A stretch of DNA of 64,000 nucleotides from Auanema rhodensis. Taxonomy: Eukaryota; Animalia; Nematoda. Positions 1 to 64,000 of the stretch are shown piece by piece. The stretch covers positions 16,368,001-16,432,000 of the forward strand of contig OZ059897.1 in NCBI GenBank assembly GCA_964057225.1, in the 5' to 3' direction. A model generated the notes under the pieces. That model did no database searches, was not told the DNA's origin, and saw nothing but the letters and a program-made list of their open reading frames with translations. The translations under genes were made by a program, and so were the position numbers. Every line of letters starts with the position of its first letter. Position 1 is the stretch's first letter.

Positions 1-254
1 AATATGTATCAGCATCAGAATAGTAATGATTTACTATATTTTCTTTTCCATTCTCAAATCCAGCACGTGCTCTAGAAAAAATCATTTTGCATCAATATAA
101 GAGTTTATTGAATATCTTACATAACTTCTAACCATAATTCTTCACCATATTTTCGTATCATTAATTGTCGAATACTTTCATGTATAAAACCAAACTGAAA
201 TTTAAGTTTTTTTAGCAAATAAAAAATATATGAAAGAAATATAGAACCTACCAT
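1..254 (-). CDS. gcy-36: Soluble guanylyl cyclase, H-NOX domain, 5' part (gene runs off window start)
   Basis: ATG at 254-252 is followed directly by a GTAGGT donor. Exons ~194-121 and ~71-1 splice to [25 protein letters not shown][24 protein letters not shown], near-identical to the N-terminus of C. elegans GCY-36 as recalled. Paralogs gcy-32/34/35/37 are similar. Confidence 0.85.
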
Positions 255-2854
255 CGTTTAGGAAGCTGAATATATGGCAGCTAACACTACTATTCTAATC
301 CATATTCTAACACGCTATTTGATTTTAAAATTCACAACATATAAATCATTTTACATTATGCAATGTGTGTCTTTATAAATGACTTCTAATAGTAATGTCT
401 TCTACCTCAACATATTAATGCAATATTCGCAAGAAACTGAAAAAAAATGGGTGATAAAGATCAGATGAATTAAGTTAGGACACTTTTCTTCAACCGAAAA
501 TGCTTCGCAATAATTAAATAAATAAAATATTTTAATTATTTTTTGGTATTTGGAAAATCTCACGTATTTAAATTTCACGTGAAATTTCATTTGAGATATG
601 TGTAAATTATGGTGATTACTATATAAGTTATTGCTTAAATATAGATTTAATTTATCTTTTATATTTTTTTCGACTCCTTTACCCATTTCTATTAATATTT
701 CGAATAGAACGATTATGTTCTCTATATAAATAAGACAATTTAATATTTTTTAATTCCATATAACAAAGACTTTAAAAATCTATAGTTCACACATAAACTA
801 TAATTTCTTATGTAAAATAGTTCTTTAATCTCTTGTATTATAAATAATTGATTATTTAAAGTATATATCAGAACAAACTATAAATATTTTTATTATATAC
901 TACAAACCTTTTCACATGTTATATTCATTACCTTCGTTACTTATTAACATTCAACATTCTTCTTCTATATCTATTCAATAGCACTCGTTTAACTGATTTC
1001 GGCCATTTTAATTTGAAAAGAATTCACTAGAAGAAGAAAGAAATTAGTTTCTTAAAATAGATGTGCATATATAGGCTGGATAAACTAACGTGCGAAACCC
1101 GAGATTTATAAGTGATGACGATTCAATTCTCTCTTGCACTATGTCTATCTTTAGTAACTAGCTTGCTCTGTCACATTTTGATAGATATACTCTGTTTGGT
1201 TTATTGATATCTGGCTTCTAACATTTTAGTTTAGGCAATATCCGCAATTTCTCAATAAATATCTTAAGTATTTCAATTTGTCTTTTCTAGTTCAATTACT
1301 AGTTACTTGTTCAATATGTTAAAATATATTTTCCTATATTTTAAGAATCAAATTGCAGAAAGAAGTTTCGGTTTTCCTCTTCTCCATCTATTAACAAAGT
1401 CTTTCAAGCCAATTCAATCAAACGGCGACAGATTTGGATCAACTCTCTGCAGAACTTTTCAACATTCAGTAGTAAAAATCATGGCTGACGAGTGAGTTTG
1501 TTATTACTTTTTTTTTTAATTTAAATGAGTGCTGTAAAGAAAAGAAAAGATTCAAATTCAGATATTTTTCGGAAAGAAAATAAAAATTTAATAATCATAA
1601 TATGTGAATGCTGTTCATCATTATACTATGAGAGTAGTTGATTCATGTATGATTATTTCCTTTGAATACAAAGAGTTCATTTTTAAGTTAAATAAATAAT
1701 TAAATCAGTGCCTTATGCTAATCTCAGCAATTCACTATGTGTTTAGAGTTCAGCCTATTTCATCTTATTGATCTCTATTTAGCATAGCACTTTGAGGAAC
1801 TTCTCTTGCATGTCCTTGCTTGCCATCTTTTCCATTCAATTACTTCTTCAAGCTGACTTCAGTTTTGCTAATATTCCCCCATTATTTGCATGCTATCGAA
1901 TCACGATTATATTCAAGAAAAAAGCGGTATAAACGATTCATTCACTTTTGCTTTCCTTGATTTGTACATTTGATTTCTCGACTTTTGCATCTCAGCTTGA
2001 TAATCGGAAGAGACAGCTGTTGACCTTTCTTACAACCTTCAATGTTCTAGTCTGATCATTTTTAACTTTTCTGTTAAGTTGCAAAGACCTTTTCTCTTCA
2101 ACATCAGTTATATCATTTTCAAAATGTTTATTCGCTGCCAAATGTTAGAAATATTTATTTTTTTTTAACGATAAAGGCATCTTAAAAGAAAAATGATAAC
2201 ACTTTTATTGCTTTATGCATTAATATTTAGATTAATCTCATCGATATGTTTTAATTGAAAAATATTATATTATTCAATTTATCTCTTGTAAATTATTCTT
2301 CTCTATTCTATCTTGTTCTCTCAATTTCTGGATCTCTTATATGTGTCTCTCTATCTTCCGCTTTCAGTTATGTTTCCCTAGTTTCCTCTCTTTCTCTCCA
2401 CTTGCTCCATCTCATTCACAATCGAACATTTTTCTTTTTCATTTTGGCACGTAGTCCGAGTATTACAAAGTTGAACATATTCTAAGCTTTATCTCATCAG
2501 TTTTCGATTTTGCAATTTCAGAATATCCTTGTACTCAGCTAAATCTATTCGTATTCAATATTTTTCATTTTATTTTTTCTCAAACTTCACAAATGGTAGT
2601 TCATCCATCGGTTTCCTTTTTATATTTTTATTGATTTCCGGGAGAATAGAGTTTTCAGAGGGCAAAATGACCTCTATAAGTAAACCAGTTAATTCAGCGC
2701 AAACATTCAGTATAACGTCAGTGTTTCACAATTCTCAATATCACTTTCTAAATTATCTTGTTCTTTTACATGGCATGTTTTTCAAATTTCTCTCATTGTT
2801 ATATGCAAAAAAAGAATGATCAGTGTTTTAAGTGCGTTATTGAAATAGTTCAGA

Positions 2855-4259
<1,405 letters not shown>

Positions 4260-4496
4260 AAATATTGCATGCTTTTTTTCAAAATATCTTTTACGATAAT
4301 TCCATGCTAATAGTTCTTGTCTTCTAGTATAATACTTAATATTCTGCGTAATAAGTATAGATATCGAGCATTTATAAAAATATGAATAACTATTTTAAAT
4401 AAATTTATAACAAGAACCAATTGTCCTCGTTCTTCAGTATTCAAATAAGCTTTACAACATTGAAAAATGTAATATAAAAAATAATCACTATAATTA

Positions 4497-5011
4497 TTAT
4501 CCGAAAACTCTTCTTCCAAAACCACGGACGGCACCTACGCCTCTCCTGCCAGCCCTTCTAGCTCCACCGGACAATCTTCTACCTGCTCTCCTTGCAGCTC
4601 CTGCTCCTCTTCTTCCAGCTCTTCTTGCAGCTCCAAAAGCTCTTCTGCCACCTCTTCTTGCAGCTCCAAAAGCTCTTCTTCCAGCTCTTCTTGCAGCTCC
4701 AAAAGCTCTTCTAACAGCTCTTCTTGCCACCCTATGTGTCTCCCCAAATCCTTGATCATCAAAACTATCGGCAATATCAAGCAAATCGCTCTCCCCTTGT
4801 CTGGTCATGCCAAAAGCCCTCTTTTCACGATAACCTATTGCCCTATCTCTACAATAAGCAAAATAAGTTAATATTTTTCCTAACTGTTGAAAACATTAAT
4901 TTATGTTACTTACTCATGATTGTGATTATCGGAAGTTTCTCCTAATGGCATGGCATGAGAATATATTAGAAAGCTTAGCAAGGCACACGGAATAAAAATA
5001 TTCAAGTGCAT
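4497..5011 (-). CDS. Secreted 149-aa precursor with acidic pro-region and Arg/Ala/Gly-rich 11-mer repeat domain (putative cationic antimicrobial peptide)
   Basis: Exon 1 5011-4914 (MHLNIFIPCALLSFLIYSHAMPLGETSDNHNH, signal peptide-like) ends at a GTAAGT donor. After a TTGTAG acceptor, exon 2 4848-4497 continues in frame: DRAIGYREKR-AFGMTRQGESDLLDIADSFDDQGFGETH-RVARRAV(RRAFGAARRAG)n...RRVFG*. A TATATAA lies ~80 nt upstream. Confidence 0.85.
4510..4730. repeat. 33-bp coding tandem repeat (~6 degenerate units)
   Basis: Unit ~AGCTCTTCTTGCAGCTCCAAAAGCTCTTCTTCC on the + strand; encodes RRAFGAARRAG on the - strand. Confidence 0.9.
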
Positions 5012-6513
5012 GATTCAAGATATCCAGCGAATACAAGAGTACTGACTGACCAATAAATATAAGTTAATAATACCATCGTCTTTCATTCCTTATATATTAT
5101 TTAGTAGAGTAAATAGGGAAACAGTAATAGGTCAACAGTACTGCAACGAAGTATCTAGAACAGCTCTTTCCCGAATACGTTGATGTAAATGGTACATTTA
5201 TTCATATTAAGTACAATGACTTGAAAACAGATGCAGGATTGCTGATTAAACTTCTACAGTTGCCTAAAGTGAAAAGTTTAAGTAATTAGAATCACGCTAT
5301 AACATTAGATCATAGTAAGTTCCAATTTTAAAATATTTATTTGCAATTTCAATCAACCCAAAAAGAACATGTGAGCAAAACAGGTATACCTTGACTGCTA
5401 AACGAAGTAACAATTACCGGATCACAACGTAATTCTAAAAAAAATACAACAGGCACTGGTAATAAAAAAAGATTCTGTCATTAAGAAAAGAGAAGGAAAA
5501 CGGTGAGAAGCTAGCTAAAACTTTGTTGAATAACTCTGTTATGCTCACTTATCTTAGTGTTATTATTTGAAAATTCTTCAAAAGTGTGACAGACATTTTA
5601 TCAACATGCGACTTTATAAAGGAATAGAAAGAACTTGAGATCAAAATGCTGTACACTAAACTTAGCGTTCAATATTGTTTTTAGACTGGTGCTCATTCTT
5701 TGTTCTCATGAAATTGTCAAAGGATTCCTTATTCATTTTTGTAAAGTTTTCATCTTTCACCTTCAAAAGGTGAATTCATTAAGATAATAGAAACTATTAT
5801 TGAAAATACCATTTCATTCGCTTCTCGAATTGTCAAACTACTCACAACAAGATCAAAAGAATTAAGACTTGAGTTTATTATCAACATTTGAGGTTCGGCT
5901 GAATCATGCGCGTAGAAAGTGTCAAGAAATTTAAGTATAGACTAAATTAAAACAGTAATTTCTCAAAAATCATCATATAAATTACCTCCGCCGATTTCCT
6001 ACCATTAGTTATTTTTGTATTATTTCTTTCCATATTTCGTACATCACGAGAACTCATGATCGACCGGTATTTGACAAAGAGAAGCAAGAAATAAATGCAA
6101 CGCTCTAAGCCCCTCATTGTTTTTATCAAGTTCTACTTTAACATGATTTTAAATAAATTATAATATTTCTAAATCGAGCATTATCGAAATACAATCAAGT
6201 ACTAGCGAGCCATCCCGTTGAACAAAGGTTCTGTTAAATGGCGGGACGTTCAAACACACCACTCCCGCGCTGCGCATCAGCTCATTCACAACTGTGATAC
6301 GCAGACTGCATATAGAACATACATGTTCTCTGTTTAGGCTAACGTTATACCTTTTTCAAACAATTTTATAATGTACTATTTATGATTAAATGTTTTAAGG
6401 GTTTTTTTTAATATTTTAGGTTTTTCGTATATCGTAAACAGTTTAGCATATGTTGCTTATTGTTGTAAACTGTTTTATTTATATAGATTTGTATTTTAGG
6501 GTAACCAGTTAAA

Positions 6514-7142
6514 ATGGCGGATGAACATCACGATGATGATCAGTTCCACACCGGAGAGTCTGGAGCTGCCGCTACTTTCCCCAAGCAATGCTCTGCTCTT
6601 CGTAAGAACGAGCATGTTATGATCAAGGGACGCCCATGCAAGGTTTTTAGATATTCTATTTTAAATACTCTAATTATGTTATATTGCAGATTGTTGAAAT
6701 GAGTACTTCCAAGACAGGAAAGCACGGTCACGCTAAGGTTCACTTGGTTGCTCTTGACATCTTCACCAACAAGAAACTTGAAGATATCTGCCCATCCACC
6801 CATAACATGGATGTTCCAGTAGTAAAGCGTCGCGAGTATTTGGTTCGTTTTGACATATTTTTTAGCATTTTTTATTTTACATTTTTAGCTCATGTCCATC
6901 GAAGAAGACGGTTTCTGCAGTCTTATGGATCCCGAAACCTGCGATACTAAGGATGACCTTAAGATCCCAGACGGAGGAGATCTTGGAAACCAAATCAGAG
7001 AGGCCCTTAACAAGGACGAGGGATCTGTCTTGGTATAATATAGATATAAGCAATAATATAATTGTCTTTTTTCTAGCTCACAGTTGTTTCTGCTTGCGGA
7101 GAAGAAGCTATTCTCGCATTTAAGATTTCTACCAAGGACTAA
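6514..7142 (+). CDS. iff-2: Translation factor eIF5A (4 exons)
   Basis: Hypusine motif [12 protein letters not shown], plus GRPCK and [15 protein letters not shown]-terminus [11 protein letters not shown] and C-terminus ISTKD* resemble C. elegans IFF-2 as recalled. A TTTTAG acceptor just upstream of the ATG is a probable trans-splice site. Confidence 0.93.
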
Positions 7143-8268
7143 ATTTGTCTACCAAGCAGTTGGCGAAAATTGTTGCTTGTTGAAAGTAAATCATGTTTTC
7201 ATTTTTTTCTTCAAAATAAACATTATCATAAACATACAAAATAGGTATTTAAGACAATGGAGGGGTATCTTATTGATTTTATAATTTATTTTTTTTTGCT
7301 GGGGGTAATTCAGAAAGATACGGTCAACTGATAACGATTGAACTAAAGCTTGAAAACAATTTCGGTGGGAGCGTTTTGTTTGATTATTCACCTGTGCAGT
7401 GTATTTATTGGTAAACTTTCTGGGAGTTCTGCTCCCGATTAAGGGTAATGTGATTTTCGTTTAGAATGGACTATTATCGTGTTCTTTTAAGAGGTTGTAT
7501 TAGGGATTCATGCCGAGCGATCCAATTGTATCACGGAAATTATTGAGCACAAGAGTTTGTGTCAGCTCGTTAACATGCTCTGTGGGATGGAAAGAAAGGG
7601 GGAAGAAGAGAAGAGTACAGCGCATTCTCTTTGAGACCATACATCAAGTAGCTATGCGATTGAGTATTCTGTCTCGATTCTAAATCTTCAGTCGCAGTTT
7701 TAAATCTGAGTTAGTAACGTTAACATATCATATGATGGATTTCGTCAGTCATAAAAGGTTTTCATGCTAAGTTTAGCTTTTTGGCTTCGTTAAGTTGTCA
7801 CCGTGTTGCAATTTCTCTTAATTACTTATAAGTCACCAGATTTTCTTCGTCATCTAGCCGTTTAAGCAATTTTATTGCGGGAATTAGTTAAGATTTTCGA
7901 CAGCTTTAAACTAGTTCTGCTAGTTCGGCTATTGACCTTCTTGGTACATTTCAATTTTTGCTCTGTAACCTGTTGATATTTCTATTGACCCTTTCAAGTG
8001 TTTATAGAATAGGTCTTGTATAGTTTCTGTGCATACTTAGCTTGATCATCTTCATAGTTGAAATACGCAAAACAGGATATGGGAGCTTGCATTTCTCTTG
8101 TCTTTCTTATTTTAGAGATGTTTTTTTCCTTTACATGTCGTTTTTGAGAAGTTATCTATATTAAATATACGAAATTAACCTGTTGTTTTTATGCTTTTCT
8201 ATTCTTTAAATTTTTTTATCTTGTACAGGTTTGTATAATAAAGGCTTTTATTAGATTGGTTCATAATT

Positions 8269-11200
8269 ATGGTATCTAAACAGAGACTTAGTCTACGGAC
8301 CCCACGCGAAGCCAAGGGTAAGTATTTTTGTTTATTTTTTTAAAATCAATTTCTTTCAATTTTATTCGCATATTTTGACCAATTTTCCGAATTTCATCGG
8401 ACTACTGTAATTGAAAACTTCTTTTCTTAATTTATCTTCTCCAGCTCATTGTATACTTCTAAAATTAACACATGTCTTCTTCTCGCAGAATACAAAATAG
8501 AAACACAACTTCTTCAAGTATGTTTCAAAAACTTTCCTAAAAAATTGTTGAGAGACTCTGACTTCCGCATGGAATCATGGTGTCAACTACATGAATGCCT
8601 TGAAATTCAGGACGAAAATCACAATTTGATTTCTTGGTCCGGCCGTTGGTCATAGTAAAAAGATCCATCTATTTCTGAATGTCTTCGTAGTCAAATATAA
8701 TTTTCGGACTTAGATCCCGTTTAATCTTCTTTCGTTTCAAACCATTCCCTCTTTTTTTTAATTTCTTAAACATCAAACATTTTTCACAAAACTGATGTAG
8801 GTCTTGATCATTTTCTGATGTTATCTAAACATTATTTCATATAGTTTATTAAGTTACTCAACTATTTTTGATTTTTGAAGTTGATCGTTTTTAACATTGT
8901 AATGTTTTCTATCGGCCAAAAATTTGAAATAGACTAGCTTTTCAATAAACTTCTCGTTTTGCAACACTGTTCTCCAATATATTCCCTCAATTATGTTATG
9001 TTGTGAGTGACATTTCCATTTTTTTGGTGTATATATATAACATAATGATCTCAAAGTTGAAAGCTCAAGCTCTTATAATGTTCATCAGTTTACGAGAGTA
9101 CTACCTCTCACTCCCAGAGAGAATAAAACATCAAAAACTCTGGATTTGAATGTATCGCAGTTTGTCAACTTTAAACGTTCATAAATGCCACAAAATTGCG
9201 ATATCCTCAGAGCTCGAATCTTCTCCAATAGAGAAGAAGAGAAAAGACGAAAATCTCTGTAATTGCTTGTCGTGATTTTCTTCGAATAGCTATAGACATT
9301 GTTAAAAACGTTTTCTTGCTTTATTGAAGTGAAAAAGTTTTTCTTATCTTATTGATGAGTTTTAATTTTCTAATTGTTTTTGTATGTAAAAATCATTGAC
9401 TTTAGAATATATAACAGAAATATATATATATTCCATATTTATTCATTCAAAAATATATTTTTGTTATCTCAAATAAAACAAAAGATATTTCTTATCCCAA
9501 TTTTTTTTTCAAATTATTACTATATTATTACAAATATACCTCCCTTTTTCTTATAATTATATGAATTTCCTGAAGAGTTGGATAAAAATAATTTCTATAA
9601 CTTGCTCTTATAATTTATTTTCATCTGAATCTTTGAGAACAAACCTAATACTTTATGCTGTCTTCGAAGTTTAGAATTTTCAATTTTTCAAAGTTCTCAG
9701 CTCATTTGTCTTTCGCTTGATTCGTAACTTAAACTAGGAAGTTGTGTCAACTTGCAAAAAGAATTATCCAATTAAAGATGTGATAAACGTTTTCTTTAGA
9801 TGTACATATAAATAGAAAAATTCTTCTATAAATAGCTGAATGCCCTCCTTTATGATGAGCATGAATGCTACTCCAAAAGACTATATAATCGTTACCTCGA
9901 TATTCGGCATATTTTTGTTTACGGCCTACTTCTCTTCTCTAAAGGCCTTGAAACGGAGAGGAGGAGTAGACAAAAACCGACCTGACAACTAGTCTGGTGC
10001 TCATTCTGGTACTTATTCTGATGCATATACTTGCAAAGCTCAGTAACAGGTAATAGAATGGAGCATAATTTGTGATTTTCATCTGTTCAAGTTCATATAC
10101 CAAATTATTGTTCAATATAGTTGTTGGAAGTTTCCAATTGTATTCATAGATAGTTATCACTAATTGTTAAAGTTGCCTTTTCACCACGGAAATACTTACT
10201 AAATTGATGTTCGATTTTTGGTCATTTTCATGTTTCAGAGGATCGGTTTTCTAGATATATCTAAATTGATCTGTAGATTTAAGAAAGAAGAAGCTATCTT
10301 AGAGTGGATAGGTCATGTAATCCAGCTCTTCTGCTCTTCTTCTGCTCCTTCTTTTATTTTTATTTTTATTCTTCTCCTTTTTCGTCTTTTTTTCTTCTTT
10401 ATTCCATTCTTCCCTCTCTCAAATGCAAGATTTTTTACTCACAAAGATTATCGTGATTTTGGTCTTCACCACCAACCATTTTCACTCCTTTTTTTCAAAA
10501 TGTTTTTTCTTAATTAATTTAATTTTGAGAATATAAAGAGAAAAAATAAATTGATCATTTCTTTCTCTGTTTCTTTATTGTCAAAATACCTCCCAGTTCG
10601 TTTCTTTCTTGTGAAGGTTTTCTAGTTAGGTGCGCTGGGTCTAAACTAGTATTGTGTTCTTACCTTTTTCTTTTTTTTTCGTTTAAAGTCAAACCTAAAT
10701 AGTCTATATAAATCTTAATCCTTTTTGTATCAATAAGAATTTTATTTTATTTCACGGAATCTAAGTTTATTCCAAAAATTAAAAAAGTTTTAGTCAAATT
10801 TGGAAAAGTTTCTATGCACTTACTATGCACGCATTCAGTCCCAGTTGTCTAAAAGTGGTCAAGCAATGTTTTTTTCACAATCTTTCTCTGCTTATGCAGA
10901 TTTGAGGTTGAACCCTGATATTTAAAATATTGATTTATTCATCTGTTCTAAATTATTGGTGAATGTACTTACATGTTCTTTCTTATCCCTCAGTACCTTT
11001 CTATTCATCAGAATTCTCTTTATATCTCCGTCCCTCTCTCTAACAGCATCTCTCATTTTCCTTAACTTGTTCTCCAAACTTTTTCGTATTTTTTCGTTGT
11101 CATCTCTTTTCTACAGCTTCCGTCGCCCTTGTTGTCTCTCCTTCCCTTATACAACATTCTTATCCTCTCCAACGTTTTACTCCGTAAATTGGACTCTGCA

Positions 11201-13420
11201 AATGCTTAGAAGATGAAGGTTGATTTCTTTGCATCCTTCTATTTTATTTATGCATATCTTTTTATTACCAAAGAAAACCTTTTTTTCTTCTCCCAGCTGT
11301 TTTTCCTTATTCCGGTTATTTATCTAATGTCTGAATATAATTTTTTTGTATGTTTTCTTTTAGTAAATCCGATCTTTTCCCTATTTTTTGTAACTTCTGT
11401 TAAGTCGTTTTCACTCTTTTTTGCTTTTCCTTATTTTACATTCTACCAATACATTTTTTGGAATAAGCAACAAAAGGAGACAAAATGGCAAAATAAAACA
11501 ATACAATTTGAATGATACTTCGTCTTTAGACTAATAAACAAAACCATTAAACAGTATTCCTTTATTGCAATTTCGTGTCTTCTTTATTTTCATTCATTCC
11601 ATTTTTTGCTTTTTCCTTCTTATCTTCTTTCTTTACAATAACCTAATCTTCAAAGAAACGCTTATTGTGATTCATCTCAGAATCCTTAAAATTTCAAAAA
11701 TCGTTTATTCTTAAAGTCACGAGTGTAAGCAACATCCAATATTGGTTTCATATTTTGTTTTGATTGCTATTCAATACAAAATCCTTTTTTTCTTTATACA
11801 TGGTTCATTTCCTTTTCCGTTATGTTTTTTTCCACATAAGACACACATTTATTTTTCAGTTCATATATCTAAAGGCAGAGTAAGAATGAGAAGAGATATA
11901 CAGATAGATAGCAAAACGAAGTATAGGGTATGAGAGTGAGATTGAGAGGAACAAAAAAAGTTATATAAGAAGAATAAAAAATATTACAAAATCTCCAAAA
12001 AATTGGGAAATAATATTTCAAAGTCATTTGAGTTTTTTTATGTCACAATTAATAACTTTAGTCAACAAATGGAAATACAAATATATCTAAGAAAAATGGG
12101 TATTGCTTCTAAAGAAACCGAAATTTACATTTATAATATGTCTGTTTGGGATCTTTTTGTCTTTCCAACTCTTTGAATTCAACTTCATGTCATTTGGGAT
12201 CTTCAGATGACGTCATGCTACGTGGATGTTACTCGAGAGAATTATAATCTCCTCGAATTCCATGTACTTTCCAATTGGTATTAGAATGAGTTGCTTCCTA
12301 GATAATGTGTCAAGAAAGTACAAAAAAAATGTGAAAAGACAAGTTGAAGACAATATTTTTGAATAGATCCATTCATGAAAATAATAATAAATTTTAAATA
12401 ACATTAAGCGGAAGAAACTTTAAACGCGTTCATGGAGATTAATACTAGAACACAAAGACTTTCAGTAATTTTCGACCTTTCCTCGGATTTGAATGAAAAG
12501 CTTCAGAACAACATAAATTTGTTTTGTTAATTTATACTTGATCTACTATAATAGTAAAACATGAATATTTTGAAAGAGATACGATAAAAATATGTGTGAC
12601 TGAAAGTAACGAATGAGTAAGAAACCACTTCGTACGCTCATAAATTGTCAGTAGAATAGCCAACGCTTTCTGAATCTCAAACTTCTAGTCTCATTCACAA
12701 CTATCGCCAGTTTCATCTCTTATTTTGAATCAAAGAAGTTTTCTGTTACTCTTGTTTGTTTTTTTTTAAATTTTCTCTGATTTCAGGAGACATTTCTTTG
12801 TTTTTTCTTATGTACTATTAGCTCATGATGTCTTCGTCATGATCATCATACCCTTTCTCTTCACATGTTATTCCATCCCTTTCTTTTACTTTTTCAGTAT
12901 ATATTTCTTATTTTTTTCTCTTATTCTATCGTTCTCTCCTTATTTTTTTGAATATTGAACTAACTAAATAGAATATCGGATTGTCAGTTTCCTTTAATAG
13001 TGTGTAATTGAGAATGCTGTATGTATTTTCTACATTCAATAAATAGTATGATAGACCCTGCAGACTAAAAAGATTAGACCACCATTTATTCTGAAATGAT
13101 TGGACAAACCTTCTCTGATCGAAAGCGAGGAAGATTGAATGAAAGTAGTGTTTAAGTCGGATAAAAAGAAAATTTAAGACGGATTGATCATATCATGAGT
13201 AGTCATTACATATTCGTTATGATAAAACAAAATATATTATATATTATTATAAATTTTATAACATTAAATGTAATATTTAGAAATTAAAAAAATTTAATGA
13301 ATTAAAAATAAATTAATGAAATAGTTTCAAAATATAATTCATATATTATTCCATTTGTTCTATTCTTAGAAATAATTTTTTATGAATCGTATAACATGAA
13401 CAATAAACGAAAGCTGAAAA

Positions 13421-13451
<31 letters not shown>

Positions 13452-16400
13452 TTGGAAATATTTTTGTTCACCTTTACTAAATTTTGCAACATTAAGAATT
13501 TATGTTTAGTACACCACGATATCTGGATATGAATGTTGTTGAGCTAAAAATCATAAATATGCAAATTGAACTTTTGAATTGCACGTAAATGACATCACGT
13601 CAGTCTGATTTCATTTTTATTTTAAAATGATGTCCATCCCGGTTGATTTTTAATTTTTTAATTTCAAAATTTACATACTTTTCCTTGTAATATGTGTATG
13701 TACATATAAATGTATGTATACATATGTATATGTATGTATCTTTAAAGTATCACAGATCAGCATTCATCGTACTTAGCTTTTTTTTTTCTGAAAAGAAAAA
13801 AAAAGATTTTCAGGTGAAGACCAAAACGAAATTCAATTTCTGGGTCTTCTGGGTCAGTTGTGTCTCGATAATCTTGTAGTCCCTTTTATATCTTTTTTTT
13901 CTCTCTGTAATTTTTTGATATATCTGTGATATTCGAAAATAAAAAAGAAAATTGCTCAATGTTAATCTGATATAATAGAACAATTCTATTAGAATCGTTA
14001 CAGGTCCGATGTTGTCACTGTCAGTGCCGAGAAGTTCAAGATCACTAAGTCCCGCCCCGACTAGGGTGTCTACTTCCATCAAATCGTCAGCTTCTTCGAG
14101 CCTGAGTACTGTTGATTCCACACGATCATCATCGTCTGATACCCGAGGTATATATAAATATATTTTTTTGTCTTTTCTTATTTAGAATCGAAAAATAATT
14201 AATAGAAAGAATAGATTATTTCATTCTTACGATTATCAAATATTCATTAACATAGTGTTTTTAAAAAAATATATTGTTCAGGTATATAAAACAATACTTT
14301 CATTTTCCCAATTTTTACTAAACGAAAATTGAAAATTTTAAAATTCATATGAATTAAATGTTATAACTAATACTCAAATAACTTTTTTTTCATATTGAAT
14401 ATAAATTAAGTGTTTAAACTTTAAACTTACTATTATAATCAGCATTTACTTTATAGTTGTATCTTTGATATGACTTTTGTTGAAATGCTAAAAACAATTG
14501 ATCAAAGCCAAAACTAAGAAATTATCAAACCAAAGAGGAATGTTCGCCAAATGACACAAAAATAGACAATTCATGTTTTTGGCACAGCAGAAGCTTTTGC
14601 GAAAATAACCTACTGAAGCTATTATTTTTAGGAATAATCTAACTTCTCTAGTCAACCGTATCAAGTTTCAAAATAAAATTATTTCTTAGAAGGAAATCAT
14701 ATTACTTTTCTTTATTCCCGCTAATATAAGGTAGGAATGATGGAATGTTAATTAATTCTGAAGACAAAATGGAAATATGATTTTCAATCTTATAACATCT
14801 AAGTATAGCTCAAACGAAATATTCGGCCTTTTCCCAAGACTTTTTTTGTGAATTAAATTTTTAACTAATCAGTTGATAATCAATATTAGAAGAATTATTG
14901 TAGGAGTTAAAGATTTGAATTGAAATCGCCTTTAAAGATTTCCGGACAAAAAGAGATGTCGTCGAATATATCTTTCACATACGTCATTTACCACATACAT
15001 CAACAATATCGGAATTAATTGTATTGCTTTGAAGTGAAAATTACAAGTAATACATCATATTTCCATTAAATATTTTCATCTCTTCTTCATTTAAATTTAA
15101 GAATCATCTTTGTTTACTTGTTTATAATACTATGATGTCATTGTATTTGATAATACTAAGAAAAGACCAGCTGGTTTTTCAATTGAACGAAAATATCATA
15201 TATTATAAGAATTCCTGAGATCAACAAGTGTACAGCTCAAATTCAAAGTAAACTATATATGTGGATGATTCTTTTTAATTTTTTACATTTGTTTAACATT
15301 ATATTTAAAATATTCCAATCCCGTTATTAGCAAATTTTCGCGATTTTCAATAATATGATAGATCAAAGCAATTAGCAAAGATTTGATATAAAACCTGTGA
15401 TTTTGCTTTCAGTATGCTATATCTTTCATCTTCCCTCTAACATAGACAACATTAACTTTTGGCTGTTTTTTTTTGTTAAATAACGAACATAGTAGTTGTC
15501 GTTTATCAACTTCCTGAGAAGTTTTGAGTCTCTGTTTTCAAGAGGATTTTTCTGCCATAACTCAATGTAAAAAAGTCTTTTGTCCTGACACGAATATTTT
15601 GTTATATTAAAGACATATAAGGATTCTGCTCAAACAACTTTTTTTATTTTTATGATTTTAAGAGGAACAATACTTTCAAAAGTCGTTTTACACATCTATA
15701 ATCTAACTAATAGTAAAACATGTCAATTAAGTCTTTGAACTTTTTTTTTTGACAGTCCTTAAATTCGCATATGTATGTATGTCCTAAAGCATAGAAATCT
15801 TTTTCTTTTTTTTGCTAAAAGTAAGAATAAATAGATGAATATGATGAGATATTATGATTTTCTGCAAATACCCATAATGAGGTTTTTCATTTTCTTGCCT
15901 GCTTAACTCATCTATTCATTTCGTTGTCAAAAGCATGAGTTAAGACTTGAGCCAAGTAAAATAACAATTGGAAATCTTGCTAATGTTTCGATGTCCTTTA
16001 CTAATCGTTACACGTCAATTTTGTGCTTTTCGGGACATGTATGCACTCTGTCTATGTATGTTTCAGTGTTTATCTTATATACTATTCCATTCCAAGTCAT
16101 GTTAAATAGATGATGATGTTGATAGTATTGTTCCTTCAGAATCATGGAACATTTTTTTCTCTTTCAAGTTAAGTAGATTCTTTCTCTTCTTTTTGGTCTT
16201 ATTTTCGCTCAATACTTCATAGAGTCATCCATACATTTGAATATAAGTATCTATGTATGTCATTCGCTATAAACGACGTATAAACTTCTTTAGCTTTTCA
16301 AAACTTTTCTTCAGAAAGATATAACAAGAAAATAAAGATTATTTTTGGAAACAGCATGAGATAGGCATACGAGTGACAGCAAATAAGAAAGAAGCATGAC

Positions 16401-17920
16401 CGGTGCACGATCATTAGTCAACTCTGAAGAGATATTTTGTCATTTTATACTTATACACATGCTTTGACATGCCTTTTCTGTTAATTTGCCTTTTTCTTCT
16501 ATGTTGGAACTCTTTGAGCATTTTAAAAGTCAATCGTTTTTGATTCTTCCTGCTATTTTTTGTATATCATGTCATCTTAAAGATTTCTACGCGTCCAAAA
16601 CAACTACAAATATATATATATATATAATATATATAATTTTCATATAATTCTGCAAAAAACTGTGGTGTACATCTGTTTTACTGTTCAATCGTATTTTAAT
16701 TTATTTTAGAAATGCGCGAGCGTGGATCTTCAATATCACTTTCTCCTCGTTCTATGATCTTGATCTGCCCTCAACTTACGCCTTCGCAGGTGACATTTTC
16801 AAATATTACATATACATATGTTTGACAATTTAATTTACAAACGTTTTGGTTCTTTTACTTTATTAGTAAAAAATATAATTGAATTTCAGATTGCGGTTAT
16901 ACGGAAATCCTGGAGACATATCAACACCAAGGGCCTTATATGTGTTTTATCTCGATGCTTTCAGAGAGTACGTTCACTGATCATTCAAAACTGTTTTGAC
17001 TTAATAGAAGAAAAATTCAAGTTATAAAATAATTGGGATGCAAAAAAAAAATTTGAAAAAATAAAGAAATATTGAATATAATTTTTTTTATTTATTCAAG
17101 ACGAATAGTATATTAATTTTCAATAATAGCATATTTTATAGCTCGAATCATCGTGCCCAGTTGCAAGCAAATGCTTTTTATCAGCTAATTATTCTCTATC
17201 AACAACTGCAAATGCTGTTCGTACAGTATCAGATCATTCAAGATTCTTATTAAATTTATTAGATCGCATAATAGATGGAGAATATGTAAGTTATTTTTAT
17301 AAAAAAATATATAATTTGATTTATTCATTTATTAATTAATCATTTAAATATTTTAATCGTATTATCGTTTAAAGGAATATGATAAAGTAAGAGATATTGG
17401 TGCTCGACATGTTGGACTTCATCATGAGTTTGGATTTTCTATGGCTGAATTAGATCGTTTCCAAGAAATTTTTGTTGAAGTTATGCTTAAACAAGATGGA
17501 ATTAAACAAAGTAAAGAAACAAGGTATTTTAAATGTTCTAAATAAATTTTATATAATTATTTATAATTATATGTTATAATATTATAATAATATATTTAAA
17601 TTTCAGTCGTGCTTGGAGAATACTGATTTGTGCTTTAATTGATCTATTTCGTGATGGTTTTGAACATCAGATGAGGCATTTTCGTCGAAAACATTCATTT
17701 AATGCTCACACACAATACTTTGAAAATATTGAAAGGTATTTACTAAATTATTGTATATATGTATGTAAATATATTTTAAAATAGAATTACATACGTATAA
17801 TCATATTTGTAAATGACTGATCAAACAGTTTTTTTTTTCAGAAGAGCATCCTTATGTCCTGCTCGTAAAGCATCACTGAACGTTGAAACCCCTCCGTATG
17901 GTCGAAAGCTGTCGGATTAA
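8269..17920 (+). CDS. Nematode globin (glb family) with Ser-rich N-terminal extension
   Basis: Core exons 16710-17920 give QLTPSQIAVIRKSWRHI (A helix), VSDHSRFLLNLLDRII (E helix His), VRDIGARHVGL (proximal F8 His) and AWRILICALIDLFRDGF (H helix). Phase-compatible upstream exons: 14004-14147 (PMLSLSVPRSSRSLSP...DTR) and 8269-8317 (MVSKQRLSLRTPREAK). The 5'-most exon is less certain. Confidence 0.85.
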
Positions 17921-18371
17921 AGTCATATCGTCATATTCCAATATTTTTTTCAGTGATACTTCTATAATATTAAATAAAATTGTAACGACATAAGTAAATA
18001 TTTAATATTATTATATGTATTTATATTTTAAGTTATATAATATATTACCAAATTATTGATCTTAATTGTAGTAATTTAGATTAAATTATTTTAATTTTAT
18101 GATCTCTGCTTGTGATATCAGCTTCAAGTTATTAAATGCTTAATTTTTTGAATCAATATTTAATTATATTATAACATTTATTTAATATAATTATAATTTA
18201 ATACAAACTATTATGTTCAATAAGAAAAGTAAAAGTTATTATTAAAGCTTTTTGTATTATTATAACATTTAATTATAGAATATGTGAATAGAATATTTAC
18301 AACAAGTATATGAATCATTAAAATTAAAGGAAATATCACATAAAATAAAAATTATAATAAAAAATTATATT

Positions 18372-18402
<31 letters not shown>

Positions 18403-18626
18403 TCCTTTTTTTATATAAATCATACTATATACATATATAATATGATTTCTATATATTTCAATCCAAATGTTATCCTTCTACCCTGTGTTAGCTTAGCATA
18501 TATTATTTATTTGAGACATTATATGCTGGAATATACTATATAACCTTATTCAATTTCTTAATATTATTATAATTATTTATATTTAATCTATGTGTAAAAC
18601 CACATAGTTAAGTTTCATTAAACCTT

Positions 18627-20611
18627 ATGTCCGAAGGTCCTATAACATTACGTGCTGTTGGATATCAAAACGATGATTACTTCGTCCGTTTTCATGATTA
18701 CTGTTGGGATCTCAAGTGTCCGAAACCTGGCTCATCAGTAAGTGTTTCTATTTCTTTATTCTTTAAAAATTTTAAATATTTATAATTTAGGTTGATCTTC
18801 TTTTATTAACTTCGGAGGTTATGAATGCAACATTAGAATTAATTCGAAAAGATGCAGATGTGGATGTTACATTAGAAATGGTAATCTTTATAAAAATTAT
18901 ATTTTAGAAATTATTTATAATCATAAAAACAAATATAATTTATATTTATATAGATTGCTAATGGCACTGCGGATATAAGCTTAGAAGATTTAAGAATTAC
19001 AACAGCTAGAATGAATATAGTTGACTTTTCAGCACCAACGAATTTTATGCATTTTGGATATTTATTGAAAGAAATTCCCGAAATTCAAGTTGAAGACTAT
19101 ATTTTAGCTTCTTTTGATGTAGATGTAAGCAATTTTGTAATTTTATTCAAATTCTATAAAATTTATGAGATTATAGTAAAATTTGTTTACATATTAGGTT
19201 GTTTTATTACTAATTGTGTTTGGTATCTCAGTGGGTTTATTAGCTTATTTCACTACTCGTCTCATATTACATCAACGGAATACAATGTTTCAATGGGTTT
19301 TTGAAAGTTGCATAAGTAAGTACAATTATATTTTAAATAGTTTTTATTAAAATATTTTTCTTTATGAGTTAAGGTCTTCTTCGACAATTTCAATTTTATA
19401 CTCATGGGCCATTATCAACATTTATTTTAATTACATTTTGGATGTTTTCTTGTATGATTGTTACAACATTTTATGAAGCAAAGTTGAAAAGTTTCTTAAC
19501 GTTGTCACATGCGCGTGGAACAATCTTCACAGATATGGATGGAGTTTTAGACGCTGTAGAGAAAAAAGTTGAAATTTAAATGTTTCAACCTTAAGGTAAA
19601 TTTGAACATTTATAGGATTGGACTATGGTTATTCAAGAACGTGGTTATAATCCAAAAGAATATGCGAATCCTGCACAGTTAAAACGATTGCAAAAGCTAC
19701 CTAATCATAAGTAAATTAAATTTTTATAAGCAAATTAATAAAAAAAATAAATATTTTGAAGAGTTATACGAATTGGAGAAAATGATGATTATTTAAGTTA
19801 TTTGACAAAGGAAAGACATGTTGGATTTGGAGCTTATTCTGCTGATATGAATAGGTTTTATTAAATATTATATATAATATAATATATTAATTTTATTTTA
19901 ATTATAGATATCCAATTGTTAATATTATAACAAAGAAAAAAATAATTTTTGTTCGTGATGAACTTATTGCTCCAGAATATTTAGGTTATGCTATAAGAAA
20001 GTATGTATATTCAAAATAAATACAAAATTAGTTTATAAAAAACTAATTTTTTTATATTTATTTTATAGAAATTCACCACGATTACGTGAACAGTTAAATA
20101 GAGCTTTAACTCAAACAACACAAGGGTGAGAAATATATTTTAATCTTTAATGTAATTTATCTATCTATATGTAAATATATATAACTATTTAGTTTTAATT
20201 ATTCTTTTATAGTTATAATAATTTACGAGGACGGTATTTCGCACCTTATTTGGAATATACAAGTTCACGTTATCAACCAACTAGAAACTTAACTTTAACT
20301 CATTTTAAAGTATTATTTAAATCATGGCTTATATTTACAACTATTTCTTTATTTGCATTAATTGGTGGTAAGTAAAAAATTGCTTAGTTTTAATTTTAAA
20401 ATAAATATCTTTAGAACATGTTTATATACGTTTTGGTCCAACATGTATTCATTTTTTACATAATCGTATTGGACTATTTCGATATAAACTATGCATAACG
20501 GAAAAAGAAAAAAATCGTTTTCATCGAAAACATTTGATTATTTTGCCAATCAAACGAACTGCGAGTCCAGTGAATGAAGTTTATGGACGTTTTCATATCA
20601 TTGACAGGTAA
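18627..20611 (+). CDS. Divergent ionotropic glutamate receptor / IR-like channel lacking an amino-terminal domain (~11 exons)
   Basis: S1 lobe IANGTADISLEDLRITTARMNIVDFSAP, M1 VVLLLIVFGISVGLLAYF, pore-like segment QWVFESCISLLRQ, TM with TTFYEAKLKSFLT (SYTANLAAFLT-like), S2 YLGYAIRKNSPRLREQLNRAL, final TM FKVLFKSWLIFTTISLFALIGE. The true 5' end is uncertain because no signal peptide follows ATG 18627. Confidence 0.8.
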
Positions 20612-21106
20612 TAAAGCAAACAATCAATCTACATTTAAACTGTTGATTTAATCTTTAAAAAATAAAGTTTACTATTAATATTAATAATAAAAAAATATAT
20701 AATACAATACAAAATAAAAGTGGAACGTTTGTCATATATAGTTATCAAGTAAGAAACTAAAGACGATGATATTACCAATTTGTTACGAGATTTTTGTCAG
20801 TCAGAGAGAGTTATAGACTAATAGTTAACTATATTAAAATATTTATAAAATATACAATAATTCTTCTTTATAGTTAACAAAATAGTTTAACAACTTAATA
20901 CACACACACACGCACACAAACAGGCAGACAAGAATATACATTTGTTCAAGAAGGATGAACTAATTTCCTTCTGTAGTATATTCATTATCTTTTACCCCTT
21001 TTGGTGATATAATGCCCAATATTTACAAAAATTTCAGCCTAAAGCTCTATTTCTCAATTTTTGCCTTAAAATGGCGAAAATCCTTTGTTGTATGAAAAGA
21101 AAAAAT

Positions 21107-23210
21107 CTACAATCGCTTGTGTTCAATAGCATATTCACCCATTGCTATTAATCCAGCTAACATTTCTTCACCTAAAAAGTAATAAGAAGATAGAAAAAAT
21201 AATTTTTAATTAATTACCGGATGGCTTTATGTATTTGGCAGGTAAGTTGAAGGCATAACTATCATCTGAATCTAAAGGACGTAACTCGATTCCATATATA
21301 TAAGGAACTCCTTTATGCTGCATATAGTCAATACTAGTACCAGAAGCAGGATCTAAATAAATTTATAAAAATCTTATTTGAATATTTGACGAAAAACTCT
21401 TATTAAAATCTAAAACTAACACATCAGTTCAGAGATTGTTCCAAATTTATATTGAACTCCAGTTGCATTACGCATAGCTTCAACAGCAGCTTTCGCAGCA
21501 GCTCTCTGGAAACTTTTTTTATTAAGCTATATAGAATAATAAATTTATATATTCAAATATAAAATAGTATTTCATATATGATATACTGATTGAACAAAGA
21601 ATATTTTCGTTTTCTTTCATTATTAGAGCACTTTCATAAAACTTAATATCAACCTGATCTTGATAATTGTTTGTTCTTTCTGATGTGTAACCCCATGGTG
21701 CCAATAGTAGTTGACCATATGAGTGCAAACTTGTGTAGATTACGAGTTGAGGAATTTTCCAATTTAAAAAATCTCGAAGGCCTAAAAAAATAATGAAATT
21801 CAAACCATTTTTTTCAGAACTAATGTTTACCTCTAATTTCTGGTTCAGAGAATGGACTACTTCCAGCATAAATATTTGAGCATGGCTGTCTATTAGCACC
21901 AGCTTCTCCCCATCTACAAAAAAAAAGGAAATTACAATAATAACATTAAAAGGTTACCTAAAGCCCCAGTTACGATTAGCATCAGCTCCTACACACCAAC
22001 GATTAACGGTTACATTTCTTGATCTCGTTTTACGCCAAAGTCGATCCTTCAAACATTTTTTTATTTTTTTTAAAATTTTCATTAATAATTCAAATGATGG
22101 TTAATTAGCATTTCAGAAAAAAAACTTACGGTTGATCTTGAATATTCATATCCATCAGGGTTAACCTCAGGCACAATAAACCAATCATATTTATCAATTG
22201 ATCTTGTTATTTTAGAATCGCTTCCATATTTGTCAACAAGCTGAAGAATCAAAAAACATGAATCTTTAAAAATCATTGTGAACTTACAGCCTTAATCATA
22301 TAAAGAGCTGCAGCGGGTGCTATCCATTCACGAGCATGTATACCAGCATCAACAAAGATAGCAGGCTTAACTCCAGGAGATGATGAAATCTAAAATAGTT
22401 ATATTGGATGTATTTTACTATTTTCTAAATAAGTCTACCTTAACACCATAGATAATACGCCCTTCAGATGATCTTGATACATTCATTAAAGTAACAAAAT
22501 TTGGTTTTTCTTCAGCTAAACGTTTCATGAAATTAACCATCTAGAAATATTATATGTTTAATTATTATTTTAATTTTTAAATAATTAATATAAACCTCAT
22601 CATATGAATGAAAATCTTCAATATCAAAATCATTATAATTATGGATAGCACGCTTTCGTCGACGAGAAGATTCTTTTAAAGCTCTTCGCTCTCGAATAAT
22701 ATCACTGAAAACGTCATTTATATATCTTCGAACATAGAACTACTTACTTTTGAATGTCATTCCTTAAAATTTCAACATTTTCAACTCCTCTATTCCTCAA
22801 ATTTTTAACGAATTCTTCGTATATTTCAGGAGCTAGAAGAACATCAGCGGCTCCATTTTGCTTTGATGGTTCACCCCAAACATCTACCAACACTTTTCGC
22901 TTGCCGTGAGCCTTGATAAGTAAATAATAGAGACAAGAAATGAATAATTTTAGAAAAAATTATCAATTTAAAGAAAAAATTGTAATGAAAACTGAACCTT
23001 ATCTATAAAGTAGCCAACTTCTTCTTCTAGCTCTAACCATTTTGCAACTTCTTCATCAGCATCAAATCTAACAAGTCGATATCTAAAATATTTTATTTTA
23101 AAAATTATATGAAATAATTTTACTAACCCTGCATAGTCAGTATAACATGATGATTGATGAATAATTAGTAGTATTAAGCTTAAGAAGCTGGTAACAAGTA
23201 AAGGTCTCAT
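21107..23210 (-). CDS. Secreted M14 zinc carboxypeptidase, CPA-like, with prodomain
   Basis: Signal peptide [17 protein letters not shown]; prodomain ending RRRKR. Motifs DAGIHAREW (HxxE zinc ligands), [32 protein letters not shown] (Ile at the S1' position, as in CPA) and GIELRP (catalytic Glu). Confidence 0.95.
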
Positions 23211-24011
23211 AACCCTGGATGAATGAAATGTAAAATAAAAAAGAGAACAATAACAAGAGCAACAAAAGAAAAAAAATAAACACTTGAAAAGTTCTAGAAG
23301 GAAATACTGTAATAGAAGTTTGACAATGAGGGAGAACTGATAACCATTAACAAGATTCGTTTTAATTTCGAAATAAAAATATTCATGTTTGAATGGAATG
23401 TTTATTTTAATAAAAGAATGAAATAGCCTGGCAAAATAACAAATCCAAACAGAAGAAAAAAAACATAAATGTAAGGAAAACCTCAAAGCTGATCTTCGAC
23501 CAATGTTTATGTTAATGGGTATGAAAGGTGGAAACAAAACGTTGATCTTCTTCGTCATCTTATTCTCTTTGATAACAGTAACTATAATAATATAATATAA
23601 GCAGATGAAGTGCAAATAAACATTTGACAGAATATGAAGTTGGTTCCTAGGAATATGGTTAAGAAGAGCATCTACTATATATGTCTATAGATAAACGCTT
23701 AACTATGTCAAAGAAACAATGTAAGATAGTAAGAAGAAAAGAGAGAATTTGAAGAAGATGTATTGATGAGAGGGAAGAGATATACTTTGCACATATATAG
23801 AGGGCTTGAATAAACTTTCTTCACAATTATAAGAACGTGTACCGATGTTCTGGCTTTCTAATGAATGGCCTCCAGCATGACCTTATGATGAAACTGGAGA
23901 AGATCATTCAATACACATCTCGCATCTCATTTTCTCTTTTTCTATATTTTTGCCTTTCTCTCTATTTCTATGGCTCTCTTTCTCTCTTTCCTTAATAACT
24001 TTATCGTGATA

Positions 24012-24020
24012 ACTGATAAG
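24012..24020. promoter_or_regulatory. Extended GATA site ACTGATAAG upstream of the carboxypeptidase
   Basis: Matches the ELT-2-type intestinal GATA consensus. Neighbouring TTATC/TGATAA sites lie at ~24001-24012 and ACTGATAA at ~23336. Consistent with a gut protease, but a motif match only. Confidence 0.4.
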
Positions 24021-26257
24021 CTATTGGTTTTCAGACAAACAAAGTGCATTTCAAATGGAAACGGGAACACATTGACCTTACCTGTTCCAAGCTGATGTTC
24101 TTTAGTGAATTAGTTGAGACAGTCCAATAGATTACAATCATTATTAATGGACAGAACTTAAAAAATGGAACCAATAAAAACAGGGCAACACTTCAGATAA
24201 ATCCCGGAAACTAATGTTCAAAGCAAAAAAAGAGGAGGAGTTGCTTGCAGAAGAGTTCTGCTTCATCAGCGAATTTTCCTTTCTTTACCGCCTCTCATAA
24301 TGTTTCTTCTAAATTTCTACTCTTTCTCTCTTTATGTTGTCACTTATTCTTCCTATATTCAATCTTTTTCTTTTTTTTCTCTTCACTTTCTCCAAAGTCT
24401 GATGACGTCTATGTACAGATACACACAAACTTTTTGCGTGTAAACGAAAAACCGGTGTCAGTGCCATTTAATCTGTTCTTGGACGTTTGCACTTGAAAAA
24501 GCTGAAAAACAGGTGTTAAGATTGGTGAAATAGTCAAAGAACGATCACAACGAAATTTTAAAGAAATGGGTAACCGTCATCATAATTATAGTTTTTTATA
24601 CCAAGACATTGACAGATAAACAAGAAAGTCCGAAAATAGGATATAATGGTGGTGATTGACCAGCTGGAATGGAACTTGAATTCAAAGATATACTATAATC
24701 TTAATTTTTCTTTTCTTTCTAGTATGTAGAACCGAGTATTAAACTAAGTAAATTGAACAAACGATTACATTGATTTGAATCATTAAAGAAACAATAAAAA
24801 GATAAAATATATATTTTATAAAACTTAAACAGTACATAATTTTTATAAATATATTGATATATATCATATTACAAAGATGAAACAAACTAATTGAAATGAA
24901 TGTTAGCATGGTAAATAATCATGTCAAAGTTTAAGTTTCCAGACCAATTCAGCTTATAAACTATGAAGAAAATTGTTTATTTTCAATGTCAACATGAAAT
25001 TCTCATTAGATTTCTTTCTCTTCTTCTGTCTATCGTGTATGTTTCACTTTTTCCTAATGAAAACATCAACGATATGACAATTACAAGACGTATATCATGA
25101 GAACAATAGAGAAAAGACAATACAATTGAAACCTCTGTTCGAAAAAACCAAATGAATTCATTTGAATCATATTTCTTTTAGTTTATTTGTTTGTTTTTCT
25201 TTTTTATAATATGATAGTATTATATCTTATATAAACTTTAATATGAAATATTTGAGTTTTAAAGAAGAATAAATATTTCGAGATCTTCATATCTCAATTC
25301 TGAGAATATAATGAACTAAAATTATTATTTGATTGATAGTTTAAGGAATATTAGTTTCTGCAGTATTATTTTTGAATAGTTTTCCAGAAATATTGATAAT
25401 TATCAGAGAAAAAAAAGAAAAAAAAGAGATTTTTATGAACTAAAATATCCTTCAACTCAGAAAAATAATATCAAGCTTTTGTTAAAGGACAAAAATTGCA
25501 ACAGAAACGAAGAAAGAATTGAAATACATCTAGTCTCCTTTTAGGGTTTTTCTACTGTTCGTTTTTCTTGACCATAAATGGAAAGGAGCTTGTGTTGAAA
25601 CTTCGCACCGAGTCTATTCAATCTATTCTCGATTCTCTGACAGAAGAATCAGAATCGCTTGTATTGAAAAAACGGCTTTTTCTTTCCAGGCTTCTTTAAA
25701 GTTTTCGATCTGTGTATATACCATTAGGAAGCACGGGCACCGAGAATAGGTCAATTGGACAGATATACAGTCAAAGCGTAGGCGTTTGAATTTGATATTT
25801 TCATACTTTAAAGTTTTTTCAGGTTGAAGGCTAGAAATGCTTCATGTTTATCAAGCTTGCCACATTCCACATTCACTTTTCTTCTTCACTTTTTCTATTC
25901 CTTCCAAGCTCTGTTTATACCCAAGAATCGTCTATTTATTCGTTAAAGCTAGTTTTGTCTCGCCATAGTCATTGGCTATTGAAAAAAAAACACGAGAGAA
26001 AGACAAAAAAAAGATCTCCATCTGATTTTTTCTTTGATGAACATAAAACATTTTGTTTCGTGATTTTCTCTGAGCTCAGATTGTGATGAATTGTAAAAAA
26101 TAAAAATCTAAAACTGTCGATCTTGTAAAATAAAATTTTATTAAGTTTACCCGATATTTATTTTTAATTCAAGCAGTAAAACATTTCTTGAATTTTATAT
26201 ATTGTTTTGAACAATAAAAGAAAACTTGGAAATATAAAACGTTAAGTACTAAACTTA

Positions 26258-27965
26258 TTAAAGCCATTTGCGGCAATTCTCCGATTTACAGAAACAAGGG
26301 CCAGCTATCCTAACGTCCAATTCATCCTCTTCCTCCTCATCACCTGGATGATAATCAATAGTTATTTCTTCACCTAAAAAGAATTTTTTTTTTAACTCAA
26401 CCAAATTTATGAAACCTGCAGGTATATCTTTCTTAGCAATCACGGCTAAACAAAATAATGGAGATTTTTTCATGCCAAAAACACGAACAACTGCAGAATT
26501 TGGTGAGCAACTATGAGAGATGAAACGAGCTTCATTCCTATAAATTACTTGTAATTTTTTTGTTGGTGAAAAAACAACAAACCCAAATGTTTCACAGTCC
26601 AATGTAAAACCATATTCTAACTCCATTTGATAACTTGTACATCTTCTATTAGATTCCTTTCTCGAAACAATCTGAAATGCCGAATAGTGCATGATAGTGT
26701 AAAATTCTGAACTTCTCCTAAAAATTCTGTTATAAATTCTCCAGATCTAATATCTTCCATAGTTCTTAAAGTCCAGCCTTTATATATATCAAACAGAACA
26801 ACCAAAGCAACTCTTCTTCCATTCTAAGTAAAGGGTTATTTTCAAAATATAAAATTTATATGATACCTTTATAATGTTATATTGACAATGTGGTTTACAA
26901 AAGCAGCTGTAGGAGCATTCATATGTCCAGTAATAACTATCCTTTGATAATTCTCCAGAAAAAATGGCCAAGTTATTCTCAATTTTCAAGAAATGTCCAT
27001 CTTTCTGAAATATAAAAATATACATTAAATTCTTCATAATACCACACACATTGATACAGCGTTTACATCCTTCCTTACATCCACAGCAACCACATCGACG
27101 AATTTTTTTACTGTTCTCCAAAACACATATAGCTGAGGGATTCCAAACATAATCACCGGCCAAATACTGAATATAAAAGTTTATTTAGGGATAGTATATA
27201 TATACTGTTACCTGAAATTGAGGAAGCCTTATATCAACTGCAAAACTGCAGCATTCAATGTAAATAGGAGGAATATGTCGTTTTTCCTAAAACAAAGAAT
27301 AAAATACACTGATGATAAATGCAATAAAACTCTGCGAGAATAGTCACGGATTAGAGATAGCCAATTTAGTTCAAGTTCCTTTATCTGCCAATATAAATTT
27401 TTGACTTTGTTTTCAGACTTTTGTAATTCCCAAAAAAAAATCAAAAATAGAAGCATTTTAAAAGTAGTAATATTACCTTGAGGCTCATGCAGACATTTTC
27501 GAAAATTTCCATTGGTGGACTTGCCAAAATGTTAGAATTATGGCGCATTTCTCTTTAATAGACGAAATAATATGAAATGAATAGAATTATAGTTACTTTA
27601 GAGATTTTAAGACAATTGTCATTTCTAATAATCCTTGCTCTTTCATTTGTAGCGATGATATCTAAAACCAAAACTCATCATTCAGGAAGAAATAAACTAG
27701 AGACTTCTCTAAAATGATGTGTTATATCTTCCAATTTTTCGATGGTGCAATAGTAACCCTCATTGTTAGACCATGCTGCCAGATAACTGATTTCCCCTAG
27801 CTTTAAATTCATTGCTTATCAATTTATCAATTGTTTTACCTCAGAAATATATCGTTTCATAAGTCTTATTAATTCAGGACTTCTTGGAGGCGAGACTACT
27901 TTAAGCTGCAGATATGTTAACAGATTACTTAATAACTATATTCAACTTACAACAATGATGTCCAT
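26258..27965 (-). CDS. Divergent histone methyltransferase-like protein (pre-SET, SET, post-SET; SUV39/SET-25-like architecture)
   Basis: Pre-SET cysteines CGCCGCKEGCKRC...YECSYSCFCKPHCQYN; SET motifs KGWTLRTMEDIRSGEFITEFLGE, ARFISHSCSPN, AKKDIPAGEEITIDY; post-SET CFCKSENCRKWL*. The 5' exons (from MDIIV at 27965) are reconstructed by phase and less certain. Confidence 0.85.
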
Positions 27966-28665
27966 AGTACATACAAACCCTATTGATATCAGTGTTTTGG
28001 CTTTTTCTTAGACCCGCGTATGATTAGAAGAAAGGTGAGAACTCTCTAATTCAAACTTTGTAAACAGAATACATTTAATTCAATCGAAATGTTTAAGCAA
28101 AAATCAAGCAAATGTATTGAAAAAGGATAATAAATCGATTTCATAAGTTATAAAAGAGCATTCCATTTGCTCATAGCATCATATAATAAATTTTAATAGG
28201 TTAAAGCTCAGAACTTGAATTTTCAAAATTGTAGAGTCTTTTTTCTTTGAAAGAAAAGTGGTTACATTCTATAAAATTCACTCCAAAAGTTTCAGAAACT
28301 ATGTTTTTCCCATATTTTATTTTTTCTATCTATAGAAAATTGCGACAATTTAGTCTGTGAAGTGGGTAGGGTACCGGTATGAAGTCCATTACAACCTATT
28401 GTCAGCTCATTGGTCATGTTCAAATACAAAAAATTGAATAGGGGTCAGTTATAAAGAGCAAACATACCCTCAGATGCTGGTTTCATCCAAGAAATAACTG
28501 GATCACTCAAAGTCATATTCATGGTAGGTTTCATAACCTTTCATCATCAATATGTCAGATCGTAAGCACCTTGTTGTTATCCTGCATTTGCGTTAATATC
28601 TTCCAATATTTCTGTTCGAAAAGTTAATTTATGATTTTACAGTTATAGAATGTACTAAGATCCAA

Positions 28666-31090
28666 ATGGCTGGAACGGAATCGTGCTCCGAGGAATTTTG
28701 GACCACTAATGAGAACAGTGATCTTGGTCAGCTTGTATGTTATATTCAACTTTCAAAAATCATCAAAGTTTTTTCAAGGAAACTACCTATGGATATGCTG
28801 TACTTGGATTGGATGCACCTCATACTCAGGAAGTTTCATCAAGTTCCAAAAAAAAATCAAGAAATAACAATGTGGATGACTGGGAGGTTTGTTAATTTTT
28901 GAAATTTCCCCAGGTTTACGGTGTGAATTAGCAATTTTACGATGAGCATTTTTTTAACCAGTAAGGAAAAACTACTAAATCAAATAATATTTTCAAGTCG
29001 TAAAATATAAAAAAAGAACTGCTCATCGAGCAAATGTAAATGTTAGCCGTTTATCAGATTTAGATACCGAAAAAGGGAAAGAAAATCCCTTGTAAGGCAC
29101 ACGTTCGTGGTATTTCGTTCTTTTTTGCCTTCTCTATCTATCTGTTTTGCTACAACTTATCATCCCAAGCTTAATGTATACTGTGCGTGTAACGATTGTG
29201 CACATCATCCGTTAAGAAAACATAAGACAACAAGCCTCTTTATACATTCGAAAAATCATATTCGAAGTTAGAACGACTTCTGATTATAGGCTCTACTATC
29301 AAAGAATCTAGAAGTTAGAAGCTAGAAATTTTTGTTAATATTTTTATTAAATTACTAAAATTTCAATGTCGCTGCTAAAATGAATCGAAATCTTAATTGT
29401 CTACCGCCCGGTTTTTCTGCGAACCCCGATGGCAAGGTATTTTATTTTCGAAACTTATTAAGATTATTATTATACAATTTTATATTTTATATAATGTATA
29501 TTTGAATTTGAAAACTTTATGTGCGAATTGCTAGCTGTTAGATATCGAGTTTTTATCTTCATTTATCCTCACGCTTAGACAGATAAAGTCTTTATACGTC
29601 ATCCCAAGATACCGTGCGTATACGACAGACAAATAACTTTTTGACATCCGACACACGGTTCTGAATCTTTCTTAATCTATCTTCATTCCTTTATTTCAAT
29701 TCAAAGAATATCCTCTGAGTGATAGTCTCGGTTTTGCTCCGTTCTATTTATTTCTAATAATATAATCTATGCTATTTAAAATATAAAATTTTAAATTATA
29801 AACTAGACTTAACTATTATTATTATTATTGCAAATATTTATTTCCTTATAACTAATAGCATTTGGCTATTTTATAGCCTGACAGTTTTCTGTCAACCAAG
29901 TGGTTAGTTTAATATAATATACTTATTTCTAATAATATAATATTTATCTTAAAAAATAGTTAATAATAGAAAATTAATTTTGTATTATTGTATCCAATTC
30001 AATTTAAACAGATCATAAGTTCATATTTCTAATATCGTTTAATTTTAAAGAATTCCAATCATAATGATTATATAAAAGTTTATTTTTGAAAATCTTTTGA
30101 ATGTTATAAGTATTCATTTCAAAATATTTTCTTAAAAGTTATATTTTACTCAGAAAAGGAACTAAAGTCGTTATACTAGCATATTAGTCAATGTGTCAGT
30201 ATGATGATTGTCAATTTGCTTACTTTTTTATAATAAAGTGAATGTCAAAATGTCTACTGGTCACAAATTCCTAAAGACAACATAAGAACTATAGAATGAA
30301 GGAAAAATTCTTTATTCTCTAACCTTCATAATCTCTCTTTGTATTTCTTGTTCTTTTCGGCTTTGACTAACAAAACTCAATGTTTCTTCTTCTCAACTAT
30401 TCGAAAGTTCAACATTCCCTTACTTCTCTTTTCTTCTCTCGCTTCATCTTTCTTATTTCATTCATTTTCTTCACTGTCCCCTCGTATCCATCATCTTCGA
30501 CGTACTGACCGACAATCTTCGTGCACTATTTGTGCTGTGTATCCTTAAATGAGTTGGAAAGAAAAAGAAAAAAAACGGTCAAAAAAGAGCTGTCAAATGA
30601 ATACAATGTACTATTCATTACTTATTAGCTATATAGACATAGGAATTTAGAAATATTTCTATACAAAATCTTAATCAGATATTACACTCATTTGTATCAA
30701 ATTATACAAAAGTTTAGATATTTTTCTTAACTAAAAAATCTTTCTGATGCAATTTTATTTTTGTTAAGCAAACAAAATAAAAAGAAATTTCTAAATTTGC
30801 TCACGTTATCCTTCTTTTCTAAGATTTGTGTTTAGCTTTAACTGGAAGCCGTAGATAGTATAAGAGGTAGATGAAGTACTATACTTTGAAAAACAAGAAG
30901 AAAACTTGAGTTGCTAGTGTAATGATATGTTTTCTACTCATTTTCAAAATAAACAATAAAATAAATAAAACAATAAAAGTAATTTACTGATCTTATGAAT
31001 ATTTTAATTTCAGGAAGGTAGCGTTGTTGACGAATCCACGAAAATTATGGATCGACGAGAAGATCCATCTATTCATTATACAACAGAAGG
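28666..31090 (+). CDS. Candidate alternative 5' coding exons of chitin synthase chs-2
   Basis: Exons 28666-28734, 28779-28886 and 31014-31090 (plus an alternative first exon 29380-29436) have canonical splice sites and open frames. The last ends in phase 2, matching the chs-2 exon at 34112. Confidence 0.55.
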
Positions 31091-33307
31091 GTAAGGCTTA
31101 ACATAATTATACATAAACCGGAAGGCTATCTTTTTCACTTCAAATTCAAAAAAGAAGAAAAAAGAAATAAAAATAATTATTTGGACTGTTTGTCTGTTTG
31201 TTTCGGGCATACATAATAGATAAACCTATACCGTTGGCTGGCAGACCAGCCTCGGAGTTTATCGTCGGTAGCTGGTTATTTATTTAAAAATAAGCTTAAT
31301 CAGCCTATTAAAGCTTTTTTGTTCAAGATTCATAGCCTTTGCTAGTTTGCTCCCTAGAAATTGCGAATCCAATTGGCTATTTGTGATTTTGGCGTAAAAT
31401 GTGTGGAACTTATTTTGACTTTACTGGTCAGCAGACAAATCAAGTTGTAACTTAAATACATTTAAACGGCAAGTATACATGTAACTAGGGCTGGTCAGTT
31501 CCTTTCGATCATCGTAACAAGCTGTATTGCTTCTTCACCTTGAGTAGTAAACTAGAAGCTATGTATGTATGTCTGACATGTATTTGTTTACTATAATCTA
31601 GATTCTTGCTCATTGACACTTTCAAAAGATAGATTAGGTAAACATATCTTCTCGTTCTTACTTTTATTCATTCACTTTCTCTGTTGTAGTATTCTACGCT
31701 CTCGATATATTCAAGTATTTTCATCTCTCTTGAATTTCTTCAATTCCTTTAGCGGCTAGGTAGTGTGCAACGGAACGAGCCTTCACACACGGAGCAATTG
31801 TTTCGGTAGCACAGTTGACGCAGAATTTGACAAGACTTGAGAGTCTTCCTTTCTGTATACGGTCGATAAATGAAGTCCAAAGAATTGGATAGAAAGATAT
31901 TAAGGACTATTAAGAGAAACAAAGAAGATATGCTCTTCTTCTTCTGTTGAGTACATGTAGTTACTTTGTAAATTGAAGAATATTAGCATACTCATATTCA
32001 ACAATAGAATTAAGGCATAATGCGTAAATAGAAACAACTTTATAACATTTTTTGGAACTTTAGCTAGTACTAAGTACATATATACTAGTCACTGTGAGAT
32101 TGAGTATCACCTAAATCTATTTGAGGTAGATGTATAACACGTTGTGTATTTTGTTTTGAATATTGAATTCAATTTCTTTTTTTTTTTGGCTTTTTTGCGG
32201 CTTCAATCATATCATTTTAAAGATTAAAACTTTTTTTTTGTTTTTTTTTTCCCTATATCAAATGCGATGTCTGTGTTTGCTAAACTTGTTCTAACTTTCA
32301 TTATAAGCTGAGAGCAAAAATCTGTGAAAATGATAAGGAAAAAGAGCACGAAAGTAGTTGAAAATCTATCTATTAGAATAGTCACTCGTAGTCCGAAATA
32401 AGCAAAAAATCAGCCGTCAGTGAAAGAAAGATATGAAATGAGAGAATATGATGAAGCACTCATAGAGATCAAGATAGATCACCTAGTTAAATAACTATAT
32501 TTCGTGTACTAAATGGTTTGAATGAATGAATAATGATCAAACTTTTGTTTTCAAACACAAAAACAATATTTATTTAACGTTGAAAAAATACCAAATGAAT
32601 CAGATAATAACTTGTTAGGGTAAAGTGGGAGTGCGCCCACATGACCAGCAAAAAGACAACTGAAAGCTTTGTAATTGGATATTCAACTGTAGTTTTTCAG
32701 TAAAGAAAAAACGTCGTAAGACTGAGAAATAAAAGCCATCAACAAACAAACTATTCAAAATAGTTTAGCATTTCGGAAACCACAAAAGGAAACATTATGA
32801 GACTTTTTAAATTTTTTAAAATTGTTTTTATCTATTTAATATAAAAATATATCTTATGGAAATATTGATAAGAACAATTTGAAAAAATAGTCACAGCACA
32901 CCAATTTCTCCAAAGTTTGTGATTGAAATATATGTTTTTTCTGAGAGACAGTACGAATTTGCTTGGTTGAATTTGAATATCATGCTTAACCTCATAATAT
33001 TATGTATACACACTTACGATGTACATACATTTTATGAGCTATTTATATGGTATAGTTTATTTTGTGGTTTAAACTTTTCATCCTTCACCTTGAACAATTT
33101 GGACTGTCAGCTTTTCCTCGCCTTAGGCTTGCTTGAGCGGTAGGCGAGGAAAGGACGAACCAGCAAATGAAAACGGGAGCGAGAAGTAGCCACAAGCATT
33201 GAAGAGAAATGCAAAACGATACAAACATCACTCAAGCAGAAGAGAAGCAGAGAAAGCTCGGCGTTCGCCCAATCTCTTTCCCCCTTTCTTGGCTGAGGCG
33301 AGGGAGT

Positions 33308-33321
33308 GGGGGGGGGGGGGG
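33308..33321 (+). repeat. Poly-G tract (G14) in a GC-rich upstream region of chs-2
   Basis: GAGGGAGT(G)14TG about 500 nt upstream of ATG 33817, followed by a (TA)n run at ~33418-33436. Confidence 0.9.
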
Positions 33322-33816
33322 TGAAGCTGTGTCCGAGGAGCGAAGAAGAGGTGGCTTCTAAGAGCTTTGCTCTCACTATTCCACAGTCTTTGACATACAC
33401 AGATAGGCTGTTGTGTGTATATATATATATATATATCTATTGTGAGTATCGTGAAGAAGCTACTGAAGCTGAAAGCTTCATCTATGAGCTACTTTCTACT
33501 ACTCATTACTATCTTATTCTTCCGTATTTTCTAAACATTTTTTTCATTATACATACTTTTGAATAAGTTCTTTTATTTTTCAATTAGAACAAGTATCTCT
33601 TATTTTATTCTAAATTTTACAAAATTTAGATGAACATTTGTCTATATTTTGTTATAAAAAATATTATCAGAGTAGAATGTATTGAAACATACTTTTTCGT
33701 TTTAATTATTCATTTTCTTATATTTATATTCATATATACATATAGTATTTGAAGGTCTATTTGTCTAGTTCAAGTAAATTTATCAGGAAATGCTTTGATG
33801 AAAAGTCTTCCAAGAT

Positions 33817-34251
33817 ATGAATACGATTGATAGAGATGAAGTCCGAAAGGACAGTTATTACTTTACCACCGGAGATGGTCTTGGCACCACTGAGGATCAA
33901 CCTCCTCAGACAAGAAACCGGTCTGATGGCGAACCTAATAGTAATATTTCATCAAATAAGTCTCGAGAAAGTAACTCTTCTGAACTAAACTCAAAGTGAG
34001 TCATAATGATTAGAAGTGAAAATTTGAAAGATTATTTTTCAATGATAACTAAATAAAAAAAAGTTTTTTTTTTCATTTTTTATAACTTCTATTGAATTAA
34101 TGCATTTTCAGCACTGTAATAGAGAACAAAGGATGGGATATTTTCCGCTTATTGCCTCCAAAACCTGACAGAATTGGTCATGGTAGGTTTTGATTTTAAT
34201 AATTCTACTTGACTTAACTATTTTTATTAAAAAAATTATAATTGTGAACTT

Positions 34252-34295
<44 letters not shown>

Positions 34296-37200
34296 TATAT
34301 ATTATACCAGAGATATGAACCTGTTTTTCCGGTTCGTTTTTCATGAATTTTAGCTGTCTTCTCATTGACAGAAAATTGAGACAGATGACGGTTCAGCTTA
34401 ACACATGATTGCTCATTTAATTAAATCGCCAATTAAAATTAGACAAACATAAACAGACTAAAAACATTATTATCTATTATCTTTTCTCCAAAATTGTGTT
34501 GTTAACTATTATTTGGAAGAAGCTTAACTAGCAGGTTATATATAGGTTAAGCTGAGGCATGTTAGGTGTGTAAACTGCCTATAATGCAATAACAAATCTT
34601 CTTATGAACTAAGCTACGAGAAGTAAGCTCAACAAACTGCACAAATTTGGTGATATGTATGTGTTCTTATGTGTATCTTTCATTAAGCTATTAAGTTCTC
34701 ACAGTGCTTACAATCTCAATTGTTTCCATTGTCTTGGTAAAACGAGAGAAAATACGATTGCGATAGAACTAGAAAGTGAACGAGTAAAGAGGAGAGTGAT
34801 AGAGAGATTGAAAAAGCACGCGGTCACCTCTGCTAGACTTCAGATAATCAAACAACTTTACTATGACCTACGCTCATTTTCTCCCGTAAAAAGTGTCGAA
34901 ATATCCGAAAAATTTTTTAAACAGGAGTAAAGATCATTCAAAACGAAAATATACGTATAATTATTTTGAAATACTAAAACAATTGATATATCATTTATTT
35001 TGGATTACTGTAGCATGTCGTTACAGTAACCGCATACTGTAATAAAGTTATAGTAAATTTTAAAAAAATTCAATTTTTATCTAATTTTAAAAATTATATT
35101 TTGATAATTTCAGGTTTTTGGCATGATACTTCTCTTCAAATACTTAAATTGGCAACCTTTCTTGTATTATTTATTCTTACTCTTTCATCAGCTGTAATAG
35201 CTAAATCTTCATTTCTATTGATGACATCAGCAATAGGATGGGGAAGTCAAAATATGACAATATGTAGAGATAAAATACCTGGTAAAACAATATAATCTAA
35301 TAGAATAAATATAAAAAGAAATATTTTTGCAGAATCTCTATCTAATACTGTTCATATTACTAATCGTCATATAGTTAAATGGGTCTGGGGTACATTACTG
35401 GCATTATGTGCTCCAGAAGCTCTTTGCTTCATACGATCTCTTCATAGAACTTTATTTAAAAATGTGAAACGACCAACATTATTGCAGTTTTCCGTGGTAT
35501 ATACTACCTTATTATGTTTCTTTGTTAAAGTAGTTGTTTTTAACAGGTTTTAATCACTGAATCACTTCATGCTACAGGAGTTGGTATTTTGGTTTTCCGA
35601 ATTTTTCCAGATTTGGATGCTGTAACTGCATCTCAATTAACGAATGCTATGTGTTTCATACCAGCTGTATTATCTCTAATAAGTAGACAAGCAAAAGGTA
35701 AAAATTCTATATTTTATTTTTCTAATATATTAATATTTTTAGGTGTTTCCTTGATTCTTGTTATCATTGATATCGCAGCAATAGGAGCACAAAGTAGTGG
35801 GTTTTGGGCTTTCCCTGTAAGCATAGTAAATTAAAATTTTTATTTTAAAACTTGAAAATTAAGATGTTTATTCCCAATCTACAAAAACATTCCTTTGCTA
35901 TTCCTGTGTCTTTGACTCTTATTTCATTGGCTTGGTGGCAAAATTTTGTTCATACTGAGTCTGTTTTCCCTCCTGTTAGAGTATTGGCCAAGTATGTTCA
36001 TTTTGTTTTTATTATATATTTATATTTATATATTATTTATATATTATATATTATATTAAATATTATAGATTTGCCTCCCGTTTATCTGAACGTAGATCCA
36101 AAACTTATGCATTTGTTTCATTATGGAAGATGTGTATTTATGTAACATGCATGTTCTTATTTATGTCAAGCAGGTTATTAACAATTATTTTAAATTAGTT
36201 AATTAATTGATTTAGAATGAGAGTTGAAGATTTACTTCAAAAAGATCCATTTGGAGAAAAATTAATTACGATAACGGGACATAAGATGAATCAAACATCC
36301 ATCAATAAGTTCTTAAATCGAATGTCATCATTACAACAGCCAGGTAATACATTTATATCTAATTACGTATATTATACTTCTATCATTTTGATATTAATAT
36401 GGTTGTTTCACGTTAGTCTCATTCTTAATAATAATTTCTTTCAGAAGATATGGCTCCATCCAGTGCCACCGCAGTCAGACCAACTACAAAGAAACCATGG
36501 GATCCAGATGAGGTATTCAAAAACTAACACTTAAACTAGTTATGTACTATATCAACCTTTTAGGGTCCGGCTGTGGTTGATACAGAAGATTATCGACGTC
36601 GTTTTAAGCGCAGTGATACATCTGCTCCCCCTGCTTCACAAAAACTAAACAATGTCGAAGACGAGGAAGAAGAAGAAGAAGAAGAATTTCCATCAGCTTA
36701 CAGAGTGAGTATCATGTCATTTTATTATAATATTTGTAAATATATCATAGGTATTCGATAATTATGTTGAACTCAACTTATTCACTTCCCCTTATGATGC
36801 TTTATGGATTGTCCTTGTTCAAGTTTCTGCTGTATTCCTATGCTATCATTCAAGCAACTTTGCTTGTAAAGTATGACTCAACTTCATTATTTTTAAAACT
36901 TTTCATTTGTTTTAGGTAATGATGCAACGCATGGGGTTCGCTCTTCCCATGGCTTTATCAGTTCCAGCTACAGTACTTGTGCTGTCGTATACTTGTTCGT
37001 TCCGAGCAGATGAGCCATGCCATATGACTAATGCTCTAACAAAGGTAATATTTCTTGAATTAAATATCTTTATAACTATTATTATTATTTATAGGAACTG
37101 TTCTGGAAATGTTTCTCCAACTATAGAACCTTATCAGACTTTATTCTCAGTCCCCAAACTTGGATATGGCTTACATGGCTCGGTTCACAAATTTGGATTA

Positions 37201-40200
37201 CAATTCATCTCTGGACACCCAAACATGAAAGATTGGCTCGAAGTGAAAAGCTTTTCATTCTTCCCTATTATATTGGAGCATTTGTTGATCAATCATTAGT
37301 TTTTAATAGACGACGTGATGATAAAGCCAAAATAAAAGCAGAGGTAAAAAAACAAAATTATTTATTTAATATCTAGTTAACTATTTTTTTAGGATTTGGA
37401 GTTTGAGCAAGAAGATTCTTCTTTAACCTATGAAACCATTCCGGGAGGATTCTCAAAACCACCTCCATCAGTATGTTCGATTAGTAGTAGTCGATTGGAA
37501 AATGGATTAATCAGGTAGGAATATAGAAATATAAATATTATATATACATAACTATATCTATATATAAGTTGTGAATTATAATAAAATAATCTAATACTAT
37601 TTATGAATTTCAGAGACAGTGCTAGCTCAGCTGATGCTATTACTAAGATCTATGCTTGCGCTACGATGTGGCATGAAACTTCATATGAAATGACTTGTAT
37701 GTTAAAGAGTATATTCCGTTTGGATGAAGATCAAAGTGCTCGAAGAAATGCTCAAAAATATCTTAAGGTTTGCTAATTTTATTCTTATAATTAGAATAAA
37801 AAACTAACTTTAGGTTATTGATCCGGACTATTATGAGTTTGAAGCTCATATCTTTTTTGATGATGCATATGATACAAATCAATATGGTGAACCTGTAATC
37901 AACAAGTTTGTTAAGCAAATTGTAGAAGTAATTGATCAAGCTGCAAGGTAATTCTAATATAAGTTATACAATTCATATATTAATGATTCATTAGTGCTGT
38001 TCATCAAACTCAAATGCGATTAAAACCACCAAAGAAAGCCAAAACACCATATGGAGGAAAATTATCATATATTTTACCAGGAAAAAATAAGTTAACAATT
38101 CATTTGAAAGATAAGCATAAAATTCGTCATAGAAAGCGTTGGAGTCAAGTATGTTATAATGTATTTAACTGTATATTTAATTTATATTTATAGGTTATGT
38201 ATCTTTATTATTTACTTGGATATAGACTAATGATGAAAGTTGATGAACAATCGAGAAAGGAAGTTATATCGGAAAATACATTTATCTTAACTTTGGATGG
38301 AGATGTTGACTTTACCCCACAATGTGTTCACCTACTTGTTGACTTGATGAAGAAAAATCGTCGCCTTGGAGCAGCCTGTGGTCGTATTCATCCTCGTGGA
38401 TCTGGCCTTATGGTATGCAGTATACAGTTTCTTTAATTATTTACACATAATTATAAATAAATTTCAGGTTTGGTATCAAAAATTCGAATACGCTATTGGA
38501 CATTGGTTGCAAAAGGCTACAGAACATATGATTGGTTGTGTTATGTGCTCTCCAGGATGCTTCTCTCTTTTCCGTAGTTATGCTTTAATGGATGATAATG
38601 TTACTAGAAAGTGAGTATAATTTATTATTTGTTAAGTATATGTATATGAATTGTGTTTTAGATATGCTTCAAAATCTGAAGAACCATTGGATTACATTCA
38701 GTATGATCAAGGAGAAGATCGATGGTTGTGTACGCTTTTACTTCAACGTGGTTATAGGTAAACCTTTTTTCATCTTTTAACCTTCTGAATTTTCTAAAAT
38801 TTTCAGAGTAGAATACTGTGCTGCTTCTGATGCTTTAACGTTTGCTCCCGAAGGTTTTAATGAGTTCTTCAATCAAAGAAGGCGTTGGATTCCATCAACA
38901 ATCGCTAATATCATTGATCTTTTGAGAGATTATAAGAATGTGGTTTCCGTAAATGAATCAATTTCAATTTGGTATAATTAAATAATATAATTTATATAAT
39001 TTTGATATATCTATATCTTTAGGTATATTATCTATCAAGTTGTTATGCTTATTTCATCAATTCTTGGACCTGGAACTATTTTCTTGATGATTGTCGGAGC
39101 TATATCAATTTCATTTAAAATAGGTAATATTAATTATTAATATAATATATAATAAACTATATTTTCATCATATTTTAGATACAAATTTGGCTCTTCTGGT
39201 TGTGTTTATTCCTGTTGCATTCTTTTGTATAGTTTGTTTAGTGGCTAAACCGGAGAAACAAGTATATATCAGTTATATTAACATTTTTATTTTTTCTTTC
39301 TTTATAGTTATTAGTTGCACAAGTTATTGGAGCATTATTTGCAATGTTAATGACAGCTGTAATAGTCGGTACATCATTACAAGTGAAGAAAGATGGTTTC
39401 TTATCTCCGAACTCTATTTTCTTATTTGCTGTTGTTACAAGGTAAATTATTTATTATTATTTGAAATATAAATTAAATCTTTAACATTTATAATTTTCTT
39501 TTAGTTTCTTAACAGCAGCTATATTACATCCACTAGAATTCACTTGTATTATTCCTGGAATCTTATATTTCTTGGCTATTCCATGTATGTATATGCTTTT
39601 ACCTATATACAGTGTATGCAATTTAAATACTGTAAGTTTTAATTCAGTTTTTATTAGAAATTAAAAAAATAAAATAAAGGTAACATGGGGAACACGTGAA
39701 GATCCAAGACCAGAAGAAAAGAATGATTTAGCCAAAAAAGGAAAAGGAACTCATTTGGATTTGGTTGAAAATGGAGTTACTGGAGATGTAAGCTTATTTT
39801 AAAATATATAATCATTGTTAATGTTTAGGTTGATGGAGATATGTCTATCGGATGCGGTAGCGCTTGTCGCTTGTTATGCTGCTTAACTCCAGATCGTATG
39901 GAATCATCTCCACAGGTAAATTGAACTTAATTTTTAAATTAGTCTCATATTATAATATTTTAGGTGTGGCGTATAAATGAGAAGCTGAATGATATTCAGA
40001 AAAAACTGGATAGATTGGACCGTCGAACAACACAACCTGGACTTGGACGTCGCTCGTCAGTGTTATCTACGGCTGGAAATAATTTACCTGATAAGTGTTC
40101 TGAAATTGACGATGATGAAGTTGTAAGTTTCTCTTATTTTAGAACTAAGTTCATGTTGTTTTATCATTAAGGGAGAAATTGAAGATGATATTGAAATGTC

Positions 40201-42399
40201 TAATCAATCTCAAGCTGCTAGGAAGAATCAAAAATGGAAACAAAACCAAAGTGAAGCATGGTTGAATGATAGATCTCTAAAAAGGTATTGAATTTGTGTA
40301 ATTTTTTTTATTTTTTAAAAACAAAAGAACAAAAATGAATTCTTTGTTATATAGAGCTGAGCGTGAATACATTGAACCAGAAGAAGAAAGTTTCTGGTTG
40401 GATGTTATCGATAAATATTTATCTCCAATTACTCTTGAAAGCAAGGAACAAGATCGAATTCGTGCTGGATTATTAGAACTTCGTAACAAAGTAGAAATAT
40501 TTATTTTATAAAAAAATTATTTATTTATTATTAAATATAGGTTACATCTGCATTCTTTATGCTCAACATTGTTTTCATCATTGTTGTTCTCGTTCTTCAA
40601 CTTCAGAAAGATTGTCTTCATATTGAATGGCCTATTGGTCCTAAATTCAAACAACTTGTTCGACCTTGTAACGGTGATTCTAAAGAGGTAAAGAAACTTC
40701 AAAATTTCATTTGATTACAAAGAATTTCTATAGGAAATTTGGGTGGTCACTAGGTTACAATTAGAACCACTTGGTCTTGTATTCCTTGTTTTCTTCATGA
40801 GCATTCTAATTATTCAAGTAAGTTGAAAATATAAATAATAATATAATAATATATTAACATAAGTTTTTAAGTTTTTCGCTATGCTTTGTCATCGTTTCGG
40901 AACTTTGGCTCACATCATTGCCTCAACCGAATTGTTCTGTTTCCGTAAACCTATTGATAGATTAAGTGAAGATGAGTTAGTTGTACAGGTAAGATATATG
41001 ATAACTGAAAGTAATCCAACTATTTTACTAGTACATAGTTAACTGTTGAAGTATTATTTTCTTTATTCAATGTTTTATATTTTTCTAGAATGCTGTTGAA
41101 ATAGCTCGTGAACTTCAAGCAATTCGTGGAATAGATGAAAAGGATGATACAGAACCGGTATCTTTTATATTTTTAGTCATTTTTTAAAATAAAATTTCCA
41201 AATATAAATATAATAATAATATGTTATTATATTTAAATGATATCATAAGTATTGATGTATATGCTCATTATACTATGAAGGACTTTTTATATTTCTGAAA
41301 CTAGATGTGTAAAAGAACATCGCTAATACAATTGAAATTGATTTTTATAAAATAATATAATTGTAGGATGAGAGAGGGATATCTCGTCGTCGTGTTGTTC
41401 AGAACTTAGAATCTTCGCGACGCTCAATGATGAAACGAAAAACAGAAACATTGGACGCAGCATTCAAAAAACGGTAAATAAACATTTTCTTAAGGAAATT
41501 GATGTTTCTTAAGTATACAATTACTATTTTTTTTAGGTTCTTCGCTCTTTCTAGTGAAGCTTCACAACAAGAGAGCATAGGTTTTTCTCAACGAGATAAC
41601 ACCAAACGGTTGACTTTACGGAAAGGAACAATCAGAGCTCTTGAACAGCGTCGTGACTCATTATTCGGCACAAATGACAAAAGAGTATGTTTTTCTTGTT
41701 TTTCATAAAAAATTACATAATTATGATATATAAATTCTTTTATTTTTCAATTAACTAAAGTTAAAAACGTTGAGATATGTTAAGCCGCCCAGGATTGACA
41801 TACCTGTTTTCTAAAAAGATGGAGAAAGAGAAAGAAAAAAAGAGAGAGAGAGAGATGTATATAAAGAGAAAAAAAAGAAGAAAAAAAACAAATTTGAGTG
41901 GTTTTTGAGAAAATAAGAAAAAAATGTTCTGAAAATTAAATTGTCATTCTTCAACATGTTATATTTTTTTTTATAGGATAACCCATACATGTCCGATACA
42001 GACGCTATGAATGGAGCTAATAGTACTCGTGGACCCTCACAGCGACGTTTAGAAAGAATATTTAATAATCATTCTGATAATCATTCAACCATTGAAAGTT
42101 CTTCAGCTGCTAGTCGTAGACGGTAAGTATTTGAATGGAAGAAAGAAAACTACCAAAAACAAATTTGTAATAACTATACATATACAAATAGAATATAATA
42201 GTTTTTTATGCTCAATTAAACATCTAATAGTTTATATTTGAAATTGAAAGTAATGGTTTCTCTGAAGTCGACGAGAAACGTTTTTTGTCCTCTTAAATCC
42301 GGATTTTCTCCAGTTGTTTACAAAATTTCAATGTTCTTTTACAGATCAACTGCTCAACAAATCTGGGATGCCCCTTCTGAAGATGGACGTCGTTTTTAA
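33817..42399 (+). CDS. chs-2: Chitin synthase 2 (>30 exons)
   Basis: [25 protein letters not shown] matches the C. elegans CHS-2 N-terminus as recalled. GT2 motifs [47 protein letters not shown] and TWGTRE are present. It ends SEDGRRF*. Confidence 0.96.
34255..34292. repeat. (TA)n microsatellite in a chs-2 intron
   Basis: About 18 TA units. Similar tracts at ~16610-16632, ~18372-18396 and ~63174-63205; poly-T at ~13428-13452; (CA)n at ~20899-20917. Confidence 0.9.
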
Positions 42400-44365
42400 G
42401 CTGACAACATGATCCATCTGTTGAAGATGTGAAGACAAGAAAAAAATCAATTTTTTCTACGTGTTTTCAACAACTTTTTTTTTATTTCACATAAGTTCTT
42501 TTGTTGTTATATAGAAATTTGAAATTTCTAGAATGCTAATGACATTTAAAACGTTTTGACCTCTTACATACTCTTTCTCTATTACTCATTCTTTGAAGAG
42601 AGTGATTTCTTTTTTGAACAAAAAAAGGAAAAAAAAAACATTTAATTTATTTTTATTAATATATTCATATAAATAATATATTTTTATTATTTATTTTATC
42701 CATATTGCAACTCTCAAATCAGCTCATTGAGGTTGAGAATCCAATTCATTGCAAACAGTATTTTGCAGTCTCTCAACGTAGATTTTTATCAATTCATTCT
42801 TTCAGCAGCTCTTTCAGAATCTTGTCTAAAACTATAGTTAATCCTTTTTAATTATTTAATTATTAATAATGTATTTTAATATTAATGAAAAATTATAATT
42901 GTCGATATGCTATAAGCCGGTGTGTCAATAAAGATTACAGATGAAACTTGTATTGAAACTTATATTGTTTTTTGAATAATCTTGTATTATATAAACATTA
43001 TAAATTAAATATAATGTTTTATATTGTTTAAACGTATTGTATACAACCGTTCATAATCTTACGTTATTGAAAAATGAAATATTTTCTGATGAAAATTTCA
43101 AAATTGTTGGACATGTTGACGTTCGAAATCGGTCGTCATGATAGTACAAAAGGTTTTCAAGGTTTCGTTTAGAGTATTCGAACTTTTGAATGGAAAAAAA
43201 AGAAAAATAGGTTTGTCCTCAATAACTTTTTATATTGAATAAAATGTATATAAGTAGATAAAAAGAAATAAAAATATAAATAAAAATATGGGACATTGTA
43301 TAGGTCAGAGAAATATTCAGTTGCTAATCTTACAAACCGAGAGAACCTGAGCAAAGAAATTGAAAGACGTTTCTGACCTTCAGAGATTTACGCGAGAATG
43401 AGGAAGAAGAAATTGATGTGAAGAAAAATATGAAAGAGGTACGTTTAAAGTCGTGAGATGAAAAAACTCTTTGCGATTTTTCCCCTTTTTTGATTTTTCT
43501 AGGGCCATAAGCTGGTTTAAATCAGTCTACATCGTTGTGCAACATCATGATAATCGTCTTCTTGCAATGCCTTTCAATAGTTTTGATTAAAACCAAGACA
43601 GATTGTTAAGAATGACATGTAAGATAGAGAGAAAGAGAATTATAACAAATTTGCAGTAAAATGTTGAAAATGCTTATAAATATAAAAATATTTTGTGTAT
43701 GTGACCTGTGAAAGTTTGATTCATAAAAAACCTTTTTCCTGTTTCTGCCATCATCTGATATTGTTGGTCGTCTGTGACGTCTTCTTAATCCTCTTTGTCC
43801 CGGCCAACTTTTTCAAGACCGTTTCTCCATATGTCATGATATAAAACTTTTTCTTATTTTCCTTTTATTAACAAAGACTTTTCTATTTTACTTTCTTTTA
43901 AAATATTTATCCTTATTGAATTGACAATTTTTTTTTCTTTGACGCCCATAGGAAAAATCTTTTATGAGTTTTTTGAAGACGCGATTGCAGCCAATCTGAA
44001 AGCCAAAAGAGGTGAGAGGTTGAAGAGATAGTGCAATCAACTTGATTTGCCATTTTCTCCATTTCCATGTTTTTATTACAACTTTTCATCTTCTCTCTTC
44101 AACGTCTATTTGTCTGTCATACCGAACTTGGAGTATAGTTTCTCTTCTGTATTTCCTGTGTTCCTTAGTTGTCCTGCCTCCAAAAACATCACGAGGCTCA
44201 GTTACTCATCCTCAAGTAGCTGGTTAAGAAATAATATATTATTCTTGCTTTTTTACTGTATATACAACATAAAATATAATATTGTATAAATATATGTTTT
44301 TCTATTATTTTATTTGAATTCTTAGAGTATTTTTTGAATTTTCGAACATTTACTATTATTTCAGA

Positions 44366-45188
44366 ATGTTAGCTTATTGTTGGTTTCAATGCTTTTCCAT
44401 CAGAACAGTTCTAATTTTTCTAGTTCTAAGCATTTATCAGATGGAATGCTTATTAACAGATAGATTTCTGGAACTGGAACGAAAAAGTTTAAGAATGGTC
44501 GATGAAGCCATGAATAGTGGCGCTTCACCGGACGTAAGAATAACATATATCTAAGCGCTAAAGTATCTTTTTACTAATGCTTCAGACTAAAAACCGATTA
44601 TTAGAAATCGCCAATGATATTGCTTCAATTCGAAAAGAAATTCGACAGAAGGCTAACCCTTTTCTACTTATCAAAGTGACTTATATGCATATTATTAATA
44701 TACTAATTGTCCTTTTTTCATGAAAAAAAGGAGCTTACAATATAAAAATTATGTCATTTAAATGGTAATTTTCAAGCTTTCAGGCCGAACGATTTGCTCA
44801 ACAATTGAAACAACGAACTGTAATCAACAGTTCTAATACATTATCTAATAATTTGCAGAATGTTCAAAACAATAATAATAATAATAACAACTTTATAAAT
44901 AATGCCGTACATTCAGCATCTATTCCTATAAATACCCCAACTAGTAATAATCTATCCTCTACAAATCGAGTGAAACCTGAGAGGAAGGTAAGTTAACGCA
45001 TAGTTTATCTGAAAACGTTTATATAATTTTTCTAACATAAACAGATGAAAACACTTGCTGTGAAAGGTTCGGGAAAAGATCAGAATCAGAGAATGGATCA
45101 AATGCTTACAACTTTATTATCTCCTGTTTTCCTGCCATTCGTCGTGCTAAGCCCAGTTGTATCAATCCCTAATGAATTTGTTCACTAA
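44366..45188 (+). CDS. Small putatively secreted helical protein with Asn-rich linker (4 exons)
   Basis: TTTCAG acceptor before the ATG and a hydrophobic N-terminus (RTVLIFLVLSIYQMEC). Phase-0 exons: ...MNSGASPD|TKNRLLEIANDIASIRKEIRQK..|AERFAQQLKQR...NNNNNNN...PERK|MKTLAVKG...LLSPVFLPFVVLSPVVSIPNEFVH*. Confidence 0.65.
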
Positions 45189-45654
45189 TACTTCTTTCAT
45201 TTTTTTTGTATTTTACATATACATATCTACAAAGTTGTGCTTATATTTGTTTTTTTTTCTCTTTAATTTCAATATACGTATAGTATATACGTATATACAT
45301 ACATATAATACATATACATATGTTTTAATTGTATTCTTTTTCATATTCTTTTGAAATCAAAAGAATATTTTAATATTTCTAATAGAACAAGGAAATGATG
45401 TTCCCATGGCATTTTTTGTCATTTTATTTTTTTTTATTTCACAAGTTATAGTTTTGAATTATTTAAAAGCAAATACAAATAAACATATGATGTATACTCG
45501 CCATTATAATAGTTTTTAAGGCAGGATTTCAAATAATTGAATTCTCAAGTTTTTTTTAAATTGAAATAAATAAAAATTATATTATAATAACATTTATTAT
45601 ATACAAGATAATAACATATAATCATATTATTTAGATATACAATCTAATGATTTC

Positions 45655-47069
45655 ATGAAAAATAAATATTTTATTTCAAGTCTAGTTCTTGGGGTTATTC
45701 TATCAACATGCTTCATCCGAATGCTTTTAACAGAGTACGTTTAAACTTTATTTGTCTTTTAATTAAAAACAATTTTTTAGTTGGAATGACACGTATTATT
45801 CTCCAAATGAAATGATTTTAACAGTTAATGGCTTAACCTCATTATCATATATTGAAAAGGAAATATATAATAAATATAATTATGAAATTATCAATAAAAC
45901 TGTACCGTTTACAACTTTAAAATATCAAATTAATTCTTGTAGTCAAGTAAGAAAATAGTTATTTTTCAAGAAACAAATTTAATTTTTAAGATTTTACGAA
46001 TGATTGAAACAGGACACAAATCCAACTTTTCAAAATATGTTTCAGATGAATTCTTATTTTTTGGTCATATTGCTAAATTTGAAGTAGTTGTTTTCTTTGA
46101 TACTGTCACTTTATAAAAACAAATACAATAATTTAGACAAATTCAACATATGTGGAGAAATTAGATGATATTTGGGAAATGTCCACATGGTTAAAACAAT
46201 CCAGAAAATCATTACCATATGATATAAGTTAGATTATATTTAATATAAATTATATTCTATTTTTATTAATTTTTAGTGAATTTAAAAAAATCATTAATAC
46301 ATTATAAAAAAGTTTTCAAACATAAGACAGGTATAGTTATGTCAAATAACAATCCATGGATTGAAGTCTTACTTCTACAATTTGGAGCAAAACATGTGAG
46401 TGAATGACTTTTTTCAAAACTATATTACGATTATATAACTAATCTCACAGATTACATCAATTCGTTATAATTCAATTATTGCTTTAAATGCTGATAATTT
46501 GAATTTGACAGTTATGAAAGCAGATGATTTTTCTCGACAATTGGCTAGAAGTCAGATACAAGAGCTTGAACAATTTGATTTTATCGTAGCTTTTAATTTT
46601 ATTGAAAAACTAGGGCTAAATTTGTAAGTAAAGTTCATATTTCTAAATACTGAATTTAAATAATTTCTAGAATAGGAGATACTTTGAATGCTTTAGCTGA
46701 TTTACAAGAAATTCAGAAAATTAGATGTATTCTTAAGCCTGGAGGTTAATTTTCAGAATATATTTCGTAATCAAACAATCGCTGTAGGTTTATTATTTGT
46801 TCAATTACCAATTGGAAGAGATTCCATACTTTGGAATTCGCACCGTGTATATGGAAGAATACGCCTATCAATGCTATTTGCTGGTTTTGATTATGTTACA
46901 ACATTCAATCAGAATAAGCCAGCTCCAATTACAGATTTGTAAGTTTTCCCACACTTTCTATTAAATATAACCTATAGTTATAATAATTAAAAATTATTCC
47001 AGAATACATGATTTAACGGTATTATCACAAAATGGAACTAGAAGACTTCATGTTTTACGTAAAACTTAA
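45655..47069 (+). CDS. DUF268-family (nematode SAM-dependent methyltransferase-like) protein with N-terminal membrane anchor
   Basis: GIVMSNNNPWIEVLLLQFGAKHITSIRYN, FDFIVAFNFIEKLGL, DLQEIQKIRCILKPGGLLFVQLPIGRDSILWNSHRVYGRIRLSMLFAGF follow the DUF268 pattern as recalled. N-terminal anchor MKNKYFISSLVLGVILSTCFI. Confidence 0.8.
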
Positions 47070-47705
47070 AAAAGGCTATTTAGATTGATTGATTGATTGA
47101 TGTATTCATGTGGTATGAGAAGTACAAATATCTTTTCGTTTTTTTCTTTTTAAATACATAGTAATGTTCTTTCATACTTTTTATTATATTGGTTTCAAAT
47201 AGAATTTTTTTTAAAAATCTTAGTTTAGAACAAAGATACATACATATACATAGTATTGAAGACATCACAAATACAAAAACAATATATATTTTCAATTCAA
47301 TATGAATTAAATTATTTTTTTTTATAAAATAAAATATTAAAGCCATATACATACATATACAGATAATGTTCATAAGTATTTTTTTTGTTTAAATAAAAAT
47401 ATATAAATCAAAAATATAATTAATACTTATTTTTTTCTTTAACAAACCTATTGAATAAGATAAATTTCTGATTATAAATACTCTTAACTATATGAAAAAT
47501 AGTTCAATATAACAGTAGCGTTTAACAATAAAAATACTTATGAATGAGTCTATATCTATATTATTCTTTCAAAAATATTTTAAAATGACATTAAAATTTT
47601 AAAAAAGGTAAGCTATTAATACATCATATTATTAAGCTTACTGATATCATTTTGAGTGATAAAATTTATATTTTTTAAAAGAAGAATTATGGTGATTTTA
47701 GCTAT

Positions 47706-49425
47706 TTAACCCCCAAAACTCATTAATCCTGCAATTATTGCAAATCCGATAAATGTTGATACCCATTGAACAATATTATTATGCTTGTTGGCATGTTCAG
47801 GTGCCAAAATCTAAAATAAAATTTGAAATAATGAAAAAGAAAAATAATAAAAAATATAAAAATACCTCAAAAAATGTTACATAGATAAATGTTCCTAATG
47901 ATAAACTGATTAATATACATGTAATAATATCTTTAGGAGTTGTACTTATATTAGAAGCCTGAAATTAAATTATAGAAAAAAATATTTTCTTTTGATATTC
48001 ACCTCGATAATCATTCCAATACCTCCACCTAAAGGAGCAGCACAAGCTAAAACAATTACAAGCACTACGATGAACCAAGGCTTATCGGGGTGCTGTTCAG
48101 CAATCCTTGTTCCTATAAAATAGCAATAAATTTGTTTTTTTTTCTAGCAGTGTTCATTCATTAAGCTATGAAATTGATGCTTACCTACAGAAAACATAAC
48201 TAAAGCTTTATGTACACAGATTCCAAAAAATAAAGAAGAGATCGAAACTACAGTATCCTATAAAATATCTTTTATTATAAATATAATAATCATAATATAA
48301 ATATATGTATGTTTAATATGAATATTTAAAAAAATATAAAAGTCTTATAAATATTTATATATTCTCAACTATTTCTATATTCTTTACTATAGCTTTAGCA
48401 TCTAATGGAAGATGAATGAAAAAATATTGTTAATTCATGAATATTCTTAGTATCATCTTTATGCTTCAATATGCTTTTAGGTAAAACTGATGATAACTTA
48501 TAAAGTTTGAATTGAAAAATAGTTACTAACCTGAACTCCAAAAGCAAATCCTTCTAATGTAACATGAACTAATAATGCTGCAACAAATGTTATTGAACCA
48601 ACATAATTATTTTGTTTATTCTTAGGAACATCCTAAAACCATATTTCTATTAAAATTTTTATTTTTTATTTTTTTGCACCTGTCCTAAAGCTAAAATATG
48701 TCTGCTGCTTGATGAAAGATATGTAGCAGCACGTATTCTCATTATGTCTTTTTCATCTTCATCATCATCTTCTTGTCCACTAAATATTAAAATTTAATAC
48801 GAAAAAGCTGTCAAAACTATAAAAAAGATAGCAAGAGATCTAAGTCATTATCTAAAATTAATTGATAAACGATAGAAACATCAATTTGACGCGTTCTGCT
48901 AAGCAAAGAGCAGATCAAATGATGTTATTTCTAATAAAATTATCAATTAAATTTCCAAATAATCAAATGGTATTTTGACTTACTGTGAATGGCCACATAT
49001 TTTTCCAGACAATTCTTCAATTATGTAAACAAAAAAGAATCCAATACAGAAAATTAAAGGAACAAAAGGATAATCACTTTTGAAGCCAGTATCCTGAACC
49101 ACAGCATCCCATGATTCACTAAATAGTATCAGAATTAATAAAATAAAAAATAATTCTTATAACATACAATGCATCTGGTAACATATCTAAAAAACAAACT
49201 CCAAGGAAGATACCTCCAGCAAATGATGAAAGCATAGAAAGAATAAATGATGCTCGATCACTTAAATCAGAAGAACCATCTTTTCTTAGTTTCTTCAGAA
49301 GCTATATAAGAATTAAAATATTATATTTATTAATAAAATATTACCCAAATAGGTAGAAGACCAAATACTACAGTTTCCAAAAAGAATAAAGCTAAGAATA
49401 TGATTTTAAGTATTTGGGTATTCAT
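47706..49425 (-). CDS. ZIP/SLC39 subfamily II metal transporter (zipt family)
   Basis: SSFAGGIFLGVCFLDMLPDA, YPFVPLIFCIGFFFVYIIEE, metal-site helices HVTLEGFAFG and HKALVMFSVG, and GTFIYVTFFEILAPE. It ends MSFGG*. Confidence 0.93.
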
Positions 49426-51476
49426 ACTTCAAATGTCCTTTGATCTAAAACAAAATAATAATGAAAAAGATATGATTTATAAATTTTTTGAATCAGTTTA
49501 TATACGTTACGTATGGCAAATATAAAAAAATAATATAATTACTCATTCATAAATAAATAGTTTACAATGATTAGATATTCAAACAAAATAAATTATTTTC
49601 ATCTAACAATAACTAAAAAAAAATAAAAAAAGAGAGTAGTAATTCGAATAGTTAGAACTGCACTTAAACTTTATTTGTTTGCGCTTTCTAGATGGAAAAA
49701 AACAAAATAAAATTGAAAACATATAAATAATATGCTGATAGGAAATGAGACTTCGCGTTAATAGACCGAAACATGAGATTGCAGATTGGTATTAATAAAA
49801 ACTTGCTGGTATTACCTATCGGTAATCATAGTCTATTCAATTATGTATGAGTACTGATATTGAAAATGAATAGATTAACAGTTTAAAGTTAAAATATTAT
49901 TATTTTTTCATATATATATCATGTTTTGTCTAGAGAAATAAACAGTAATCAAGGAAATATAATGAGATTGTTGAAGGTGATGAGAGTTGAACGTGCACCT
50001 GGTTATGTCACTAATGCTTAAACCTATCTCTAGGTCTACTATGGAATCTGAGATGCCGAAGACTTAATAAGCAGTTTTCATCGATAACAGTTTATATCTT
50101 GTCTTTTTATACGATAGCACAATGGACCTTTCTATCTATTCCATTAACATGTCTCCCACTTTTCTCTTGCAATCTCTTACTTTACCTTTATCTTTTTTCT
50201 CGTTATTTTTAAATTTGAAATTACATATGTCTTACTTCATTCTTATCTGATCGAATGCATGATAAATTAAGCGAAAAAAAGTTTTTTATGTAACTGATCT
50301 TGATATAATGAGCAACATCTTAAACTTATAATCTTATTGAATTATGACCACCCAATCAAGCTCGCCTTATATTATATAATTCTCATGAGAAATTATGTTT
50401 TTCAATTTTCTCTGTGTTAACAACGGATTATGAGTAGAATACTTTTTGAACATATTTGAATATTTAAAATATAAAATGTTTAATATAACCAATTACTACA
50501 GCTATGATTACAAGCCATTTTTCAACGACCTACACTTGGCTTTCTTTTATTGCTTGCGGAAATAAATGGCAATGTTATCAGGTTTTATGTGATAAATGTC
50601 TTTGAATGAAAGAAGCTATTCTAAAATCAATTATATATGTATTCAATTAAAATTTATTCTTTTTTCTTTATTTTTACATATTTTGCAAATTTTTTATTTA
50701 TATTAATGAAGATATTTTTATTATTTTTATATATCTTTGAATATAAAAATTATTTTAATGATAAATAAATGATTTTTTTTATTTATCAAACTATTTTTAC
50801 TACTTAAGCAATTTGTTATAATATCCTTTTATGGAACACTTGTTACGAACCATCAAATAATCATTTGCAGATTTAGTCAGATGACGAAATTGGTCAAAGC
50901 CTAAGTTGATAAGCTTTAAAAGTATTTTGCAAGACTTCTGACTTTAATTATTTTATTTTATGTATTTTCAATGACTGATGCAATTCCTAAATCAAGAACG
51001 AAGTCTGGATTACAATCTTTTTTTTAAAATGCTGATTATTACTGGTTTTCTCTATATTAAAGTTTACAATCGAACTTAAATGTTGTTGAGAATAATTTTA
51101 AAAAATACAAATTTTTAAATTTTTCCTTATTATTTTAAAAATATAATTATTTAAAAACATTTCTTCCTTGAATATAATCAGTTAGAATAAAAGCTTTTTA
51201 TATAAAACTATACAAATGTTATATGTAAGCACATAGGAATGTTTGTGAAATTTTTAAATTAAATTAAAAATAGAAATTTAATTTATAAAATTAATAAGCA
51301 AGTTCTAAAATAAAGAAATTCGAAATCTTATTAGATCGTATCAAATCAGAGGCAAATCTTTGGCAGTAAACTTATAACCGGGCACCATAGCATTAAGAGA
51401 AAACATGAAAACGTTTGTTTGTTTTTGAATGAAAAAATAACAACAAATAACAAACATATGAACTAGGAAAATCAAA

Positions 51477-52400
51477 TTAAAAATTATAAATAAAATAAAA
51501 TGGTAAGAATAAAATTATAAATGAAAGAACTTGGTTAGATGAAATATTACATAATCGTTGTTCACAAAAACACGATGAATTTTCAGACGAATCGCATGTT
51601 GTTGTAGTTTTATTTATTGAATAACCATTTTGAAACAATTTATCCAAACATCCTCTTATAACTAGTGTAATATCTACAAAATAATTAATATATATTTATA
51701 AGAATAATGTTATAACCTTTGGTACGAATCCTTGTCATGACACAACTATCTCCAAATTCACATTCCTGAGTTGGAACAGTTGGAAAATCGTATAACTTTG
51801 AATCATGACAAAATTTACTTGATGGTGGTATAATATATCTAAAATTATATTAATTAATAAAATAAATATTACACATTACTAGATAACATTACGAAAAGCT
51901 GATTTGTTTCATATTTCATTATTACGAATACTTTCAAAATTAATTAATTTGTTAAAAATAATTTATTTTACATATTATATTATAAATATAATATATAATA
52001 TATTCTTTTTTATTAAGTTATATACTTATAACAATTATTCCAGAAAAGCTAATGTAGATATTTAACTAATAATATTTAAAATTATATTCAATCTTAGTTA
52101 AATAACCGATAAAATTGAAGCCTATGCTAAAGAATTACGCTACATGCTTAATATATATGTATAGTTAGTTAAAGCCTCAAACAATTGTCAAAGAAATTGA
52201 TTGATAAAATAGTTATAATATTAAATATTATATTTATTTTCTTACCTAGAAAACATATAAACTTTGAAAGCATTTATCTCCTCGATGTCTAAATGATCCA
52301 AAGGAACTTGAGATATGCAATGCCAGCAAAGAAGCTTCTCCGACCATGTTATTCCGAAGCATAATTCAAATAATAGAATTATTTGAATCAAAACATCCAT
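51477..52400 (-). CDS. Ly6/uPAR three-finger protein, GPI-anchored (quiver/sleepless- or ODR-2/HOT-like; 3 coding exons)
   Basis: Signal peptide MDVLIQIILLFELCFGITWS, then a 10-Cys pattern LLCWHC...FC...EC...SC...IRGC...TC...SCFCEQRLCN, then a hydrophobic tail VLSFIILFLPFYFIYNF*. Splice phases are consistent. Confidence 0.85.
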
Positions 52401-54170
52401 TTAAAATGTTGAATATCATAAATCATTAAACCATTATCTAAAAGTTTGATATTATACATATATAATTATGTATGAAAGTTATATTATGCATAATATTTGA
52501 AAAGAATAAAATATAGATTTCTAACATTAGACATGTTATCGAATGGACAGACTAAGTGCTACGGAAACCGAGGAAATCCACCTAAAGAGGCTTCAGATGT
52601 GGTAATGTAAGCGGTTGGGTTTTGACCCAAAACAGGAAAAGCACAATTTGGTATAAATACCAATCGATTATTCTTCATTAAACATATTTAGAATAGAAAA
52701 TAATAAAGAAAGTTTCATAGTCAACAAGGCTGAAAAATGAATAAATCATGGTTTAAAAAAAACTCAAAAATAAATAAAATATCATTTTTATAATTCTTGA
52801 AAAAAAAGTTAATGGGATGATAAACGTGTAAGAATAATAGCTTGAGATGACTTTTTTGAGATGATAGGTATGTTTTATGCAAAAGAATTTCGATAAATTC
52901 TTTTAAGGATTAACATAGATTATACGGATAGGTAGGCCGCTAAGCAAGCAATTGGACGTAAAACGATGTGATCCTATCAGCCTTTACTATGCTAAACATA
53001 AGTAATCTACAAATGTCGAGATTTATATGTATATACATATGTATTTATACTAATTAGCTTGTTATGTGAGAGAACGAGAGATATAGAAAAGGCAAATGAG
53101 AAAAGAGAAGGATAGATAGGTAGATGGATATAGTCAATAGCCATATGATTTCCTTTAGTAGTAGCTTGAGCATAAACGATGTTAGTAGCAGCTGGCTAGT
53201 TACCTTGACTGGCCATGGGAAGCCTTTAGATGACCACGGTTACCAAGACAACGCATCGATACACTTGGCCCTCTTTAGATATTCTTTCGTGTCAAACAGC
53301 TTCTAAAAATCATGATGAATAATTTGATTCATATTTCATCAATTTATATAATTGTATATGATATTATTAATTTTTTTAAACAAAAAAATTAATTAATTTT
53401 ATATTCCTCTAGTTTTACACATAATCAGCTTTAATCTGGTTAGGATTAAGATTAAGATTAAGATTAAACAATCAATTTTTTTTAAATAATTCCTTACGAG
53501 ATTATGGTTGATGATTGTAAACACTCACGTAAATATTCACGTTTTTTCACGTGCATCTTGTACTTTTTTTCATTTTAAATTTATAAACTGATACTAGCGG
53601 TAGATGGCTACCTCAAAAGATGCAAGTACTTTATAATTTTTTTCTAAATATAATTATTCCAATATTTTTCTAAATAAATTTATAATTCTGTGAGAAAAAA
53701 ATTACATGTTTAGAGAATCGAAGTTCTCACGCCATTTTTCATTGCATTTGCTCTTGGAATATTATATGCGTGCTTGTTATCAATGCTACATATCTATTTA
53801 GTCGAGTATGTTTATATTATTAAATATCTTTATATTATATTATATAAATTTACATTTACATAGAGTTATCTTATTCATTTATATGAAAGCAAATATTTAT
53901 TTTAATGATATATACTTAATATTATTATCATATTATAATTAATAAGTTCATATATTGCTGGTTTTGACCTATATGATAACTATTATCAATGATTAGTCAT
54001 GTTCATTAAACCTCTAATGATTTCTTTGATTCCTGTACATTTTCTTGCAAACTTATATCTAACAAAGAACAATCTTTTAGTAATATATCTTTTAATCTTT
54101 TTTTTCATATTCTCAAGAATTTTTAACATTCTTCTATATTTATTTACTAAAATTATTCTCATTTAGCAAA

Positions 54171-54302
54171 ATGGTTCGAGAACGTCTAGCATACCGACCT
54201 AGACTAAAGAAAGTTCCTATTAAGCCTAATACCAAATCAAGATCGAAGTCAAAATCAAAATCTGGAGGAAAATGGTCAAGTAAATCCAAAGGAAAGCAAT
54301 AA
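54171..54302 (+). CDS. 43-aa highly basic Lys/Arg/Ser-rich protein (protamine-like candidate)
   Basis: TTTAG acceptor, then CAAAATG start context. ORF MVRERLAYRPRLKKVPIKPNTKSRSKSKSKSGGKWSSKSKGKQ*. It forms a GC-elevated island in very AT-rich DNA, with AATAAA ~155 nt downstream. Confidence 0.6.
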   Translation: MVRERLAYRPRLKKVPIKPNTKSRSKSKSKSGGKWSSKSKGKQ

Positions 54303-56436
54303 TTAATTTAGAAGCTTACTGATAACAAACTATTGATACAACATTTTGTAATTCGTAATTTTATCAATGATATGAATGAATATACTATAATACATATTTT
54401 ATTTGCTTATATCACTTTATATAATGTATACACATCGATATATCATGTTTTATAAAAATAAACATATAATAATTGTATCATAATATAACTTAATAAATTA
54501 TTATATATTCGTACAGTATATCATTAGTTTCTTAAATATTTTGCTAATATATAATTATTTATTTTATTTATATATACATAGTGTGTGTATGTTTCACATA
54601 ATTCAACAAATATCTCGAATGTTGTCATCATTGTTTATGCAGTTCCTTTCAGAATATTATCAATAATTGTTACATTTATCCCTTCATTTTTTCTTTACTT
54701 TATAGCTAGCAGATGATCTAGAACTTGAAACAAATAGAAATTTTGACTTATCTGAAAATAAATTATTTTTATTATTAACCCTAAAGTTACATATAAACCA
54801 TCAAATATGCTTTTTCACCAAATTCAAATCATTTCTCAGTTATCTATGAACTAGAAAACGTGCATAATATCACATTCACAAAGATTTTACACACTTTTCT
54901 AGTACACAAACACCAAGAATATAATAAAATATTTAGATAAATAAAAACAGAAATGTTAGAATTAAATAAGAAAACATGTTGTACTTAAGCTATTCTCTAT
55001 ATAAGATATATTAATCTTGTATATAGAAATATAATTTTAGTAGAATAATATTGATACCGTAATATAATTATGGAATATTCAAATTATGCTCGTTAAAAAA
55101 GTAATAAATATTAGTACAAATAATAATAAAACTTAGGAGATAATCTTCTTGCGAGGATAGGTGAATGTTGATGAATCAGTATGATACCTAGTACAAAAGA
55201 TTGAGCTTTTATAGTCATCGTGGTATCTTATCATTTGGCTCCTCCCTTCTAGTTAGATAACGCATAGTGTCTAAACCACAAAGAAACTCAAAGTAATGAG
55301 CATAATGAGAATAAAAGAAAAAAAGCAGCAGAATAACGTTTAGAATCATAAGAACATGAAGAGAGAATAAACGAGAGAATGATAATGGTATGCATATAGG
55401 TTAATGGAGGGTTACTGTACAAAGCGTTTAATGATTGGATGATAAAAATAACTAATAAGGGAAAGAGAAGTTTTAGTTATTCGCGTTTTTAAAATAAAAA
55501 TAAAATATTATATATTTTTTAATATTAGTTTTTTTTAATTGTATTCATATGTATACATAAAATATTATTAAAACATCATCCAGATTAGAAATCAAGATTG
55601 AATAAATTATATAAATATTTTAAATTATAGGGTTAGATGAAATCAATCAACTATTAGAAATATTCTAAAATTATATTATATTTTTAAGAAACTGGTATTG
55701 TTTCAAAGAAACTCTCATGAAATATGAAATGTGTTATCAGAATGAATTAAATGTCTCTTCTTCAACAAAATCATTATCAGCAATTCAAAAAAAACATCTT
55801 ATGAAAAAGAGTGAAAAAAAATGAAGGAATCTAAAGAAAATTAAAAGAATAAAGATCGATTCGATGAAGAGGTGTGGAAAATTTCTAATCATTTTATTCA
55901 TAAATATTACAAAAATATCGTTTAAAAGTTTATATGTTGAACACTTATTGAATTATTTTAAATTTTTATTTAAAAATTATCTTATCATTTACCTTTAATC
56001 CAAATGAAACACAAAATGTAATTCAGTACTCTAAAAGATATATATTTGAAGATTATCAAAGCAACCAAGTGCGTATGAAAACCGATTTTAATGTCTTTCC
56101 TCTTATATGTATAGCCTCTGAATGAATGTGGTATGAATGTGTTCTGAAGATGTGTGTACATGAGGCTCACCTTCAAAAAGAAATAGATGAATCATATATA
56201 TTCAAACATAGTCTTCATAAGAAAACCATCACTCTTCTTCGTTCATTTATACTTTTAAAAAAAATTTTTCGAACACATACCCTATAAATTTCTCTTGTGT
56301 CATAAGTTTGCAAAAGCTTTCAGCTTAAATTTTACACGTGTATGGAGAATACCCATCTTTATTAAGACAAAAGATCATTAAAACAATAAATTAGTAATTA
56401 CAGGCAAAGCTTTTTCCTATCATAAATTCTGAAGAT

Positions 56437-57863
56437 CTATTCTGAAGGCATTGATCCAGCATGAGACTCAATTTTATCAATGAGACCGAAAGCAAGAGCT
56501 TCTTTGGAGCTTAAGAACTTATCTCTGTCGAGGCTTGATTGAATAACCTTAAAGCAACTATTTACTGTTTGATCGGGGTTAGAAAGATACTTCATAAGTT
56601 TGACCAGTGTGATGAACATAAATTTCATTCGTCCTTTTTTTCAACCGAGCTATTTCTTCAGCTCTGATCAATATATCTGAGCAGGTTCCCTGAACATTTA
56701 AACTTTAATCTTTGCAAAGAATCTTAATTCATTTTATAAAATTTTCATATCATAAATACAAAGCAATATGTTGCGTTGACCATAGAAATCGATACAATTT
56801 TATCTGAGGTGCATTGGAAATCATTTACAACCTTTGAATGATAGTGGTTGAACGACAAACATTAGCAAACTGACTACTGCATGAAACTTTTCGAGAAATA
56901 GCTTACAAGATAAGCGCAAAATTAATTTTAGTACAGGAGCTTATACAGCGTAAGTACAAATTTCATCCTTATCATAAGAGTCGTAATTTATCTACCTTAA
57001 TAGGGCAAAGAAAAAATTTTTTCATTCACCTACCTGAGCTCCACCACTAGGTTGGTGAACCATAATTCGGGAGTTCGGAAGAGCTGTTCTCATTCCCTTT
57101 TCACCTGCACATAGCAGTAAGGAACCCATAGACGAAGCCTAAAATTTTAATTAGATATCTAGTAATTCTCCCAATAATTTTAAATATGAATTATTTGTCA
57201 TCAAATTGCATAATCATACAGTTTGAATGCGAAACACAAACCTGTCCAACACACCATGTAGCTACGGGAGCGGTGATCATTTGCATTGTATCATATATAG
57301 CAAGACCAGCGGTAACACTTCCTCCTGAAATTCAAAGACATCCACGAACATTTAATTCCAATCTCCCAGTTTTAAAACGTTAATCACGCATAGGTACATC
57401 AGCTCACTAATAAGCCACGGAAGATATAATGTCATTGATACTCGAAAAACTTTGAGTTGAACCGTGATAATCGTTCGAATAGATTCTATTTTAACTAATC
57501 ATTTATTTGATCCCGCCACAAACCAAAAATGAAGAGAATAATTGGTCTATTAACACACCTGGACTATTAATGTACATGTGAATGGGCTTTTTGCTGCTCT
57601 CACTCTGCAAGAAAAGCAGTTGAGCAATAATTGAAGAAGCCATAAAATCATCAACCTAGAAAATATTTTATTTCTATTCTCTCAAAAAATCTTACTGGAC
57701 TCATCAAACAGACAATTCGATCACGAAGCAATCTACTATAAATATCATAACTTCTTTCACCACGACCTTCATTGTCAATTACAAAAGGAATTGCTTTTGC
57801 TGTTGGTGTTGTGAAGAAACTCCTGGTTAGCGAACGAACGACAGGTTGTAGTTGTCTTAGCAT
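56437..57863 (-). CDS. clpp-1: Mitochondrial Clp protease proteolytic subunit
   Basis: Presequence-like [17 protein letters not shown]; [15 protein letters not shown] and YINSPGGSVTAG; catalytic triad in [14 protein letters not shown] and LDRDKFLS. Confidence 0.96.
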
Positions 57864-57980
57864 GTTCCCAGCTTTGAAGATCAAATTTTCAACTTCACAC
57901 ATTAAAATATTCAGATAGAATGTTTAAGCAACAAAGACCAGCTAGAAACGTTGAGAGGTTAAGTTAAAATCATTTATTAT
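57864..57980 (-). promoter_or_regulatory. Probable operon intercistronic region (vha-9 poly(A) signal to clpp-1 trans-splice site)
   Basis: Minus-strand AATAAA at 57978-57973; AG acceptor at ~57872 (CTTCAAAG) about 100 nt downstream and just before the clpp-1 ATG. Confidence 0.6.
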
Positions 57981-58139
57981 ACAATAAAAATTTTGTATGA
58001 AAAAATATACAGCTGTTATTCTAGAGCTATCCTATGGTTAAAGTCGTCAAATAGAAAAATATTGGAATGTAAATTAAAAACATCACAGCTACAGACGTCG
58101 AAGCAGATTGCGAATAAGTGAAATATGCAATTATGGGAT

Positions 58140-58707
58140 TTATCGGAAGTCTTCAGGATTGAAGAGACCACGTGCTCTGTTCAAAATACTGTCCTGCAAA
58201 TAAAGAAATATTTAAAATATTAAAACTATGTTAACCTTAGATGGATCGTATGGAGCTTCCTTGCTTGGAATTTCAAGAACAGCAGGGATAGAAGCAGTGT
58301 GTTGATCAACCTACATGAAATAAGTTATATATTATTATTATTATAAAAATAAAATATATGTTAAATTTGAAATCAAATGCTTCACAGTCAGTTGTATTCG
58401 GATTAATGTAAAACTCACAGCATATCTGATCATCTCAGCAATATGTTGGTTGATCAAGATGATGGCAATATCATCACGAGAGCAGAAAGATTTGAAGGCA
58501 TCCTCAATTTCTTGAACAACGGTATTTTTATCTACAATAAGATAATTGGGTTTGCGAGCCTGAAAAAAAACATATCAATCATCATAAACAGTTGAGAATA
58601 AGTTTTACCTTGTTGAGCTCTCCAATACCTCCAAGCAAAAATCCAACAACAGTATCTTCTTCGCCAATAACGGCCATGATCTTTCCTTTTCCAACAGCTC
58701 CAGCCAT
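58140..58707 (-). CDS. vha-9: V-ATPase V1 subunit F (4 exons)
   Basis: [33 protein letters not shown]...[20 protein letters not shown]...[34 protein letters not shown]. Confidence 0.97.
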
Positions 58708-59132
58708 TCTAAAATAAGTGCTCTTAACTTATACAAGTAAATAGCATTACTTAAATAAGAAAATTAACGAGTCTTATATCGATTACAGTGAATGTTCATC
58801 AAAATGATATTTTACTTAAAAATGGTGAATATAGTTAAATTGTCATATGACAAAATATGTTGTTTAGTAATCGTAACTTCACTTTTTCAACATAAATTAT
58901 TATAAGTTACATTATATATTGAAATAATTGTAAAATTTTAGCTCAAAATAACGATCAAGAAGATAGAAAATCGAAAACCACAATCTTCGTGGCGGGACCA
59001 ATTCGTTTCCGCCCTTCAATAAGTATGATCATTGCCATATATTAAGTCATTTAATCCAGTTTTCAGCTGTGTTTTTACAATATTTCACAAAATTTGTGTA
59101 AAAAAACTTTTATTTTTAGGGTTAAAGAACTG

Positions 59133-59480
59133 CTATATATTAAAAATTGATCGATAATCCATTCTTCTTATTCGTAAAGGATATTCACTAGGTAAATCTG
59201 CGATACCAGAGCCAATATTAAGCAAAGACGATCCCTTAAAATATTAAATTTAAAAATTTCAAGAAAGATATTTTCAAACCCCAGTAAATGGCCTAATAGC
59301 CGGACTGTCATGATATGATGATCTATCAGTATATCTTCTGGTTTGTAAAAGTATAAATGATGATTGTGCTGAAGCAATAAGCGAATTTTTGAGCATAGAA
59401 ATGAAGAATACCGTACCTGGAGGAATGAAGCTGCTGACGACAACAAGAACGGCTAACTGGAGAATACATTTACGAATCAT
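59133..59480 (-). CDS. 84-aa secreted neuropeptide-like precursor (3 exons)
   Basis: Exons 59480-59417, 59368-59280 and 59234-59133 give MIRKCILQLAVLVVVSSFIPPAQSSFILLQTRRYTDRSSYHDSPAIRPFTGGSSLLNIGSGIADLPSEYPLRIRRMDYRSIFNI*. Confidence 0.65.
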
Positions 59481-62437
59481 CCCACTTTAATAAAAATATT
59501 TAAATCTTTATATAATTGAAAAAAAAAACGAATATCAGAAGAACAATAAGAATTTCCTAATAAGCTAAATATTAAAATTAAGCTTACAAATATAAGAATT
59601 AGGTTCTTCGATTGTAAGAAATTACATTAAATGATATAATCAATTGATATAGAGAACTATATATTATAATTATTATTTTTTCAAATGTTTATATGGAATA
59701 TATTGAGCTAATTCGTTATTATTGATATATCTAGAATTGCAGTGTTAATAAAAAAGAAAATGTATCAAATTGTAAAAAATTTAACCCAAGACGGAACAAA
59801 TACGATTCTGAGAAGTTTGAAAGATTTGTTGAACTTGAAAGAATTGTTCCATCCGGGTTAGAATGCATGACAAGCATGTATAAGCATTCTTCCTATCTGT
59901 GGCATTTGGCTAATATATGTATTTGTAACGTAATCTTTGAGGATTTCTAAAACATTTGTCTAAAAGAAAAAACATATTTTTCATATATTCGAACCGGATA
60001 TACGTTTTCGACCATAATATAAAATGTTAAGGAAAAGCTTCTGAATGAAAAAAAGTAAAAATGAAAGTTTTTGGGACTTATTCGAGACAAGCTTGAAAGA
60101 CTGATCTTGAGTAGATACATAGAAGTGATGCAATACTAAACTGTTAATCAGAAATAAGCTCAGAAATAGCACGAGATTATGAACTATTTTTGATTTTTTC
60201 GACCAAAATTGAGCGAATAAATAAAATAAAATGCTTTTTATTTGAATATCAGAAAAGTGATCTTTGTAAGTTTTAGATATTCTTTTAGAATTTATGAATA
60301 ATAAATTGAATATGATACTACGAAAATTTTTTAGCGAGGGTGGAAATAAGTATATGTACATAGGTGAGTTGAAAAGAAAAAGTTAAGAAAGAATGAAGAG
60401 AATGATACGGAGAGACAGAAAATGAAAAGCATAATCTAAGTCATAAGTCAATATAAAATATTTCTCATTAGCGGTTGATTAAGCATATTAAATAGTTTTT
60501 GAGCTAATAGATCATAGTTCGTATTGGTATAAATAATGAAAATTTATCCTTAAATGGACATATTTATTTATTATTAATTATAAAGTATTTCAAATAGCAC
60601 AACGCTAAAATGAGAGAAACATAGGAGATCAAGAATGACACATGAAATTAGAATTTCAACAATTTCAGTTTGTGATCAGTTAAAGTGTGCAACTGAATTT
60701 TGTCATCAGTGCCTTTCAAATTTTGCTTGAAGAAAGCAATGGATTTTGTTTTGAATTTTCCATTCTGGAAAATAGCTTTGTCTAAGTGATATGATGAGTA
60801 GAATTTGAGCATAAAATCGTTTTCTGGTCAAATCTTAAAACACATATTCTATTTCGTCGTTAAAATCACATCCATATCTTGTGCTGAAAAATCATCTCCT
60901 TAGAAAGAAAATAGAATGATAGAACAACTTGTGCAAAATGAAATAAGTGAAAGAAGTTGTGAGGTGAGGGCGGGGGAGATGGTGAAAGGGAAGATAAAAT
61001 AGGAAGGAGGGGGAGGAAGAGTAGGAGGTGAACGAAAAAGGAGCAGGAAAAAAAAGAAAAGATTTAAAATATAAGTAAAACCGGAGACTAGAAGAAACAA
61101 AAATTGAGAAAAAAAAAAAGGAATAAAAAAGGTAGAGCTAAGAAGAGAAAAATAACGGGAAAATAACAGAGAAAGATGGGAATGAGTGAGAGGGGGTTGA
61201 GATTGAGGAATAAGAGAGGATAACAAATCTAGCAGACACGATTAAAAAGAAAGCCCTAATCCATTAAAAGTTTAATCAAGAGAGGATAGTAAAAATCTTT
61301 GAAAACTTTTTTTCACTTTATTTATGAGCTTTTCCTGTGAACATTTCTGTTTGTTCCAACAAATAATAGAAAAAAATAGTTTTCATTCTAACTGGTCTGT
61401 TTAATGGAGTTCGAGAAGATAGAAGAAATAGTAAAAAATAGTTAATTGAATTTGTTATAATCATCAAAAGTTTGAAGAGAAGGTAAAGAAGCTGTGTACG
61501 AAAACGACTTACAGGTATCTAATACGATAAGATTATATAGAAACGTAATAAAATATTTAAAAATATATTTACATATTTTAAATATTTTTCTGGAAATAAA
61601 AAAATTGTTATTTTTATATAATTAAAGATTAAAAAAAATAATAACGAAAAAAATAGATAATTTATTCATTTAAATGACCATCATATACCACATAGTTTAC
61701 TAAACAGAGAGGGAATGAAATTAGTTTTTAAATGAAAAAAACAAATTATAAAAAATTTTAATTCTCAAAAAGAGAAGTTAGCAATCACACCGTAATTCAT
61801 AGAAGGAATGAGAAAGGTTTGAATGAAAAGCTATTCATTAGAAAAAGTATAATATGAACTGATAAGAAAAAAACAATACGAAAATAGAATAAAAAATGAA
61901 AACAGGGAAGAAATATTTCTTTTTAGTTGTCCGGACAAGGACAATCGAATCCAAGTTCGTTTCCTACTAAGCCGAATAAGTTTGAATAAAGGTTTTGTTT
62001 CAGTAATATGGTAATGAGTCGTCTGAGAACAAAACAAAAACTTTGAAGGAAGTTATAGAAGTTTTTGGCACTTGTAAGTTGAGTTCAAAAGAGAGACGGA
62101 TATCAGGTGGAATGAGGGCATAGAGAAATCAAAATAGTTTATGAATAAAATTAGAGAGATCTAATAATTATAGGCAACGGAATATATTTATATATACATG
62201 TTTTAAGTAGAATTCTTAAACATATAAAAATAAGTTTAAGAGTTTCATTATTATCTTTAGATTATTTTTCAATTTAAAGTTCCATCTTTGTTAATTATGA
62301 ATCAGCGTTAGAAAAAAACCATAGAAGATTGAGATTTGAAATTAAAATTTCAAGAAAAAAGAAAAGGACTTTTCCAAAACAAAAAATGTGAAAAGTATGT
62401 TTCTTTTACTTTTTTTCCTGAATCTATTTCATTTCCC

Positions 62438-63169
62438 CTAATAAGGTCCAATATTCATCCAATCCGGTATAATCAGTGGTTGTTTACTGAAACGTTTTTC
62501 CGAAGAAGGTAATGGAAAAGAAAATGGATAATCGGATGGTGGAATCGGTCCGGATGATACGGCTCCTGATGCTCTAGCAGCCGCTGCAGCTGCTGCTGAT
62601 GATGATGGCTCCAAGAAAGTCACCTTAATTGATAAAATCAGTCGAATATAATATGATAAATAAAAAAAATAGATAAAATTTAAAAAGCTCAAAATATGAT
62701 GATTTTTTCTATGATGAAAAACTTGTTATAATCGTTTAAATCGGAAATTATTAAGACGGAAAGGGAGCATTTTGCAACTCGTTGACATTTTAGAATTTCC
62801 CGAACAGGAAGTTTAAAATTCAGAGCCCACTATTGAACTTCCCTAATAATTCTCGAAAGGCTGATCAAGGGATACATTACACATAATACAAAGATTTAAA
62901 GAAAAAAAAATGATTCTTCTTCAATATACTACATGACATTTTCATTTTGAATGAAGACATTTTTTTTTTGGATTGAGTGATTGCTGATGCAACACATCTT
63001 ATGTCCCAATATTTCATATTTGGTGTTGTTGTTCATATAAAAAAACTTTTTTTCTCAAGCTTAATTACTATAGTATAGAAAATAAGTTCTATTTAAGTGC
63101 TCATGTTCTAAGCAGAAAAATAATATTAATTAGTCATGTTAAATCATCTAGAACTATTATTTCAGATTT

Positions 63170-63212
<43 letters not shown>

Positions 63213-63459
63213 CTTTTTTTTAATTAAAAAATAGTCTTACTGGAAATGGTGAAATAGCTGGGTTGTACAAAAAGTTACTTGTATCCACGTGTGGATAAAA
63301 TGAGCGAATCAAATATAATCCATTAACTAAAAAATAAATATAATTCTATAAAATAAAATAATCTGAAAAAAAAAGAAGAAAAAGCTTATTTATTCAAATA
63401 TTACCTGAGCAGGATGAGAAGAGTATAAGCATTAAAGCTATGTTGCATATGCCTGCCAT
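62438..63459 (-). CDS. 108-aa secreted neuropeptide-like precursor (3 exons)
   Basis: Exons 63459-63405, 63326-63241 and 62623-62438 give MAGICNIALMLILFSSCSVNGLYLIRSFYPHVDTSNFLYNPAISPFPVTFLEPSSSAAAAAAARASGAVSSGPIPPSDYPFSFPLPSSEKRFSKQPLIIPDWMNIGPY*. Splice sites are canonical and phases consistent. Confidence 0.7.
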
Positions 63460-64000
63460 CTAAACGTGTTTCGATTAAGAGAAAGAATATATTTATTTTA
63501 AAAAATAAGAAAAAAATAAAAAGGAAAACACTAGAAAATAAAAAAAAACCAGAAGAAGTTTTATAAGTTATGCTATTTCCTTTTCTCACTATAGGTAGGC
63601 CATGATCTTTTATATATATGTATGCGGTTGAGATAAAATTTGAAATGACATCGCCTACGCTTGAAGTAGTACGATAAAAAGTTTTTTGAAACAAAAAACG
63701 TTTTTGAGCTGAATTACATACATTCTGTAAGATTCAAAATGTTGTAAAAACAAACGTTTTTCCTTTATTCTTATCAAAAAAAAAATATTGTGTTCAATTT
63801 GATTGTAGAATTTGCTGGGCTTCATTGCTAACGTTGTAAGCCTCATCAACATTATCATATTCAGTTTTATAACAATTAAATGAAGTAGAAAAAAATAGAC
63901 AAAAATAGCAAATACAAGAGAATTATGAAAAATCTCCATGAAGTGTGTCTGCTTGAACGCATAAGTGTAGGAGGAATAGCTAACTACACTTCGTATAATC

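Follow-up and report, generated by a model that had tools for sequence, protein, structure and literature searches.

The arginine-rich gene and its transcripts

We analyzed a 64-kb stretch of DNA (the window) in which a small spliced gene on the minus strand encodes a protein with a signal-peptide-like N-terminus and an Arg-rich, tandemly repeated C-terminal tail. Its neighbors are a gene for L-lactate dehydrogenase (LDH), a second small spliced gene, and a gene for eIF-5A. The coordinates of all features are collected in Table 1.

Table 1. Features of the Arg-rich gene, its product, and the neighboring genes (positions are those of the window; aa, residues of the 149-aa product)
Feature	Position	Strand	Basis or remark
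Spliced ORF, 149 aa	ATG at 5011, stop TAA at 4499-4497	minus	Sequence reading
Exon 1, coding part, 32 codons + 2 bases	4914..5011	minus	Covered by RNA contigs
Intron, 65 bases, GTAAGT...TTGTAG (GT..AG)	4849..4913	minus	RNA contigs and splice-site sequences
Exon 2, coding part including stop codon	4497..4848	minus	RNA contigs cover only 4683-4848
Predicted signal peptide, aa 1-20	5011-4952	minus	Cut predicted after S-H-A
REKR, aa 40-43	4818..4829	minus	Only optimal R-X-K/R-R convertase site in the protein
Acidic segment GESDLLDIADSFDDQGFGE (AFGMT...GFGETH), aa 44-71, 28 aa	4734..4817	minus	Residue composition
Arg-rich tail, aa 72-149, 78 aa, net charge +28	4500..4733	minus	Residue composition
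Six full 33-bp/11-aa units RRxxGxxRRxG	4515..4712	minus	6.5 copies including a partial seventh at 4514-4500
Spacer between upstream ORF stop and candidate ATG	5012..5661	minus	Sequence and RNA contigs
Upstream small spliced gene, three exons	5662..6231	minus	RNA contigs; same strand as the Arg-rich gene
LDH gene	2900-4416	plus	Convergent with the Arg-rich gene
eIF-5A gene, 163 aa from four exons	6494-7151	plus	Divergent from the Arg-rich gene

The donor (...CATGA/GTAAGT, after 4914) and the acceptor (TTATTGTAG/, before 4848) fuse the signal-peptide-like exon to the repeat exon with the reading frame kept. An in-frame TGA two codons 5′ of the ATG at 5011 bounds the ORF upstream, and approximately 78 non-repeat codons stay open within a region of 34% GC.

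RNA evidence was taken from assembled contigs (k = 31) of four runs (X1–X4) from one study, which were aligned over positions 2000–7500 of the window. That these runs are transcriptomes follows from the contigs themselves, which lack 14 short GT..AG introns spread over four genes and have a nematode SL1 leader before the eIF-5A gene; they also identify the organism as a nematode. The sequence-only reading had proposed a two-exon gene with a first exon absent from the list of open reading frames, and every element of that model was recovered. The junction between 4914 and 4848 that it had suggested looking for in RNA (CT..AC on the plus strand) is present in one contig per run in all four runs, the shorter side spanning 166 letters.

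Every contig of the Arg-rich gene ends at 4683, 30 bases into the repeat, and positions 4417–4682 are covered by none. Such a stop is expected where a k = 31 assembly meets identical units, in this case units 1 and 3. Expression appears to be low, with a contig depth of 5–13 for the Arg-rich gene versus 159–664 for the convergent LDH gene.

Upstream of the splice donor, the contigs are continuous from 4914 to about 5760 and then run over two further introns to about 6231. A single 1391-nt contig in X3 links 6231 to 4683, and overlapping contigs are present in the other runs. The two introns (about 5761–5809 and 5942–5985, both RNA-confirmed) belong to the upstream small gene, whose ORF of 120 codons (6117..5662) keeps its frame across both and whose exon pieces gave no match in Pfam. 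This gene is absent from the list of open reading frames. Given the continuity of its RNA with that of the Arg-rich gene, the two genes may belong to one operon.

Counted from the far 5′ end near 6231, 26 ATGs precede the ATG at 5011, and the long RNA could therefore not be the mRNA of the Arg-rich gene. In the runs whose contigs keep the two genes apart, the ratio of contig depth between the Arg-rich gene and the upstream gene was 0.45 in X1, 2.9 in X2, and 0.73 in X4, a six-fold spread, and X1 and X2 have uncovered gaps at 5297–5342 and 5266–5560. Because the ratio varies between runs and because of these gaps, we favor two separately accumulating mRNAs. The simplest reading, and a likely one, is that the two genes form an operon-like pair of which the downstream mRNA is trans-spliced. 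No spliced leader was found at the Arg-rich gene in the contigs of the four runs, contigs at such depth being unreliable for leaders.

The spacer between the two ORFs contains AATAAA at 5342–5337 and 5203–5198, together with a number of sites that could serve as trans-splice acceptors (5264, 5141, and 5048/5044 among them). An assignment of the trans-splice site by splice-site consensus was dropped, as many sites in the spacer qualify under relaxed acceptors; the 14 confirmed introns end in CAG, TAG, or AAG, and the site is hence not predictable. These introns, all within 2980–7077, are 43–87 bases long, and their pyrimidine tracts are weak; C. elegans, by contrast, has a strict TTTTCAG acceptor.

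Some further observations concern the neighboring genes. The 3′ UTR of the LDH gene extends to at least 4416, approximately 80 bases from the stop codon of the Arg-rich gene, and the 3′ UTRs of the two genes may overlap. The eIF-5A gene is SL1 trans-spliced at 6499/6500, 14 bases 5′ of its ATG, and has a contig depth in the thousands. Its contigs also contain an odd back-joint (6718 to SL1 to 6494), which is probably an assembly artifact at very high depth. A scan of 4000–6600 against Rfam returned mir-67 as its sole match, located at 4027–4118 on the plus strand inside an LDH exon; this match is subthreshold (23 bits versus a gathering score of 53, E = 0.048) and probably due to chance.

Domain layout and repeats of the encoded protein

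The N-terminus of the 149-aa product is signal-like, with a mean Kyte–Doolittle hydropathy of 2.09 over a 15-residue core (residues 3–17) and small residues (S and A) at positions −3 and −1 of the predicted cut. The remainder of the protein is sharply divided in charge, with a net charge of −7 for aa 21–71 versus +28 for aa 72–149. RVARR comes after the acidic segment and, beyond REKR, there are seven minimal R-x-x-R sites that arise from RRxG or R-x-G-R spacing. The protein has 14 dibasic sites in all, and 13 RR pairs lie in the tail. Viewed as a possible precursor of an antimicrobial peptide (AMP), it thus has a signal-like N-terminus and an anionic part that is parted from a cationic part by convertase sites.

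The tail consists of 28 R, 20 A, 18 G, 5 V, 5 F, 1 L, and 1 S; it contains no D, E, K, or Cys, and it ends in Gly. Arg accounts for 36% of its residues and Gly for 23%, and there is neither Tyr nor Trp. Tandem Repeats Finder reported a 33-bp unit at 4575–4727 with 4.6 copies and 88% matches, and reading by codon extends this to the six full units and one partial unit listed in Table 1. The claims of the sequence-only reading about the protein hold up well at this level. Residue composition, charge, and hydropathy agree with its layout of a signal, an acidic pro-segment, REKR, and RVARR. The residue count agrees with its 78-residue tail of 28 Arg without acidic residues and with a C-terminal Gly, and both the 33-bp unit and the codon-level reading agree with its 11-mer repeat.

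At the DNA level, unit 1 is the same as unit 3, and most differences among the older units are at third codon positions. Since three frames of the repeat are open, openness by itself is of little weight as a sign of coding. More telling is the distribution of changes: the minimum number of changes between the six units at codon positions 1, 2, and 3 of the Arg frame is 5, 7, and 18, respectively (binomial p = 0.0025). Likewise, the ratio of synonymous to non-synonymous codon differences between units is 49:47 in the Arg frame versus 3:98 and 2:101 in the other two. Arg is kept at unit positions 1, 2, 8, and 9 through AGA, AGG, and CGT, and Gly is kept at positions 5 and 11 through GGA, GGT, and GGC, whereas positions 3, 4, and 10, the hydrophobic ones, are free to vary and are the least conserved. 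With most differences between units at third positions of the Arg frame, the peptide pattern RRxxGxxRRxG appears to be under selection. The codon choice of the gene (AGA, GCT, GGA) resembles that of the neighboring LDH and eIF-5A genes. Taken together, we consider it very probable that the 149-aa protein is real.

The earlier suggestion of an 11-residue periodicity combined with a helix is borne out in both parts, the period by the repeat analysis and the helix by a structure prediction. In an AlphaFold model obtained from the single sequence, one helix, which takes in the tail, is predicted over residues 35–115 of the exon-2 product, with pLDDT values of 83–94 there. For a repeat of Ala and Arg, a single-sequence prediction of this kind counts as weak evidence. 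The hydrophobic moment is highest at 98° (0.74), with a second peak at 65° (0.59). The 11-residue period has harmonics at both angles, and the peak at 98° therefore adds no separate evidence. On an 11/3 helical wheel, the four Arg residues of each unit span about 130°, and the remainder is Ala and Gly plus one Phe. The mean Eisenberg hydrophobicity of the tail, which we calculated from its composition, is about −0.48, meaning that the tail is strongly hydrophilic.

Relatives and comparison with known peptide families

Searches for relatives of the Arg-rich protein gave a uniform result. Pfam and NCBIfam contain no family that matches it, including the LEA and synuclein families. When the whole exon-2 product was used in a word-indexed protein search, low-complexity candidates dominated and none reached E ≤ 0.01; the same search with the 46 non-repeat residues found no candidate with enough words in common. 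An exhaustive phmmer search against 1.84 billion protein representatives returned no homolog and no nematode match. Its seven matches were all driven by the repeat or by composition, and one of them is a neuropeptide-like precursor containing GDSMRLGKR. There were no usable matches in the ESM Atlas, no matches among PDB sequences, no relatives in a locus scan of JGI metagenome contigs, and no records in an exact-product look-up of the 103-aa ORF. Within the window, tblastn revealed no paralog, and the gene appears to be single-copy there. Named NLP and FLP precursors showed no sequence match among the annotated proteins searched, and a literature search with the repeat and peptide motifs returned no papers.

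Hence, no match to a characterized family emerged from the protein, structure, or metagenome searches. The sequence-only reading had stated that the protein does not resemble the known nematode AMP groups, which agrees with its lack of Cys, of a Pfam family, and of nematode phmmer matches. That reading had also put the protein forward as a candidate new class. The searches are in line with this in so far as they gave no homolog; the term “new class” is premature because the gene has been seen in one genome only.

Five groups of nematode AMPs have been catalogued, namely cecropins, diapausins, CS-alpha-beta peptides, nemapores, and GRSPs (PMC10506718). The Ascaris cecropins P1–P4 are, like the Arg-rich protein, Cys-free, cationic, helical (in our case by prediction), and secreted peptides of nematodes (PMC10506718). 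Nematode cecropins differ in being about 31 aa long, Lys-rich, non-repetitive, and confined to Ascaridoidea (PMC10506718), and none matches the Arg-rich protein in sequence. The order of the precursor parts differs as well, the acidic part of the Arg-rich protein preceding its cationic tail. In cecropin precursors, which also carry an acidic pro-region, this region follows the mature peptide.

The Arg-rich protein shares with the nematode GRSPs (NLP-29-type and CNC peptides), which were once confused with neuropeptides, that it is small, Gly-rich, lineage-variable, and apparently secreted. GRSPs are characterized by aromatic motifs of the YGG or GGW type and by little charge. The Arg-rich tail, in contrast, combines its high Arg content with an absence of Tyr and Trp and with an 11-residue period, and HMMER gave no match between the two.

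The 11-residue period and a long, continuous predicted helix are features that the tail has in common with group 3 LEA proteins, alpha-synuclein, and apolipoproteins. The hendecad repeats of these proteins mix Lys with Glu and Asp, and both LEA proteins and synuclein are cytosolic. The Arg-rich tail differs from the LEA and synuclein repeats in having no acidic residues, in following a signal peptide, and in lacking any sequence match to them. Protamines and other Arg-rich polycations, cell-penetrating and antimicrobial ones among them, have, like the tail, a very high Arg content, low hydrophobicity, and a probable action through binding of polyanions. Protamines are nuclear proteins without a signal peptide; they contain about 65% Arg and have no hendecad structure. 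The tail has no sequence match to them.

The closest parallel in precursor organization comes from Hydra, where AMP families with bipartite anionic/cationic precursors are taxon-restricted (PMC10945409). In arminins and periculins, as in the Arg-rich protein, the signal peptide is followed by a part with negative charge and then by a C-terminal part with strong positive charge; neither they nor the Arg-rich protein have homologs beyond a narrow lineage (PMC10945409). The Hydra families, from another phylum, have no similarity in sequence to the Arg-rich protein. They form multi-paralog clusters that are often very highly expressed, whereas the Arg-rich gene has one copy in the window and a low contig depth. 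The tail of hendecad tandem repeats is a feature of the Arg-rich protein that is not described for the Hydra families.

A similar repeat design was seen in two further proteins. P0007 is an unannotated 163-aa protein encoded on a eukaryote-like contig of JGI metagenome 3300050046, in which a signal peptide and a short acidic stretch precede hendecads rich in Lys. P0008 (L001:2010-2342), its only relative, is a bacteria-like secreted protein on an ENA contig and has a kindred Lys-rich unit. The units of both proteins have basic residues at positions 1–2 and 8–9 and Ala or Gly at positions 7, 10, and 11, a register that the Arg units share (compare KKIVSTAKKAG with RRAFGAARRAG of the Arg-rich gene). 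P0007, with Lys in place of Arg, matches the Arg-rich tail at a borderline level (E = 7e-4 for the whole library), and composition and periodicity account for the match. Since these proteins come from unrelated sources, we favor convergence over homology, and the units could represent a recurrent, undescribed design for secreted polycations.

A proposed secreted polycation and competing readings

The reading we tentatively prefer, while regarding it as somewhat short of probable, is that the gene encodes a lineage-restricted secreted prepro-protein whose hendecad tail, rich in Arg, would serve outside the cell as a host-defense-type polycation. The protein would enter the secretory pathway and lose its signal peptide, and a convertase of the furin/kexin type would cut at REKR, at RVARR, or at both, thereby freeing a long, helix-prone, Arg-rich polycation. 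The most likely action of this polycation would be electrostatic binding of extracellular polyanions, for instance of microbial envelopes (LPS or teichoic acids), nucleic acids, or sulfated matrix. Because the tail is strongly hydrophilic and more than a third of it is Arg, a polyanion-binding polycation is expected rather than a lytic amphipathic helix, and the candidate chemistry would be nearer to that of protamine or polyarginine than to that of a classical lytic peptide. The gene would probably obtain its own mRNA 5′ end through trans-splicing downstream of the neighboring small gene, in an operon-like arrangement.

In favor of this polycation we counted the splice junction in four of four runs, the bounded ORF, the signal-like N-terminus, and the split in charge, all of which are observed. 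To these we added the codon-position bias, the neighbor-like codon choice, the AlphaFold helix, and the peak in hydrophobic moment, as well as the precursor layout of the Hydra type (PMC10945409) and the variation in depth ratio from run to run. On the opposite side we counted properties of the tail, namely its hydrophilicity, the fact that its hydrophobic positions are the least conserved, the moment peak being implied by the 11-residue period, and the 13 RR pairs that are open to cleavage in the secretory pathway. Properties of the transcripts also weigh against it: expression is low, coverage by contigs ends at 4683, before most of the repeat and the 3′ end, and the contigs run through 26 upstream ATGs with no leader seen, so that translation hinges on a separate 5′ end. 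The lack of a paralog in the window was likewise counted as negative. AMP families usually occur as clustered paralogs. A place in an operon, should the gene have one, would count in the same direction, since in C. elegans inducible immune genes rarely sit in operons.

The proposed role of the Arg-rich protein in killing microbes is plausible. The more specific idea of a membrane-active helix is weakened by an apolar face that is mostly Ala and Gly and by the conservation between units of Arg and Gly, not of the hydrophobic positions. It is weakened further by the apparent single copy in the 64-kb window, the low expression, and the possibility that the gene is a downstream gene of an operon.

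The same molecule could also serve outside immunity. It might bind sulfated or phosphorylated polymers in matrix, eggshell, cuticle, or the reproductive tract, or it might be a poly-Arg decoy or inhibitor of convertases. We hold a non-immune role of this kind to be possible, if rather unlikely. The facts on composition, selection, and helix serve it equally, and a gene expressed steadily at a low level, possibly from within an operon, looks more like a constitutive than like an inducible immune gene. For the decoy variant, the seven minimal R-x-x-R sites besides REKR are relevant, polyarginine peptides being potent furin inhibitors. However, the protein has neither matrix-type domains nor Cys, and no homolog ties the gene to matrix, eggshell, or similar proteins.

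The abundance of dibasic sites raises the question of whether the intact tail would ever exist. In a multi-peptide precursor of the NLP type, cleavage would take place at KR and at every RR, followed by trimming of the basic residues by a carboxypeptidase and conversion of Gly to an amide. If all dibasic sites were cut, the tail would fall apart into AFGAA (three copies), AG (four copies), GG, AV, GAGAA, LSGGA, GVGAVRGFG, and VFG. The products of such a precursor would then be an acidic peptide of 28–31 aa after REKR, short peptides (the three copies of AFGAA, GAGAA, LSGGA, GVGAVRGF-amide, and VF-amide), or both.

We consider this processing unlikely. The signal peptide and the 14 dibasic sites speak for it, as do the occurrence of AFG at the start of both the post-KR peptide and each early repeat unit, the Gly residues just before RR and at the C-terminus, which suit amidation signals, and the low whole-animal expression, which suits a gene active in few cells. 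The D-x-GFGE end of the acidic peptide is, as we presume, reminiscent of the acidic GFxGF-type NLP peptides of C. elegans, and there is what we take to be a resemblance to GGxRAF (nlp-9/21). On the other hand, full cleavage would yield an implausible set of neuropeptides, made up of dipeptides (four AG, GG, and AV) and 5-mers that have no conserved C-terminal motif. There are no acidic spacers between the units, and selection has acted on the Arg pairs and on Gly while the peptide cores between them vary. No annotated protein, NLP and FLP precursors included, matched the sequence, and the motifs are absent from the literature searched.

It is quite unlikely that the ORF is untranslated, as the 3′ part of a longer transcript starting near 6231 in which a GC-rich 33-bp minisatellite is open in several frames by chance: the contigs that connect 4683 with 6231 and place 26 ATGs ahead of the one at 5011, the repeat open in three frames, the absence of homologs in the searches, and the absence of a spliced leader at the gene in the contigs would all suit such a transcript, but the third-position bias and the near 1:1 ratio of synonymous to non-synonymous differences are found in the Arg frame only, the repeat is spliced in frame to a signal-peptide-like exon, some 78 non-repeat codons stay open at 34% GC, the depth ratio of the two parts differs six-fold between runs, and the organism trans-splices, with SL1 on a neighboring gene.

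Large computational screens have already listed thousands of AMP-like candidates in helminths (PMC10414684), and one more candidate is for that reason unsurprising in itself. What is unusual here is the combination of a hendecad polyarginine architecture with a signature of selection. Returning to the host-defense-type polycation, should the tail be released and be active, the five catalogued groups of nematode AMPs would gain a sixth type, free of Cys and based on Arg, and homology-based AMP surveys would be seen to miss small spliced genes of this kind. A bolder version, which we regard as doubtful, is that the protein is the first of an undescribed type of nematode host-defense effector, a secreted, helical hendecad polyarginine that would coat or penetrate the polyanionic surfaces of microbes, its design of BBxxxxABBAG units behind a signal peptide having arisen independently in Lys-rich form in P0007 and P0008, from unrelated organisms known only through metagenomes; such secreted polycations would then form a recurrent class that has no name. 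The hendecad polyarginine design is simple enough for tests on synthetic peptides. Antimicrobial or not, the gene is a lineage-restricted tandem-repeat gene in which selection on the repeats is measurable at the protein level, and it may also be a case of a secreted-peptide gene within an operon-like unit.
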